From Gemmatimonadota bacterium (lineage in GTDB: Bacteria; Gemmatimonadota; Gemmatimonadetes; Palauibacterales; Palauibacteraceae): a stretch of DNA of 53,779 bases. The notes below the pieces were generated by a model that was not told the DNA's origin, made no database searches, and saw only the letters and a list, made by a program, of their open reading frames with translations. Each line of letters starts with the position of its first letter. Position 1 is the first letter of the stretch. The stretch covers positions 1 to 53,779 of the forward strand of contig JBDHFW010000030.1 of NCBI GenBank assembly GCA_039590175.1. Reading direction: 5' to 3'. Positions 1 to 53,779 of this stretch are shown one piece after another. Made by a program: the position numbers and the translations under genes.

Positions 1-33
1 ATGGGCTGAGGAGGCCATGCTCTAGCCGCGCTT

Positions 34-63
34 CCTCTACTTGTACACCTGTACATGTAGAGG
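34..63. promoter_or_regulatory. Inverted-repeat operator with two TGTACA cores
   Basis: cctctacttgtaca-cc-tgtacatgtagagg, arms 13/14 complementary. It lies upstream of a minus-strand ATG at 18 (MASSAH...) that runs off the window. The same core occurs upstream of the antitoxin at 39206. Confidence 0.55.
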
Positions 64-96
64 CTGGCGACCTAGAGAGTCGCTATCTACCGAGCC

Positions 97-1098
97 TTAG
101 GGAAGTTGGGCGCGGCCGAGGTAGTTGGTGTCCGTACCGAACCAGATGGACTGCGTGCGCTGATCGTAGTGCATGTGCCGGACGCTGCCGCCCCCGCTCT
201 CGATCTCGGTCGCAGCGAAGAACTCTCCGGTCGCCGGGTCGAAGCCCACGAAGCGGTTCGGCCTCACGCCAGTCTCGACCATCCACAGGCGATCCTTGTC
301 ATCGACGGCCATCGCGTACGGCCGCGAGGAGGATCCGCTCGGCATCTCCCGCTCCTCGAACCGACCGTTGGCCGGGCTGTAACGGCCGAGAAAGCCCTTC
401 GCGTGGTCGACGTACCAGACGTTTCCATCCGACGTGAGGACCAGGCGGCGCGGCCTCGCATCTTCCCTCGGCAGCGCGATCTCGGACAGCCGCATGGTCT
501 CCGTGTCGACCGTCGCGAGCTTGTGGGTGCCGAAGAGCGCGATCCACGGCCAGCCGTTGCGGGCGGTCACGATGCCGTAGGGCCGCGCGCTCGCCGTCTC
601 CACGGGCAAGATGCGCATCTCGCCGGTCGTCGTTTGCAGGTGCCCGACGACGTTCCCCCTCTGGACGGTGAACCAGATGTTGCCGTCCGGGGCGAACACG
701 AGCGTGTGGGGATCCCCCGCGGGCGGGTCGGGGGTGGCGATCTGCTCGATCTCGCCGGTCACCGGATCCAGCTTCCCGATGTGCGCCGCGCGGTTGCCCG
801 CGTACCAGACGGTCCCATCGGAGTCCACGATGAGATTGTGCGGTCCAGCTCCCTCCGGTAGGTCGAAGCGCTCGAACTCACCTCTGTCAGGATCGAAGAC
901 CGCCGCGTAGTCGCTCCGCTGGCCCACAAACCAGACGCGCCCGTCAGGCGCCACGTATGGGTCCCGCGGCCGGCTCTCCTCGTACGGAACCAGCCATTCC
1001 GTGATTACCACCGTGTCGACGGCGACATAGATGGCCGGAGCAGGAGTGGCGGCGGGCGCGATACCGAGGATCAGGGTGGCGGCAGACACGAGCGTCAT
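97..1098 (-). CDS. Virginiamycin B lyase (Vgb)-like beta-propeller protein, secreted
   Basis: Repeated propeller motifs (RPRDPYVAPDGRVWF, GPHNLIVDSDGTVWY, DPHTLVFAPDGNIWFT, RPYGI, RPRRL) and a hydrophobic N-terminal signal. ATG at 1098 chosen within ORF 97..1140. Confidence 0.85.
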   Translation of the reverse strand: MTLVSAATLILGIAPAATPAPAIYVAVDTVVITEWLVPYEESRPRDPYVAPDGRVWFVGQRSDYAAVFDPDRGEFERFDLPEGAGPHNLIVDSDGTVWYAGNRAAHIGKLDPVTGEIEQIATPDPPAGDPHTLVFAPDGNIWFTVQRGNVVGHLQTTTGEMRILPVETASARPYGIVTARNGWPWIALFGTHKLATVDTETMRLSEIALPREDARPRRLVLTSDGNVWYVDHAKGFLGRYSPANGRFEEREMPSGSSSRPYAMAVDDKDRLWMVETGVRPNRFVGFDPATGEFFAATEIESGGGSVRHMHYDQRTQSIWFGTDTNYLGRAQLP

Positions 1099-1202
1099 GG
1101 GACCGGACCTTTCGCAGGCGTTCTGAGGGTCTAGCTTCACTGAACTACGCGCCGGCCGCCTCGCGGGTCAATCCCGGGCGCCGCGCCGGTCCGCGGGCGC
1201 GA

Positions 1203-1237
1203 GAAAAGGCCCCGACCGCCATGAGGCGGCCGGGGCT
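1203..1237 (-). terminator. Rho-independent terminator after TonB-dependent receptor
   Basis: Minus strand gccccggccgcc-tcat-ggcggtcggggc followed by cttttct. Confidence 0.75.
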
Positions 1238-1269
1238 CGAGCGCAGTCGGGGTCGCGCTCTAGTTGACT

Positions 1270-4200
1270 CTAGTTGAACAGGTAGGCGAAACCGAGCTGG
1301 ATCCTCCAGCGCGAGATCTCGCTCAGGTCATCGACGAACGTCCGGTCGACCATGTTGAAGTTGAAGACGGGATCTTCGCCCTCGGACCCCGGGACCACAC
1401 TCAGCGGGTTTGTCGCCGCGGCAGTCGCCACCTGCCTGACGCCCCAGCTCGAGCTGAGCAGGTTTCCGAAGTTCAGGAAATCGAACACGAGGCGGATTTT
1501 GTGCTCGGCGCCGACCCGTCCGAAGTTGAAGTCCTGCATGATCTTCAGATCGATGTTGGACCAGAACGGGTTCAAGAGCCCGAAGCGCTCGGCGATCTCG
1601 CCTCGATGCTGGCTCAGATAGGGATCCTGCTCGATGAACGCGTCGAACGCCGCCCACTGCTGGTTCGGCGTCACCACGTTTCCCTCGGAGTCCGTGAACG
1701 GAGCGAAGGTGATCTCACTCTGGCTCGCGGGGATGTAGATCATATCGTTGAAATTCGATCCGTCCAGGTTGACGTCCCCCGAGTAGAGGAACGAGTACCG
1801 GTTTCCGCCGGCGCCGCGGAACGCGTTCCCGTTCGCCACCTCGAAGAAGACGCTGAAGCTGGTGGCCAGCAGCCGCGACCACTCCACGGGGTAGGTGACC
1901 GTCCCCACGATGCGGTGCTGCTGCCCGAATTCCGAGTGGGAGAGCTCGGGATTGTTCGGGTCCCCCCTGCCATTTCCGATCGGCATCCCCTGCCAGAAGT
2001 CGCCCGCGATCTCGGTGGACTTCTGGATGTTTCTCGCATCCGTGTAGGAGTAGGCTCCCATGAGCGAGAGACCGAAGTCGAAGGTTCGCTGGAACTGTGC
2101 CGTGAAGTTGAGGTTCCAGCCCTCGCTCGTGTTGCCGATCACGCAGATGCAGCTCCCCGGAAAGATGGAAGCGGGATTCAGCCGCTCCCCATAGACGGGC
2201 CGCCCGTCGACCGAGTTGGTCCCGGTGGACCTCCCCAGATCGTAGTCGAGAATGGTGATCGAGTTGATGTCGTTCCCGTAGATGACCTCGAACGTGCCGA
2301 GAACGTCGCCGGGCATCCTCATGTCGAAGGCGATGTCGGTGACCCACGTCTGCGGCCACTTGAAGTCGGGGTCGAACGCGTTGAGGAAGAAGGACTGCTG
2401 GAGAACGGCGGTGTCACAGCGCGTCGCCGTGCAGCCCGTGCCGGTGATCACCGGAGCCGGGTCCGTCCCACCGCTCCAGATGTTCGGGTTGAAGCCCGGA
2501 TTAGAGATATTGTTGCCGCCCCATACAAACGGGATGCGGCCCGTGAACACGCCCGTGCCGCCACGGATCTGAAACGAGCGGTCCTCGGTCGCGGCCCAGT
2601 TGAAGCCGACCCGCGGTGACCAGAGCACCTTCGTTCCCGGAGTCTGGCTCTGGTCGACGACTACCGACTCGTCATTCGCGTCCAGCGCGATCAGGTCGCG
2701 CGACCACTGGTTATCCACGGGGTCGGTGAGGTATAGCGGCAGGTCGATCCGCAGACCGTACGTGAGACTGAAGCTCGGCGAGACTTCGAACTCGTCCTGC
2801 GCATAGAACGATGCCTGGCCGAAGGTGAAGGTCTCTCCCTTGAGTGGGCACTCGCCCGTATCCGCAAAACACGTCGCGCCCGAATCGATCAACCCGAGGA
2901 AATCGATCGGGTCACTCGGGTCCGTGGCGGCGAAGAAGTCATCCAGCGAAAGGAACCCCCCCACGGCCGGGATGAAGCCGTGCCGGAAGAGGTTGAAGGA
3001 GTTGAAGAAGTTGAACGTCTCGAAGTTCGTGCCGAGGGTGATCGAGTGCCGATTGCTGAAGAAGGTGAAGTTGTCGGTGAACTGGAAGACGTTCTGATGG
3101 AGGATGTTGCTGATCGAGAACGGCTCGTGCCCGATCGAGGTGTACGTGACCCCGTCCACCGCGATCTCGACCGTCGGGAACGGTGCGCTGAACGGATCCC
3201 GGTGATCCCGGAAGCGGTTGAAGCTGACGAACGCCCGGTTCGCCCACCCCGTCGAGCGGCTGTTCAGCTCCAGGGCGAATGAGTTCAGGTTGTTGTTGAT
3301 CGCGTAGCCCGTGTTCTGAAACGGCAGGGAGGTGTCGTTCGGCCCACGACCGGACGCAAAGATGGTGAACACGAAGGGGTGGGGCGGGATCTCTCGCTTC
3401 GCGTCCAGGAAGTTATAGCGGAAGACGAAGTTGTCGCTGGGGCTGATGTTCCAGTCGAGCTTGAAGAGGATCTTGTCGCTTTCCGTGGAGTGGGTGAAGC
3501 CTTCGAAGGGGCCGGTCTCGTACCCGTAGACGTTCATCATGCGCTGCGAGATCTGCTCCATGACCGTCGCGTCTACCCGTGACTCGCCCGGCTCAATGTT
3601 ACCGTCCGTGTCGGCGACGAAGTTGGTGCCCGGGTCGTCCCGCCGGTTGATCTCGCCGTTCGCGAAGAAGAAGAGCTTGTCCTTGATGATCGGCCCGCTG
3701 ATGAGGCCGCCATACTGCCCGAAGCTGAGGTCGGGGTTCGCCACGACCGGATCACCACGGACGTTGTTGCCGAGCAGATCCTGATTCCGGAAGTATCCGT
3801 AGCCTTGGAACTGCCAGTCGTTGGTGCCGCTCTTCGACACCAGGTTGACGCTGGCGCCGGTGAACCCGCCCTGCCGGATGTCGAACGGCGCCACCTGCAC
3901 GCTTACCTGGTCGATCGCCGTGTAGGGAATCGGCTCGGAAGCCGTCTGGCCGCCGGGAGCCGGGTCATCCAGCCCGAACGCGTTGCTGAAGTAGGATCCG
4001 TCCAGCGAGATGTTATTGTAGAGCCAGTTGCGGCCGGCTACCGCGAAGTTCCCGTCCGCCCGTGGATCGACACGGACGAGGTCCCGGAAGCTGCGCCGAA
4101 GGTTAGGCAGAATGTCGACCTGTTCGGACGAGACGAACGTGGCCGCGCCTGTCCGGCCGGCGTTCAGCACCGTGCTCTCCCCTACTTCAACCGCCAGTGC

Positions 4201-4578
4201 TTCCACCTCGATTGCTTCGATCTCGAGTTCGAATGCCAGATGCAGATCCTGACCCAGATCCACGTAGACGCCGACTTCGCTGTCCTCGTTGTATCCAATA
4301 ATGGTGGCGGTGACGGTGTACGGGCCGCCGACCCTCATGTTGGGGATCGTCCAAGCACCCCCGCCCCGGCTGCTTGTCCCGTACGAGGTGCCGCTCGGTC
4401 CGTGGACCGCGACGACGTTGGCGTTCGCGATCGGATTCCCGTCCACGTCGAGAACGAAGCCGCTCATCTGCCCCGTCGTCACCCCCTGGGCGAGTAGCCC
4501 CCCCGTCAGGAAGAGAAGAAGAGCCAGCGTCGCGGCTCCGGCTCGCGTAAGAGATCCCAACCAACTGCGTTCACGCAT
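1270..4578 (-). CDS. TonB-dependent receptor, Oar-like, with N-terminal carboxypeptidase-regulatory-like domain
   Basis: Signal peptide, GVTTGQMSG..PIANANVVAVHGPSG, plug motifs (NNISLDG, APFDIRQGGFTGASVNLVSKSGTN), SPRVGFNW, C-terminal WRIQLGFAYLFN. RBS GGAGGGG precedes ATG 4578. Confidence 0.92.
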   Translation of the reverse strand: MRERSWLGSLTRAGAATLALLLFLTGGLLAQGVTTGQMSGFVLDVDGNPIANANVVAVHGPSGTSYGTSSRGGGAWTIPNMRVGGPYTVTATIIGYNEDSEVGVYVDLGQDLHLAFELEIEAIEVEALAVEVGESTVLNAGRTGAATFVSSEQVDILPNLRRSFRDLVRVDPRADGNFAVAGRNWLYNNISLDGSYFSNAFGLDDPAPGGQTASEPIPYTAIDQVSVQVAPFDIRQGGFTGASVNLVSKSGTNDWQFQGYGYFRNQDLLGNNVRGDPVVANPDLSFGQYGGLISGPIIKDKLFFFANGEINRRDDPGTNFVADTDGNIEPGESRVDATVMEQISQRMMNVYGYETGPFEGFTHSTESDKILFKLDWNISPSDNFVFRYNFLDAKREIPPHPFVFTIFASGRGPNDTSLPFQNTGYAINNNLNSFALELNSRSTGWANRAFVSFNRFRDHRDPFSAPFPTVEIAVDGVTYTSIGHEPFSISNILHQNVFQFTDNFTFFSNRHSITLGTNFETFNFFNSFNLFRHGFIPAVGGFLSLDDFFAATDPSDPIDFLGLIDSGATCFADTGECPLKGETFTFGQASFYAQDEFEVSPSFSLTYGLRIDLPLYLTDPVDNQWSRDLIALDANDESVVVDQSQTPGTKVLWSPRVGFNWAATEDRSFQIRGGTGVFTGRIPFVWGGNNISNPGFNPNIWSGGTDPAPVITGTGCTATRCDTAVLQQSFFLNAFDPDFKWPQTWVTDIAFDMRMPGDVLGTFEVIYGNDINSITILDYDLGRSTGTNSVDGRPVYGERLNPASIFPGSCICVIGNTSEGWNLNFTAQFQRTFDFGLSLMGAYSYTDARNIQKSTEIAGDFWQGMPIGNGRGDPNNPELSHSEFGQQHRIVGTVTYPVEWSRLLATSFSVFFEVANGNAFRGAGGNRYSFLYSGDVNLDGSNFNDMIYIPASQSEITFAPFTDSEGNVVTPNQQWAAFDAFIEQDPYLSQHRGEIAERFGLLNPFWSNIDLKIMQDFNFGRVGAEHKIRLVFDFLNFGNLLSSSWGVRQVATAAATNPLSVVPGSEGEDPVFNFNMVDRTFVDDLSEISRWRIQLGFAYLFN

Positions 4579-4854
4579 TTTTCCCCTCCTCATCTCGATT
4601 GGCAGTCGTACCTCGGAAGCGTCCATCCCACGCGAGTCTTTCGGACTCAAGGGCGTGGCGGTCGCAAGGGGTCGATCGGGTGCGTGGGTTGTGAGTGCGC
4701 TAAGAAAGGGCTGGCGAAGAACGCCGGGGTAAGCGCGCTCTGTACTTCGCTGCGGCTCGGGGGGTCACGCCAAACAACCCGTGCACACTAGTCGTGACGG
4801 GCTCGACGGGCAACCGTCCGTTACGGTGGTGTTACCGCCTCCACGGGGCGCGTT

Positions 4855-5592
4855 TCACGAGCCCGCGCCAAGGGCCTCGGCCAGGCGGACGACGGCGTCA
4901 GGCGAGTCGGCACGATAATCGGGCTCGAGCGACCACTCGGAACCTTCGCTTCGGCCATAATCGGCGCCGACGCTGAGCGCCCGAAACGGCATGCCCCGCC
5001 GCTCCAGCTCTACATTTGCGTTCGCGGCGCACTCGGCGTCGACCTCGTGATCTCCCACATACAGAATAACGCCCTGACCGTCGATGCTGAGACGCTCCAC
5101 GCACAGCAGAAACCCGTCGGGCGCCGGCTTCTGTGCGCGCAGGTGGACCTCCTCGTAGCCGACGACCGCGTCGAAGCGATCTCGGAGACGGTGGCCGTTT
5201 AGCGTCTCGTCGATGTTGCGGCGGCTGTTGGCCGAGAAGATGGCGTGCGGAAGGTGGCCAAGGGCGTCCAGGGCTTCCGGGATGCCGGGCAGGATTGGCG
5301 CAGCCGTGGTCTCGGCAATCTGGAATCCGGTCCACAGCCGCCCGGCCTCATCGATCGTCTCCTCGTCCATGCCGAGCTCGGAGCGGTAGAGGTCACGCCA
5401 GTTGCGCGTGCGCCAGAGCGCCTCCTCGTAGCTCTCGAGCGAGCTCAGCATCGGAATGCGATCCCATGCCCCGCGGAGATGCGTCACAATCCGTCGCGTG
5501 ACGGCGAGGTTCTTCTCTCGCGAGTCGACCAGCGTGTTGTCGAAGTCCCAGACGATAGCTCGAAGCGGAGGCTGCGCGGCGTGCATCCGCAC
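4855..5592 (-). CDS. HAD-superfamily hydrolase (phosphoglycolate phosphatase-like)
   Basis: Motif I WDFDNTLVDS, motif II S, motif III KPAP, motif IV YVGDHEVD. Confidence 0.9.
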   Translation of the reverse strand: MRMHAAQPPLRAIVWDFDNTLVDSREKNLAVTRRIVTHLRGAWDRIPMLSSLESYEEALWRTRNWRDLYRSELGMDEETIDEAGRLWTGFQIAETTAAPILPGIPEALDALGHLPHAIFSANSRRNIDETLNGHRLRDRFDAVVGYEEVHLRAQKPAPDGFLLCVERLSIDGQGVILYVGDHEVDAECAANANVELERRGMPFRALSVGADYGRSEGSEWSLEPDYRADSPDAVVRLAEALGAGS

Positions 5593-5692
5593 AGTATGGG
5601 GCGAAGGTCCGAGAGGAGAAAGAAGGTTGGGAGGAAGCGGCGGGGCGTGGTTAGTCTGGAGGGCGGACTGTGACGGGTCGGAGCGGAGGAGC

Positions 5693-5722
5693 CGGGGCGG
5701 GGCGACGGACGCCCCGCCCGGA
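5693..5722. terminator. Strong GC hairpin downstream of small ORF
   Basis: gggcggggcg-acgga-cgccccgccc, a perfect 10-bp stem with no clear U-tract. Confidence 0.45.
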
Positions 5723-5746
5723 TCAGCGGAGGTTGTTTAGCAGAGG

Positions 5747-5848
5747 TTACACGTTTGTCAACCAGACCATCAGGACTTGCCGGAGGGCGCACCAGGCCGC
5801 GAAGCCCACGCCCACCCGGAACATCTGGTTCATCGCTACCGTTGTCAT
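5747..5848 (-). CDS. Putative 33-aa hydrophobic small protein
   Basis: MTTVAMNQMFRVGVGFAAWCALRQVLMVWLTNV. Purine-rich leader (aaagaagagcgg) and a downstream hairpin; it fills an otherwise empty 600-bp gap. Confidence 0.4.
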   Translation of the reverse strand: MTTVAMNQMFRVGVGFAAWCALRQVLMVWLTNV

Positions 5849-6183
5849 CGACCGCTCTTCTTTATCTTGCTTCTTCCGCGAGTCCGTCCACGGCTGAGAA
5901 GCCATTCTCGACTCTGCCGGCCACATGTAATTCACGCCTCGTACCAGCGCGTGCCAGGTATCGGGAATCGCTATAAGCTATTGTAGTGTATGTACTTCGA
6001 GATCTGTGACGTAGCCTGTGGGCGGAGCTTGGCGAAGACTGAAGTGTGGCGTTGACGCGTCAAAAATGGGGGTCGGAGGGGGCACCCTCCTCGCGGGCGT
6101 AAATCGCGGTGGCCGCGCCACACTCCGGCCCCTGCGGCCCGCTAGGGCCGAGCCTCGGCTGGCGCGTCAGCTGGTCTTGGAGA

Positions 6184-7029
6184 TCAGCTGGTCCTGGAAA
6201 GCAGGCTGTAGCTTCTCAGATGGCGGAGGGCGGCGCTGCGGGCCCCCATTGCCTCGTAGAGACGCGAGAGGTTGTAGTGGGCGTCGGCCAGCTCGGGGTC
6301 CGAAGCGACGGCGCGAAGATAGGCCTCGACCGCCCGCTCCACCTTGCCGAGGTCCTCGAGGACCACGCCGAGATTGAAGGCGGCGGTCGCGCTCCCGGGC
6401 TCGGCGGCGAGGGCCGCTCGGTAATGGCCCTCCGCGGCAGTCAGGTTCCCCTCCTCGTGCAGCAGCCGGCCCAGGTTCAGGTGGGCCCCGGGATGATCCG
6501 GCGCCAGCTCCAGAGCTCGGGTGTAGGCCGCTCGGGCTTCCTCTGGGGACCCCGCCTCGAGCTCGCCGCCGATCTCGAACCAGTCGGCCGGGCCCCGCTC
6601 GGGCTCCGGCTGCCTGCGGTGAGGACTCACCAGGCGAAGCGACCGCTCCTGCTCGAGCGCCCCCGGCTGCGCCCGGAGGCCGTCGCCGAGGCCAAGCACG
6701 TACTGGCCGGACGTGGGCTCCCACGCCGACTCGCCCTCCCGGGCGACGACGTGCCCCGTTTCGGAGCTCATGCGCACGGCGGAGAGGGGCCGTTCGGGAA
6801 GCTGTCGCCTGAGCGCGCGGAGGGCCCTCCCGACCTGCGCGGCCGAGAGATCCTCGGCCTCGAGCTCCGCGGCCATCCGGATGAGCACCAGGTCCTGGAA
6901 GGAAAAGTGATAGCCCCGCGAATCGCGCGGCGCGTCCAGGAGGCCGGCTCGGACGAACCGGCGCACCCGGGCGGGCGTGATGCCCAGCAGGTCAGCTACT
7001 TCTCGCGTTCGATACGTATCGACCATCAC
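6184..7029 (-). CDS. MerR-type HTH plus tetratricopeptide repeat protein
   Basis: N-terminal YRTREVADLLGITPARVRRFVRAGLL...YHFSFQDLVLIR (MerR HTH). C-terminal TPRs (AHLNLGRLLH, AAFNLGVVLE, AHYNLSRLYE). Starts 13 nt after the ku stop. Confidence 0.85.
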   Translation of the reverse strand: MMVDTYRTREVADLLGITPARVRRFVRAGLLDAPRDSRGYHFSFQDLVLIRMAAELEAEDLSAAQVGRALRALRRQLPERPLSAVRMSSETGHVVAREGESAWEPTSGQYVLGLGDGLRAQPGALEQERSLRLVSPHRRQPEPERGPADWFEIGGELEAGSPEEARAAYTRALELAPDHPGAHLNLGRLLHEEGNLTAAEGHYRAALAAEPGSATAAFNLGVVLEDLGKVERAVEAYLRAVASDPELADAHYNLSRLYEAMGARSAALRHLRSYSLLSRTS

Positions 7030-7042
7030 GGCCGACGCCGGC

Positions 7043-7906
7043 TCAGCCTCCGCTCGCCGCCTTCTTGGAGGCCTTCTTCTTCGACCCCGCCCGCTTGGCC
7101 GCCTTTCGAGGCTTGGCGGCCGCGGCCTCCTCTTCCTCGCCGAGACTGGCCTTCAACGCGGCCATCAGATCGATGACCTTGGTCTCGGTCTCGATGGTCG
7201 GCGCGGCCGTGATCTCCTCGCCGGTCTCGATCTTCTCATCGATGAGAGCCATGATCCGTTTGCGGACCTCGTCCTCGTACTTCTCGGGCTCGTATGCCCC
7301 CGAGGCGGCCTGCTCGATGAGCTGAACGGCCAGCATCAGCTCCTCGTCCTTCACGTCGGCCTCGCCCAGAGGGACCTCCGAGAACGGGCGCAGCTCGTCG
7401 GAGTAGTGGAGCTGCTCGAGCAGGAGGCCGTCCTCCACCGGGCGCACGAGCACGAGGTACTGCTTGCCTCGGGCGGCATAGGTGGCCAGAGCGGCGCGCC
7501 CCGTCGTCCTTAGTGCCGCGCTCAGAAGCCGGTAAGCGCGCTCCCCGCCTTTGTCAGGCCCGAGGTAGTAGGCGCGGGAGAGGTGGATCCGCTCCACCTG
7601 CTCCAGCGGGATGAATTCGGCGATTTCGATCGTGTTGGTCGCCACCGCGTTGAGCTGCTTGATCTCGTCGGGCTCGAAGAGCACGTACTGGTCCTTGGCG
7701 TACTGGTAGCCCTTCACGAGGTCGTCGCGTTCGACAAGCTTGTCGTCTTTCGGGCAGTAGTGCTTCTGTTTGACCCGCGAACCGCAGTCCTTATGGATCC
7801 AGTTGAAGGATATGTTGGCTGCGGATTCGGCCACCGAGTACAGGCTGGTGGGTACCGAGACGAGGCCGAATGATATCGTAGCCGAACCGATGGGTCGCAT
7901 AGCCAT
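7043..7906 (-). CDS. ku: Ku protein, NHEJ DNA end-binding
   Basis: RPIGSATISFGLVSVP, LVKGYQYAKDQYV, YYLGPDKGGERAYRLL, KVIDLMAALKASL, basic Lys/Ala C-terminal tail. Confidence 0.97.
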   Translation of the reverse strand: MAMRPIGSATISFGLVSVPTSLYSVAESAANISFNWIHKDCGSRVKQKHYCPKDDKLVERDDLVKGYQYAKDQYVLFEPDEIKQLNAVATNTIEIAEFIPLEQVERIHLSRAYYLGPDKGGERAYRLLSAALRTTGRAALATYAARGKQYLVLVRPVEDGLLLEQLHYSDELRPFSEVPLGEADVKDEELMLAVQLIEQAASGAYEPEKYEDEVRKRIMALIDEKIETGEEITAAPTIETETKVIDLMAALKASLGEEEEAAAAKPRKAAKRAGSKKKASKKAASGG

Positions 7907-8016
7907 CTCCGTCGGGTTTGAAGGCGCCTGTCGCTTCCGGGAGCCCGTAACGCGCTACGGCGTTTGGGCTTTCCGGGCCGCCATAAATGTAATACTCGAC
8001 CGTTCGAGCGGAAGCC

Positions 8017-10657
8017 GTGCCTGACAAAGACCAGCTATCGCGATACCGGAAAAAGAGAAGCGCGGACGCCACCCCGGAGCCGGCGGGCGAGGCAGCGGCG
8101 GCGGCGGGGCCATTCGAGCCCGCCGCAACGGACGCGGAACCGGCCGCCTCGGTTCCCCGCGGCGGCGTGTTCTGCGTCCAGCTCCACGACGCCACGCGCC
8201 TGCACTACGACCTCCGTCTGGAGATCGACGGCACCCTCGCCTCATGGGCGGTGCCGAAGGGTCCATCGCTCGACCCGGCCGAGAAACGGCTGGCCGTACA
8301 CGTGGAGGATCATCCGCTCGAGTACGTGGACTTCGAGGGAGTCATCCCCGAAGGCAACTACGGAGCGGGGGCGATGATCCTATGGGACCGCGGGACGTGG
8401 GTTGCCCGTGACGATCCCTCGGAAGGACTGGAGACGGGAAAGATCCTGCTCGAGCTTCGCGGCCTCAAGCTTCGCGGGGTGTGGACCCTGGTGAAGCTGG
8501 CCAAGGCCGAGAACGAGTGGCTCCTCATCCGGGAGAAGAAGTACGTCGGCTCGAACGAAGACCTTCGGGACGAGAGCCTGCCGGCCGGATCCGTGCTCTC
8601 CGGGCTCACCGTCGATCAGCTGGGCACCGGATTCGACCCGGCTTCCCAGCTTCGCTCGGAGCTCGAGGAATCAGGGGCTCGGCCTCGTAGATTGAGAACG
8701 GCCGAGATCGATCTGATGCTGGGAGAGGCGCGGAAGAAGCCCTTCACGCGGGCCGGATGGATCTTCGAGCTCAAGCTGGACGGCTATCGGATGCTCGGCG
8801 GACGGTCCGGAGCCGAGGTCAGCCTGCGTACGCGGAACGGCCACAGCGCGGCAGGCACCTTCCCTGAGGTCGCGCGGGCCGTGGCGGCTCTTCCGTTCGA
8901 CCACTTCGTGCTGGACGGAGAGGTCGTGGCCCACGATGAGGAGGGCCTCCCGAACTTCCAGCGGCTTCAGAAGCGAGCGCAGCTCCGGCGCGGACCCGAC
9001 ATCGAAGCGGGCGCGCTCCGGATGCCCGTCACCTTCTATGCCTTCGACCTGCTTGCCCTTGAGGGTTTTGACCTCAGGCGGCTTCCGCTCGTCACCCGCA
9101 AGGCGATCCTCCGGAAGATGCTGCCTCAAACCGGCCTCATCCGGTACGTGGACCACTTCGAGGACCGGGGCGAGGACGTCTACGAGCACGTCCTCCGCCT
9201 GGAGCTGGAGGGCATCGTCGCCAAGAAGGCCGACAGCTCCTACCGGGGAGGCCGGTCCCGCAACTGGCTCAAGGTGCGGGCGGACCGATCGGACGATTTC
9301 GTCGTCGTCGGCTTCACGCCGCCCAAGAGAGGCCGGACCGGCTTCGGGGCCCTTCACCTGGCGGCCTACGAGGGCGGTGAGCTGCGGTACGCCGGCCGGG
9401 TGGGCGGCGGCTTCAGCGATAGCCAGCTGGCCGAGGTCGCTCAAGAGCTGGCGGCCCTCAAGCGGCCCGAGCCGGCCTTTCTGGATGCCCCCGCGACGCC
9501 GGGCACCGGCGGCAAGAGCGGCGGGCACCGCTGGGTGGAGCCGGAGCTGGTCGTGGAGGTCCGCTACAAGGAGCGCACGGAGGACGGACTCCTCAGGCAA
9601 CCCGTGTTCCTGCGCCTGCGGGAGGACAAGGCCCCTGTCGAGTGCGAGATGCCGCCGTCGAGGGGGAGCGGCCTGGACTCCGCGGCGGGATCCGCCGAGC
9701 CGGCCGGTGAGGGGCGGCCGAGCGCCCCCTCCCGATCCGGGGATTCCGCCAAGGGCCAGCGCGGGACGGCCGCGGCGCCGAAGCTCGTGCTCTCCAACCT
9801 GGACAAGGTCTTCTGGCCGGAGGACGGATACACGAAGGGTGATCTGATCGAGTACTACCGCTCGATCTCGGCCTGGCTCCTTCCCTTCCTCGAGGGTCGG
9901 CCTCTCGTGCTCACCCGGTACCCCGACGGGATCGACGGCAAGAACTTCTACCAGAAGGACGCGCCCGACTTCGCCCCCGACTGGATTCGGACCGTCGCCA
10001 TCTGGAGCGACAGCTCGAGCCGCGAGCTCGAGTACTTCGTCTGCGAGGACGAAGCTTCCCTTCTCTACCTCGCCAACCTGGGCACCATCCCGCTGCACAT
10101 CTGGATGAGCCGAGTGACGGAGCTGGAACGTCCGGACTTCTGCGTCCTGGACCTGGATCCCAAGGAGGCACCCTTCGAGCACGTGATCGAGATCGCCCTC
10201 GCCATCCGTTCACTGTGCCGGGAGATCGAGCTCCCCGAGCGGATCCACCGGACTTCACATCCTGATCCCGCTCGGGACGCGCTACACCTACGAGCAGTCG
10301 CGGACCGTCGGCCAGCTGCTGGCGCAGATCATCGTCCAGCGGCGGCCGGCGATCGCGACCCTTCAGCGCAACCTCACCGCTCGCCAGGGCAAGGTCTACA
10401 TCGACTATCTCCAGAACCGGCGCGGCCAGCTCATCGTGGCGCCGTACAGCGTCAGGCCACTCCCCGGAGCGCCCGTCTCCGCCCCTCTCCGGTGGCGAGA
10501 GGTGAAGCCCGGCCTCGAGATCGGTAAACACACCATCCGGACGCTCCCCCGTCGGGTAAGGCGGATGAAGGACGATCCGATCCTGCCGGTGCTCGAGCTC
10601 GAGACCGATCTGGCCGCGGTCCTTCTCCGCCTCCAGGAATCCCTGCTCGAGGAGTAG
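8017..10657 (+). CDS. ligD: DNA ligase D (phosphoesterase-ligase-polymerase), frameshifted near 10237
   Basis: PE domain HDATRLHYDLRLE/SWAVPKGPSLDP; ligase ELKLDGYR, EGIVAKK, WLKVR; polymerase LSNLDKVFWP, RYPDGIDG, LDLDP. The continuation SGSTGLHI...VYIDYLQN...APYSVRP is in the next frame from 10238 to the stop at 10657. Confidence 0.95.
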
Positions 10658-10711
10658 CCGTCGGAGCCTCGGGCCCGCGCCCCGGTTACCCGGAGCTAGC
10701 GGGCCGAACTC

Positions 10712-11179
10712 CTACTGCACGACGATCGTCGCCCCGACCATCTCGTTCGGGTGCACCTCGCAGAAGTAGACCCACGTCCCGAGCACGTTGGGCTCGAAGA
10801 CGGACGTGCCCCCGTTGCTCAGAAGGCCGGTGCGGATCGTGTTGCCGCCGGCCGGCTCCTCGTTGCTCGTGGCGGTGTGCTGGACGTTGTCGCGGTTCAC
10901 CCAGCCGACGGTCTGGCCGAGCTGAATGGTGACGTCGTCTCCTCCACCCGGCGCGTTGAACGCGATGTTCTCCATCTCGATCACGACGTCCGCGTCGGGC
11001 TCTCCACCCCCGCCGTTGCCCCCTCCGTTCCCTCCGCCATCATCGCCGTTCCCTCCACCGTTGGTGGGGGCGTCGCCTCCGCAGCCGACCAGGAAGACGG
11101 CCGCGCCACCGAGGAAGGCCACGAAAGTTCGTCGATCCACGGACGAATCCACATAGGAGTCTGATGAGGTCTTGCTCAT
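10712..11179 (-). CDS. Plastocyanin/azurin-family cupredoxin, predicted Tat-exported lipoprotein
   Basis: DRRTFV Tat motif and LVGC lipobox, Gly-rich linker, type-1 Cu ligands HTAT...YFCEVHPNEM. RBS GGAGG. Confidence 0.88.
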   Translation of the reverse strand: MSKTSSDSYVDSSVDRRTFVAFLGGAAVFLVGCGGDAPTNGGGNGDDGGGNGGGNGGGGEPDADVVIEMENIAFNAPGGGDDVTIQLGQTVGWVNRDNVQHTATSNEEPAGGNTIRTGLLSNGGTSVFEPNVLGTWVYFCEVHPNEMVGATIVVQ

Positions 11180-11229
11180 GTCGGTTCCTCCATCCTTGAG
11201 GTGCACAAACGCCGCTCGTCGGCAGGTCC

Positions 11230-12379
11230 TTACGGTGCCGATTCGGGCTCAGGGGCGGACGTCACGACGATCGTCGCCTTCATGACCGGATGCGGGATGC
11301 AGTGATAGGGATGGGCACCCGGCTCTTCGAACGTGAACGAGAAGCTCTCGCCCGGAGCGAGCGCCGGAGATCCCCAGACGTCCGCGTCGGACGTGCTCGT
11401 GTGGACCACGGGATCCTTGTTAATCCAGCGCACCGTCGTCCCCGGCGGGACTCCAGCGCACCGTCGTCCCCGGCGGGACTCGGAGCTCCGAAGGGCCGAA
11501 GGAGAAGCGCGAGATATGGACCTCCACGACGGCGCCGCCCGGCGGCGGCTCGAAGTCCTCCTCGGCGACCTCCTCGGGCTTGAAGATCTTTCCCCAGCGC
11601 GCGAAGCCGCTGAACGGGACGGTAAACTCGAAGCCCCAGAACACGGCCCCCTTGACGCCCGCGCTCGCGACGTTCGTGGCCACCAGCGAGAAGGTGTGTG
11701 GCGTGAACGGGATACCGATGCCGAGCTGGGCGCTCCAGGCGGCGGGGACGCCGTCCAATCCGGCGACGATGCCTCCCACGTCGCCCCCAATCTGCAGGTA
11801 GCGAGTGATCCTGAAGCCGAGGCCGCCGGCGAGAGCGAGCGAGGCGTTGTCGACGCTGTCCGGCACGTTGTAAGGGTTCGTGAATCCACGGACGGCGCCC
11901 AGGATCTGAGCGGGACCGAACCGCGTCTCCCCGGACACCTCGGCATCGAAGCTCTTGGACGCTCCGTTGTATGCTCCCAGAACCGAGAGCGACGGCGCGC
12001 CGTTCCCAACTCCCCTGATCGGCGCCCACTTCAGGAAGGGCTGCCACTCGTTGAAGTTGGACTGGACCAGGGAGTTGCTGCTGTAGCGCACCCCCACCAT
12101 CGAGCCCGAGAACAGCCCGATGTCGAGCTCGAAGGTCGGGTAGTTGACGACCTTGCCGTCCGTGAAGATGTCTCCGATCGTCGCGTCGCCCGCGACCTCG
12201 AAGCGGTGGGCGAACTGGAAGTAGACCGTCCACGGGGAGGTCACCCAGGTGCCCTGGATGTTGGGTGTCCGCTCGGTAACCGGCTGCGCGGTACCCGTCC
12301 CGCCCGGCAAGAGCGTGCCGGCACACGTGGACGCCGCGAGAAGGATCGTTCCGGCGCTCGGTCCGCGCATCCTGATCAT
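11230..12379 (-). CDS. Outer-membrane beta-barrel (DUF5777-like) fused to C-terminal cupredoxin; frameshifted by 28-nt duplication
   Basis: Signal peptide, FQFAHRF and amphipathic strands (ORF 11420..12433). Removing one repeat copy gives ...ELRVPPGTTVRWINKDPVVHTSTS...YHCIPHPVMKATIVV. Confidence 0.8.
11425..11480. repeat. Perfect 28-nt tandem duplication
   Basis: ccagcgcaccgtcgtccccggcgggact at 11425-11452 and 11453-11480. Confidence 0.95.
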
Positions 12380-12578
12380 CGAGTCTCGCTTGGAAGCCCC
12401 GCTCAAGGACCTGTTGTGAGAACGGCCGGACACGACCGTTCGTGACCGGGCCGCTTATTTCAAGTTCATGTGAAAGCAAGTCATCGCGGGTGCGTCTGGT
12501 TCCCCGGCGGGCGAGGAAACCAGCGGTGGAAGGTGCAGCTGTGGAGGATCGCCGGCGGTCGGTCGGCGCCGACCGCGG

Positions 12579-13352
12579 CTACCCCCCTTCGGTGCTGAAA
12601 CGGTCCAGGAAGGCCTGCTCGCGCTGGCTGAGACCTCCGGCGCCGGCGGCCTGGAGCTTCTCCCAGATCTCGTCGAAGCGCTCGCGGTTGATCTCGTGCA
12701 TCGCCTCCCGATCGATGCTGGACCAGCGCTCCAGCTTCGTGCCCTCGGTCTCCCAGCGCCGCTTGGCCGTTCCGTCCGCGACCGCCTTGAACTTCTTGGC
12801 CGGCAACCGGCTCTCCGTCCAACGCAGGTAGAGGTAACCCCCGACAAAGCCGCCGAGGTGAGCGAAGTGGGCGACACCGTCCTGCGCCCCGCCGAAGCCG
12901 CCGTACAGGGAGAGGGCCGTCATCACGATCACGAGCACACGGGCCTCCACGGGAAGCACGCCCCATATGTAAATGCGCTCCCGCGGCCAGTAGCGGGCGA
13001 AGCCGAGCAACACGCCGAAGACCGCGCCCGATGCGCCGATGATCGCGGTGTTCGGACTGAACGGAATGGACAGCAGTGCGCCGGCGACGCCGCTGATGAA
13101 GTAGAGGTAGAGAAAGCCCTTCGAGCCGAGGCGCATCTCGAGCCGTGGACCGAAGAAGAAGAGGGCGATCATGTTGAACAGCAGGTGCATGAAGCCACCG
13201 TGGAGGAACATGTACGTGACCAGAGTCCACGGACGATAAGGGAGGAGCACCGGCACGAACATCAGCGCCCGCATGACCTCGAGCGATGAGCTGCTCACGA
13301 AGAACATCACGACGTTGGCGATGAGCAGGCGGCGGACCCAGGGCGTCATCAT
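12579..13352 (-). CDS. Rhomboid family intramembrane serine protease
   Basis: PWTLVTYMFLHGGFMHLLFNM, GASG catalytic Ser, AHFAHLGG catalytic His, soluble helical C-terminal tail. Confidence 0.95.
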   Translation of the reverse strand: MMTPWVRRLLIANVVMFFVSSSSLEVMRALMFVPVLLPYRPWTLVTYMFLHGGFMHLLFNMIALFFFGPRLEMRLGSKGFLYLYFISGVAGALLSIPFSPNTAIIGASGAVFGVLLGFARYWPRERIYIWGVLPVEARVLVIVMTALSLYGGFGGAQDGVAHFAHLGGFVGGYLYLRWTESRLPAKKFKAVADGTAKRRWETEGTKLERWSSIDREAMHEINRERFDEIWEKLQAAGAGGLSQREQAFLDRFSTEGG

Positions 13353-14077
13353 GCCTCGTCCACCCGCTCCAGGAACTCATCCAGCAGAGCGTTGAACGCC
13401 TCGGGGTCGTCCATGTGCAGCCAGTGGCTCACGCCTGAGAGCGCCCGGACCGGCAGGTTCGGAACGACACGGTGCAGGACGGCGGGGCCGTCGTGCTGCT
13501 CGGCGATCACCGACAGCGCAGGCCCTTCGAACCCGAGCAGAGGGGTGACAAGATCAAAGCTCGGCAGCGAGCTTAGAGCGCCGACAACGACCTCATGTGA
13601 CGTCTCGGATAAATTCTGCAAGACGCTATTTCTCGTTGTCTTAGAGCTTCCGGCCAGCGCCGCCTCGTAATGGGCGACGACGTTATTGGACGCGGAAGCC
13701 AGGGAGCCCAGGAACTCGGCGATCTCGTCCGGTGGCTCCAGGCGGAGGTCTGTGCCGGGATCCACCAGGAGGATGCCGGCCACATCGTGGGGCCTCTCAG
13801 CCAGGAGCGCGATCGCAACGGCGGCGCCGTAGCTGTGGCCGGCCAGGACGAGGGGGGTCAGCTGGAGAGCGTCTACGATCGACCAGATCTCCGATGCCAC
13901 GGCCGCGGGTGCGTAGTCACCCTCCTCTGCGGCGTCGGATACCCCGTGCCCGGGCAGATCGACCGCAAGGCCCATGCGCTCGGGCATCAGGTGCTGGATC
14001 TGCGCCCGCCACTGAGCCGCGGTCCCGCCGAGTGAGTGGAGGAAGAGCACGGGGACGCGCCCGGTCGAATCAGCCAT
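13349..14077 (-). CDS. Alpha/beta fold hydrolase
   Basis: LFLHSLGG, VDLPGHGVS, nucleophile GHSYG, C-terminal SHWLHMDDP. Overlaps the rhomboid start. Confidence 0.9.
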   Translation of the reverse strand: MADSTGRVPVLFLHSLGGTAAQWRAQIQHLMPERMGLAVDLPGHGVSDAAEEGDYAPAAVASEIWSIVDALQLTPLVLAGHSYGAAVAIALLAERPHDVAGILLVDPGTDLRLEPPDEIAEFLGSLASASNNVVAHYEAALAGSSKTTRNSVLQNLSETSHEVVVGALSSLPSFDLVTPLLGFEGPALSVIAEQHDGPAVLHRVVPNLPVRALSGVSHWLHMDDPEAFNALLDEFLERVDEA

Positions 14078-14477
14078 CCGAAGCGCGCTCGCCTCTCGCA
14101 ACCCTGCGATCCGCCAGATAGGCGCTCAGGGTCATGGCCCAGCCCAGCGCTACGATGCCGAACAGGATGAGCATCATCGGGTCTCTCGTGTTCACGTAAA
14201 AAGCCGCCAGCGCGGTCAGGATGATCGCACGTACCAGCAGCGTCGTCGGATACAGCGCACTGGCGCGTAGACGGATCATCTGCGCGATGAGAATGCCCAG
14301 CGCGAGCAGCAGCACGCCGACGAACCGCACCATCACTGGCTCGTACTCGCCGGTCGACAGGAAGATCTGGAGCGAGAGACGCGGCGCGAGCGTGAAAGCC
14401 AGCCCGCCGCCGAGAAGGTAGCCCGCGAGGTAGAACAGGCTCAGCCGGGTTCGGTGCAGTGACCCCCTCCCTTCCAC
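14070..14477 (-). CDS. Small integral membrane protein (about 4 TM), unknown function
   Basis: Hydrophobic segments from LHRTRLSLFYLAGYLLGGG onward. Start is either GTG 14477 or CTG 14459 (behind GGAGG). Confidence 0.7.
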   Translation of the reverse strand: MEGRGSLHRTRLSLFYLAGYLLGGGLAFTLAPRLSLQIFLSTGEYEPVMVRFVGVLLLALGILIAQMIRLRASALYPTTLLVRAIILTALAAFYVNTRDPMMLILFGIVALGWAMTLSAYLADRRVARGERASDG

Positions 14478-14520
14478 CCTACCCAGCCGCTTCCGCCGAT
14501 CGATCCGATCGCCTCGATGC

Positions 14521-15609
14521 TCAGAGCACGAGGGCGTACAGCAAGATGGCCGCGAAAATCGTCGGGAAGACGATTCGGGAAACGCGATCGATTCGGAGCG
14601 CCGTTTCCTCCCGACCCCTCCCGGCGAGTCCCGTCGACAGGAGGGCCTCGCCGAAGGCGAAGAAGACGAGCACCGTGGCGCCCATGACGAAACGGTCGGC
14701 ACGGGTCAGGTAGGAGAGCCTCGGCAGCGTGTAGGCAAGGCTGAATAGAAAGGCGATCAGCGTCAGGACGGCGGACGTCGAGATCCCGACCTGGGGTGGC
14801 ACGAGCTTCGGGTCGATCCAGAACACCGCCCACGACATGCAGACGATGAGTATGAGCGGGAGGAAGACCTTCTGCGCGTAGTACGCCCGGTTCCGCCGCA
14901 CCTCCACACGGTAGGTGACCTGGGGCAGGTCTTGATCCGAGGTCGCCAAACGAAACGGTTCGTAGGCGACCGAGGCTCCCTCCACGGTCCAGTCGGCGAT
15001 GGAAAACTCATCGGCACTGCCGGTTCGCTCATCCTGCACGAAGGCGATCTCCTCCGCCCCGACTTTCCCGAGCACGACACCCATTGTCAGCGTCTGGCTA
15101 TCCATGGGGAAGTTCCGGAGGTCCATGCGATTGGTGAACTCGCCCTGGAAGCGTTGCTGATACTCCAGGAGTCCGTCCGGCCCGATCTGGATCTGATCCT
15201 CAAGGATCCTTTTCACCTGCCGCTCGTTCATGATCAGCACCCGGGGAGCCCAGACCGACTCGATCGCCAGCCGGCAGCCGGCCAGAGGCCGGCCGTCGAC
15301 GTCCATGAGTCGCTCATCCCGCCAGGTCATCACGAAGAAGAAGTCGGCGGAAAACGTCTGCTCAGCGTCGTTGATCGCGTACAGATCGACCAGATAGGCT
15401 CCGACGGTTACCTGGGTCGGCACACCGTCCGGGTCGGGGCGGGTGAGCGTTAGCTCCGGCGGAACCTCGCACTCCCCCTGCGCGGCTGCGGCCGGGCCGG
15501 CAAACGTCAACAGCAGCAAGAGTAGCCACACGCCGGCCGCCAACCGCGCGAGTCGACGCGTCAGTGACCTGCCTTTGGTTCTCGAGGAAGGCGTTCGGTG
15601 GTATGACAC
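14521..15609 (-). CDS. Prokaryotic pentameric ligand-gated ion channel (ELIC/GLIC-like)
   Basis: Extracellular domain motifs FSADFFFVMTWRDERL, VWAPRV, Pro-loop DLRNFPMDSQ; M1 KVFLPLILIV; M2 VGISTSAVLTLIAF; LPRLSYLTRAD; M4 RIVFP. Confidence 0.9.
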   Translation of the reverse strand: MSYHRTPSSRTKGRSLTRRLARLAAGVWLLLLLLTFAGPAAAAQGECEVPPELTLTRPDPDGVPTQVTVGAYLVDLYAINDAEQTFSADFFFVMTWRDERLMDVDGRPLAGCRLAIESVWAPRVLIMNERQVKRILEDQIQIGPDGLLEYQQRFQGEFTNRMDLRNFPMDSQTLTMGVVLGKVGAEEIAFVQDERTGSADEFSIADWTVEGASVAYEPFRLATSDQDLPQVTYRVEVRRNRAYYAQKVFLPLILIVCMSWAVFWIDPKLVPPQVGISTSAVLTLIAFLFSLAYTLPRLSYLTRADRFVMGATVLVFFAFGEALLSTGLAGRGREETALRIDRVSRIVFPTIFAAILLYALVL

Positions 15610-15721
15610 GACGCGAAGCTAAGGCGGCGGTGGTTCCGCGGCGAGCGCCCGAGTACGTTGGCGGGAATCCACGTAGAGAGTGGCCCCACGAAGCAGGGGT
15701 AGCCGGATCACGCCCGAGCTC

Positions 15722-16855
15722 ATGACCCAGGGAACCGAAGTCAGCGCCGCCCGCCTAGACGACGGGACCCTCGTCGTGCGGCTGGACGGATCGTGGCTGC
15801 AGGAGGGCGGTATCCCTTCCGCGGACCCGGTGATCCGCCAGATCTCGACCGCACCGTTGCCCGCTCGCATCGCGTTCGACGCCGCCAAACTCGAGGAGTG
15901 GGACAGCTCCCTTCTCGCCTTTGCGCGGCAGCTCGGGGAGGCCGCGGCAGCGAGCGGCGTGGAGGTCGACACTTCGGGGCTGCCGCCAGGCGCCCGACGG
16001 CTCATGGCCCTGGCGGCCGCCGTTCCCGAGCGGGTGGATGCCCGGCGGGGCGTCCGGCGTGACCGACCACTCGCCCGGCTCGGCCGAGGCGCGCTGGGCT
16101 TCTTCGGCACGACGCGCCATCTCATAGAGTTCATCGGGCTCACGTTTCTCTCTTTCCTGCGACTCCCGGTGGGGCGAGCAAAGGTACGAGGCCGGGACTT
16201 CTGGGTCTTCGTACAGGATGCCGGCGCCGATGCCCTGCCGATCGTGTCGCTCATCTCCTTCCTGATCGGCGTGATCCTCGCCTTCATCGGCGCCCTGCAG
16301 CTGAGGCAGTTCGGCGCGATCGTCTGGACGGCCAACATCGTGGCGATCGGCATGGTCCGGTATCTGGGCCCGATGATGACGGCCATCATCATGGCCGGCC
16401 GCACCGGCGCCGCCTACGCGGCGCAGCTCGGCACGATGACCGTGAACGAGGAGGTCGACGCACTCAGGACTCTGGGGATATCGCCGATCGACTTCCTGGT
16501 GCTGCCGCGCACGCTGGCGCTCGTGCTGATGATGCCGCTGCTGGCGCTGTACGCCGACTTCGTGGGGATGCTCGGAGGCGCGGTGATCGGGACGCTGGCC
16601 TTCGGCATCGGTACGCGGGAGTACATCAGTCAGACCCAGAGCATCCTGACGATGAAGGACTTCCTGTCCGGTCTCAACATGGCGGCCAGCTATGGGGTCC
16701 TGATCGCGCTCGCGGGCTGCTTCCGGGGCATGAGGTCGGGCCGCAGCGCCGCGGCGGTCGGGGAGGCGACGACGAAGGCCGTCGTCATGGCGATCGTGCT
16801 CATCGTGATGGCGACGGCGTTTTGGACGGTCCTGTATGACATCCTCGGCATCTAG
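15722..16855 (+). CDS. mlaE: MlaE-family lipid ABC permease with N-terminal STAS-like domain
   Basis: WDSSLLA STAS segment, GPMMTAIIMAGRTGAAYAAQLGTM..NEEVDAL, VGEATTKAVV. Confidence 0.92.
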   Translation: MTQGTEVSAARLDDGTLVVRLDGSWLQEGGIPSADPVIRQISTAPLPARIAFDAAKLEEWDSSLLAFARQLGEAAAASGVEVDTSGLPPGARRLMALAAAVPERVDARRGVRRDRPLARLGRGALGFFGTTRHLIEFIGLTFLSFLRLPVGRAKVRGRDFWVFVQDAGADALPIVSLISFLIGVILAFIGALQLRQFGAIVWTANIVAIGMVRYLGPMMTAIIMAGRTGAAYAAQLGTMTVNEEVDALRTLGISPIDFLVLPRTLALVLMMPLLALYADFVGMLGGAVIGTLAFGIGTREYISQTQSILTMKDFLSGLNMAASYGVLIALAGCFRGMRSGRSAAAVGEATTKAVVMAIVLIVMATAFWTVLYDILGI

Positions 16856-17669
16856 CCCCGACCACATCGTGGTCCGCGACCTCACCCTCGCCTACGGCGA
16901 GACGGTCGTGCAGAGAGACGTGAGCTTCGAGGTGCCCCGTGGGCGCGTCTTCGTCATCATGGGCGGAAGTGGCTGCGGCAAGAGCACGCTTCTGCGCTCG
17001 ATGATCGGTCTTCTCGAGCCCGCGCGGGGTGAGGTGCTGTACGATGGGAGGAGCTTCTGGGCCGCCGATCCGGCCGAACGGGAGTCGATGACCGGACACT
17101 TCGGCGTCTCGTATCAGGCGGGAGCTCTGTGGAGCTCGATGACGCTCGCGGAGAATGTCGCCCTTCCGCTCGAGGAGTACACGGAGCTCGACAAGGAGGA
17201 GATCGGGAGGATCGCTTCGCTCAAGCTGGCGCTCATGGGCCTCGCCGGGTTCGAGGAGTACTATCCCTCAGAGATCAGCGGAGGCATGAGGAAGCGGGCG
17301 GCGCTCGCGCGCGCGACCGCCCTGGATCCGGAGATTCTCTTCTTCGACGAGCCATCGGCGGGTCTGGATCCGATCAGCGCGGCGCGGTTGGACGAGCTCG
17401 TCCTCGAGCTCCGAGACAGCATGGGGATGACGATCGTCGTCGTGACGCACGAGTTGACCAGTATCTTCACCATCGCGGACGACTCCATCTTGCTGGACGC
17501 GGCGTCGAAGACGATGATCGCTCGGGGTAAACCCTCCGACCTTCTGGAAGGCTCTAGCGACCCTCGAGTCGTCGAGTTCCTGTCCCGCGGCCGGAAGAGG
17601 GTTGGGAGCGAGCACGAGCCACGGAGCGATGAGCCAACACGGAGTGATGGACCGGAGGCCATGAGTTGA
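16836..17669 (+). CDS. mlaF: MlaF-family ABC ATPase
   Basis: Walker A GGSGCGKS, signature ISGGMRKR, FFDEPSAGLDP, VVVTH. Confidence 0.93.
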   Translation: MTSSASSPDHIVVRDLTLAYGETVVQRDVSFEVPRGRVFVIMGGSGCGKSTLLRSMIGLLEPARGEVLYDGRSFWAADPAERESMTGHFGVSYQAGALWSSMTLAENVALPLEEYTELDKEEIGRIASLKLALMGLAGFEEYYPSEISGGMRKRAALARATALDPEILFFDEPSAGLDPISAARLDELVLELRDSMGMTIVVVTHELTSIFTIADDSILLDAASKTMIARGKPSDLLEGSSDPRVVEFLSRGRKRVGSEHEPRSDEPTRSDGPEAMS

Positions 17670-18613
17670 GCAGGCGAGCGAACCCGACCCTGGTTGGCGT
17701 CTTCGTGCTCGGCGCGATCGCGCTCATCATCTCGGTGATCGCGGTCTACGGAGCCGGCTGGTTCGAGAGGCGATATACGTTCGTGATGGACTTCGAGACC
17801 TCCCTGGACGGACTGGTGCAGGGGTCCCCGGTCAGGTTCCGCGGGATCACGGTCGGCTCCGTCTCGCGGATCGCCATGCGATACGCCGACGATGGCCGCA
17901 CCATCCAGACTCCTGTCTACATCCAGATCACAGAGGGACAGGTCGAAGGAGGCGGACGGGACATCGACGACCCGGACGAGTGGATCGAGGCCTGGGTCGA
18001 ACGAGGGCTGCGGGCGGAGCTCAAGTCCCTCAGCTTCGTGACCGGCCAGCTCGCCGTCGACCTCGTGGTGCGACCCGACGTGCCCCTCCGGTTCACGGAT
18101 CCGGACCCTCGATATGTAGAGATCCCGACCGCGATCTCGGCGTTCGCCGAGTTCACCGAATCCTTGGAGCGGATCCGCTTCGACGACTTCATGTCGAACC
18201 TGAACGACGTGCTCACGGACGTTCGCCAGGTGATCGACACCCTGCCGCTGGCCGCCACCCTCGACTCGATGCAAGTGGCGGTGAGCGATCTGCGACGCTT
18301 TATCAACAACCTCGACGCAAATACCGGCACGCTAACGAGTTCAGCGGACGAGACGCTCGCGGCATTCAGGCGGGCGGCCGAGAGCACCGGGCCGGTGATG
18401 GCAGAAGCCGAAGAGCTTTTGGGAAGCACGAGGCAGATGGAGGGGCCGCTGGCGGAGCAGCTGCTCCAGACGCTGGACGAGCTGGGACGAGCCGCGCGGT
18501 CCATGCGGATCCTGGCCGAGTTCGTAGAGCGAAACCCGAACGCGATCATCTTCGGCAAGGGGAAGCCTGAAGAAAAGGGGAAGCCCGAAGAAACGGAGGC
18601 TAACGACCCATGA
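17666..18613 (+). CDS. mlaD: MlaD/MCE family protein
   Basis: N-terminal TM, GLVQGSPVRFRGITVGSV, helical C-terminus ending ERNPNAIIFGK. TTGA overlap with mlaF. Confidence 0.92.
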   Translation: MSRRANPTLVGVFVLGAIALIISVIAVYGAGWFERRYTFVMDFETSLDGLVQGSPVRFRGITVGSVSRIAMRYADDGRTIQTPVYIQITEGQVEGGGRDIDDPDEWIEAWVERGLRAELKSLSFVTGQLAVDLVVRPDVPLRFTDPDPRYVEIPTAISAFAEFTESLERIRFDDFMSNLNDVLTDVRQVIDTLPLAATLDSMQVAVSDLRRFINNLDANTGTLTSSADETLAAFRRAAESTGPVMAEAEELLGSTRQMEGPLAEQLLQTLDELGRAARSMRILAEFVERNPNAIIFGKGKPEEKGKPEETEANDP

Positions 18614-19236
18614 AGCGGCGACCGTCGATCCGGGCCGTCCTGGCTACCGGCTTGGTTCTGTTGAGCGTGGTCGGATGCAGCATCAAATCCGAGACGGCGC
18701 CCTCGCGCTTCTACATGCTTCGCCCTCTGCCGGCGGATGCGACCAGTCCCGGGGCTCCGGGCGGCGAAGCCGGTCCCGTGCTCGCCCTCGGACCGATCAA
18801 CATTCCGGCGTACCTGGACCGACCTCAGATCGTGACCCAGGCTCCGGGCGCCGAGGTGAAGCTATCCGAGTTCGATCGTTGGGCCGAGCCCCTCGAGGAC
18901 AACGTCGCGGCCGTGCTGGCCGACAACCTGGCCAGCCTTGTGCCGACGGAGCGGGTGTTCCCCTTTCCGAGCCGGCTGCCGCCCGATGTCGACCTCCGGA
19001 TCACCGTGGATGTCATCCGCCTCGACGGCCCGTTGGGCGGTGACGTCGTCCTCGACGCACGTTGGAGTCTTGTCTCGGGCGAGGAAGAGGCGGAGGTGCG
19101 CACGCAGAGATCACGGTTCGTTCAGCGGGCGGGCGGCCCGGGATACGCAGATCTCATCGAGGCGATGAGCCGGACCCTGGATGCTCTCAGCCGCGAGCTC
19201 GCCCAGGAGATCCGGCGCGCGAGCGGGAGAAACTGA
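18610..19236 (+). CDS. PqiC-like ABC transport auxiliary lipoprotein
   Basis: VVGC lipobox, RFYML, PAYLDRPQIV, DRWAEPL, VVLDARW. Confidence 0.9.
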   Translation: MKRRPSIRAVLATGLVLLSVVGCSIKSETAPSRFYMLRPLPADATSPGAPGGEAGPVLALGPINIPAYLDRPQIVTQAPGAEVKLSEFDRWAEPLEDNVAAVLADNLASLVPTERVFPFPSRLPPDVDLRITVDVIRLDGPLGGDVVLDARWSLVSGEEEAEVRTQRSRFVQRAGGPGYADLIEAMSRTLDALSRELAQEIRRASGRN

Positions 19237-19314
19237 TAGCGCTCGCTTGAGAAGGCTACGGCGACCGGAGCTGGTTGGAGCCATTTTGCCTCCCCTCGTC
19301 CTATCTTAGCGGTC

Positions 19315-21045
19315 ATGGGGGGAGCTACAGGATTCGACACTCGCCGTTATCCGGGCTCGACCGCGGTCCGGCGGAGCGTGACGCCTCGAGCCCGAGGGGT
19401 TTCGGCCGCTGTTTCGGTTATGGTATCGGTCGCCCTGGCCGCGGCGAGCGGTTCCCTGCCGGGCCGCTACCTTCTCGCCCAGGACACGATCTCGGAAACG
19501 CGTTCCCAGTCGGCCAGCGACGCCCCGGCCGCCGCGATCGTCGACACCATCATCATCGACAATCGGGACATCTTCGACGAGGCCCAGGCCAAGGACAACT
19601 TCTTCTTCCGACTGGCGAACACGCTTCACATCACCACCCACTCCTATGTGATCCGGCGCGAAGTCCTGTTCAAGCAGGGCGAGCCGCTCGACTCGCTGCG
19701 CCTCGCCGAGACCGCGCGGAACCTCCGCGCCCGCCGGCTCTTCACGCAGGTAGCTATCGACACGGTGAGGCAGGACGACCGCCTCGCAGCCGTCGTCCGG
19801 ACCCGCGACGGCTGGACGACCACGCCGCGCATCAGCTTCTCCTTCGCGTCCGATGGTACGACCACGGCCGTTCTCGGCGTGACCGACCGCAACCTCCTCG
19901 GCACGGGGAATTACGGACGCGCCTGGTGGGTCAAGGGCGTGGATCGGTCCGGCTTCGTCCTCCAGACCGCACTGGACAGGCTGGGTGGCTCGCCGATGAC
20001 GCTGGGCGGGGGCGTCTTCCTGCTCTCCGACGGGAACGCCGGCAACTGGGCCACGGGCATCCCGTATCGCGCCTATCCCGATGGTAAGGCAATCATGTAC
20101 GACGGGGAGGCCGCCGACCGACGCGTCCTTCAGTACCGATCGACGAACGTCGCGCTGGACACGACCCAGTACCAACGGCGTGCGTTCACCAACCGCATCA
20201 ACGGGGGCCTCGCACCCATCGCCAACTCCAAGGAATATCTGCGCGTCGGCGGCACGGCCGAGGTCCGGAACGAGATCTACATCCTCCGGCAGGACACGGC
20301 GCTCGCGATCCCCGATACGGTCACGGCCACCATCGGCGGCTACGTGGGCTACAGTCGGGCGGACTTCAACCTCGTTCGCTTCGTCAACGGCTTCGGTCAG
20401 GAGGATGTCAATCTGAGCCGAAGCCTCCATGTCTCCGTCAAGGTCACGCCGGAGGCGTTCGGCTGGGAAAGCTTCGGCGTCGGGCCCCGACTCGACCTTT
20501 CGGCCGGCACGCGGCTCGGCGCCGGCTACGCCCGCGGCTGGGTGGTGGCCAACGCCCTGTTCAACTCCGCGGGGTTGGACTCGGGACGCGTCGTGTTCGG
20601 CGCGACCGTGGCCGCCCGCCCCAGCCAGGAGTCCAGGCACGTCACGGTCCTCAGCGTGCGCGGCGGCATGCAGGACAATCCGCCACCGGGCGGAGAGCTC
20701 GACCTCGGCTTCAACGTTCCGCCGCGGGGGTTTCCCCCTCACGCCTTCGTCGGCACTCGATCCCTCTCCGGCACCCTGGAGCACCGGTGGTACGCCTGGG
20801 ACGGGATCCTCAGGGTGATCAACGTCGGCCTGGCGGCCTTCCTCGACTACGGCGGCGCCTGGTATTCCGGGCAGCCATCACGATACGGGGGCAACATCGG
20901 GATGGGGCTGAGGATCGGCAGCGGCCTCAGCACCGGGATAGGCCGCACCGCCCGGATCGACGTCGCCTACCTGTTCGGCGATGGCGTGACCGGGAGAACC
21001 GGCAGCCGCTGGTCCTTCAGCCTCGGGCCCAGCTTCGTCTTCTGA
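19315..21045 (+). CDS. Omp85 (BamA/TamA-like) outer membrane protein with POTRA domain
   Basis: LANTLHITT..VIRREVLFKQGE..LAETARNLR (POTRA), DRNLLGTG, PRGF loop, AFLDYGGAW, terminal Phe. True start may lie downstream of 19315. Confidence 0.85.
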   Translation: MGGATGFDTRRYPGSTAVRRSVTPRARGVSAAVSVMVSVALAAASGSLPGRYLLAQDTISETRSQSASDAPAAAIVDTIIIDNRDIFDEAQAKDNFFFRLANTLHITTHSYVIRREVLFKQGEPLDSLRLAETARNLRARRLFTQVAIDTVRQDDRLAAVVRTRDGWTTTPRISFSFASDGTTTAVLGVTDRNLLGTGNYGRAWWVKGVDRSGFVLQTALDRLGGSPMTLGGGVFLLSDGNAGNWATGIPYRAYPDGKAIMYDGEAADRRVLQYRSTNVALDTTQYQRRAFTNRINGGLAPIANSKEYLRVGGTAEVRNEIYILRQDTALAIPDTVTATIGGYVGYSRADFNLVRFVNGFGQEDVNLSRSLHVSVKVTPEAFGWESFGVGPRLDLSAGTRLGAGYARGWVVANALFNSAGLDSGRVVFGATVAARPSQESRHVTVLSVRGGMQDNPPPGGELDLGFNVPPRGFPPHAFVGTRSLSGTLEHRWYAWDGILRVINVGLAAFLDYGGAWYSGQPSRYGGNIGMGLRIGSGLSTGIGRTARIDVAYLFGDGVTGRTGSRWSFSLGPSFVF

Positions 21046-21220
21046 CGAGCTCGCGCGAGGCATCGGGTTGCGCCGTGGTGGCGGCGCGCATCTCGGCGGC
21101 GGCGGGCATTTCGGTGGCGGTGCGATCCGCACCGTGCTATAGTCGCGCGCCAAGCTCCGATCCAAACGACCAACGACAATCGAGGAACGACCTGATGACT
21201 ACGAAGGAGATCTACGCGCG

Positions 21221-21635
21221 ATGAAGAAGCTTCTTTTCATGTTGATGCTGGTGGGCTCCGCCAGCGCCGCCCAGGCTCAGGTCGAGTCGGCGGTGGAGAT
21301 CATGCGCTCGGACGTGCGCACCCAGAAGATCCAGATCCTCACGCAGGCGATGGAGTTCACCTCCGAGGAGGCGGCCGCGTTCTGGCAACTTCGAGACGAT
21401 GACGGATCCGGCGGCGCGGAACATCATCGAGCAGGCCTTCGCCAATGACGAGGAGCAGTTGGCGGTCGAGAGGGAGTACTTCGAGAAGATCGCCGAGATC
21501 CTGCCCGTCACGAAGGCCGCCCGCTTCATCCAGGTCGAGAACCAGCTGAACCGGATGATCGAGACGCAGATCGGGGCACAGCTACCGCTGGTCCCGGATG
21601 AGGCGACGACAGATGAGGGAGGCGGCAGCCCGTAG
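21221..21635 (+). pseudogene. Secreted helical (Spy/CpxP-like) hypothetical protein, disrupted at about 21386
   Basis: Signal peptide MKKLLFMLML..AQA and EEAAAFW, then a frame change to NFETMTDPAA..KAARFIQVENQ. A segment between FW and NFETM appears to be missing. Confidence 0.7.
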
Positions 21636-21704
21636 CAGTCAGGCCGAAGGCGAGCCGCTGGGCCTACACCCTCGCGCGACCGTCAGTGTTCGAGAGCGGT
21701 TGGC

Positions 21705-21756
21705 GGTACCGCATGCGGTACCAGATCTGCGACGGCTTGGTACCGCATGTGGTACC
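21705..21756. repeat. Pair of 18-bp palindromes GGTACC-GCATG(C/T)-GGTACC
   Basis: 21705-21722 is a perfect palindrome and 21739-21756 has one mismatch; intergenic between convergent genes. Confidence 0.85.
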
Positions 21757-21815
21757 GTCTGCATGCGGCGAAGACGCGAGCTGGAGGGCTAAGCGGAGGG
21801 CGAGCTGGACGCATA

Positions 21816-24428
21816 CTAGAAGGCGAACCCGTACCCGACGTAGACCGACACCTGTTCTTCGCTCGCGGCGACGGTGAGGCTCACGGTCTGGCCCCGGCCG
21901 AGGAATCCAGTCCAGATGCCGCCGCCGTACCCGACATGGAAACCTCCTTCGGACGCTCCCTCGAACCAGACGCGGCCGACATCCACAAGGCCGAGAAGCC
22001 CGAACGGGCCCGGCAGGAACTTCTTGATCTCGACGACCTTCACCCTGAGGTCCATGCCTCCGTACAACGAGGTTGCGCCAGCGAAGCGCTGGCTCGCCCA
22101 TCCCCGGAGGCTTTCCACTCCCCCGATGTAGGCGGCCTGGAAATAGGGAGCCTCGCCCCAGACGACCCGGCTTCCGACCCGAAAGGCGAGGGTCGGGCGG
22201 AGCGGGATCCTGGGCGTCACGTAGTACGTACCGAACATGTCCAGCGGCATGTAAGCCTCGACGGCGTCCAGCCAGGCGGGCTGCACCGTGCCCCTGACGT
22301 GGATGCGCGCCCCCTTGGTCGGATTGGCCACGACGTCACGGGTATCGAGGTCGACGTCCAGGAAGAAGCCGACTTGAGCGAAATCCTCGACGCCATACAG
22401 GTCGGGGAACAGGGAGATGAACCTCCCTTCGTTCTCCCCTGTGAGGGACAGGCTGAGCTGGACTCCGAAGGCCGCGTCCATCTTCTCGCTCAACGTCGGG
22501 AAGTGCGCCCCGGCCACTTCGCCGAAGTACAGCGTGCGGTCGACGTCGAAGAACCTCGAGTCCGCATCTGGCGGGTTGATCGTGGCGTTGCCGAAGCCAT
22601 AGAAGTGGGTCTGAGTCAGCTGCGAGATGCCACCGCGCGAGCGAACCCGGGTCCGTGAGTTCTCGAACCGCGCGTCGTAGTCCGCCTCGAACTCGACGAG
22701 ACCGTCCGTGGAGATACCGCCCAGCAGCCGAAGGCGTGTCGAGTAGGGATGCTTGCGGAACGCGTAGGTACGCCGCTGGGCCCCGAGGCCGACGAAGAGC
22801 CCGAAGTCGGATGAGATCAGAATACGGCTCGCGGGAAACCAGCGGCTCCCCCACTGCCTCGGGGGGATCCGCTCCTCGGCCGAGTAGGCCCACTCCTCGT
22901 ACGAGCTCGCGTTCACCTTCCTGCCGCGCCCCGCCTCACCGGTGAGCCGTCCACCGCCCGCCTGATCGTAGAGGTGCAGCTTTCCTGCCGGAACGATGAA
23001 CCGGAACTCGTCGGCTCCGTCTCCCCCGAGAATCCGCACGCGCACCCGGAAGTCCGGATCGCCACGTAGCAGCGCCACGTCATCTCCGCCGTGGAGCCGC
23101 ACCCGGATCTCGTTGGTCTCGACAGGGAGGAAGCGCCGCTGGAAGTACGCCGACGCTCCTTCTCGCCGCTCGGCCAGGATGATTTCGACCGATCCATCCT
23201 CGAGGCCGGTGATCCAGACGGTCTCCGCCGCGTCAGTGCCGTGCACCTCCGCCTCTCCGGCGAGGATCTCGTAGAATGTGCCGGCCGCGTGCCGGAGAGC
23301 GTCACGGCGCTGCTTGAGATCGTCGACCAAGCGGGCTCCGCCGATCGCGTACATCTCGCTCGGTTGTTGGCGCACCGCGCCCTCGATCAGCTCGTCGGTG
23401 AGCATCGCCGTCACGCTCGCGGCGACCGAGTCCCAGGTCGGGCGTTCGAGCTCTGCCAAGAGCTGCCGGTCCAGCTCCTGCCCGGTGTACGTGAGCCCCT
23501 CAAGGCTCGGATACTCCTCCTTGAAGCCCACGAGCGCCGGCTTGACGAAGTGCATCATCGATGGGAGCAGGCCGTCCATTCGCACGAACGCCTCATCCCG
23601 GTCCTCGGCGATCGGCCGCCACTTCCCCGTGGCGTCTTCCCGCACCCACCGCCACTGGGACCGGTCGCGGTCCCAGTCGCCTACGAAGACGTCGATCAAC
23701 CTCGCGGCGAGGAGCCTGCGCGAATCGGCGCGGTCGGCGGGGCTTCTCCGAACCTGCACGAAGAGCTCCTCACTCTCGATGACCCCCTCCCCGGAGCTCG
23801 GCGTAATCACGCCGAGCATGTCGCCGAACTCCTCGCGGTGCTCGCCCAGGGCAGGAGAATCCGGCATGAGGTAGGCCGCGGGGGTGGAATGCAGCACGTC
23901 GGTTCCGGACTCCAGCGGACTCGTGATCAATGGCGCGGCCGGATGCAGCGCGCTGTTCAGGTCCTCCATGACGGTTCCGATCGGGCTTCCCACCACGACG
24001 CCCGGGATGCTCGTCCCGAGCGACTTCACGATGGACCGGAAGGCGTACCGCCGTCCGTCGGCGCCGTCGAAGAAGAGTGTGCGGCTTTGACCCGGCCCTC
24101 CCTTCTCCAGGAGCGTCAGGCCGCCCGCGAAGGCGTTGAGATCCAGGACCGGGACACGAACCCGGGTGTTCCATTCCTTCCGGTAGTCGGTCCCCCAGAA
24201 GAAGCGGAAGAATCCACCCCGCTTGAACTGAGGACCGGGAACGACCGTGACGAAGCTGTCGGCCGCCACGCTTCCCAGCGTCGTATGGGGCCTCTGGCTA
24301 CCGGGGACTTGGGCAACACCGATCGATGGAAGAAGGAGAGCCGAGGCGGCGAGAAGCGGAACCACGGCCAGCGAGGCGCCGCGTCTCCCAGGAACTGCCG
24401 CACCGCTACTGCGGACTTCTGTGTTCAA
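21816..24428 (-). CDS. Omp85/TamA-type barrel protein with N-terminal atypical kinase-like domain
   Basis: Signal peptide; GGPGQSRTL..YAFRSIVK; ARLIDVFVGDWDRDRSQWRW; IAEDRDEAF; C-terminal barrel DLDTRD..PTKG, GGVESLRGW..RFAG, DVGRVW, YGFAF. Confidence 0.85.
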   Translation of the reverse strand: MNTEVRSSGAAVPGRRGASLAVVPLLAASALLLPSIGVAQVPGSQRPHTTLGSVAADSFVTVVPGPQFKRGGFFRFFWGTDYRKEWNTRVRVPVLDLNAFAGGLTLLEKGGPGQSRTLFFDGADGRRYAFRSIVKSLGTSIPGVVVGSPIGTVMEDLNSALHPAAPLITSPLESGTDVLHSTPAAYLMPDSPALGEHREEFGDMLGVITPSSGEGVIESEELFVQVRRSPADRADSRRLLAARLIDVFVGDWDRDRSQWRWVREDATGKWRPIAEDRDEAFVRMDGLLPSMMHFVKPALVGFKEEYPSLEGLTYTGQELDRQLLAELERPTWDSVAASVTAMLTDELIEGAVRQQPSEMYAIGGARLVDDLKQRRDALRHAAGTFYEILAGEAEVHGTDAAETVWITGLEDGSVEIILAERREGASAYFQRRFLPVETNEIRVRLHGGDDVALLRGDPDFRVRVRILGGDGADEFRFIVPAGKLHLYDQAGGGRLTGEAGRGRKVNASSYEEWAYSAEERIPPRQWGSRWFPASRILISSDFGLFVGLGAQRRTYAFRKHPYSTRLRLLGGISTDGLVEFEADYDARFENSRTRVRSRGGISQLTQTHFYGFGNATINPPDADSRFFDVDRTLYFGEVAGAHFPTLSEKMDAAFGVQLSLSLTGENEGRFISLFPDLYGVEDFAQVGFFLDVDLDTRDVVANPTKGARIHVRGTVQPAWLDAVEAYMPLDMFGTYYVTPRIPLRPTLAFRVGSRVVWGEAPYFQAAYIGGVESLRGWASQRFAGATSLYGGMDLRVKVVEIKKFLPGPFGLLGLVDVGRVWFEGASEGGFHVGYGGGIWTGFLGRGQTVSLTVAASEEQVSVYVGYGFAF

Positions 24429-24529
24429 TCGGAACCTTCCGTGGCTGGCTGGTAAGACGGCGAGAGCTTAGACGACCCGAGCAAGCCAGATGGCCATTGA
24501 AAGTTCAACAATCGCTCGCGATTAGCCAT

Positions 24530-25681
24530 ATGCCACGTCCGCTCTCATCGAGGCGGCGCCGGTTCGGCCTGCCTCCGTTTGGAGTCGCGGCCGCATTCGT
24601 TCTGACGGGCTGCGCAACGGCGAGCTTCGCTCCCGTCCCTCCGCCACCCGACCGGCAGGGGAATGACGCGCCCGAAGCCGTCCTGTATCTGGTCGGTGAC
24701 GCCGGTGACCCTGAATCCGGAGGCCCGATCCTCTCCTTCCTCCACGAAGACGCGGCCGCGCTATCCGGCGCGTCGAAGGTCGCGATCGCGTTTATGGGGG
24801 ACAACATCTACGACAGCGGACTTCACGAGCCCGGTCACCCGGAACGGGAGCACAACCTCCTGGCCATCGAGACCCAGCTCGACGCGGTGCGAGGCACGGG
24901 CGCACGGGGGCTCTTCGTCTCGGGCAATCACGACTGGGGGCCCGGTGGCGAGCGCGGACTCGAGCAGATTCGCCGGCAGTCCGCCTACATCAACGCCGCC
25001 GCGGGAGAGGATCTGAACGTCGCGTTCCTGCCCCCCGAAGGCGGCTGTCCGGGTCCCGTAGCGGAGACGCTGGGCGAGACCGCTCTCCTCGTGGCCATCG
25101 ACACGGAGTGGCTCCTGCGCTACGAGAAGGAGCCGCCCGCCGGCTCCGAGACGAACGGACAGCACGGGGGTTACTTCGGCGTGAAGAACCAGCTGTTCCC
25201 GCTCACGAACATCTGGGGACCGCTCTACATCCCGATCCCCTTCCTTTATCCGATCGGAAGGAACTCAGGGGTCTCGTCGCAGGACATGTCCAATCCGAAG
25301 AACCGGCGGATGGTGGACAGTCTCGCAGCCGCCGTGTCGAACGCCCCGAGCCGTCCGGTGGCTTTCGCATCCGGCCACGAGCACACGCTGCAGGTGTTTC
25401 GCGGCGATGGCTTCGGTGCGGATTGGCTGTTGGTGAGCGGAGCCGGCAGCCGGCTCACAGCCGTCGAGCAGGCCGATGCTCTGTTCGCGGCTGGGCGCCA
25501 ACACGGGGAGCGCGGCTACATGCGGCTGGAGTTCTTCCGCCAAGGAGCGGTCCTGCTCACCGTCGTGACCGACGGGAGCGGCGCCTGCCGCGACGGAAGC
25601 GGCGAAACCGGAGGTGGCGAAGCCTGCCGGCCGGAGCCGACCGTGCGCTACTGGAGCTGGCTGAGAGAGGCGGGAAGCTGA
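24530..25681 (+). CDS. Calcineurin-like metallophosphoesterase lipoprotein (possible internal in-frame deletion)
   Basis: LTGC lipobox; LVGDAG, GDNIY, GNHDW, SGHEH, VSGAGS. The expected HHP motif before TNGQHGG is absent. Confidence 0.88.
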   Translation: MPRPLSSRRRRFGLPPFGVAAAFVLTGCATASFAPVPPPPDRQGNDAPEAVLYLVGDAGDPESGGPILSFLHEDAAALSGASKVAIAFMGDNIYDSGLHEPGHPEREHNLLAIETQLDAVRGTGARGLFVSGNHDWGPGGERGLEQIRRQSAYINAAAGEDLNVAFLPPEGGCPGPVAETLGETALLVAIDTEWLLRYEKEPPAGSETNGQHGGYFGVKNQLFPLTNIWGPLYIPIPFLYPIGRNSGVSSQDMSNPKNRRMVDSLAAAVSNAPSRPVAFASGHEHTLQVFRGDGFGADWLLVSGAGSRLTAVEQADALFAAGRQHGERGYMRLEFFRQGAVLLTVVTDGSGACRDGSGETGGGEACRPEPTVRYWSWLREAGS

Positions 25682-25740
25682 GCGGGAGCTTGCGTCGGCG
25701 CGGGCGCCTGGATATCGATGTTTTAGAAAACTGAATCGGT

Positions 25741-25930
25741 GGAAGCGCCGCCTCGAAGTCCCGCTTCCCCAGTCTCCCAACCGCCCATCGTCACAGCGGA
25801 GACTCCGAGACGGCGTTCTCCTCCGGCTTTAGCCGTCGGCCCGCACGTACCGTTGCGGGGCCTTCCTCCTCCTCAGGGCTTTCCCGATGTCTGGCTGGTG
25901 TCCAAGCGTGCCACCTCCGTAGCACCTCAT
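25741..25930. ncRNA. Candidate structured small RNA (tandem hairpins, CCUCC-rich loops on +, GGA-rich on -)
   Basis: Five to six back-to-back stems in a 530-bp gap between convergent genes. No known family recognised and strand uncertain. Confidence 0.35.
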
Positions 25931-26211
25931 AGATAGGGACGAGGGGCATCCGCAAAAGGTTGCACGCCCCCTGCCAGCTTCTCCATCAGGCATCCAGCTC
26001 GGAGTCGGCTTCAAGCTGCGCCGACTCAAGAAGACGGGAGAGCAGATCGTCGATAGCGTGGCTCAGGGCATCGGCCAGGCCGCGGCAGAGAGCGCGGCGC
26101 CGCCTCCGACCGGCGGCGAGGCATAGACACGCGCCGACGCCGCGACATGCATGAGGCTTCCATTCGGTCGGGCGGAAGCCCTCGGTCAGCCAGCGAGCCG
26201 GCGTCGCCGGC

Positions 26212-27378
26212 TCAGCCCCCGGCTGAAGCCGCCTCGCGCAGCAGGTTGCGGGCGATCACGAGCCGCTGGATCTGGTTCGTGCCCTCGTAGATCTGCGTGA
26301 TCTTGGCGTCACGCATGTACTTCTCGATCGGGTAGTCCTTGCAGTAGCCATAGCCGCCGAACAGCTGCACGCAGTCGGTGGTCACCTTCATGGCGACGTC
26401 GGTGGCCATCAGCTTGGACATCGCCGACACCTTGGTGATGTCTTTCGCCCCCGAGTCGATCGTGCGGGCGGCCGTGTGCACGAGCTGGCGTGCCGCCTCA
26501 ATCTGCGTGGCCATGTCGGCGAACATCCACTGGACGCCCTGGAAGGAGCTCACGGGCTGCCCGAACTGGCTCCGGCCGTGCGTGTACTCGATCGCCAGGT
26601 CGAGGGCTCCCTGGGCAAGGCCGACGGCCTGGGCAGCGACCCCCGGCCGGGCCCGGTCGAGGGTGATCATCGCGTGCTTGAAGCCTCTGCCCTCCGTACC
26701 GCCGAGGAGGTTCTCCGCCGGGACCCGGCAGTCCTCGAAGTGGACCTCGACCACGGGGACGCAGCGGATCCCCAGCTTGTCCTCGTGCTTGCCCACGCGG
26801 TAGCCCGGCGTCCCCTCCTCAACCACCAGTCCGGAGACGCCGCGCGCTCCGCGGTCCGGCCGCGTGACGGCGAAGACCGTGTTGAGCGCGGCGACGGCCC
26901 CGTTCGTGTTCCACTTCTTCTCGCCGTTCAAGACGTAGAAATCCCCGTCGCGCTCCGCCCGAGTCTTCATCGATCCAGCGTCCGATCCGGCTTCCTTCTC
27001 CGACAGGCCGAAGGCGATGAGCACCTCGCCGGCCGCGATCGGGGGCAGCCAGCGCTCCTTCTGCTCGTCGGTCCCGCCGATGAGGATCGGAAACGACCCT
27101 AGCGCGTTGACTGCGAAGCCGACGCCCATGCCACCGCAGGCCCGCGAAAACTCCTCGACCACGATGCAGAGGTCGAGCACCCCACCCCCGAGCCCGCCGT
27201 ACTCCTCCGGGATCCAGACGCCCGAGAGTCCCGCCTCCTTGATCGCCTTCTGGACCTCCCACGGGTAGGTCTGCTCGACGTCGTATTTGGCCGCCACGGG
27301 CCGCATCGCCGTCTCGGCCAGCTCGTGCGCTCGCTGTCGTAGCTCGATCTGCTGGGGTGTGTAAAGCTCTTCTATCAT
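26212..27378 (-). CDS. Acyl-CoA dehydrogenase
   Basis: IPEEYGGLG, AFGLSEKEAGSDA, LNGEKKWNTNG, RSQFGQPV, QLFGGYGY, RDAKITQIYEGTNQIQR. Confidence 0.97.
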   Translation of the reverse strand: MIEELYTPQQIELRQRAHELAETAMRPVAAKYDVEQTYPWEVQKAIKEAGLSGVWIPEEYGGLGGGVLDLCIVVEEFSRACGGMGVGFAVNALGSFPILIGGTDEQKERWLPPIAAGEVLIAFGLSEKEAGSDAGSMKTRAERDGDFYVLNGEKKWNTNGAVAALNTVFAVTRPDRGARGVSGLVVEEGTPGYRVGKHEDKLGIRCVPVVEVHFEDCRVPAENLLGGTEGRGFKHAMITLDRARPGVAAQAVGLAQGALDLAIEYTHGRSQFGQPVSSFQGVQWMFADMATQIEAARQLVHTAARTIDSGAKDITKVSAMSKLMATDVAMKVTTDCVQLFGGYGYCKDYPIEKYMRDAKITQIYEGTNQIQRLVIARNLLREAASAGG

Positions 27379-27644
27379 GGTGTTTACCTGTTCTGTTCTC
27401 GCAAACGTGTGAGGGGCGACCGGACAAGCCGCTCCGCGGCTCCCATCACGCACGGTCGGTTGTAGGGGACCAATCGGGGGCGAGCCCCATCAGGCACCCC
27501 GGAACGAGACTACGGCATCGGACAGCGGAGGTCGAGATAGACGCGGACGACTACGGACCGATGGAGCTCAGAACGGGGCTCGCGCCGATCGCGCACGCCG
27601 GCTCCAATTGTTCCGCGTTTTCAGTGCGGAGCGACCCCGTTTCG

Positions 27645-29504
27645 CTACGCTTCCCTCGCCAGCGCCGCCGCCTCCCGCATCGCCTTCTTCCTTCCGGTTG
27701 GACTGAGCTGTCGCTTGCGGAGGCGAATCGCGTCAGGGGTGGCCTCGATGAGCTCGTCGTCGTTGATGAACTCGAGCGCCAGCTCGAGCGTGATCTCGCG
27801 GGGCGGCTCCAGCCGGATGCTCTCATCGGCCGCCGCCGCGCGAATGTTGGTGAGCTTCTTCTGTTTGCAGATGTTGATCTCCATGTCACCCGGCCGGGCG
27901 CTCTCGCCGACGATCATCCCCGAGTAGACGGCTTCTCCCGGCTCCACGAACATGACGCCGCGCGCCTGGAGATTGAAGATCGCGAACGCGACCGCCGCGC
28001 CCTCGCGATCGGCCACCAGCGCACCGCGCGACCGGTTTTGCAGCGAGCCCGCCCTCGGTCCGTACTGGAGGAAGCCGTGGTGCAGCTGACCCTCTCCCCG
28101 GGTGTCGGTCAGGAACTCCGATCGATAACCGAACAGGCCCCGAGCCGGAATCCGGAAGTCCAGGCGCACCGGGCCCGCGTCGGTCGGCCGCATGTCCAGG
28201 ACCTCGGCCCGGCGGCTTCCCATCTTCTCCATCACGACACCGACCATCTCCTGCGGGACCTCGATGACAGCCTTCTCGTAAGGCTCCAGCACCTCCCCAT
28301 CCGGTCCCTCCTTGAGGATCACCCGGGGCCGTGAGACGGTGAACTCGTAGCCCTCGCGTCGCATCGTCTCCATGAGGATCGTGAGGTGGAGCTCGCCGCG
28401 ACCCGATACGGCAAATGTGTCGGGCTGCTCCGTATCCTCTACGCCGAGCGAGACGTTGCTCTGGATCTCCCTGTACAGGCGCTCCCGCAGCTGGCGGGTC
28501 GTCACGTACTTGCCGGCCACGCCGGCGAACGGGCCGTCATTGACCCTGAAATCGACCGACAGGGTGGGCTCCTCGACCGCGATGCCGAGCAGCCGCTCCC
28601 GGAGGCCCGGATCGGTCAGGGTCTGCCCAATCGCCACCCCCTCCAGCCCGGCCAGGGCGACGATGTCCCCGGCACTCGCCTCCTCGATCTCGACCCGGGA
28701 AAGACCGTCGAAGCCGTACAGCTTCATGACCCGGCCCTCGACACCCTCTTCGCCCGCCCCGTCTTCCACCAGGCCCGGCTCACCGAGGGGAAGTAAGGCC
28801 ACCCGCTGCCCTTCCCTCACCCGGCCGCGCTCGATCCGGCCGATCGCGATGCGCCCCACGTAGCTCGAGTAGTCGAGCGTGGACGTGAGCATCTGGAACG
28901 GGCCTTCGGGGTCGGCCGCGGGAGCCGGCACGGAAGCGAGGATCGTCTCGAACAACGGCGCCAGATCGCCGCTCCGCGCTCCGGGCTCCTGGCTCGCCCA
29001 GCCGTCCCGGCCGCTGGCGTAGAGGAACGCCGCGTCGAGCTGATCGTCCGTCGCCTCGAGCTCGATGAACAGGTCGAGGACCTCGTCGTGCACCGCCAGC
29101 GGAAGGGCGTCGGGCCGGTCCACCTTGTTGATCACAACAACCGGAACGAGGCCGAGCTCGAGAGCCTTCCGCGTCACGAACCGGGTCTGGGGCATCGGTC
29201 CTTCGGCAGCATCCACGAGGATGAGCACGCCGTCCACCATCCGGAGGATCCGCTCGACCTCGCCGCCGAAATCGCGGTGCCCGGGCGTGTCCACGATGTT
29301 GATCTTGGCATCGCCCCACCGGACGGCCGTGTTCTTGGAGAGGATCGTGATTCCCCGCTCTCGCTCGAGCGGGTTCGAGTCCATCACGCGCTCCCGCACC
29401 ACCTCGTTGGCACGGAAGACTCCGGCCTGACGAAGCATCTGGTCGACCAGCGTAGTCTTGCCGTGATCGACGTGGGCGATGATGGCGACGTTGCGCAGCT
29501 TCAT
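27645..29504 (-). CDS. typA: Translational GTPase TypA/BipA
   Basis: [66 protein letters not shown]. Confidence 0.98.
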
Positions 29505-29736
29505 GTGACTCGTGATTCGAGAGACGGCCAGCCCGCTCGACGGCTGCAGACCGGTTGGCAGCGTGGTTCACTTGGATTCGCCTAGTAGGCCGGAGTGGGC
29601 CGCCGGGTTCCTGCTTTCGAGGCCGAGGCGATACCGAGGTTTCTGCCCGGCGCCAGCGCTCGTAGCTTGGTACTGGGACACAGGACGGAATGCCCGCCGC
29701 GTACCCACGAGAACACTCTGACATCCGGGAACCGAC

Positions 29737-32016
29737 ATGAGACTCCCTGCAGGAACCCTGCGCAGATCTAGAGCTCGCCCGCCTGGCCTCGCCGCTGCCG
29801 CTCTCGTCCTCACCGGGGCGGCCGCCGGCGTCGTTTTCGCCCTCACCCAGGAGGAAGACCAGGGCTGGCCGCGCGAGATCAGCGTGCCCGAGGCCGAGAT
29901 CGTCGTCTACCAGCCGCAGCCCGACTCCATGGCCGGCGACCGGGTCAGGGCCCGGGCCGCCGTGGCCGTGACCCCGGCAGGGAGCGAGGAGGCGGCGTTC
30001 GGCACCGTCTGGTTCGGCTCCCGGCTCGCGACCGACCGCGACACGCGCACAGCCGAGATCCTGGAGTTCAAGGTCCTCAGGGTCGGGTTCCCGAACGCCA
30101 CGGATGAAGGCAAGGCGAAGCTCTCGGAGATCCTCGAGGCGGAGATCCCGAAGTGGGACCTCGAGATCTCGTTGGACCGTCTTCTCACCAGCCTGGATGA
30201 CGCCGAGACGAGGAAGCTGGCGGCCGAGGAGCTGAACAACGATCCGCCGAAGATCATCATCAGTTACGAGCCCGCGATTCTCGTCACGATCGAAGGCGAG
30301 CCCAGGATGCAGGACATCAAGGGATCCGAGGGCCTCATGCGGATCATCAACACTCCCTTCAACATCGTCTTCGACCGGAATGCCCAGAGGTATTACCTCT
30401 ACGCCGGTGAAAAGCAGTGGTACGGAGCGCCCGACTGGAAGGGGCCTTGGGAGCTGACCACCTCCGTGCCCAGCCAGGTGGCTTCGCTCGCACCGGTCGA
30501 GGAGGAAGCGGAGGCGAAGGCCATCCAGGACTCCGTCGACGCGCAGGTCGCGGCCGCGGCGGCGGAGGCGGGCGAGGAGGTGGAGGAAGAAGAGGTCGGA
30601 CCGCCGCCCAAGCTCGTTGTCGCCACCGAGCCGACCGAGCTCATCTACATCACGGGAGAGCCCGAGTACACGCCGATCAGCGAGGCGGACCTCCTCTACG
30701 TCAGCAACTCCGAGAGCGAGGTGGTGATGGATCTGGGCTCGGCCCGGATCTACGTCCTACTCTCCGGCCGCTGGTACAGCTCCGAGACGCTAGACGGGCC
30801 GTGGGTCTTCGTACCCGGAGACGAGCTTCCCGAGGGGTTCGCCAAGATCCCGTTCGAGAACGACAAGGGATACCTGCTCGCCTCCGTCCCCGGGACCGAA
30901 GAGGCGAACGAGGCGGTGCTGGACAACCAGATCCCCCAGACGTCCGTCATCAGCCGGAGCGACGCGAAGCTGGAGGTGGAGTACGACGGGGACCCGAAGT
31001 TCGAGCCGATCGAGGACACCGACGGGCTGGAGCTGGCGGTGAACACGCCGAACCAAGTGATCAAGGTCGAGGACAAGTACTACGCCATGGACGAGGCGGT
31101 GTGGTTCGTGGCGGACGGTCCGACGGGGCCGTGGGTCGTGGCCGATGAGATTCCGGCCGCCATCTACAGCATCCCGCCGAGCAGCTCCGCCTACAATACG
31201 ACCTACGTCTACGTCTACGATTCGACGCCGGAGGTCGTGTACGTCGGCTACTACCCCGGCTACACGCACAGCTACGTGTACGGCGGAACGGTCGTCTACG
31301 GGACCGGCTGGTACTACCCCGCCTGGTACGGCCGCTACTACTACCCCCGGGTCGCCACCTGGGGCTTCGGCGTGCGCTGGAACCCCTGGACGGGCTGGAG
31401 CTTCGGGTTCAGCTACGGTTGGGGGCCGTTCCGGTTCGGGATCGGCTTCGGCGGCTGGTGGCGCGGTGGCTGGTGGGGACCGGGCCGCTACCGCGGCTAC
31501 CGGCGGGGCTACCACCGAGGCTGGCACCGGGGCGCCCGCGCCGGCTTCAGGGCCGGCTACCGCTCGGGGAACCGGGCGGCACACCGTAACAACATCTACA
31601 ACCGCCAGAACAACGTCGCCCGCAACGCCCCACGCGCCCAGCAGGCGAGGGATCGCCAGCCGCGCGCGGCCGCGGGCCGTGACAACAACGTCTTCTCCGA
31701 CCGCAACGGGAACGTCTACCGGCGCGACAACGACGGAAACTGGGATCGTCGCGGACAGGACGGCTGGGACCGCAGCGATGGGGTGAGCAACGAGGCGCGG
31801 CAGGAGCGGACGCGAGACGCGACCCGCGACCGTCAGCCCTCCCAGCAACGCGACCGGGCCCAGCAGCAGCCCCGGACGCAGCAGCGCTCCACCGGCTCCC
31901 AACTCGAGCGTAACTACAACAGCCGGCAGAGCGGGACCACGCGGACCAACAACTACAACGCGTCACGCAGCCGAAGCGGCGGAGGTCGCAGGGGAGGCGG
32001 CGGCAGGCGGAGGTAA
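29737..32016 (+). CDS. Large exported hypothetical protein with aromatic/Gly-rich segment and Arg/Gly low-complexity tail
   Basis: Signal-like N-terminus, GWPREI..VYQPQ, repeated YxLxxGxW/GPW beta units, YYPGY/WGFG region, RGGG tail. Codon usage matches real genes. Confidence 0.85.
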   Translation: MRLPAGTLRRSRARPPGLAAAALVLTGAAAGVVFALTQEEDQGWPREISVPEAEIVVYQPQPDSMAGDRVRARAAVAVTPAGSEEAAFGTVWFGSRLATDRDTRTAEILEFKVLRVGFPNATDEGKAKLSEILEAEIPKWDLEISLDRLLTSLDDAETRKLAAEELNNDPPKIIISYEPAILVTIEGEPRMQDIKGSEGLMRIINTPFNIVFDRNAQRYYLYAGEKQWYGAPDWKGPWELTTSVPSQVASLAPVEEEAEAKAIQDSVDAQVAAAAAEAGEEVEEEEVGPPPKLVVATEPTELIYITGEPEYTPISEADLLYVSNSESEVVMDLGSARIYVLLSGRWYSSETLDGPWVFVPGDELPEGFAKIPFENDKGYLLASVPGTEEANEAVLDNQIPQTSVISRSDAKLEVEYDGDPKFEPIEDTDGLELAVNTPNQVIKVEDKYYAMDEAVWFVADGPTGPWVVADEIPAAIYSIPPSSSAYNTTYVYVYDSTPEVVYVGYYPGYTHSYVYGGTVVYGTGWYYPAWYGRYYYPRVATWGFGVRWNPWTGWSFGFSYGWGPFRFGIGFGGWWRGGWWGPGRYRGYRRGYHRGWHRGARAGFRAGYRSGNRAAHRNNIYNRQNNVARNAPRAQQARDRQPRAAAGRDNNVFSDRNGNVYRRDNDGNWDRRGQDGWDRSDGVSNEARQERTRDATRDRQPSQQRDRAQQQPRTQQRSTGSQLERNYNSRQSGTTRTNNYNASRSRSGGGRRGGGGRRR

Positions 32017-32055
32017 AACGGCCCGCGGCCCCGGGCCGATAGGAAATGTTGAGCG

Positions 32056-32081
32056 GAAGGGCGGCTTTCAAGCCGCCCTTC
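32056..32081. terminator. Hairpin terminator between convergent genes
   Basis: gaagggcggct-ttca-agccgcccttc, 11-bp stem. Confidence 0.7.
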
Positions 32082-32114
32082 TCAGCTAGGGCCTCTGCGC
32101 TGGAGCCAGCAACC

Positions 32115-32609
32115 TCAACCCTCCATCACTCCCACGCCGCCCATGCTCTTCTTGAGGAGACCCATCTGCCCGATGTGATATGTCTCGTGCATCGCCATGA
32201 AGGCGAGCAGGTCCCGCATCGTCTGGCCTTCGCCCGGAATCTCGAACGGCGAGGGCTCGGCCAACACATCCGCCGGGACACCCGCCAGCTCGGCGATCAG
32301 CACGTTCGTGACCGCGTCGAACATGGCCGCGACCTCGGGAAGAGGCGGGCAGACCCGCTCAGTCTCGAACTGAACGCCGAAGCCGAATTCTCCGAAGGTG
32401 CCCCACGGCAGCTCCGGCACCTCCATCTGCAGCATGGCCGCGACGGCATGCCGGCACACCGTCACGTGCCCGGCTAGGCGGTCGAACGCGTTGGTCCGCT
32501 CGTTGGCCCGGTAGTCGAAACGGCCCTCGTCCACATCCTTCACCGCGCTCTGGAACAGCCAGGCGTTGTAGCCGAGGATGTTCATGGCGGTGTCCAGCGA
32601 TCCGCTCAT
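32115..32609 (-). CDS. DinB family protein
   Basis: LAGHV and C-terminal HETYHIGQM metal-binding His motif. RBS GGAAGGA. Confidence 0.88.
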   Translation of the reverse strand: MSGSLDTAMNILGYNAWLFQSAVKDVDEGRFDYRANERTNAFDRLAGHVTVCRHAVAAMLQMEVPELPWGTFGEFGFGVQFETERVCPPLPEVAAMFDAVTNVLIAELAGVPADVLAEPSPFEIPGEGQTMRDLLAFMAMHETYHIGQMGLLKKSMGGVGVMEG

Positions 32610-32790
32610 GGTTCCTTCCTGTCTTCTGTCTTCTGATCCAGGATTAGCCGGCACAGACTCTCCGGCGATCTCTCTCGTGTCAGATCAGGATGAGGTAGGG
32701 GGCATCGGCTGTCTATAGCCGGCGTCGTCACGGCGACCAGAGGTGCAATGGTCCCTGGGCGACGGGCGAAGAAGAGCTGGATTACGGTTA

Positions 32791-32819
32791 TTGACTAGTC
32801 TGACTAGCTATAATATGAT
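32791..32819 (+). promoter_or_regulatory. Sigma70 promoter with overlapping operator for TA module 1
   Basis: TTGACT-N17-TATGAT ending 6 nt before ATG 32826. The spacer holds the palindrome CTAGTC-T-GACTAG. Confidence 0.75.
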
Positions 32820-32825
32820 GCGGAC

Positions 32826-33107
32826 ATGACGGTCTACTCCATCTATGAGGCGAAAGCCAAGTTCAGCGAGTTGATCCGCAGAGTTCGCCAGGGGAGCACC
32901 ATCGTCGTGTCCCACCACGGTAAGCCGGTCGCCGAGATCCGGCCGATCAAGTCCGCGGAGATCGGGCTCGAGGAACGGCTCGAAGAGCTGGAGAGGCGTG
33001 GCGTGCTGCTTCCGCCCAGCGACCCGGAAGCGGCGCTCGAGGCCGTGGCCCGACGACCTGGCGCGCTGGAGCGGTTTCTTGAAGAACGCGACGGGAAAGA
33101 GGCGTAA
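32826..33107 (+). CDS. Phd/YefM family antitoxin (TA1)
   Basis: YSIYEAKAKFSELIRRVRQGSTIVVSHHGKPVAEIRP. Confidence 0.93.
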   Translation: MTVYSIYEAKAKFSELIRRVRQGSTIVVSHHGKPVAEIRPIKSAEIGLEERLEELERRGVLLPPSDPEAALEAVARRPGALERFLEERDGKEA

Positions 33108-33113
33108 GGAAGG

Positions 33114-33494
33114 GTGAGGGTCGCTTACGTGGACACGTCGATCCTGCTGGCCATCGCGTTCGGCGAGCGAGGAGGTGCGGCTGCGGGCCGCCGCCTCGAG
33201 AGCTTCGATCTGCTGGTCGCATCCGACTTGCTGGAAGCCGAGCTGCGCGCCGCGCTGCGCCGCGAAGATGCACCTTCGGATGCGCCACTCTTGAATCGAA
33301 TCTCCTGGGTGTCGCCGGAGCGTCCTCTCAGTCCCGAAATCACGCTCGTTCTTGGAGCGGGCCGCGTTCGAGGCGCGGATTTGTGGCATCTCGCCTGCGC
33401 GCTCTACCTGGCCCCGAGCCCTCGCGACCTTTCCTTCCTCACGCTCGACGCGCGACAGGGTGCGGCGGCGGAAGAGCTGGGCTTTCCAGCCTGA
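33114..33494 (+). CDS. vapC: PIN-domain toxin (TA1)
   Basis: YVDTSILL, LLEAEL, RGADLWHLACA, FLTLDARQ. Confidence 0.9.
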   Translation: MRVAYVDTSILLAIAFGERGGAAAGRRLESFDLLVASDLLEAELRAALRREDAPSDAPLLNRISWVSPERPLSPEITLVLGAGRVRGADLWHLACALYLAPSPRDLSFLTLDARQGAAAEELGFPA

Positions 33495-33517
33495 TCCCCC
33501 ATCGGAGAAGCAGGACC

Positions 33518-34537
33518 TCAGCGCTCCGGGGTGCCTCGATATGCGGCACCGAGCCGTCGTATGTTCGCGTCCATGACGCTCAGATAGTCCCCACTCTCGG
33601 GGCGGTTGCCGGCCGGCGTGAACACCACACTCTCGACGCCGAGCTCCCGGAGCCGAGCGGCCGTCTCGGGTAGCGGCTCGGCCTCCCACAGCATCCAGCG
33701 GGCCGGGTGCCCGTCGAGGATCATCTGAAGCTCCCGCCACGCCGCCGGGCTCGGCGGCTCATCCGGCTCGAAGTGGATGCTCCGAATCTCCAGGTCGTAT
33801 TGCGCCGCCAGGTACTGGAAGACGGGGTGCGAGGCGAGGAGGGCTCTGTCCGGATCCGTGGTCACGATCTCCGAGATTCGGCCATCGAGTCCGAGGAGAT
33901 CCCGCTCCAACTCCGCGAACCCCTCGTCGAAGGCCGTCTCGTGCTGAGGGCGTGCGCGAACGAAGGCGTCGCGGATCGCGCGCGCCTGCTCGAGCGCCAT
34001 CGTCGGATCCAGCCACGTCGTGAAGGCGATCGTGCCGTGGGCGTGCTCGCCCGCCGGACCATGGCTGTGCGTCACCGCATCCTCCACGACGACGTATCGA
34101 TCGGTCAGACCTGCCGCCGTGGCCACGAGGCGAGAGCCGGGAAGCGACACGCGGTCCGTCCAGGAGGCGTAGCCCGCGCCGTTCAGCAGGATGAGGTCGG
34201 CGCTCTGGTACGCGGCGACCGTCTCGGCGTCGGGCGACCAGAATGCCGGATCCACGGCCGGCGGCGCGGGAAACTCCACCCGGACGAGATCGCCGCCGAT
34301 GCGCTCCGCGAAGTAGGCGAGCGGATAGCTTACGGTGTAAACGAGCAGCGTCGAGCCCTCCGCTCCAGTTTCCACTCCCGCCTCGACCCCACCGGCCGCC
34401 TTGCCTCCCTCGCCTGCGGAGTCGGCGGAGTCGGCGGAGTTGGTGGAGTTGGTGGAGTTGGCCGAACCACCCGAGCCTGCCTCGCCACACGCCCCCACGA
34501 GAGCCAGAAGAACCGTCACGGCCAGCGTTCTCCTCAT
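33518..34537 (-). CDS. ZnuA/TroA-like metal ABC substrate-binding lipoprotein
   Basis: VGAC lipobox, YPLAYFAERIGG, ADLILLNGAGY, His loop HSHGPAGEHAH, WLDP, SHPVFQYLA, DYLSVMDANI. Confidence 0.88.
   Translation of the reverse strand: MRRTLAVTVLLALVGACGEAGSGGSANSTNSTNSADSADSAGEGGKAAGGVEAGVETGAEGSTLLVYTVSYPLAYFAERIGGDLVRVEFPAPPAVDPAFWSPDAETVAAYQSADLILLNGAGYASWTDRVSLPGSRLVATAAGLTDRYVVVEDAVTHSHGPAGEHAHGTIAFTTWLDPTMALEQARAIRDAFVRARPQHETAFDEGFAELERDLLGLDGRISEIVTTDPDRALLASHPVFQYLAAQYDLEIRSIHFEPDEPPSPAAWRELQMILDGHPARWMLWEAEPLPETAARLRELGVESVVFTPAGNRPESGDYLSVMDANIRRLGAAYRGTPER
34416..34460. repeat. In-frame 9-nt tandem repeat x5 (NST/DSA linker)
   Basis: gcggagtcg x2, gcggagttg, gtggagttg x2. Confidence 0.85.
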
Positions 34538-34551
34538 CGACAGATCTCCAC

Positions 34552-35692
34552 CTACGTGCGCAGCAGTGCCCGGATCGCGAGGGACCCGAACTGACTGGTC
34601 AGGAGCGTGAGGCCCGCGGCGAGCAGCGCCCCGCTCGCCAGCACGACCACGACCTCAGAGGCCATCACCGATGCCACGGCAAGCCGCGACCCACCGATCT
34701 TGAACAGCGTCAGCCGCTCGCGGCGACGAAGGCGGAGAGAGAGCAGGAACACGAGAGCCGCCGTGGCGAGCGTGGCCAGGCCCACGATCACGGCGCCCGC
34801 CACGACGAAGCGCTCCACGGTGAGGATCGTCCCCAGCAGGTCCTCCATCACGGCCACCGGCGTCACGATCTGCGCCAGATCTTCGTCGGATTGATACCGG
34901 CCCTGAAGCAGCGCCGAGGCTTTCTGGTCCGGCGGCACCGCCAGCACGGCCGTGAGCGGGTAGTCGGAGAGGTCCCCGTGGAAATGGAAGCTCTCCAGGT
35001 TCTCCTCGGTGATCTCGTTGTACTGTCAGCACGCCGGCCGCGGCCTCGGGGCGGTTGAGGTCCTGGTGTCCGTGCACCAGGCCCTGGATCACCCAGGCGG
35101 TCTTCACGTCGACGAAGATCGCGTCGTCGTCCGCGCTGTCCGCGAATTCGAGGACACCGACGACCCGCATCTTGAGCGGATAGACGCCCGCGATGTCGAA
35201 GACACTCTCCGGCGACGAGACCACATAGTCGCCCGGTCCGGCACCGAGCGCTTCCGCCGCCCGGGAGCCGAGCACGCACTCGCCCAGCATGGCGAGGTTG
35301 CGGCCGGCAACGACCTCCAGGCCGCGGAAGTCGAAGTAGTCGAGCGTGGTGCCGACGATCGGATGGCCCCGAGCCCTGAAACGCACGTACATCGGAATCG
35401 CCGTCCCGAGGTCGGATTTGGTCACCCTCGCCGCCTCGGCGTAGCGGGTGAGTGCCGGGTGATCCGAGCCGAAGTAGAGGGTGTTGAGGACGAGCTCGAG
35501 AGGACTACCCTTCGCCCCGATGAGCAGAGGGGTGGCGTCGGCGCGCGCGGTGAGCTGACGGGAGCTCTGATCGACGAGCACCCGCAGGCCGATCGGCAGG
35601 TACACGATAAGCGTGATCGCGCCGACCAGCGTAATCGTCTTCCAGCGGTGGTACGCGAGGTAGCGCCAGGCCACATAGACAACCTGCCTCAC
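34552..35692 (-). CDS. FtsX/MacB-like ABC permease, frameshifted near 35026
   Basis: AWRYLAYHRWK, LLIGAKGSPLELVLNTLY, IVGTTLDYF. A second frame resumes QYNEITEEN..FHFHGD and ends RRRERLTLFKIGGSR..SEVVVV. Confidence 0.85.
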
Positions 35693-35732
35693 GGGCCGCC
35701 CCCGCTTCCGGTCTCCATGAGTACCCGGCTGC

Positions 35733-36482
35733 TCACTGACCCGCACCCACGAGCTCGCCGTGCTCTGGCGTGCGGATCTCTCCGTACTCGTGGAACCGGC
35801 TGAAGTCCACGACTCGCTGGAACCGGTCCAGGATTTCCTGATCGTGCGTCACGGCGACCAGGGTCGTGTCGGTCCTCTCCGCGTAATCAAACAGGATATC
35901 CAGGACCCTCCACTTGTTGACCGGGTCCAGGTTTCCGGTAGGCTCGTCGGCGAGGAGCAATGACGGCTCCGTGAGCACTGCACGGCACACGGCCGCCCTC
36001 TGACGCTCCCCCTGGGAGAGCTTGCCCGGATAACGATCCAGCTTGTCCGCGATGTCCACGCGGTCGGCCAGGTCCCGCGCCCGTTCCCGTACCTCACCGT
36101 CGAGCCGCAGCGAGGCGTTGATCCGGTACGGCAGCAGGATGTTGTCCAGAACGCTCAGGTACTCGAGGAGCTCGAACTCCTGGAAGACCAGGCCTACCCT
36201 CGCGATCCGGAAGTCGCGCCGCTGGGAATCCGGCAGGCTCGTCACCTCGACCCCTTCGGTGACGACGCGTCCCGACTGCGGAAGCGCGATGCCGGCGATC
36301 AGATTGAGCAGCGTCGTCTTCCCCGAGCCGCTCGGCCCGATGAAGGCCGCCGTCGTGTCCCGCCCGATCGCCAGCTCGGGGATACTGAGCCGGAAATCCC
36401 CCTCCCGGTACCGGAACTCCAGAGCCTCGATCGATACGACCGGCTCGGTCGGCAGCTTGGTTGACCCGTGGTTGGTGCTCAT
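35733..36482 (-). CDS. LolD/MacB-like ABC ATPase
   Basis: GPSGSGKTT, VGLVFQEFEL, LSQGERQR, LLADEPTGNLDP, VTHD. Confidence 0.93.
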   Translation of the reverse strand: MSTNHGSTKLPTEPVVSIEALEFRYREGDFRLSIPELAIGRDTTAAFIGPSGSGKTTLLNLIAGIALPQSGRVVTEGVEVTSLPDSQRRDFRIARVGLVFQEFELLEYLSVLDNILLPYRINASLRLDGEVRERARDLADRVDIADKLDRYPGKLSQGERQRAAVCRAVLTEPSLLLADEPTGNLDPVNKWRVLDILFDYAERTDTTLVAVTHDQEILDRFQRVVDFSRFHEYGEIRTPEHGELVGAGQ

Positions 36483-36553
36483 GTCGAGCCTAATCTAAGC
36501 CGAGCCGGCCGACGCGCACCGTTCCTCTGGGGAACCCGGGTACCTTCCCAGAG

Positions 36554-36589
36554 TAGTCATTATTAGTGACTGGTCATATATAGTGACTA
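36554..36589. promoter_or_regulatory. Operator for TA module 2
   Basis: Two tandem inverted repeats (A/G)GTCA-N7-TGACT at a 17-bp period in an AT-rich patch upstream of the antitoxin. Confidence 0.65.
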
Positions 36590-36609
36590 TCAGGACGCAG
36601 GGAGGGCAC

Positions 36610-36834
36610 GTGGTCGCGAAGAGGATCGGCGCCGCCAAGTTCAAGGAGCAGTGCCTTGCCCTGCTGGACAGCGTGGGGCCGGAGGGAATCGTGATCACGA
36701 AGCACGGCAAGCCGGTGGCGCGGCTGGTCCCGGTGGAGGCCGAATCGGGCGAGTTCATCGGCGCGCTTCAAGAGAAGATCACGGTCAAGGGTGAGTTGCT
36801 CTCGACGGGCGTGGAGTGGGATGCTCAATCTTGA
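36610..36834 (+). CDS. Phd/YefM family antitoxin (TA2)
   Basis: IGAAKFKEQCLALLD..IVITKHGKPVARLVP. GTG start after GGAGGG. Confidence 0.92.
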   Translation: MVAKRIGAAKFKEQCLALLDSVGPEGIVITKHGKPVARLVPVEAESGEFIGALQEKITVKGELLSTGVEWDAQS

Positions 36835-37186
36835 CACCCACATTCTGATCTATGCGCTGGCGGGAAGCCTCCTGCCCGCCGAGCGTCGCCTGCTTTCCAA
36901 TCACGACTGGACCATCTCGGCGATCGTGCGGTGGGAGCTCTGCAAGCTCGCCGAGCTCGGCCGAATCGAGATCGATCTGGCGGATCCCGAGGTGAAGCGG
37001 ATCCTGAACCGGATCCGTATGTGGCCGCTGAGCTGGGAAGTGTGCACAGAAAGCTGCCGGCTCGATGTAAACGGAGATCCGGCCGACCAGCTCATCGGAG
37101 CGACGAGCGTGGTCCACAACGTGCCCCTGGTCACCCGCGACCGACGGCTGCTTCGCTCCAGGCAGATTCCGCTGGCTCGTCCCTAG
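36821..37186 (+). CDS. vapC: PIN-domain toxin (TA2)
   Basis: MLNLDTHILI, ISAIVRWEL, GDPADQLIGATS, LVTRD. Overlaps the antitoxin stop. Confidence 0.92.
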   Translation: MLNLDTHILIYALAGSLLPAERRLLSNHDWTISAIVRWELCKLAELGRIEIDLADPEVKRILNRIRMWPLSWEVCTESCRLDVNGDPADQLIGATSVVHNVPLVTRDRRLLRSRQIPLARP

Positions 37187-37198
37187 AGACCCGCACCC

Positions 37199-38968
37199 CT
37201 ACAGGCGCTCCTCCTGGAGAAGCTCCAGGCCGGTGATCTTCCACACACCGTCGATCGCCTCGACGGTGAAGCGGGCCTCGTACTGGTTCCTGCGCTGATG
37301 GATGTGCCCCCAGTGCCCCACCGAGCCCGCGACGTTCCAGATGCCCAGCGCCGCGAACCCCGTCGCACCGGCCAGAGGCTCGCTCTCCGAGCTGAGCACC
37401 TCGACCTCCTTCACCTTCGCGCGCGCGCCGCCCTGGTTCTCGAGCTCGAGCGAGCGGCGGGTCTCGACGTATACATCCGTCAACAACTCCCCGGAGACGC
37501 TCTGTTCCAGGGTGTCGTAGATCCGGTCTTCCTCCCGGTAGTCGAACGCCCGGTAGGTATTGAGGAGAAGGCCATGGAGGATCTGGCCGGCTTCATCATC
37601 GGAGACATTGGAGGAGCTTACGACACGCGGCAGCGCCGCCACGACGATCAGGGCCAGCACGGCGGCTGCGGCGACCGTGCGGAGCGGCGGGCGGCTGCCG
37701 CCAAGGAGATTCCGGCCATGCCGGACCGCCAGAACGATCAGCCCCGCGAGGCCGGCCAGCACGAGCAGCACCAGCCAGGGGCTGCGGCTCTCGGGCGGGG
37801 CTCCGACCTCCACGAGGCCGGGAATCGTCGGGTTGGTGAGGAAGTTCTCCCAGCGCAGGACGTTGTCGCCCGGGGTGAGGAAATAGGGCAGTCCGCCCGC
37901 CTCATCCGTGGCCGCCGCGCTCACGACATCGATCTTTTCGTCGAACAGCTCCCACTCCAGGGAGACTTCGTCGGGCAGGCCATCGGTGGGATAGACGAAG
38001 ATCACGCCGAGCGTGGCCGAGTAGACATCCAGGTCCCGGGGCGGGTCGATCACGCCGCTCGTTCGGAGCGTCCGGTAGATGAAGTTGATCCGGTCGAGCC
38101 TTCCCTCGACCGGCCGGCCGTCGATGAGCACCGGGCTGCGCGCGGCGAGGAACTCGGTGGCCCGCTCCTTGATCTCCTCCTGATCTTCGACCGAGATGAC
38201 CTCCGCGCCCTCGAGACCGAGATCGACCCACCGCTGGAGGTCCTTCGGCCGCACCACGATCTCACGCCGCACCTCGTAGGGCTCCACGTACAGGTAGGCG
38301 GAGATCGGCGTGTAGTACTGGCGCCTGAGGTTGCGGTTCTCAAACCGGGAGTAGAAGGGATCCGACCAGTCGAGTCGGAGCGTTTCCGGCTGACCCAGGT
38401 AGCGAAAATCGTTCACCGGTATCCCGCGGTGATAGACGACGAAGCCCACGTTCGCAGCCGCTCCCAAGCTCTCGACGCTCGGCGGCGAGAAGACAAGGGC
38501 CTCGGGCCCGGCTCCCTCCGGGAGGTAGTAGACCAGCTTCGCGAAGACGGTCGGCTCCGCCTCCTCGTCCTGAACCGGAAGGGCTTCCCCGGTGATCTCG
38601 TCTCGCTGCAGGCGGGGACGCGCCGTCATCTCGACGACCCGACCGGGCAGCGCGCCGGCATGCGACGCGGCGATCGTCAGATCTTCCCGGAAGAAGCGAC
38701 CCAGACGCTCGCGCAACGGCGCGGCCTCGTGACCGAGCCGCTCGTAGATCTGGTCCGGCATCATGTTGCGAAAGGCGTCGAGATCCGCGAGGCCGATCTC
38801 GAGCTCCACGACGACCGAGTCCGGCTCGACATACATCTCGGCGATCGTCGTCGCGGTCATCGCCCGAACGATGACGAGGGGGTCCGAGCGCAGCCCGCCC
38901 GACGGCGGCACGAGCAGAGCACCGCATAACGCCAGAAGCGAGCAGACGAGAGGGACTCTTCTATTCAT
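37199..38968 (-). CDS. Conserved hypothetical membrane-anchored exported protein (about 590 aa)
   Basis: Signal peptide MNRRVPLVCSLLALC, large periplasmic part, two TM helices, C-terminal GSVGHWGHIHQRRNQY. ATG 38968 within ORF 37199..39439. Confidence 0.8.
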   Translation of the reverse strand: MNRRVPLVCSLLALCGALLVPPSGGLRSDPLVIVRAMTATTIAEMYVEPDSVVVELEIGLADLDAFRNMMPDQIYERLGHEAAPLRERLGRFFREDLTIAASHAGALPGRVVEMTARPRLQRDEITGEALPVQDEEAEPTVFAKLVYYLPEGAGPEALVFSPPSVESLGAAANVGFVVYHRGIPVNDFRYLGQPETLRLDWSDPFYSRFENRNLRRQYYTPISAYLYVEPYEVRREIVVRPKDLQRWVDLGLEGAEVISVEDQEEIKERATEFLAARSPVLIDGRPVEGRLDRINFIYRTLRTSGVIDPPRDLDVYSATLGVIFVYPTDGLPDEVSLEWELFDEKIDVVSAAATDEAGGLPYFLTPGDNVLRWENFLTNPTIPGLVEVGAPPESRSPWLVLLVLAGLAGLIVLAVRHGRNLLGGSRPPLRTVAAAAVLALIVVAALPRVVSSSNVSDDEAGQILHGLLLNTYRAFDYREEDRIYDTLEQSVSGELLTDVYVETRRSLELENQGGARAKVKEVEVLSSESEPLAGATGFAALGIWNVAGSVGHWGHIHQRRNQYEARFTVEAIDGVWKITGLELLQEERL

Positions 38969-39134
38969 CCCGCATTCGGTGTGTGATAATGCGCCTCGGT
39001 TTCGGGACGTGGGGCCTGGGCTCCGCGAAGGCCCCGGCTGGGTCTCGGCCGCCTCGTCTCGGCCAGCCGCAAGATGCGTTTCCGCGAGCCGGGAATCTAA
39101 GCGTCTCGCCACCGACTGCGGCACCCTCTTGCGG

Positions 39135-39166
39135 AAGTGTACATGAGCGTACATAAATGTACACTT
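39135..39166. promoter_or_regulatory. Operator for TA module 3
   Basis: aagtgtacat-N12-atgtacactt inverted repeat containing (T/C)GTACA three times at 10-bp spacing. Confidence 0.7.
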
Positions 39167-39205
39167 GTCCCGTATCGCCCGTACCGCAGACAGAGAGTCG
39201 CTCCG

Positions 39206-39427
39206 ATGAGAGCCGTCAGTTCGACGGAGTTCCGGCAGAATGTCTTCTCCCTCCTCAGCGAAGTAGAGAACGGCGAGCGAGTTCTCGTCACCCGGCACGG
39301 CCGAGTGGTCGCCGAGCTCGCGCCCCCCGCGGGAGCCGCCGAGCCCTCCTGGAAGCGCGCTGGCCCGCGGTTTCCGATCGCCGGGGCGGCGGTGAGCGCG
39401 GCGATCCTGAGGGAGCGAAGCCGCTAG
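39206..39427 (+). CDS. Phd/YefM family antitoxin (TA3)
   Basis: MRAVSSTEFRQNVFSLLSEVENGERVLVTRHGRVVAELAP. Confidence 0.92.
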   Translation: MRAVSSTEFRQNVFSLLSEVENGERVLVTRHGRVVAELAPPAGAAEPSWKRAGPRFPIAGAAVSAAILRERSR

Positions 39428-39431
39428 AACG

Positions 39432-39848
39432 GTGCGCACCTACCTGGATGCCTCCGCCCTGGCCGGACGTTACGTGAGGGAACGCATCACAGGCCGCGTG
39501 GAGGAGATTCTGCACGACTCCTCATCCCTGGGGACCTCGGTTCTCAGCATCCCCGAGATCCTCTCCGCGCTCTGCCGGAGGCGGCGGGAAGGCGTCCTCT
39601 CCCCCGAGATCTACCAGCAGGCAAAAGATGCCCTGATGGAGGATGTGGCGGACGCGTTCATCGTCCCGGTGTCGCCCGAGGTGCTGAAGCGGGCCGCCGA
39701 CCTCCTCGAAGAGTCGCACGAGCTCTCTGCGGTAGACGCGCTCCACGTGGGCTCGGCGCTCGAGTGGGGGGCGCAGCTCTTCGTCTCTGCCGATGAGAGG
39801 CAGATCGCCGCGGCTTCCCGCTCCGGCCTGCCGACCTCACGCGTCTGA
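39432..39848 (+). CDS. vapC: PIN-domain toxin (TA3)
   Basis: YLDASAL, SIPEILSAL, LSAVDALHVGSA, FVSADERQ. Confidence 0.92.
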   Translation: MRTYLDASALAGRYVRERITGRVEEILHDSSSLGTSVLSIPEILSALCRRRREGVLSPEIYQQAKDALMEDVADAFIVPVSPEVLKRAADLLEESHELSAVDALHVGSALEWGAQLFVSADERQIAAASRSGLPTSRV

Positions 39849-39859
39849 GGCTCCTTTTC

Positions 39860-40544
39860 TCAGTCCGCTTGGAAACCCACGCTGACGTGAGTCCCATCGC
39901 AGAAGGGTTTGGCCCGCGAGTGACCGCAGCGGCATAGAGCGGGATTCTGGACGAGGATGCGGCTCACCTCGTCGTCGCCGCTTCGAAGCTCAACCGGCCC
40001 GCCGAATAGAAGGGGCCCGTTCGGGGCCGCCGTGATTCTGAGAGGTCCCGCAGCGGGGGTATCGCCAGCGCCATCTTCGACCGCGCTTCCACGATCCGTG
40101 TCCACCGCTCCGGGGTCGGAGAAGCTGCACTCCAGATGCGTGTTGTCGCAGAACGGCTTGTTGCCGGACTCACCGCACCGGCAGAGCGCTGCGCGGTAGT
40201 CGACCCCACTGCTGTCGTCTCTGCCTGACTCGACGCGGTGCCGAGCCGCAGATCACCCTTCACATACAATGGCCCATCTGCCTCGACCGTCACGATGGAT
40301 TCCGTGGGAGAGATTTCGGCTGGGCCACCGTCCAGCCGTTCGAACCGCAACGCGCCCGTGGGACAGCGGCCGATCACCTCGGCGATCGCGTCCGCCTCTG
40401 CTTCGTTCGGCTCAACCAGGGCCGCCGATCCGGATCGAACACGGCGGGGAGGCCGTGTACGCACTCCGCGGCGTGGATGCACCGCTTCGCGTCGTAACCG
40501 ATCGAGATCTGCTCGCCCGAATACTCGTGGACTTTCCTGCTCAT
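39860..40544 (-). CDS. Divergent 4Fe-4S monocluster plus two CDGSH-type iron-sulfur domains; two single-base frameshifts
   Basis: MSRKVHEY..RCIHAAECVHGLPAVFD..RPW, RCPTGAL, then ALCRCGESGNKPFCDNTH and ALCRCGHSRAKPFCDGTH. The frame is restored by adding one G at about 40416 and one at about 40205. Confidence 0.85.
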
Positions 40545-40572
40545 CGCCTCTGGCTCCCCGAGGTACAGGTTC

Positions 40573-41649
40573 TCAGAAGGACCAGCCGAACGAGGTCGTG
40601 AGGCTGAGGTCGTTCGTCTCGGTGCCCTCCGTCGGCGGCTGGCTGTCGAACTGCTCGTTGATGCTCACCTTGAAGTAGAAATCGCTCACGATCTCCCGCT
40701 TGAAGCTGGTGACGAAGCTGATCCTCCAGCGCCCCCCCTGATTGATCACCGGGATGACGATGAGTTGGCTCGAGAGATCGGTGTCCAGCCCGCCCCAGCT
40801 GAAGAACTCGAAGTCGGTCAGGAAAAGCCCCTGGAAGGCGTTGTCGCCCTCCTGGCCCGTGAACCGCTCGCGGGCGTACGACAGCCCCAGGCCGGACAGG
40901 AGGATGACCTTGTTGGACTGGACCCAGAAACGACCGGCCACGCCGCCAACCGAGCCCCGGAGCTCCAGGCTGAGCTGGGAGTTTTGCTCGGCCCCCGCGG
41001 TCCCCGAGTAGAACCACCTCTGGGCGAACTCTCGCAGGTACAGGAAGGTCGTGTTCAGACGCGAGATGTCGTCGGTGTCGTCCTGGCGGCTGAACGAGGT
41101 CGAGAGATTGAACCTGAAGTTGTTGAGGTCCCTCTTGTACTTGACCTCGGTGCTGAAGCTGAAATCGGTCTTCGCGTTCTGCTGGGTGAAGTCGACGCCG
41201 AGATCGATGTTCCCGTCCAGCCGTCTCCAGAAGGTCTCCTTGATCCGCTGCATGCGGACGATCTGCTGCGTTGCGATCACGAACGTGTCCCGCGCGATGA
41301 CCACCTTTACCTGGTGCGGCTCGTCACCCAACGCCAGCGACCCGAAGTGGCTAGCTCCGTCTTGGAGCGTAATCTCAAAGGTCTTGTCCGTCTCGGCCGT
41401 CAGCACACGGCCCCACTTGACGTAAACCGTGCCGGCCGCGTCCGTGCTGAACTCCACCTTGCCGCGAATGAACTCCTTGATCTCCCCGGTCATCACATCG
41501 CCGTTGCGGACGACGAGCGTGTCCGTCTTCTGGGCGTGGAGTGGTGTAGCGGTGCCCGCGAGCGCGGCCGTGGCGAGCGAGAGGGCAAGCGCGCCGAACA
41601 GCGGGCCGGGCCTCCCGGAGATTCTGCAAAGGCGAAGAATGTCGATCAT
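40573..41649 (-). CDS. DUF481-like outer membrane beta-barrel protein
   Basis: Signal peptide, DTLVVRNGDVMTGEI, amphipathic strands, C-terminal SFGWSF. Confidence 0.85.
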   Translation of the reverse strand: MIDILRLCRISGRPGPLFGALALSLATAALAGTATPLHAQKTDTLVVRNGDVMTGEIKEFIRGKVEFSTDAAGTVYVKWGRVLTAETDKTFEITLQDGASHFGSLALGDEPHQVKVVIARDTFVIATQQIVRMQRIKETFWRRLDGNIDLGVDFTQQNAKTDFSFSTEVKYKRDLNNFRFNLSTSFSRQDDTDDISRLNTTFLYLREFAQRWFYSGTAGAEQNSQLSLELRGSVGGVAGRFWVQSNKVILLSGLGLSYARERFTGQEGDNAFQGLFLTDFEFFSWGGLDTDLSSQLIVIPVINQGGRWRISFVTSFKREIVSDFYFKVSINEQFDSQPPTEGTETNDLSLTTSFGWSF

Positions 41650-41709
41650 GGCCTGATCCTCATTCGATCTTCAACTGATGGGTGCTGGGATGAGAGTTCA
41701 TTACAAGGA

Positions 41710-41738
41710 ACGGGGCCGCCCGCGGCGGGCGACCCCGT
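41710..41738 (-). terminator. Hairpin/terminator after OM barrel gene
   Basis: Minus strand acggggtcgcccg-ccg-cgggcggccccgt followed by tcctt. Confidence 0.5.
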
Positions 41739-41777
41739 CTGCCGAGAACGATCGGGCGCACCACGGCAACCCGCTCC

Positions 41778-42596
41778 TCAGAAGCGGAAGCTGAAGCCGA
41801 GCAGAACGCCGTACTGGTCGGCGTTGTAGGCGTAGAAGGTCGGACTGCCGGGGACCCCGTCTTCGTAATTGATGAACAGGTAGCGGAATCCGAGGTTCAC
41901 ATCGAGCCACCTGATGATACGGAACCCGATTCCAGCTGCGGCATTCGCCGTGAACTTGGACCCCCCCGCGCCCGCGTCGGCACGTGCCGCCACATACCAC
42001 CTTCGTCCCAGGTCGGCGCCGAAGCGGGCGCCCGCGAAGAAGTCGATCCACGCCTCACTGAAACCCCTGAACTTGTCGATGGGCGTATCGCGGATTACGA
42101 GATTCTGGTCCTGGTAGTTGTACCTGGCCCCCGCGAGCAGATCCAACCGGGTGGGCCTGTCGAACCCGCCGAAACGATACGCCCCGAACAGCTCGGTTTG
42201 AATCACGTCGAATCTGAAGTCGCCGCTGGCGCCGAGCTCCGGAGCCGCCAGCGGTATCGAGTCCTCGCCTATCCTGAGCGTGGCGAAGTCGATCCCGCCG
42301 AGCCAACGCCCCCGACCGAACTCGGCGTGGGCGGAGAACGCGAACTTGAGCTTCGACCAGATGTCGCCGAAGCTGGCGTCGATCGGAACGGTGAAATCGC
42401 CGGTCGTGACCCCACCTTTGATTCCTGCCGCCCACAGGTAGGGCGTAACCTGGAACCACCAGTCGTCGGGCGACTTGTCCTGAGGAGCGCCCTGTGCCAG
42501 GGACGGTGCGGCCGACATGAGGAGGACCGCCACGGCGAGGACAGCCGTCTTGGAGAGTCCTCTCGCCAGGCCTGGAAGTGAACGATCCTGTCTCAT
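41778..42596 (-). CDS. Outer membrane beta-barrel protein, hypothetical
   Basis: Signal peptide, WWFQVTPYLWAAGIKG, LAGARY, WIDFFAGARF, C-terminal GFSFRF. Confidence 0.85.
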   Translation of the reverse strand: MRQDRSLPGLARGLSKTAVLAVAVLLMSAAPSLAQGAPQDKSPDDWWFQVTPYLWAAGIKGGVTTGDFTVPIDASFGDIWSKLKFAFSAHAEFGRGRWLGGIDFATLRIGEDSIPLAAPELGASGDFRFDVIQTELFGAYRFGGFDRPTRLDLLAGARYNYQDQNLVIRDTPIDKFRGFSEAWIDFFAGARFGADLGRRWYVAARADAGAGGSKFTANAAAGIGFRIIRWLDVNLGFRYLFINYEDGVPGSPTFYAYNADQYGVLLGFSFRF

Positions 42597-43189
42597 CGGG
42601 CCCCTTCCTTCATCGGCAGCTCCTCGACGGCCTTTCGGTCAACCCGCAGCCGAACGAGATCCTCCGCGGCATCTTCGACCATGGAGACGGGAACGGCGAC
42701 TTCTCGTCGTCCCCACAGGTGTCCTTCCATGAGCACGACGTGCGTGATCCGGCCCTCCTCATCGACGAGCAGCCCCCCGAGCTTTCCCAAGTGGCCGTCG
42801 GAAGCCTCGACGTCGGCGCCGCGCCGAAGCGCGAGCTCGCCGAGCGGAACGCGCTCGTGCTCGAGCGGCAGGTTGACCGCCTCGGGTCGCGCGAAGGGCC
42901 AGAAGAAGGTCCGGGTCCCGGCGTCGTCCTCGCGCGGGATGTACCCGACCGAATCGAAGGTCGGCAGCTCTCGGAGCTCCTCGCGCGTGCAGTCGAGGCG
43001 GATCGAGTCGTGCGTCGTTTCCGCGATCCGCTCGACCGGGACGACCCGCTCCAGCTCGATCGGACGCCCCCCGTCGTAGACGACGACCTGGGTCACGACT
43101 TCTCCGATCGGATCCAGGATCAGGCAGATCGAGCGGCCCGCCGGCCCGTCCGAACAGTGGACCTGCGCATCCAGCGGCATAGGCTTCAT
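42593..43189 (-). CDS. PRC-barrel domain protein (two repeats)
   Basis: AQVHCSDGPAGR and GADVEASDGHLGKL..ITHVVL..GHLWGRREVAVPV. ATGA overlaps at both ends. Confidence 0.85.
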   Translation of the reverse strand: MKPMPLDAQVHCSDGPAGRSICLILDPIGEVVTQVVVYDGGRPIELERVVPVERIAETTHDSIRLDCTREELRELPTFDSVGYIPREDDAGTRTFFWPFARPEAVNLPLEHERVPLGELALRRGADVEASDGHLGKLGGLLVDEEGRITHVVLMEGHLWGRREVAVPVSMVEDAAEDLVRLRVDRKAVEELPMKEGAR

Positions 43190-44298
43190 ACCGCCGCTTC
43201 GCTCGGCGAGGCCGCTTCCAGTCGCGAGACGAGCATGTCGCCCATCTCGTCGGTGGCGATGCCGCTGCGGGCGTCGGCGGAGGGCACGTCCCCGCTCTGC
43301 AGGAGGTCGCCGACCGCGCGCTCGACCCTCTGCGCCGCCGGCGTCTCTCCGAGGAAGTCCAGCATCATCGCGACGGCGGAGATCGCGCCCAGGGGACAGG
43401 CGACGTTCTTGCCCGTGTACTTCGGCGCCGAGCCGTGAATCGGCTCGAACATAGAGGTCCGCCCGGGATGGATGTTGCCCGAGGCCGCGATCCCCATCCC
43501 GCCCTGCAACATCGCACCTAGATCCGTGATGATGTCGCCGAATAGGTTCGTCGTGACGATCACGTCGAACCACTCGGGGTTCTTCACCATCCACATGCAG
43601 CAGGCATCCACGTAGGCGTGGTCCGTCTCGACGTCCGGGAAATTGGCGGCGACGTGCTCGTAGGCCCGCTGCCACAGGTCATGTGGCCGGATGGCGTTCG
43701 CCTTGTCCACGAGCGTGACGCATGCGATCCGACCTTCTTCGCCACGCCCCGCGCGCTCCGCCGCCCGCTTTCGCGCCAGCTCGAACGCGTAGCGGCACGC
43801 CCGCTCGCAGCCCTTCCAGGTATAGAGGCCGTTGACGATCGCGACCTCGTCCGGCGTGTTCTTCTTGAGGTGACCACCGATCTGCGAGTACATCCCCTCC
43901 GTGTTCTCACGGACGACGACGAACTCGATGTCCTCGGGCCCCTTGTCTTTGAGAGGGCAAAGCGTTTCCGAATAGAGCTTTATAGGCCTCAAGTTCACGT
44001 AGAGATCGAGCCCGAAGCGAAGACCGAGTATCACTGACCGCTCCACCAGCCCGGGCTCGACGTCCGGGTGCCCGATCGCTCCCAGAAGCACGGCGTCCAG
44101 CTCGCGCCACTCATCGATCACGGAGTCCGAAACGAGCTCGCCGGTCTTCAGGTAGTGCTCGCCGCTGTACGGGTACTCGACGAGCTCGTACTCGAAGCCA
44201 TCGAGCCCCGCCGCCGCCTTGAGAACCTTGAGGCCTTCGGCCGCGACCTCGGGGCCGATCCCGTCTCCCGGGATCACGCCGATCTTGTATGTGCTCAC
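43186..44298 (-). CDS. leuB: 3-isopropylmalate dehydrogenase (isocitrate/isopropylmalate dehydrogenase family)
   Basis: [50 protein letters not shown]. Substrate assignment is inferred. Confidence 0.8.
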
Positions 44299-44337
44299 CT
44301 GCCCAAACTCTCCTGTCTGTGGCGGCTGGCGGCGCGA

Positions 44338-46170
44338 CTACACGTCCGGCAGCGTATGTTCCCGGCCCGCGTTCTGCTCGACCAGCCAGTCGTACAGCGG
44401 CTGGAAGTACTCGACCATCGCCTGCGCATCGAGCTCGCGCCCCGTCGTCTCCTGCAGCACCTCATGCCAGGGTCGGCTCGAGCCGGGCGCCATGATCCCA
44501 CGCAGGAAGTCACCGGTCTCGGAGCTCCCCCAGTAATCCGCCTCGTGCGGATCCTGTTTCAGGATGTTCCGCGCGATGTGGTCGTGCATCTGAAACAGGA
44601 GCGCGTAGGAGATCGCGTAGTCGTAGTACTGCGCCGCATCGTCGTTGATGTGCGTCTTCGTGAGGGCGTCCGCGTATTCCTCGCCACGCGGCTCGGGCGG
44701 AGCCACGCCCTGATACCTCTCCACGAGGTCCCACCACTTCGCGTTGAACTGATCGGGCGGCAGCTCCTCGACGTACAAGGCGTGCTCGAAGCGCGTCATC
44801 GTGCCTGCCGCGAACGGCATGTACGCCACGTAGTTCAGCGCCTCGTTGAGGAGTTGCTGCGTCCGGTCCACCTCGGCATCAGGCGGAACGAGACCGCGGC
44901 CTACCAGGAACGGACGCTGGACGGAGGCCAGGCCCATCAGGTAGCCGATCGCTTCGTGATAGCCGCGGTTGGCGCCCCGACGGAGGAGCAGCGGGACCTC
45001 GGGGGTGCTGTACGTCTGGTAGTAGTAGATGTGGCCTAGCTCATGGAGCGTGGTCTCCCACCACTCCGAATTCGGCTCCACGCTCATCAGCGAGCGGATG
45101 TCCTCGTCCCGGTCCAGATGCCAGGCCGAGGCGTGGGTGTTCTTCTTGTACTCCGTGCCCGGCGGCAGCGGATAGAGCGACGAACCCTCCCAAAAGAGCT
45201 GCGGGAGCTCCTCGAAGCCGAGGCTCAGGTAGAACTGCTCCCCCTGCTGGACGATCCACTCGGCTGGCTTCTCGGCGAGGGCGGGCCCGGGATCCAGCCC
45301 CTCGACCGAGACGAGGGCGCTCCAATCCTGCGCCCAGCGGTTCGGAAGCCAGTGGGCCGGGATGAGGTCCGGGACGGGCTCGCCGTAGCGCTCGGCCAGC
45401 TCGTAGCGAACCCAGGTGTGGAGCTCGCGGTAGAGCGGCCGGAGCTGCTGGATGAACGTGTCGTTCAGCTGGAGCATCTCTTCGGTCCGCATCCCGTATT
45501 CCGACACCTGGTAGGTGAAGTAATCCGGGTAGCCGAGCGCCTGGACCGTCTGGTTGCGAAGCTCTCTCAGGCGGACGATGCCCTCCTCGAGGGCCGGGCC
45601 TACCGCTTTGGAGGCCTCCCACACGGCCCGCCGCCTGCCCATGTCCGTCTCCTCCCGAAGCAGCTCGTCGATCTCGTTCGGTGTGATCGGCTCGCCGTCC
45701 AGGGTGAACTCGTAGCCGTACAGTCTCTCGACCTGGTCGGCTTCGGCGGCGATCCGGTCGGAGACGAGCTCCGGGACCGTGCCGGGATACTGCGCCGCCC
45801 GATACGCCATGGCCGCGAGCTGGGCGGTCTGGATCGGCTCGAGCTCGTCGCGCTGCACGAGGAACTCCCGGATCCGCTCGATGTTCTCGACGCTGCCTTC
45901 GAAGGCGGCTTGGGCTTCACGCGCCGCCCGGTAGCGGCCCGCGTTGGTCGTGTCCCCGTCGACGATGCGCGTGTTCATCGCCCAGCTGGCCAAAGAGGAC
46001 TCGTAGTAGTGCTCCTGAAACGCCCTCTCGTATTCCGCTAGAAACTCGGCCGCTTCCCGCTGAACGTCGTTCTCCTGCTCCAGCGTCCTCGCGGGCGTGC
46101 CGTTGCCGGTGCCGCACGCGCCCAGCGCCACCGTCAGCGAGAGGATTCCGATCGCAACCACACTTCGCAT
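44338..46170 (-). CDS. M2 family metallopeptidase (ACE-like peptidyl-dipeptidase), lipoprotein
   Basis: LGAC lipobox, IPAHWL.NRWAQDWS, HASAW, HELGHIYY, RRGANRGYHEAIG, LLFQMH, YFQPLYDWL. Confidence 0.93.
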   Translation of the reverse strand: MRSVVAIGILSLTVALGACGTGNGTPARTLEQENDVQREAAEFLAEYERAFQEHYYESSLASWAMNTRIVDGDTTNAGRYRAAREAQAAFEGSVENIERIREFLVQRDELEPIQTAQLAAMAYRAAQYPGTVPELVSDRIAAEADQVERLYGYEFTLDGEPITPNEIDELLREETDMGRRRAVWEASKAVGPALEEGIVRLRELRNQTVQALGYPDYFTYQVSEYGMRTEEMLQLNDTFIQQLRPLYRELHTWVRYELAERYGEPVPDLIPAHWLPNRWAQDWSALVSVEGLDPGPALAEKPAEWIVQQGEQFYLSLGFEELPQLFWEGSSLYPLPPGTEYKKNTHASAWHLDRDEDIRSLMSVEPNSEWWETTLHELGHIYYYQTYSTPEVPLLLRRGANRGYHEAIGYLMGLASVQRPFLVGRGLVPPDAEVDRTQQLLNEALNYVAYMPFAAGTMTRFEHALYVEELPPDQFNAKWWDLVERYQGVAPPEPRGEEYADALTKTHINDDAAQYYDYAISYALLFQMHDHIARNILKQDPHEADYWGSSETGDFLRGIMAPGSSRPWHEVLQETTGRELDAQAMVEYFQPLYDWLVEQNAGREHTLPDV

Positions 46171-46266
46171 ATCTGCCTCGCTCTTGGTTCCTCCTGACCC
46201 GATCAAACCTACCACGCTGTTCGCCGGTTTGCGCTCCCTGGAAGCGTCGGGGCAGATTGATCCGCC

Positions 46267-47319
46267 ATGGACCTCAACACCCTCATTCTCTTCGTCACGA
46301 GCCGGTGCAACGCCAAGTGCGGGACCTGCTTCTACTGGCAGGAGCTGAACCAGGCGGGCGACCTCACTTTCGAGGAGCTGGAGACGCTAAGCCGGACCAT
46401 GCCTCCCTTCAACCAGCTCTGGCTTTCCGGCGGCGAGCCGATGATGAGGAAGAGGCTGGACGAGATCATCGGCATGTTCTACGAGCGAAACGGCGTCCGG
46501 ACCCTCAACCTCCCGTCCAACGGTCTGTTCAAGGATCGGCTCGTCGAGCTGATGGACGTCGTGACCCGGGAGATGCCGGACCTGAAGGTGAACCTGAACA
46601 TCGCCCTGGACGGATTCCGGGAGACCCACGACCGGATCCGGGGTGTGCCGGGCAACTTCGACAAGGCGATCGGAGCACTCGAGGCACTCTACCCGGTGAG
46701 GAGACGTAACCCGAAGATCCGTTTGCACGTGAACTCGGTGATCACGGCCGAGAATCTCGACGAGCTGGAGGAGCTCGGGTGGTGGCTGCTCCAGAACCTG
46801 GACCTGGACGGCCAGTACTTCCAGATCATCCGGGGCGACCCACTGGACCCGGATCTGGTCGTGCTGGATCCCGATCGACTCGCCGCGTTCTACCAGCGGC
46901 TGAAGCCGATCCACGAGCGATACGGCCAGAAGCTGGCGGCGCGCAACGGGGGCAGCCTGAAGGGCTGGCTGAACAAGCTCTACTACACTCAGACCCTCTT
47001 CTTCTACTATGCCGTTCAGGAGGAGAACCTGGAACGGTCGAACCCGTGGCCGATGGCCTGCACTGCCGGCCAGTCCATCCTGGTCGTCGACTACAACGGG
47101 GACGTGCGCGCCTGCGAGCTCCGCGGCTCCGTGGCCAATCTGCGTGACGTCGGCGGCGACTTCGGGCTGATCTACTCGTCGGTGGCAATGAAGCGCGAGG
47201 TGAAGCAGATCGTCGAGGACCAGTGCTGGTGCACGCACGTCTGCTTCATCCATGACAGCGCGCAGACCAACCGCCGGGTCCAGCTGTACGACATCCCCCT
47301 GCACCGCAAGGTCGTCTGA
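46267..47319 (+). CDS. Radical SAM protein with C-terminal SPASM/twitch-type auxiliary cluster
   Basis: CNAKCGTC, SGGEP, HDRIRGVPG; C-terminal CTAG..GDVRACE..CWCTHVC. Confidence 0.92.
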   Translation: MDLNTLILFVTSRCNAKCGTCFYWQELNQAGDLTFEELETLSRTMPPFNQLWLSGGEPMMRKRLDEIIGMFYERNGVRTLNLPSNGLFKDRLVELMDVVTREMPDLKVNLNIALDGFRETHDRIRGVPGNFDKAIGALEALYPVRRRNPKIRLHVNSVITAENLDELEELGWWLLQNLDLDGQYFQIIRGDPLDPDLVVLDPDRLAAFYQRLKPIHERYGQKLAARNGGSLKGWLNKLYYTQTLFFYYAVQEENLERSNPWPMACTAGQSILVVDYNGDVRACELRGSVANLRDVGGDFGLIYSSVAMKREVKQIVEDQCWCTHVCFIHDSAQTNRRVQLYDIPLHRKVV

Positions 47320-48629
47320 GCTCGGCGCTCTCCCTTCTCGTCGACGTCTTCCTCGCTCTCGCGGCGATCTCGCTCGTCGAGTCGCTGCTCGCCCTCCGCG
47401 GTGGCGTGGAGTTTCTCCGAGCCTTCCGCCACGCCGCCGGAACCCCCGAAGCCTCCGAGGCCTCCGAAGCCTCCGGGCGTGGCGGACCGGGGCCTCGGCC
47501 GGACGCAACGCCGCCTGCCACGCTCTTCGTGCCGATGCGGGGGCTGGATCCGGGCCTGGAGGAGAACCTCGATGCCTACCTCTCGCTGGATTACACGGAC
47601 AATCACGCGGACCATCAGGTGCTGTTCGTCACCGACCGGGAGGATGACCCGAGCTTCGAGCTCACGCAGAGGGTGAGCGCTCGCTTTCCCGAGGTGCCGA
47701 GCCGGGTGTTGGTCGCCGGCCGGGCCCAAGGCCGGGGACAGAAAGTGCACAACCTTCTGCACGCGCTGGATCGCGTTCGCGAGCAGGACAGCGTGCTCGT
47801 CTTCGGGGACTCGGACATACGCCCGGGGCCGGATTGGCTTCGCGATCTGGTCGAGCCGCTGGCCGATCCACAGGTGGGAGCGAGCACGGGTTTTCGCTGG
47901 CACATTCCGGTGGAAGGCGGCCCTACGTCCGTGCTCAGATCCGTCTGGAACGCCGGTATCGCCTCGCTCATGACCGGAACGAGCCCACCCTTCGCGTGGG
48001 GAGGCGCCATGGCGATCCGCCGGGAGACCTTCGACACGGCGGGCATCCGCGAGCGATGGCAGGGAGCGCTCAGCGACGACTACGCGGTCACATGTGCGGT
48101 CGAGGATCTGGGGCTGACGATTCGATTCGAGCCCCGCTGTCTCAGCTTCACCTACGCGGACTGCTCGACGCGAGAGCTGTTCGACTGGATCTTCCGTCAG
48201 CTCGCGATCACGCGCGTCTACAGGCCTGTTCTCTGGCGGGTGGGGCTGGCCGGCGAGCTGCTCGGCAACCTGACCTTCTGGGGTGGGCTGGCCGTGCTTG
48301 CGGCCGGGAGTCTGGCGGCGGCCGATCTGGCGGTCGATCCGGCGGGCTCGGGCTCCGCCTCGCGACTCGTCGTGCTGGCGGTACTCCTCGCCGCGGCCTG
48401 GGCGGCGCGCGGCGCGAAGGGCTGGATGAGGCTCCGCGGCGTCACCGCGCTATTTCCCGACGTCGGCGCCCAGCTCCGCCGGTGGAGGGCCGCCTACTTG
48501 CTCGCAACGCCGCTCTCTTCCTTGATCTCCCTGTCTGGATTCCTGCGCTCAGCGGTCTCCCGGGAGATCTCCTGGCGCGGCACCCGTTACCGGATGATCT
48601 CGCCGAACCGGACCGAGATTCTGGACTGA
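47316..48629 (+). CDS. Membrane glycosyltransferase, GT2/ceramide-glucosyltransferase (HpnI-like) family
   Basis: KVHNL, FGDSD, WGGAMAIRR, ALSDD, WIFRQ, ISWRG.RY. An N-terminal TM helix extends in frame to CTG 47316 (ORF track start 47406). Confidence 0.85.
   Translation: MSSALSLLVDVFLALAAISLVESLLALRGGVEFLRAFRHAAGTPEASEASEASGRGGPGPRPDATPPATLFVPMRGLDPGLEENLDAYLSLDYTDNHADHQVLFVTDREDDPSFELTQRVSARFPEVPSRVLVAGRAQGRGQKVHNLLHALDRVREQDSVLVFGDSDIRPGPDWLRDLVEPLADPQVGASTGFRWHIPVEGGPTSVLRSVWNAGIASLMTGTSPPFAWGGAMAIRRETFDTAGIRERWQGALSDDYAVTCAVEDLGLTIRFEPRCLSFTYADCSTRELFDWIFRQLAITRVYRPVLWRVGLAGELLGNLTFWGGLAVLAAGSLAAADLAVDPAGSGSASRLVVLAVLLAAAWAARGAKGWMRLRGVTALFPDVGAQLRRWRAAYLLATPLSSLISLSGFLRSAVSREISWRGTRYRMISPNRTEILD
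47446..47475. repeat. In-frame 9-nt tandem repeat (EAS x3)
   Basis: ccgaagcct ccgaggcct ccgaagcct ccg. Confidence 0.75.
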
Positions 48630-48645
48630 CGCGTTCAGAACGACC

Positions 48646-49182
48646 TCAGAACGAAAGCCGGAGGGCGACCCCGTCAGGCCCTGCCGCGAAGCCCAGACGA
48701 TCCAGGGGCAGCTCTTCCCATCGTTCGTCGGCGAGAAGCAAGCCGATCAGCGTCCCGATCGCTCCGACCGGTGCGCCCACGACGAGCGCGACTATGGCGA
48801 CGTTCTCGCCATCGCAGCTCGTATCCTCATCGCTGCAAAAAACCGCCAGGAAGATCCCTGTCGAAAGGAAGAACCCGCCCACGCCGCCAACGACGGGCGG
48901 CACCCAGCTCTTTCCGCGACTCACCTCGAGAGCCTGAATCGAATCCAGCGGGAACGACAAGAGCTCTTCGTCGGCCCGCAGCTCGAGTCGGCCTCCCTCG
49001 AGGAGTTCCAGCCTGCCCGTGACCGAGCAGCCGGGACAACCCGACTCCGGGTGGAGGCGGATTCGAGTTCCCGGGGTTAGCTCCTGGAGCGCTTGCCCGG
49101 CGGCGTCCGTCGGTCGGGCCGCCAGCAGCGCCAGCACCAGCAGCGGCAAGATGGGCGGCCGGAGGAGGTCGTTATCCATCAT
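48646..49182 (-). CDS. Hypothetical exported/membrane protein with Gly-zipper-like helices
   Basis: Signal peptide, PGTRIRL domain, GGVGG/GAPVGAIG helices, C-terminal LRLSF. Overlaps the cytochrome stop. Confidence 0.7.
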   Translation of the reverse strand: MMDNDLLRPPILPLLVLALLAARPTDAAGQALQELTPGTRIRLHPESGCPGCSVTGRLELLEGGRLELRADEELLSFPLDSIQALEVSRGKSWVPPVVGGVGGFFLSTGIFLAVFCSDEDTSCDGENVAIVALVVGAPVGAIGTLIGLLLADERWEELPLDRLGFAAGPDGVALRLSF

Positions 49183-51568
49183 CGGACTCCAGCTCCGAAA
49201 GCAGGCGACGGGCACCGGCATCCTCGGGCCACGCCTCCACGAGCCTCCTGGCGTACTCGAGCGCGGCTCCGAGCTGTCTCCGATCGCGGTGGATCGTGGC
49301 GAGGCCCATCAGAAGATCGCGATCCCACGGAACCCTGTCGAGCGAAGCCCTCAGCAATTCGAGGGCCTCGGGCGAACGGCCGGCCGAGTTGAGGGCGATC
49401 CCGTAGACGAATGCGAACCGCACGTTGTCCGGTGCCGCCTCGACCGCCAGCGACAGCTCGGTGAGCACTTCGTCCCAACGCTGCTGCCGCGCGTAAACGA
49501 GTCCGAGGGTGTGGTGAAGAGCCGCCTCGCCGGGCAGGAGTGCCAGTGCCTCCCGCAGCAAAGCCTCCCCCTCAGCATCGCGTCCCTGCACGCGGTAGAC
49601 GTCGGTCAGGTTGACGTAGGCGGGTACGTAGTGCGGTCCGATGCGGATCGCCGTCCGCAGCTCTCGTTCGGCTGCCGCGAGATTTCGCCGGTTCGCCTCC
49701 AGAAGTGCCAGGTTCACGTGAGCGCTCGGGTGATCGGAGTTCGCCAGCTGAGCCTCCACGTACTCGCCGATGGCGCGGTCGAGCTCAACGCGCTGCGCCG
49801 GTGTGAGCACTTCCGGCGGGACCGGCGCCAGGACGCGTCCGGCCTCGATGCGCACGGCCCTCGAGGCATCCGTCAGGAGCGGCGCCACGAGGTTCAGTCG
49901 CCGGTCCGGTTCGACTGCCTCCATCGCGCGCGCGGCCGCCGCCCGCACGAGCGGGTCGGCGTCCCCCAGCGCCCGGGCCGTCGCCATCAACGACGCGCCC
50001 GATGGGTGCCGCGCGAGCAGATCGGCCGCCGTGGCCCTCACGATCGCCGGAAGATTCGCATCGTCTGCCAAACGAGGCAGTGCTCCGACGCCGAGCGGGC
50101 TGCCTTCCCGGGCGGCCGCCAGCAAAACCCCGTAGTGGACCCCGCTCTCCGTGTCCTCGCCGACCCCCGTGGGCGCATACCACTCGGCAATGATGTCGGC
50201 GGCCCACCCCGCCGATCGATCCGCGTGACATCTCGTGCAGGCGCTTGGCACGCCGATCGACAGCGACAGATCGGGCCTTGGAACCCGGAAGCTGTGATCA
50301 CGCCTCGGGTCCACCACCATGTAGGTCTTGGAGGGCATGTGGCACTCGACGCACTGAGCGCCGGTCGAGTCGGCCTGGTGAAAGTGGTGCTCCCGTACGT
50401 CGTATGCGTCCGGCAGATGGCAGCGGCCGCAGAGCGCGTTTCCGGACGCGCTGAGCTTCAGGCTGTGGGCGTCGTGGCAGTCCGTGCAGGTGACGCCGGC
50501 GGCGAACATCCGGCTCTGGAGGAAGGAGCCGTAGACGTACACCTCCTCATCGATCTGCCCGTCCGGATGGTAGAGGCCCTCGCCGAGGGTCGCGGGCAGG
50601 TGGGTGTCCGTGAGCGGTCGGCCGTGCTCGTACGGATCCGCGATCGTCGAGCGGCGGGCGTGACAACGTCCGCAGGCGTCCACCTGCGGGTTGGAGGTGG
50701 GGGCAACCTTACGGGCGATGGCCGCGCCCGGATCGAAAACCCAGTCGGAGCCTCCGGATGAGAGGTCGACGACGAGGCCCATCTCTGCGGCCGGCAGGCC
50801 TCCAGCTTCGTCGCCGGGCCGACCCTGGGCCTCATCGCCCGGATCGGAGCCGCTCTGCCCGCGCTCCTTGGCCCAGGCGGCGTGGCGCGAGCCACGGCCA
50901 TGACACGCCTCGCACGACACATCGATCTCGGCCCAGGAGGTCTCGTAACGGTCGTCTGCCAGCACGTACCCTTTTCTGAGGTTCGTGCTGTGGCACTCCG
51001 CGCACATGTAGTTCCAGTTCTGCGCTGGCTGGGTCCAGTGGAGGACATCGTCCGCCGCGATCTCCGCATCCGGGTAGAGGTGAAACCAGCGCTGGCCTCC
51101 CTCCGCGGCCGGTCTCGCGTCCCAAGCGACGCCGAGCGCCTGGAGACGGCCGCCCGGAAACTGCACGAGATACTGCTGCAGGGGGTCGACCCCGAAAGCG
51201 TACGCGATCTCGTACTCCTTGGCCGCCCCATCCGGACCGACCGCTTCCACGAGGAAACCGCCGTCTCGCTGAAAGAACCGGTATGTTTCGCCGAAGTACG
51301 TGAAGACGGCGTCCCCGAAGTCACCCAGCACCGTCTCCTCCGTAGGCTCCTGCATGGCCAGATCGTGATGCGAGCCGGCCCAGGCCGTGGCTTCGCCCTC
51401 ATGGCACTCGGCACACGCGGACCTGCCGACGAAGAAGAGGGAGTCACCGGACGTTGCACCCGCCCGGTATCCACCGCCTCCGTCGGAACATGCCGCACCG
51501 AGCAGCGTGGCGGCCACGGCCAAGAACCCGTGGATTCGCTGTGACGGCCTGCAGGTTCGCTGCGTCAT
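49172..51568 (-). CDS. Multiheme (8 CxxCH) cytochrome c with HEAT and TPR repeats, lipoprotein
   Basis: CAECH x2, CEACH, CGRCH x2, CTDCH, CVECH, CTRCH; DHSFRVPRP; HEAT D.DPLVRAAAA; TPR YVNL/HHTLGLVY; GAAC lipobox. Confidence 0.92.
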   Translation of the reverse strand: MTQRTCRPSQRIHGFLAVAATLLGAACSDGGGGYRAGATSGDSLFFVGRSACAECHEGEATAWAGSHHDLAMQEPTEETVLGDFGDAVFTYFGETYRFFQRDGGFLVEAVGPDGAAKEYEIAYAFGVDPLQQYLVQFPGGRLQALGVAWDARPAAEGGQRWFHLYPDAEIAADDVLHWTQPAQNWNYMCAECHSTNLRKGYVLADDRYETSWAEIDVSCEACHGRGSRHAAWAKERGQSGSDPGDEAQGRPGDEAGGLPAAEMGLVVDLSSGGSDWVFDPGAAIARKVAPTSNPQVDACGRCHARRSTIADPYEHGRPLTDTHLPATLGEGLYHPDGQIDEEVYVYGSFLQSRMFAAGVTCTDCHDAHSLKLSASGNALCGRCHLPDAYDVREHHFHQADSTGAQCVECHMPSKTYMVVDPRRDHSFRVPRPDLSLSIGVPSACTRCHADRSAGWAADIIAEWYAPTGVGEDTESGVHYGVLLAAAREGSPLGVGALPRLADDANLPAIVRATAADLLARHPSGASLMATARALGDADPLVRAAAARAMEAVEPDRRLNLVAPLLTDASRAVRIEAGRVLAPVPPEVLTPAQRVELDRAIGEYVEAQLANSDHPSAHVNLALLEANRRNLAAAERELRTAIRIGPHYVPAYVNLTDVYRVQGRDAEGEALLREALALLPGEAALHHTLGLVYARQQRWDEVLTELSLAVEAAPDNVRFAFVYGIALNSAGRSPEALELLRASLDRVPWDRDLLMGLATIHRDRRQLGAALEYARRLVEAWPEDAGARRLLSELESDDG

Positions 51569-51793
51569 CTCAAGGATCAGGCTTAGTTCCGGGTCGCTCG
51601 ACCGGGGTCGCGTGGGCGCGGGTCCAACAGAACGCCTGCCGGCCACTTACGCGAGCCGCGGTGTAGCGGAGCAACCTTGCCTGATCGCCGGCGAGCGTCT
51701 ACAGTATGCGCCGATTTCGCGCTGAGCATACCGGGGCGTATGGACTCGGCACCGGTGTGTTCGGGGCGGATGTGACCTGAATGGGGAGGAGAG

Positions 51794-52459
51794 GTGAGAC
51801 ACATGCTTCGTCTTAGAGTCTTCGGATCGGCCCTCGCTCTGGTGCTGCTGGCGTCGTCGGCTGCGCTCGGCCAGGGGAAACTGGAGATCACACCGATGGC
51901 CGGGGTTTCCACGGCCGGCGGCGTGGATATCAACACCGAGGCTACCGGCCGCGAGTCGTTCAGCGTCGGCAGCGGCTTCACCTGGGGCGGCACGCTGGGC
52001 TACTACCTGAGCCGTTATGTTCAGTTCGAGATCCAGTACGCCCGCCAGAACAGCAGCCTGAGTGCCGATTTCACTCTGGACCCAGACTTCCCGGAGTCCG
52101 TAGACCTGGGCGTCGACCAGATTCTCGGCAACTTCGTCTTCCAGACCAACTTGGCGGGGGGCACATTCTCGCCCTTCTTCCTGGTCGGGGCGGGGGCTGC
52201 GATCTTCACGCCGGACAACTCGGACCTGCCGGGCGACCTTCAGGTCGACAGCGCAACCAGATTCCAGTGGGGAATCGGCGGCGGCCTCAAGGTGTTCGTC
52301 AGCAGCAACGTGGGTTTCCGCTTCCAGGGCCGCTACAAGCCGACCAACGCAGGGTCGCAGCTCGAGTTCTGGTGCGGCATCTGGACCTGCGGCCCGGTCA
52401 ACGCCACACAGTACCTGAACTCGGGTGAGTTCCTGGGCGGCGTCATCATCCGGATCTGA
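51794..52459 (+). CDS. 8-stranded OmpA-like outer membrane beta-barrel protein
   Basis: Signal peptide, WGGTLGYY, FSPFFLVGAG, WGIGGGLK, VGFRFQGR. RBS GGAGGAG. Confidence 0.85.
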   Translation: MRHMLRLRVFGSALALVLLASSAALGQGKLEITPMAGVSTAGGVDINTEATGRESFSVGSGFTWGGTLGYYLSRYVQFEIQYARQNSSLSADFTLDPDFPESVDLGVDQILGNFVFQTNLAGGTFSPFFLVGAGAAIFTPDNSDLPGDLQVDSATRFQWGIGGGLKVFVSSNVGFRFQGRYKPTNAGSQLEFWCGIWTCGPVNATQYLNSGEFLGGVIIRI

Positions 52460-52500
52460 TCGGACGCAAGAGACCGGGAAGCTCCAGAGACCCTATCGCG

Positions 52501-52534
52501 AAAAGGGGCGGCCCGTCGGCCGCCCCTTTCCTTT
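52501..52534. terminator. Rho-independent terminator, possibly bidirectional
   Basis: aaaggggcggcc-cgtc-ggccgccccttt followed by ccttt. Confidence 0.8.
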
Positions 52535-52631
52535 GCCCGCACGATCCGCGCATCATTGTCGGCGGATTCACCCCGACCCGGCCGGCGGCGATTCCGACGC
52601 GGCCGTTCCATCCGACACCAAGGAGGCGAAC

Positions 52632-53035
52632 ATGCGGACTGCGGGAGGCATTCTGCTCATCCTCGCGGGAATCCTGGCGATCGCAATGCCCTTCGTCGCG
52701 GGGAGCATCACCGTGCTCATGGTGGGGTTCCTGATGATCATAGGCGGTTTCGTCGAGATCCTCCACGCCTTCGGCCGCCCCTCCTGGGGGCAGCGCATCG
52801 CCTGGATCATCCTGGGCCTCCTGATGGCGATCGCCGGCCTGGTCGTCGTCGGGCATCCACTCTTGGGGCTGGACGAAGCTGGCTCGTGTTTGGCGGGATC
52901 GTCGCACTCCTGCTGGGAATCCTTCTCTGGCGGCAGTGGCCTTTCTCCGGGATCTGGGCCGTGGGCACGCTCGTCGGGGTCCACCTCCTCTTCGACGGGT
53001 CCTCCCTCCTGGGCTCGGGGGCCGATGAAGCGTAG
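52632..53035 (+). pseudogene. HdeD/DUF308 membrane protein, disrupted at about 52871
   Basis: GILLILAGILAIAMP..VGFLMIIGGFVEILHAF..HPLLGL, then a frame change to GRSWLVFGGIVALLLGILLWRQWPFSGIWAVGTLVG. One TM segment appears to be missing. RBS AGGAGG. Confidence 0.8.
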
Positions 53036-53073
53036 CGCCTGGGATCGGCCAAGGAATCGAAGGATCTGAGCCG

Positions 53074-53424
53074 ATGGCAGAGGAGACGATTTTCAGCAAG
53101 ATCGCAGCGGGCGAGATCCCGGCGGACATCGTTTATCAGGATGAGGTGGTCACCGCGTTTCGGGATATCAACCCGCTCGCACCCACCCACGTCCTGATCG
53201 TCCCCAACCGGGTGATCCCCGCCATGACGGACGTCACGCCCGAGGACGAGCCGGTACTCGGGCATCTGCTCGCCGCCGCCGCGAGGATCGCGGACGATGA
53301 GGGCTTATCGGAAGACGGCTACCGCCTGATCGCGAACTGCGGACCTCACGGCGGGCAGGAGGTGCCCCACCTCCACCTGCACCTGCTCGGAGGCCGGCCG
53401 CTGGGGCCGATGCTGGCGGAGTAG
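53074..53424 (+). CDS. hinT: Histidine triad nucleotide-binding protein
   Basis: [48 protein letters not shown]. Confidence 0.95.
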
Positions 53425-53502
53425 CCAGCCCGGGCGAACCCGCTCGCCGGGCTCGGCGGGACCGTTGGATGCCGGCCATCGGAACCCGCACCGGCGGAGT
53501 AG

Positions 53503-53779
53503 CTACCAGGCGATCCCGTAGTCCTCCCCGTGGTGGCTGGAGCCGCCCCACATCGTGCCGTGCTCGCGGTCAAAGTAGATCGCGTTGATCGGGCCCGACG
53601 TCCGCTCCCTGAACTCCAGGTCGTAACCCATCTCGCGAAGCTCCGCCCGGACCCAGGGCGGAACGTCGTTCTGGAGCAGGAGTCGGCCGGGCTCGGAGGG
53701 GTGATCACGGAAAGACCCCTTCATCTGGTAGCTGTTGATGTTCGGGGCCTCCGCCGCCTCCTGAACGTTCATCTCCCAT
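53503..53779 (-). CDS. ggt: Gamma-glutamyltransferase family protein, C-terminal fragment (5' part outside window)
   Basis: MNVQEAAEAP..ELREMGY..SGPINAIYFD..GTMWGGS resembles the end of the GGT small subunit. Confidence 0.75.
   Translation of the reverse strand, partial: WEMNVQEAAEAPNINSYQMKGSFRDHPSEPGRLLLQNDVPPWVRAELREMGYDLEFRERTSGPINAIYFDREHGTMWGGSSHHGEDYGIAW

Follow-up and report, generated by a model that had tools for sequence, protein, structure and literature searches.

A MerR-type helix-turn-helix/TPR gene conserved behind ku suggests a third partner or dedicated regulator of bacterial NHEJ

In the abstracts of three papers, bacterial NHEJ is described as Ku plus LigD only (PMC7969030, PMC12784961, PMC5124664). 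The window analyzed here, the whole 53,779-nt stretch of Gemmatimonadota DNA, carries ku and a divergent three-domain ligD in the same way, but its ku operon contains a conserved third gene that is absent from those accounts. The product of this gene joins a MerR-type helix-turn-helix (HTH) to TPRs. Canonical MerR family members (MerR, CueR, SoxR and BmrR) share with it a Pfam MerR_1 match above the cut-off and a DNA-binding fold (Z 7.3–8.9); the operator of the family is a palindrome within a promoter whose spacer measures 19–20 bp. In contrast to these proteins, the model has a beta meander, predicted to occupy the place of the MerR coiled-coil dimerisation helix, and TPRs instead of a metal or drug sensor. 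Structurally, the N-domain comes closest to TnrA and GlnR (4r22, Z 9.9, rmsd 2.0 over 79 residues; 7tea, Z 9.2), which likewise have a MerR winged HTH without a long effector domain. These regulators of Bacillus nitrogen control have their DNA binding set by glutamine synthetase through the C-terminal tail. They differ in sequence (16–18% identity to the N-domain) and lack the beta meander, WxPESGQ, the TPRs and the linkage to ku. The architectural logic of an HTH followed by TPRs is shared with RRNPP-type regulators (PlcR, NprR, Rap-like), in which an N-terminal HTH is joined to a C-terminal peptide-binding TPR domain. The RRNPP HTH, however, is of the XRE type and its TPR arrays are longer, and these regulators occur only in Firmicutes and are linked to quorum peptides rather than to ku; no RRNPP family match was found for the MerR-TPR protein in Pfam or NCBIfam. 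XLF, PAXX and APLF are non-catalytic Ku partners dispensable for the core chemistry. They have other folds and no homology to the MerR-TPR protein, which would play the same role if it acted at break sites.

The MerR-HTH-TPR gene, ku and the divergent ligD, as originally predicted, were all recovered as ORFs with Pfam support (Table 1). The NCBIfam Ku_bact equivalog matched the window Ku at 272 bits (cut-off 150), and this gene was the single Ku match in the genome. A gap of 13 nt (positions 7030–7042) separates the ku stop from the GTG start of the MerR-TPR gene, and no terminator-like site was found between the two genes on the minus strand. An alternative ATG start lies at 7026, and in the database copy (P0001) the protein is 280 aa long.

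Table 1 Features of the ku-ligD locus in the window.
Feature	Position	Strand	Basis
MerR-HTH / beta-meander / TPR protein gene, Ku-linked partner	6184..7029	-	281-aa ORF; Pfam; AF2 model pLDDT 88.2
Four TPRs, eight helices, residues 147-280	6190..6591	-	AF2 helices, invariant columns, Foldseek
Linker, residues 115-146	6592..6687	-	pLDDT, column counts
Three-stranded beta meander (residues 86-104) and conserved motif W-x-P-E-S-G-Q-x-x-h-x-h (103-114)	6688..6774	-	DSSP, pLDDT, column counts
MerR-type winged helix-turn-helix, residues 6-76	6802..7014	-	Pfam MerR_1 and VIA-align
ku	7043..7906	-	287 aa; first of two genes in operon; Pfam Ku E 1.9e-47
ku-ligD spacer	7907..8016		110 nt between divergent genes
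ligD, phosphoesterase + ligase + primase-polymerase domains, frame break	8017..10657	+	Pfam; reading frames; contig comparison

The domain structure of the MerR-TPR protein was derived from profile searches and predicted structures; its structure is predicted throughout, and nearly all genomes are MAGs. Pfam MerR_1 matched residues 6–72 (E 2.8e-10; 40.6 bits, cut-off 21.6), and residues 157–262 were covered by TPR families (TPR_16, E 9.9e-23, plus TPR_11, TPR_1, TPR_2 and others). The VIA-align comparison of the N-domain gave Z scores of 8–9.9 with TnrA 4r22, GlnR 7tea, RacA 5i41, CvkR 7xn2, CueR 6xh7 and TipAN 2vz4, and the low-rmsd alignments to MerR-type structures spanned model residues 1 to about 80; Foldseek with the N-domain returned no match at E ≤ 0.001. 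In two AF2 models, DSSP assigned strands to residues 86–90, 93–98 and 101–104 and a bridge to 109–110, with pLDDT of about 90 up to residue 110. The linker of the window protein was of low confidence (AF2 pLDDT < 50 at residues 118–137); column counts placed a conserved stretch there in most homologues, D-F-x-V-x-E-L-A-x-x-V/A-A-P-L-x-R-R. Invariant Asn residues at 185, 219 and 253, spaced by 34 residues, form a ladder in the TPRs, whose top Foldseek matches were O-GlcNAc transferase and consensus TPRs (E ~1e-8). NCBIfam returned generic TPR models only, all below their cut-offs, and the ESM Atlas held 'MerR family' clusters only. Two PADLOC matches near E 1e-4 were disregarded. No link of this family to NHEJ was found among source names, NCBIfam models or the literature retrieved, in agreement with the earlier statement that no characterised MerR-TPR NHEJ factor is known.

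The position of the gene behind ku was conserved. Among 80 related loci, which cover at least six phyla (Gemmatimonadota, Acidobacteriota, Myxococcota, Binatota, Planctomycetota and Pseudomonadota), 74 have ku immediately upstream in the same orientation. This makes 74 of the 77 assessable loci, since three of the six others have < 260 nt of upstream DNA. Consistently, in a separate sample of 20 fetched Acidobacteriota loci, 16 had an upstream ku in the same orientation and 1 a divergent ku, and 45 of the 46 Gemmatimonadota genomes with both coordinates listed had the two genes on one contig and strand with ku just ahead (as read from the listed coordinates). The MerR-TPR gene begins about 0–140 nt after ku in nearly all relatives. 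Distances from the ku stop to the partner match ranged from -3 to 225 nt, with values such as -3 nt (L004), 2 nt (L070, L072) and 5–6 nt (L048, L022, L065); the overlap or closeness of start and stop in several loci fits coupled translation. The only recurrent neighbors were ku, in 75 loci, and ligD, for which clustering gave 38 loci and tblastn 44. Since ligD adjoins in just 44 of the 80 loci, the gene is tied to ku rather than to the spacer shared by ku and ligD.

The two genes also occurred together in genomes. In the phylum of the window, where 208 of 301 genomes carry Ku and 56 carry the MerR-TPR gene, Ku was present in 55/56 genomes with the partner N-domain versus 153/245 without it; the corresponding values in Acidobacteriota were 36/41 and 58/210, the partner being found in 41 of the 251 genomes sampled. 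Identity across phyla was 44–52% for the partner and 47–66% for Ku in the same loci. In total, 1899 homologues at E ≤ 1e-3 were obtained among 8000 candidates scored, and the family comprised 277 clusters at 50% identity (E ≤ 1e-30). These data show that the linkage to ku is far beyond chance and that the third gene belongs to the ku locus by conserved linkage. The original prediction of an operon partner of ku, with homologs commonly near ku, thus stood. Three full-length copies had no ku nearby (L054, L136, G167/L116), and two short forms stood alone (L132, L133). A search for longer proteins with residues 1–125 gave no fused forms at E ≤ 1e-8, which is weak evidence. One candidate Rosetta-stone fusion (P0204; 286 aa, two members on three contigs of ~2 kb), in which mid-Ku reads straight into the MerR domain, was rejected and taken for a decayed locus, since it has no Ku N-terminus, Ku tail or TPRs.

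On the Ku tree, which left out the Acidobacteriota rows, the partner paired with one Ku clade only and was gained or lost at least nine times with Ku retained. This repeated gain and loss indicates that the gene is accessory to the core Ku/LigD reaction and that end joining does not need its product. We then compared the C-terminal tails of Ku proteins with and without the partner. The strict tail motif RKP[APTG][KRQTA] was found in 49/58 partnered versus 2/28 unpartnered same-clade tails, and in 8/15 versus 1/30 tails of a second set; the median tail length was 39 residues for partnered and 22.5 for unpartnered Ku. With phylogeny controlled, four independent pairs were left, of which ~3.5 pointed in the same direction and none in the opposite one, so that the covariation fell short of significance (P ≥ 0.125). 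A looser basic-Pro motif, [KR][KR]P..[KR], occurred in 15/30 unpartnered Acidobacteriota Ku tails, and the tail of the window Ku, AKPRKAAKRAG, is without the strict motif. With four independent contrasts and related motifs in unpartnered Ku clades, the tail motif as TPR ligand was kept as a lead only. A complex prediction of two Ku copies with the MerR-TPR protein, run without controls, scored 0.19 against a mark of 0.32 and was counted neither for nor against binding.

The upstream regions were searched for sites at which the protein might act. The spacer contains an AT-rich -10-like box, TATTACATT, at about 7990–7982 on the minus strand. An AT-rich box near the ku start was also found upstream of unpartnered ku genes, which marks it as a promoter feature and not as a site of the MerR-TPR protein. 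The spacer palindrome CTCGA-ACGG-TCGAG is common to L002 and absent from L003, and other single-clade palindromes spotted by eye as candidate operators were likewise gone in the next clade. No shared operator was found in 70 ku upstream regions using 9-mers with one mismatch; the top 9-mers occurred in 29 sequences versus 19–23 in shuffles and were GC-rich words inside the ligD coding sequence. A MerR-style long-spacer promoter with palindrome was found neither in the window spacer nor in the 70 upstream regions, a sigma-70-like promoter scan of 5500–8150 gave 0 sites, and an Rfam scan of 5400–8200 gave 0 matches. Control of the divergent ku/ligD promoter, as first proposed, thus found no clear support: no operator kept across loci was found, and ligD is often not adjacent.

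The segment WEPTSGQYVLGL (residues 103–114; bases 6688–6723, minus strand) closes the beta meander and bears on a further proposal, namely that Q109-x-x-h-x-h is a putative clamp-binding hexapeptide that would recruit either the Ku-linked protein or DNA ends bound by Ku to DnaN. Ligand peptides of the beta clamp (DnaN) have the form QL[SD]LF or QLxLxL, and the Q-L-x-L-x-L type is known from Hda and Pol IV. Among 99 homologues, Q109 was invariant (99/99), W103 was present in 98, and positions 112 and 114 were hydrophobic in all, so that the expected conservation of a GQxxLxF/L motif was borne out. In the hexapeptide, +1 was L/V/I/M in 55 and A in 20, +3 was L/F/I/M in 99 and +5 was F/L/I in 99; positions 1, 4 and 6 fit the clamp consensus in 99/99, a consensus of low information content. 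The window letters QYVLGL, the drop of pLDDT to 57–58 for residues 111–120 right behind the motif, and short forms of 140–164 aa that carry it near their C-terminus are consistent with a clamp tether. However, the W103-x-P-E-S-G-Q half lies in the confident beta meander (residues 101–110, pLDDT ~90, bridge 109–110), so that of the 'clamp-motif-like linker' first described the Q/hydrophobic pattern is kept and the free linker is not. The alternating hydrophobics F-D-F-x-V could just as well form a fourth strand or part of a dimer interface, conservation runs on for ~15 further residues in most homologues, beyond the need of a clamp peptide, and no NHEJ-clamp link was found among the papers listed. 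We therefore regard clamp binding as improbable.

A gene directly behind ku that encodes a predicted DNA-binding protein with peptide-binding repeats suggests a third NHEJ partner or a dedicated regulator. Most likely, its product is a DNA-binding adaptor coupled to Ku that serves either as a regulator specific to NHEJ or as a factor at break sites. We give the regulator a probability of about 45% and infer its mechanism as follows. The HTH would bind DNA at the ku control region, and also at that of ligD where the two are adjacent; the TPRs, with the motif and linker, would respond to a protein signal, for which Ku, by way of its basic C-terminal arm, is the most plausible candidate; and the output of the ku operon would thereby follow the demand for Ku. 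This logic would resemble that of TnrA/GlnR, minimal MerR domains under a partner protein, and of peptide-binding HTH-TPR regulators. Counting against a regulator are the negative search for a conserved operator in 70 ku upstream regions and the place of the gene as second in the ku operon; many autoregulators sit first in the operon or divergent.

That no conserved operator was found agrees with a role at DNA ends rather than at a promoter, which we consider possible but on the unlikely side. Here the TPRs would grip the Ku C-terminal arm or LigD, and the HTH would lie on the flanking duplex without strict sequence specificity, aiding synapsis, Ku retention or release as XLF, PAXX and APLF do for eukaryotic Ku. 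The tie to ku rather than to the spacer, the spacing that fits coupled translation, the strong cross-phylum conservation of non-HTH surfaces (motif, linker and Asn ladder), the longer tails of partnered Ku and structural matches to MerR-like domains outside transcription (RacA 5i41, pSK1 Par 8csh, CbpM 3ucs and DafA 9dvi) all agree with such a role. MerR-type domains, however, are mostly transcription factors, the partner was repeatedly gained or lost with Ku retained, and the tail-motif covariation is weak. The copies and short forms that stand without ku would fit an unrelated passenger regulator in the ku operon, such as one that responds to stress, acts on targets elsewhere and has no part in NHEJ. 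We think this very unlikely: same-strand adjacency across six phyla at 44–52% identity, together with near-restriction to Ku-bearing genomes, would hardly be expected unless the two genes shared a function, and the MerR-TPR protein is very probably tied functionally to Ku. From the original interpretation as a whole, the ku operon partner and the conserved motif were retained, and control of the divergent ku/ligD promoter and the free-linker clamp motif found no clear support.

A gene that follows one Ku clade over at least six phyla and encodes DNA- and peptide-binding modules is a testable candidate for a layer that controls or scaffolds NHEJ, switching it on, restricting it to non-growing cells or clearing it from DNA. 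Given its presence in 56/301 genomes of the window's phylum and 41/251 Acidobacteriota and its 277 clusters, its function would concern a substantial part of the bacteria of soils and sediments, and it may be of use when NHEJ modules are transferred into other hosts for genome editing. A more far-reaching and rather doubtful reading is that three proteins make up the NHEJ system of Gemmatimonadota, Acidobacteriota, Myxococcota and allied phyla, in which the TPRs would bind the basic C-terminal arm of Ku, the HTH would bind DNA and the invariant Q-x-x-h-x-h would recruit the sliding clamp or another partner. If so, the MerR-TPR protein would correspond, in prokaryotes, to the Ku-binding scaffolds of eukaryotes.

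The ligD gene does not form a single open frame up to 10657. The frame from 8017 continues to 10527 as nonsense, and the true C-terminus lies in another frame at ~10236–10657, the gene missing 14 nt behind 10235 relative to its homologues. At 10235, near-identical contigs of runs X1 and X2 have 14 inserted letters, which recur in loose ends in X4; stretches of 9700–10700 without contig cover were left out of this reading. All domains of ligD are present (Pfam LigD_N, DNA_ligase_A_M, DNA_ligase_A_C and LigD_Prim-Pol).

The original prediction had placed a MerR-TPR gene 13 nt after ku and ligD on the opposite strand, and the three genes lie in the window as described. The gap follows from the ORF coordinates of ku and the partner gene and runs from the ku stop to a GTG start; an alternative start is the ATG at 7026, and the database copy of the protein (P0001) has 280 aa. 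The partner protein contained Pfam MerR_1 at residues 6-72 (40.6 bits against a cut-off of 21.6) and TPR families over residues 157-262. No terminator-like site was found on the minus strand between ku and the partner gene, and the segment 5400-8200 matched 0 Rfam families. The window comes from a MAG that is 83% complete, with 3.43 Mb spread over 308 contigs; Ku matches once in this genome, and the partner gene occurs there in a single full-length copy.

Features of the ku-partner locus in the window and of related loci (L, fetched loci; G, genomes)
Feature	Location	Strand	Remarks
TonB-dependent-receptor-like barrel	1270-4650		locus flank
HAD hydrolase	4855-5592		locus flank
Stretch downstream of partner gene, ~590 nt	5593-6183		no convincing ORF, no Rfam match
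Partner gene, 281-aa ORF	6184-7029	-	ORF call; GTG start
WEPTSGQYVLGL, partner-protein residues 103-114	6688-6723		
ku	7043-7906	-	Pfam Ku E 1.9e-47
ku-ligD spacer	110 nt, upstream of 8017		between divergent genes
ligD	from 8017	+	Pfam phosphoesterase, ligase, primase-polymerase domains of LigD
ORF adjoining ligD	10712-11206	-	no Pfam family at E<=1e-4; signal-like N-terminus, then Gly/Asn-rich linker
ORF adjoining ligD	11420-12433	-	no Pfam family at E<=1e-4
Rhomboid	12579-13352		locus flank
Short TPR-less relative	L132:2468-2962	-	
Short TPR-less relative	L133:2478-2900	+	
Short TPR-less relative	G304:C3:11439-11735		
Short TPR-less relative	G301:C4:30604-30906		
DUF72 gene	L095:3309-4016		Pfam DUF72 E 5.6e-58
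DUF72 just after unpartnered ku	also L093, L098, L099, L108, L118, L120, L121, L122, L127		
-10-like box 6-12 nt before ku ATG	L005, L007, L010, L012, L027, L038, L051, L080, others		
Same box before unpartnered ku	L092, L097, L103, L106		
Palindrome upstream of distant Ku paralogue	L090, L104, L105, L110-L113, L115		
Widest same-strand ku-partner spacing, L026 aside	L117 (G249:C1:2636500-2643300)		~600 nt, with a small ORF of signal-peptide-like start
Partner-adjoining ku, single-contig genome	G127:C1:2658339-2658878		one in-frame TAG inside Ku domain match

The ligD of the window lacks 14 nt that are found in three related loci (L003, L009, L045) between ...GAGCTCCCC and GAGCGG..., so that the frame is shifted and, before the SGSTGLH stretch, four whole residues and a portion of the next are lost. 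Contigs from two public sequencing runs of one study (X1, X2) carry a 14-letter insertion behind 10235, apart from which they differ from the window at 3 letters in alignments of about 140-210 bases; loose ends in a run from another study (X4) have letters that agree with the insertion. These letters indicate that ligD is intact in this type of locus and that the break arose either by deletion in the strain or through an error of assembly.

Relatives of the partner gene were searched in one genome per species, which gave at least 574 relatives among at least 600 matched stretches. The best 80 of these (43-87% identity) were kept as loci; they are the nearest relatives of the query and not a random sample. 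The expected linkage was borne out by tblastn with the window's proteins: among these best 80 of at least 574 relatives, 74 have ku in the same orientation immediately before the partner gene, and 44 have a divergent ligD upstream. The partner match begins -3 to 225 nt after the ku stop. For three of the six misses (L029, L056, L068) less than 260 nt of DNA is available upstream; the others have no ku within 8 kb (L054), ligD adjoining the partner gene with ku absent (L073), or ku at a distance of 3.4 kb (L026). In all-against-all ORF clustering, genuine recurrent neighbours were limited to the partner gene (found in 79 loci), ku (in 75) and ligD (in 38); the remaining large clusters were rejected as opposite-strand shadows of these three genes. 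By record title the loci belong to Gemmatimonadota, Acidobacteriota (mostly Thermoanaerobaculia), Binatia, Planctomycetota, Acidiferrobacterales and Myxococcota (Polyangia, Anaeromyxobacter). The partner gene and ku form a conserved operon. It is highly improbable that their linkage has no functional meaning.

ORF clustering of the flanks also placed DUF72 genes at variable positions in 22/80 partnered loci. Where the ku of a Gemmatimonadota lineage has no MerR-TPR partner, a DUF72 gene overlaps the ku stop codon or begins at it, and DUF72 may be a second recurrent neighbour of ku. Separately, a 286-aa metagenome ORF (database proteins P0204 and P0270), present on three contigs of ~2 kb, runs from mid-Ku straight into the MerR domain and stops in the linker. 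Its layout suggests a decayed ku-partner locus that was fused by a deletion.

Searches with a profile of the N-domain of the partner protein extended the association to whole genomes. In Gemmatimonadota the profile matched 56/301 genomes, in single copy each, and Ku was matched in 208/301; Ku was present in 55/56 of the N-domain genomes versus 153/245 of those without the partner gene (tallies that include the unpublished-flagged G182, G157, G057 and G097). The sole Ku-less carrier, G167, also had no ku within 3 kb. Where both coordinates were listed, ku lay just upstream on the same contig and strand in 45/46 genomes, a count that takes in G182. In Acidobacteriota, the N-domain was found in 41/251 genomes (E<=1e-25) and Ku in 94/251 (E<=1e-30), with Ku in 36/41 N-domain genomes versus 58/210 of the rest (including the unpublished-flagged G329, G457 and G354). 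Twenty of the 41 Acidobacteriota loci, mostly weaker matches, were fetched: ku was upstream on the same strand in 16, divergent in 1 and absent in 3, two of the latter being short TPR-less forms. Nearly all genomes in the sample are MAGs, and related genomes are counted in these numbers though they are not independent.

The Ku tree comprised 96 rows, 58 partnered and 38 unpartnered. Partnered rows were limited to loci with a tblastn match from residue 1 on a start codon, L005 being omitted because its ORF ran on; unpartnered rows were drawn from 39 stretches of Gemmatimonadota DNA. The partner gene is restricted to one Ku clade. A distant clade of 10 copies (34-40% identity), which adjoins a ligase-only gene, is never partnered, even in genomes that also carry a partnered ku (G019, G125, G139, G170). 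In the main clade the Gemmatimonadota rows group together, with partnered and unpartnered copies interleaved. The partner label requires at least 9 changes on the tree, of which starred branches force 3; shuffled labels required a mean of 30, and 0/500 shuffles were as low as 9. These results indicate that the partner gene was repeatedly lost or gained while ku was retained, and it therefore cannot be needed for the core reaction.

The AlphaFold2 model of the partner protein, built from 99 homologues, had a mean pLDDT of 88.2. It predicts a winged HTH (helices 8-15, 19-27, 44-58 and 63-76, wing at 39-42), three short strands (86-90, 93-98, 101-104) with a bridge at 109-110, a low-confidence stretch at 118-137, and four TPRs formed by eight helices over residues 147-280. 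A separate model of the N-terminal 118 residues gave the same fold (pLDDT 87), and its matches among 48,161 solved chains were MerR-type DNA-binding domains: TnrA (4r22, Z 9.9, rmsd 2.0 over 79 aligned residues), GlnR (7tea, Z 9.2), and RacA (5i41), CvkR (7xn2), CueR (6xh7) and TipAN (2vz4), all with Z of 8.8-9.0. The low-rmsd alignments stop near residue 80, which suggests that the beta meander replaces the coiled-coil helix; canonical MerR proteins dimerise through that helix, whereas the partner protein is predicted to have the meander there. The meander had no match among the 48,161 chains, and Foldseek with the N-domain returned nothing at E<=0.001. The model and the structure matches thus point to a protein with a MerR-like DNA-binding domain that stands outside the canonical MerR regulators. 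With the whole model, Foldseek found O-GlcNAc transferase and consensus TPRs (E about 1e-8). N185, N219 and N253 are invariant in the homologues at a spacing of 34 residues, the repeat position at which Asn side chains line the peptide-binding groove of O-GlcNAc transferase TPRs.

The linker had been likened to a beta-clamp motif. Its W-x-P-E-S-G-Q motif is conserved in the 99-sequence homologue alignment: W103 in 98/99, P105 in 93/99, S107 in 89/99, G108 in 96/99, Q109 in 99/99, L/F/I/M at 112 in 99/99, D113 in 74/99 and F/L/I at 114 in 99/99, with the pattern W.P..GQ..h.h present in 89/99. Clamp peptides follow a Q-L-x-L-x-L consensus, and the motif agrees with this type at positions 1, 4 and 6. 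That part of the likeness stands, but the first half of the motif, W103 to Q109, sits in the beta meander, which is predicted with confidence, and not in a free linker; moreover, most homologues stay conserved beyond it (D-F-x-V-x-E-L-A-x-x-V/A-A-P-L-x-R-R), a stretch lost from the window's own subclade. Binding of the motif to the sliding clamp seems improbable. Short relatives of 140-178 aa consist of the MerR domain, the beta part and the motif without TPRs; forms of 140-164 aa keep the motif near the C-terminus (YTWDPESGQGFIDF in L132, MTWMPESGQILLNF in L133), and neither of these two loci has a ku within 2.5 kb.

The Ku tail, defined as the residues after the conserved IIDLMEALKASL stretch, offers a weak lead to a putative TPR ligand. 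Among the tree rows, a strict motif (RKP[APTG][KRQTA]) occurred in 49 of 58 partnered tails (median length 39) and 2 of 28 unpartnered tails of the same clade (median 22.5), and a loose motif ([KR][KR]P..[KR]) in 44 and 5, respectively. In Acidobacteriota the strict and loose motifs were found in 8 and 9 of 15 partnered tails and in 1 and 15 of 30 unpartnered tails. The lead is weak because a tree built without the tails provides only 4 independent contrasts (~3.5 concordant, 0 opposite, p at least 0.125), unpartnered Ku clades often carry the looser motif, the unpartnered Acidobacteriota copies are mostly from other Ku clades (27-41% identity), and the strict motif is missing from the tail of the window's own Ku.

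Bacterial NHEJ is described as Ku plus LigD in passages of PMC7969030, PMC12784961 and PMC5124664. The main text of two comparative Ku/NHEJ studies, PMC7719229 and PMC11936186, has no mention of MerR, tetratricopeptide, TPR or Gemmatimon, and our full-text literature search found no MerR or TPR partner of bacterial Ku. Sources name the partner protein only 'tetratricopeptide repeat protein' or 'hypothetical protein'; no NCBIfam model reached its cut-off, and PADLOC gave nothing credible. Judged from the gene sequences and their neighbourhoods, the partner protein very probably works with or on Ku. As to how, we tentatively favour an NHEJ-specific regulator (probability roughly 0.45), whose TPRs and linker would read a protein signal, most plausibly Ku itself. 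That the protein instead acts at breaks as a Ku-bound adaptor appears unlikely, if less so than binding to the clamp.

An operator for such a regulator was sought upstream of ku. An AT-rich -10-like box, such as TATATTACGCCTTATG or GTTACATTTGTCGG...ATG, precedes the ATG of ku by 6-12 nt at many loci, which suggests short or absent leaders, that is, (near-)leaderless ku mRNAs; in the window the box lies ~80 nt upstream of ku, and the window's clade has a leader of ~80 nt. Because the box also precedes unpartnered ku genes, it is a trait of the ku promoter and not a site of the partner protein. No word or palindrome common to the clades was found in the ku upstream regions, which is mild evidence that no sequence-specific operator is conserved, with the proviso that operators can drift. 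A strong conserved palindrome, TTATCAACAA-N3-TTGTTGATAA, with repeated GTGTGGA(A/T)AA words after it, lies upstream of the distant Ku paralogue and may be the operator of another regulator.
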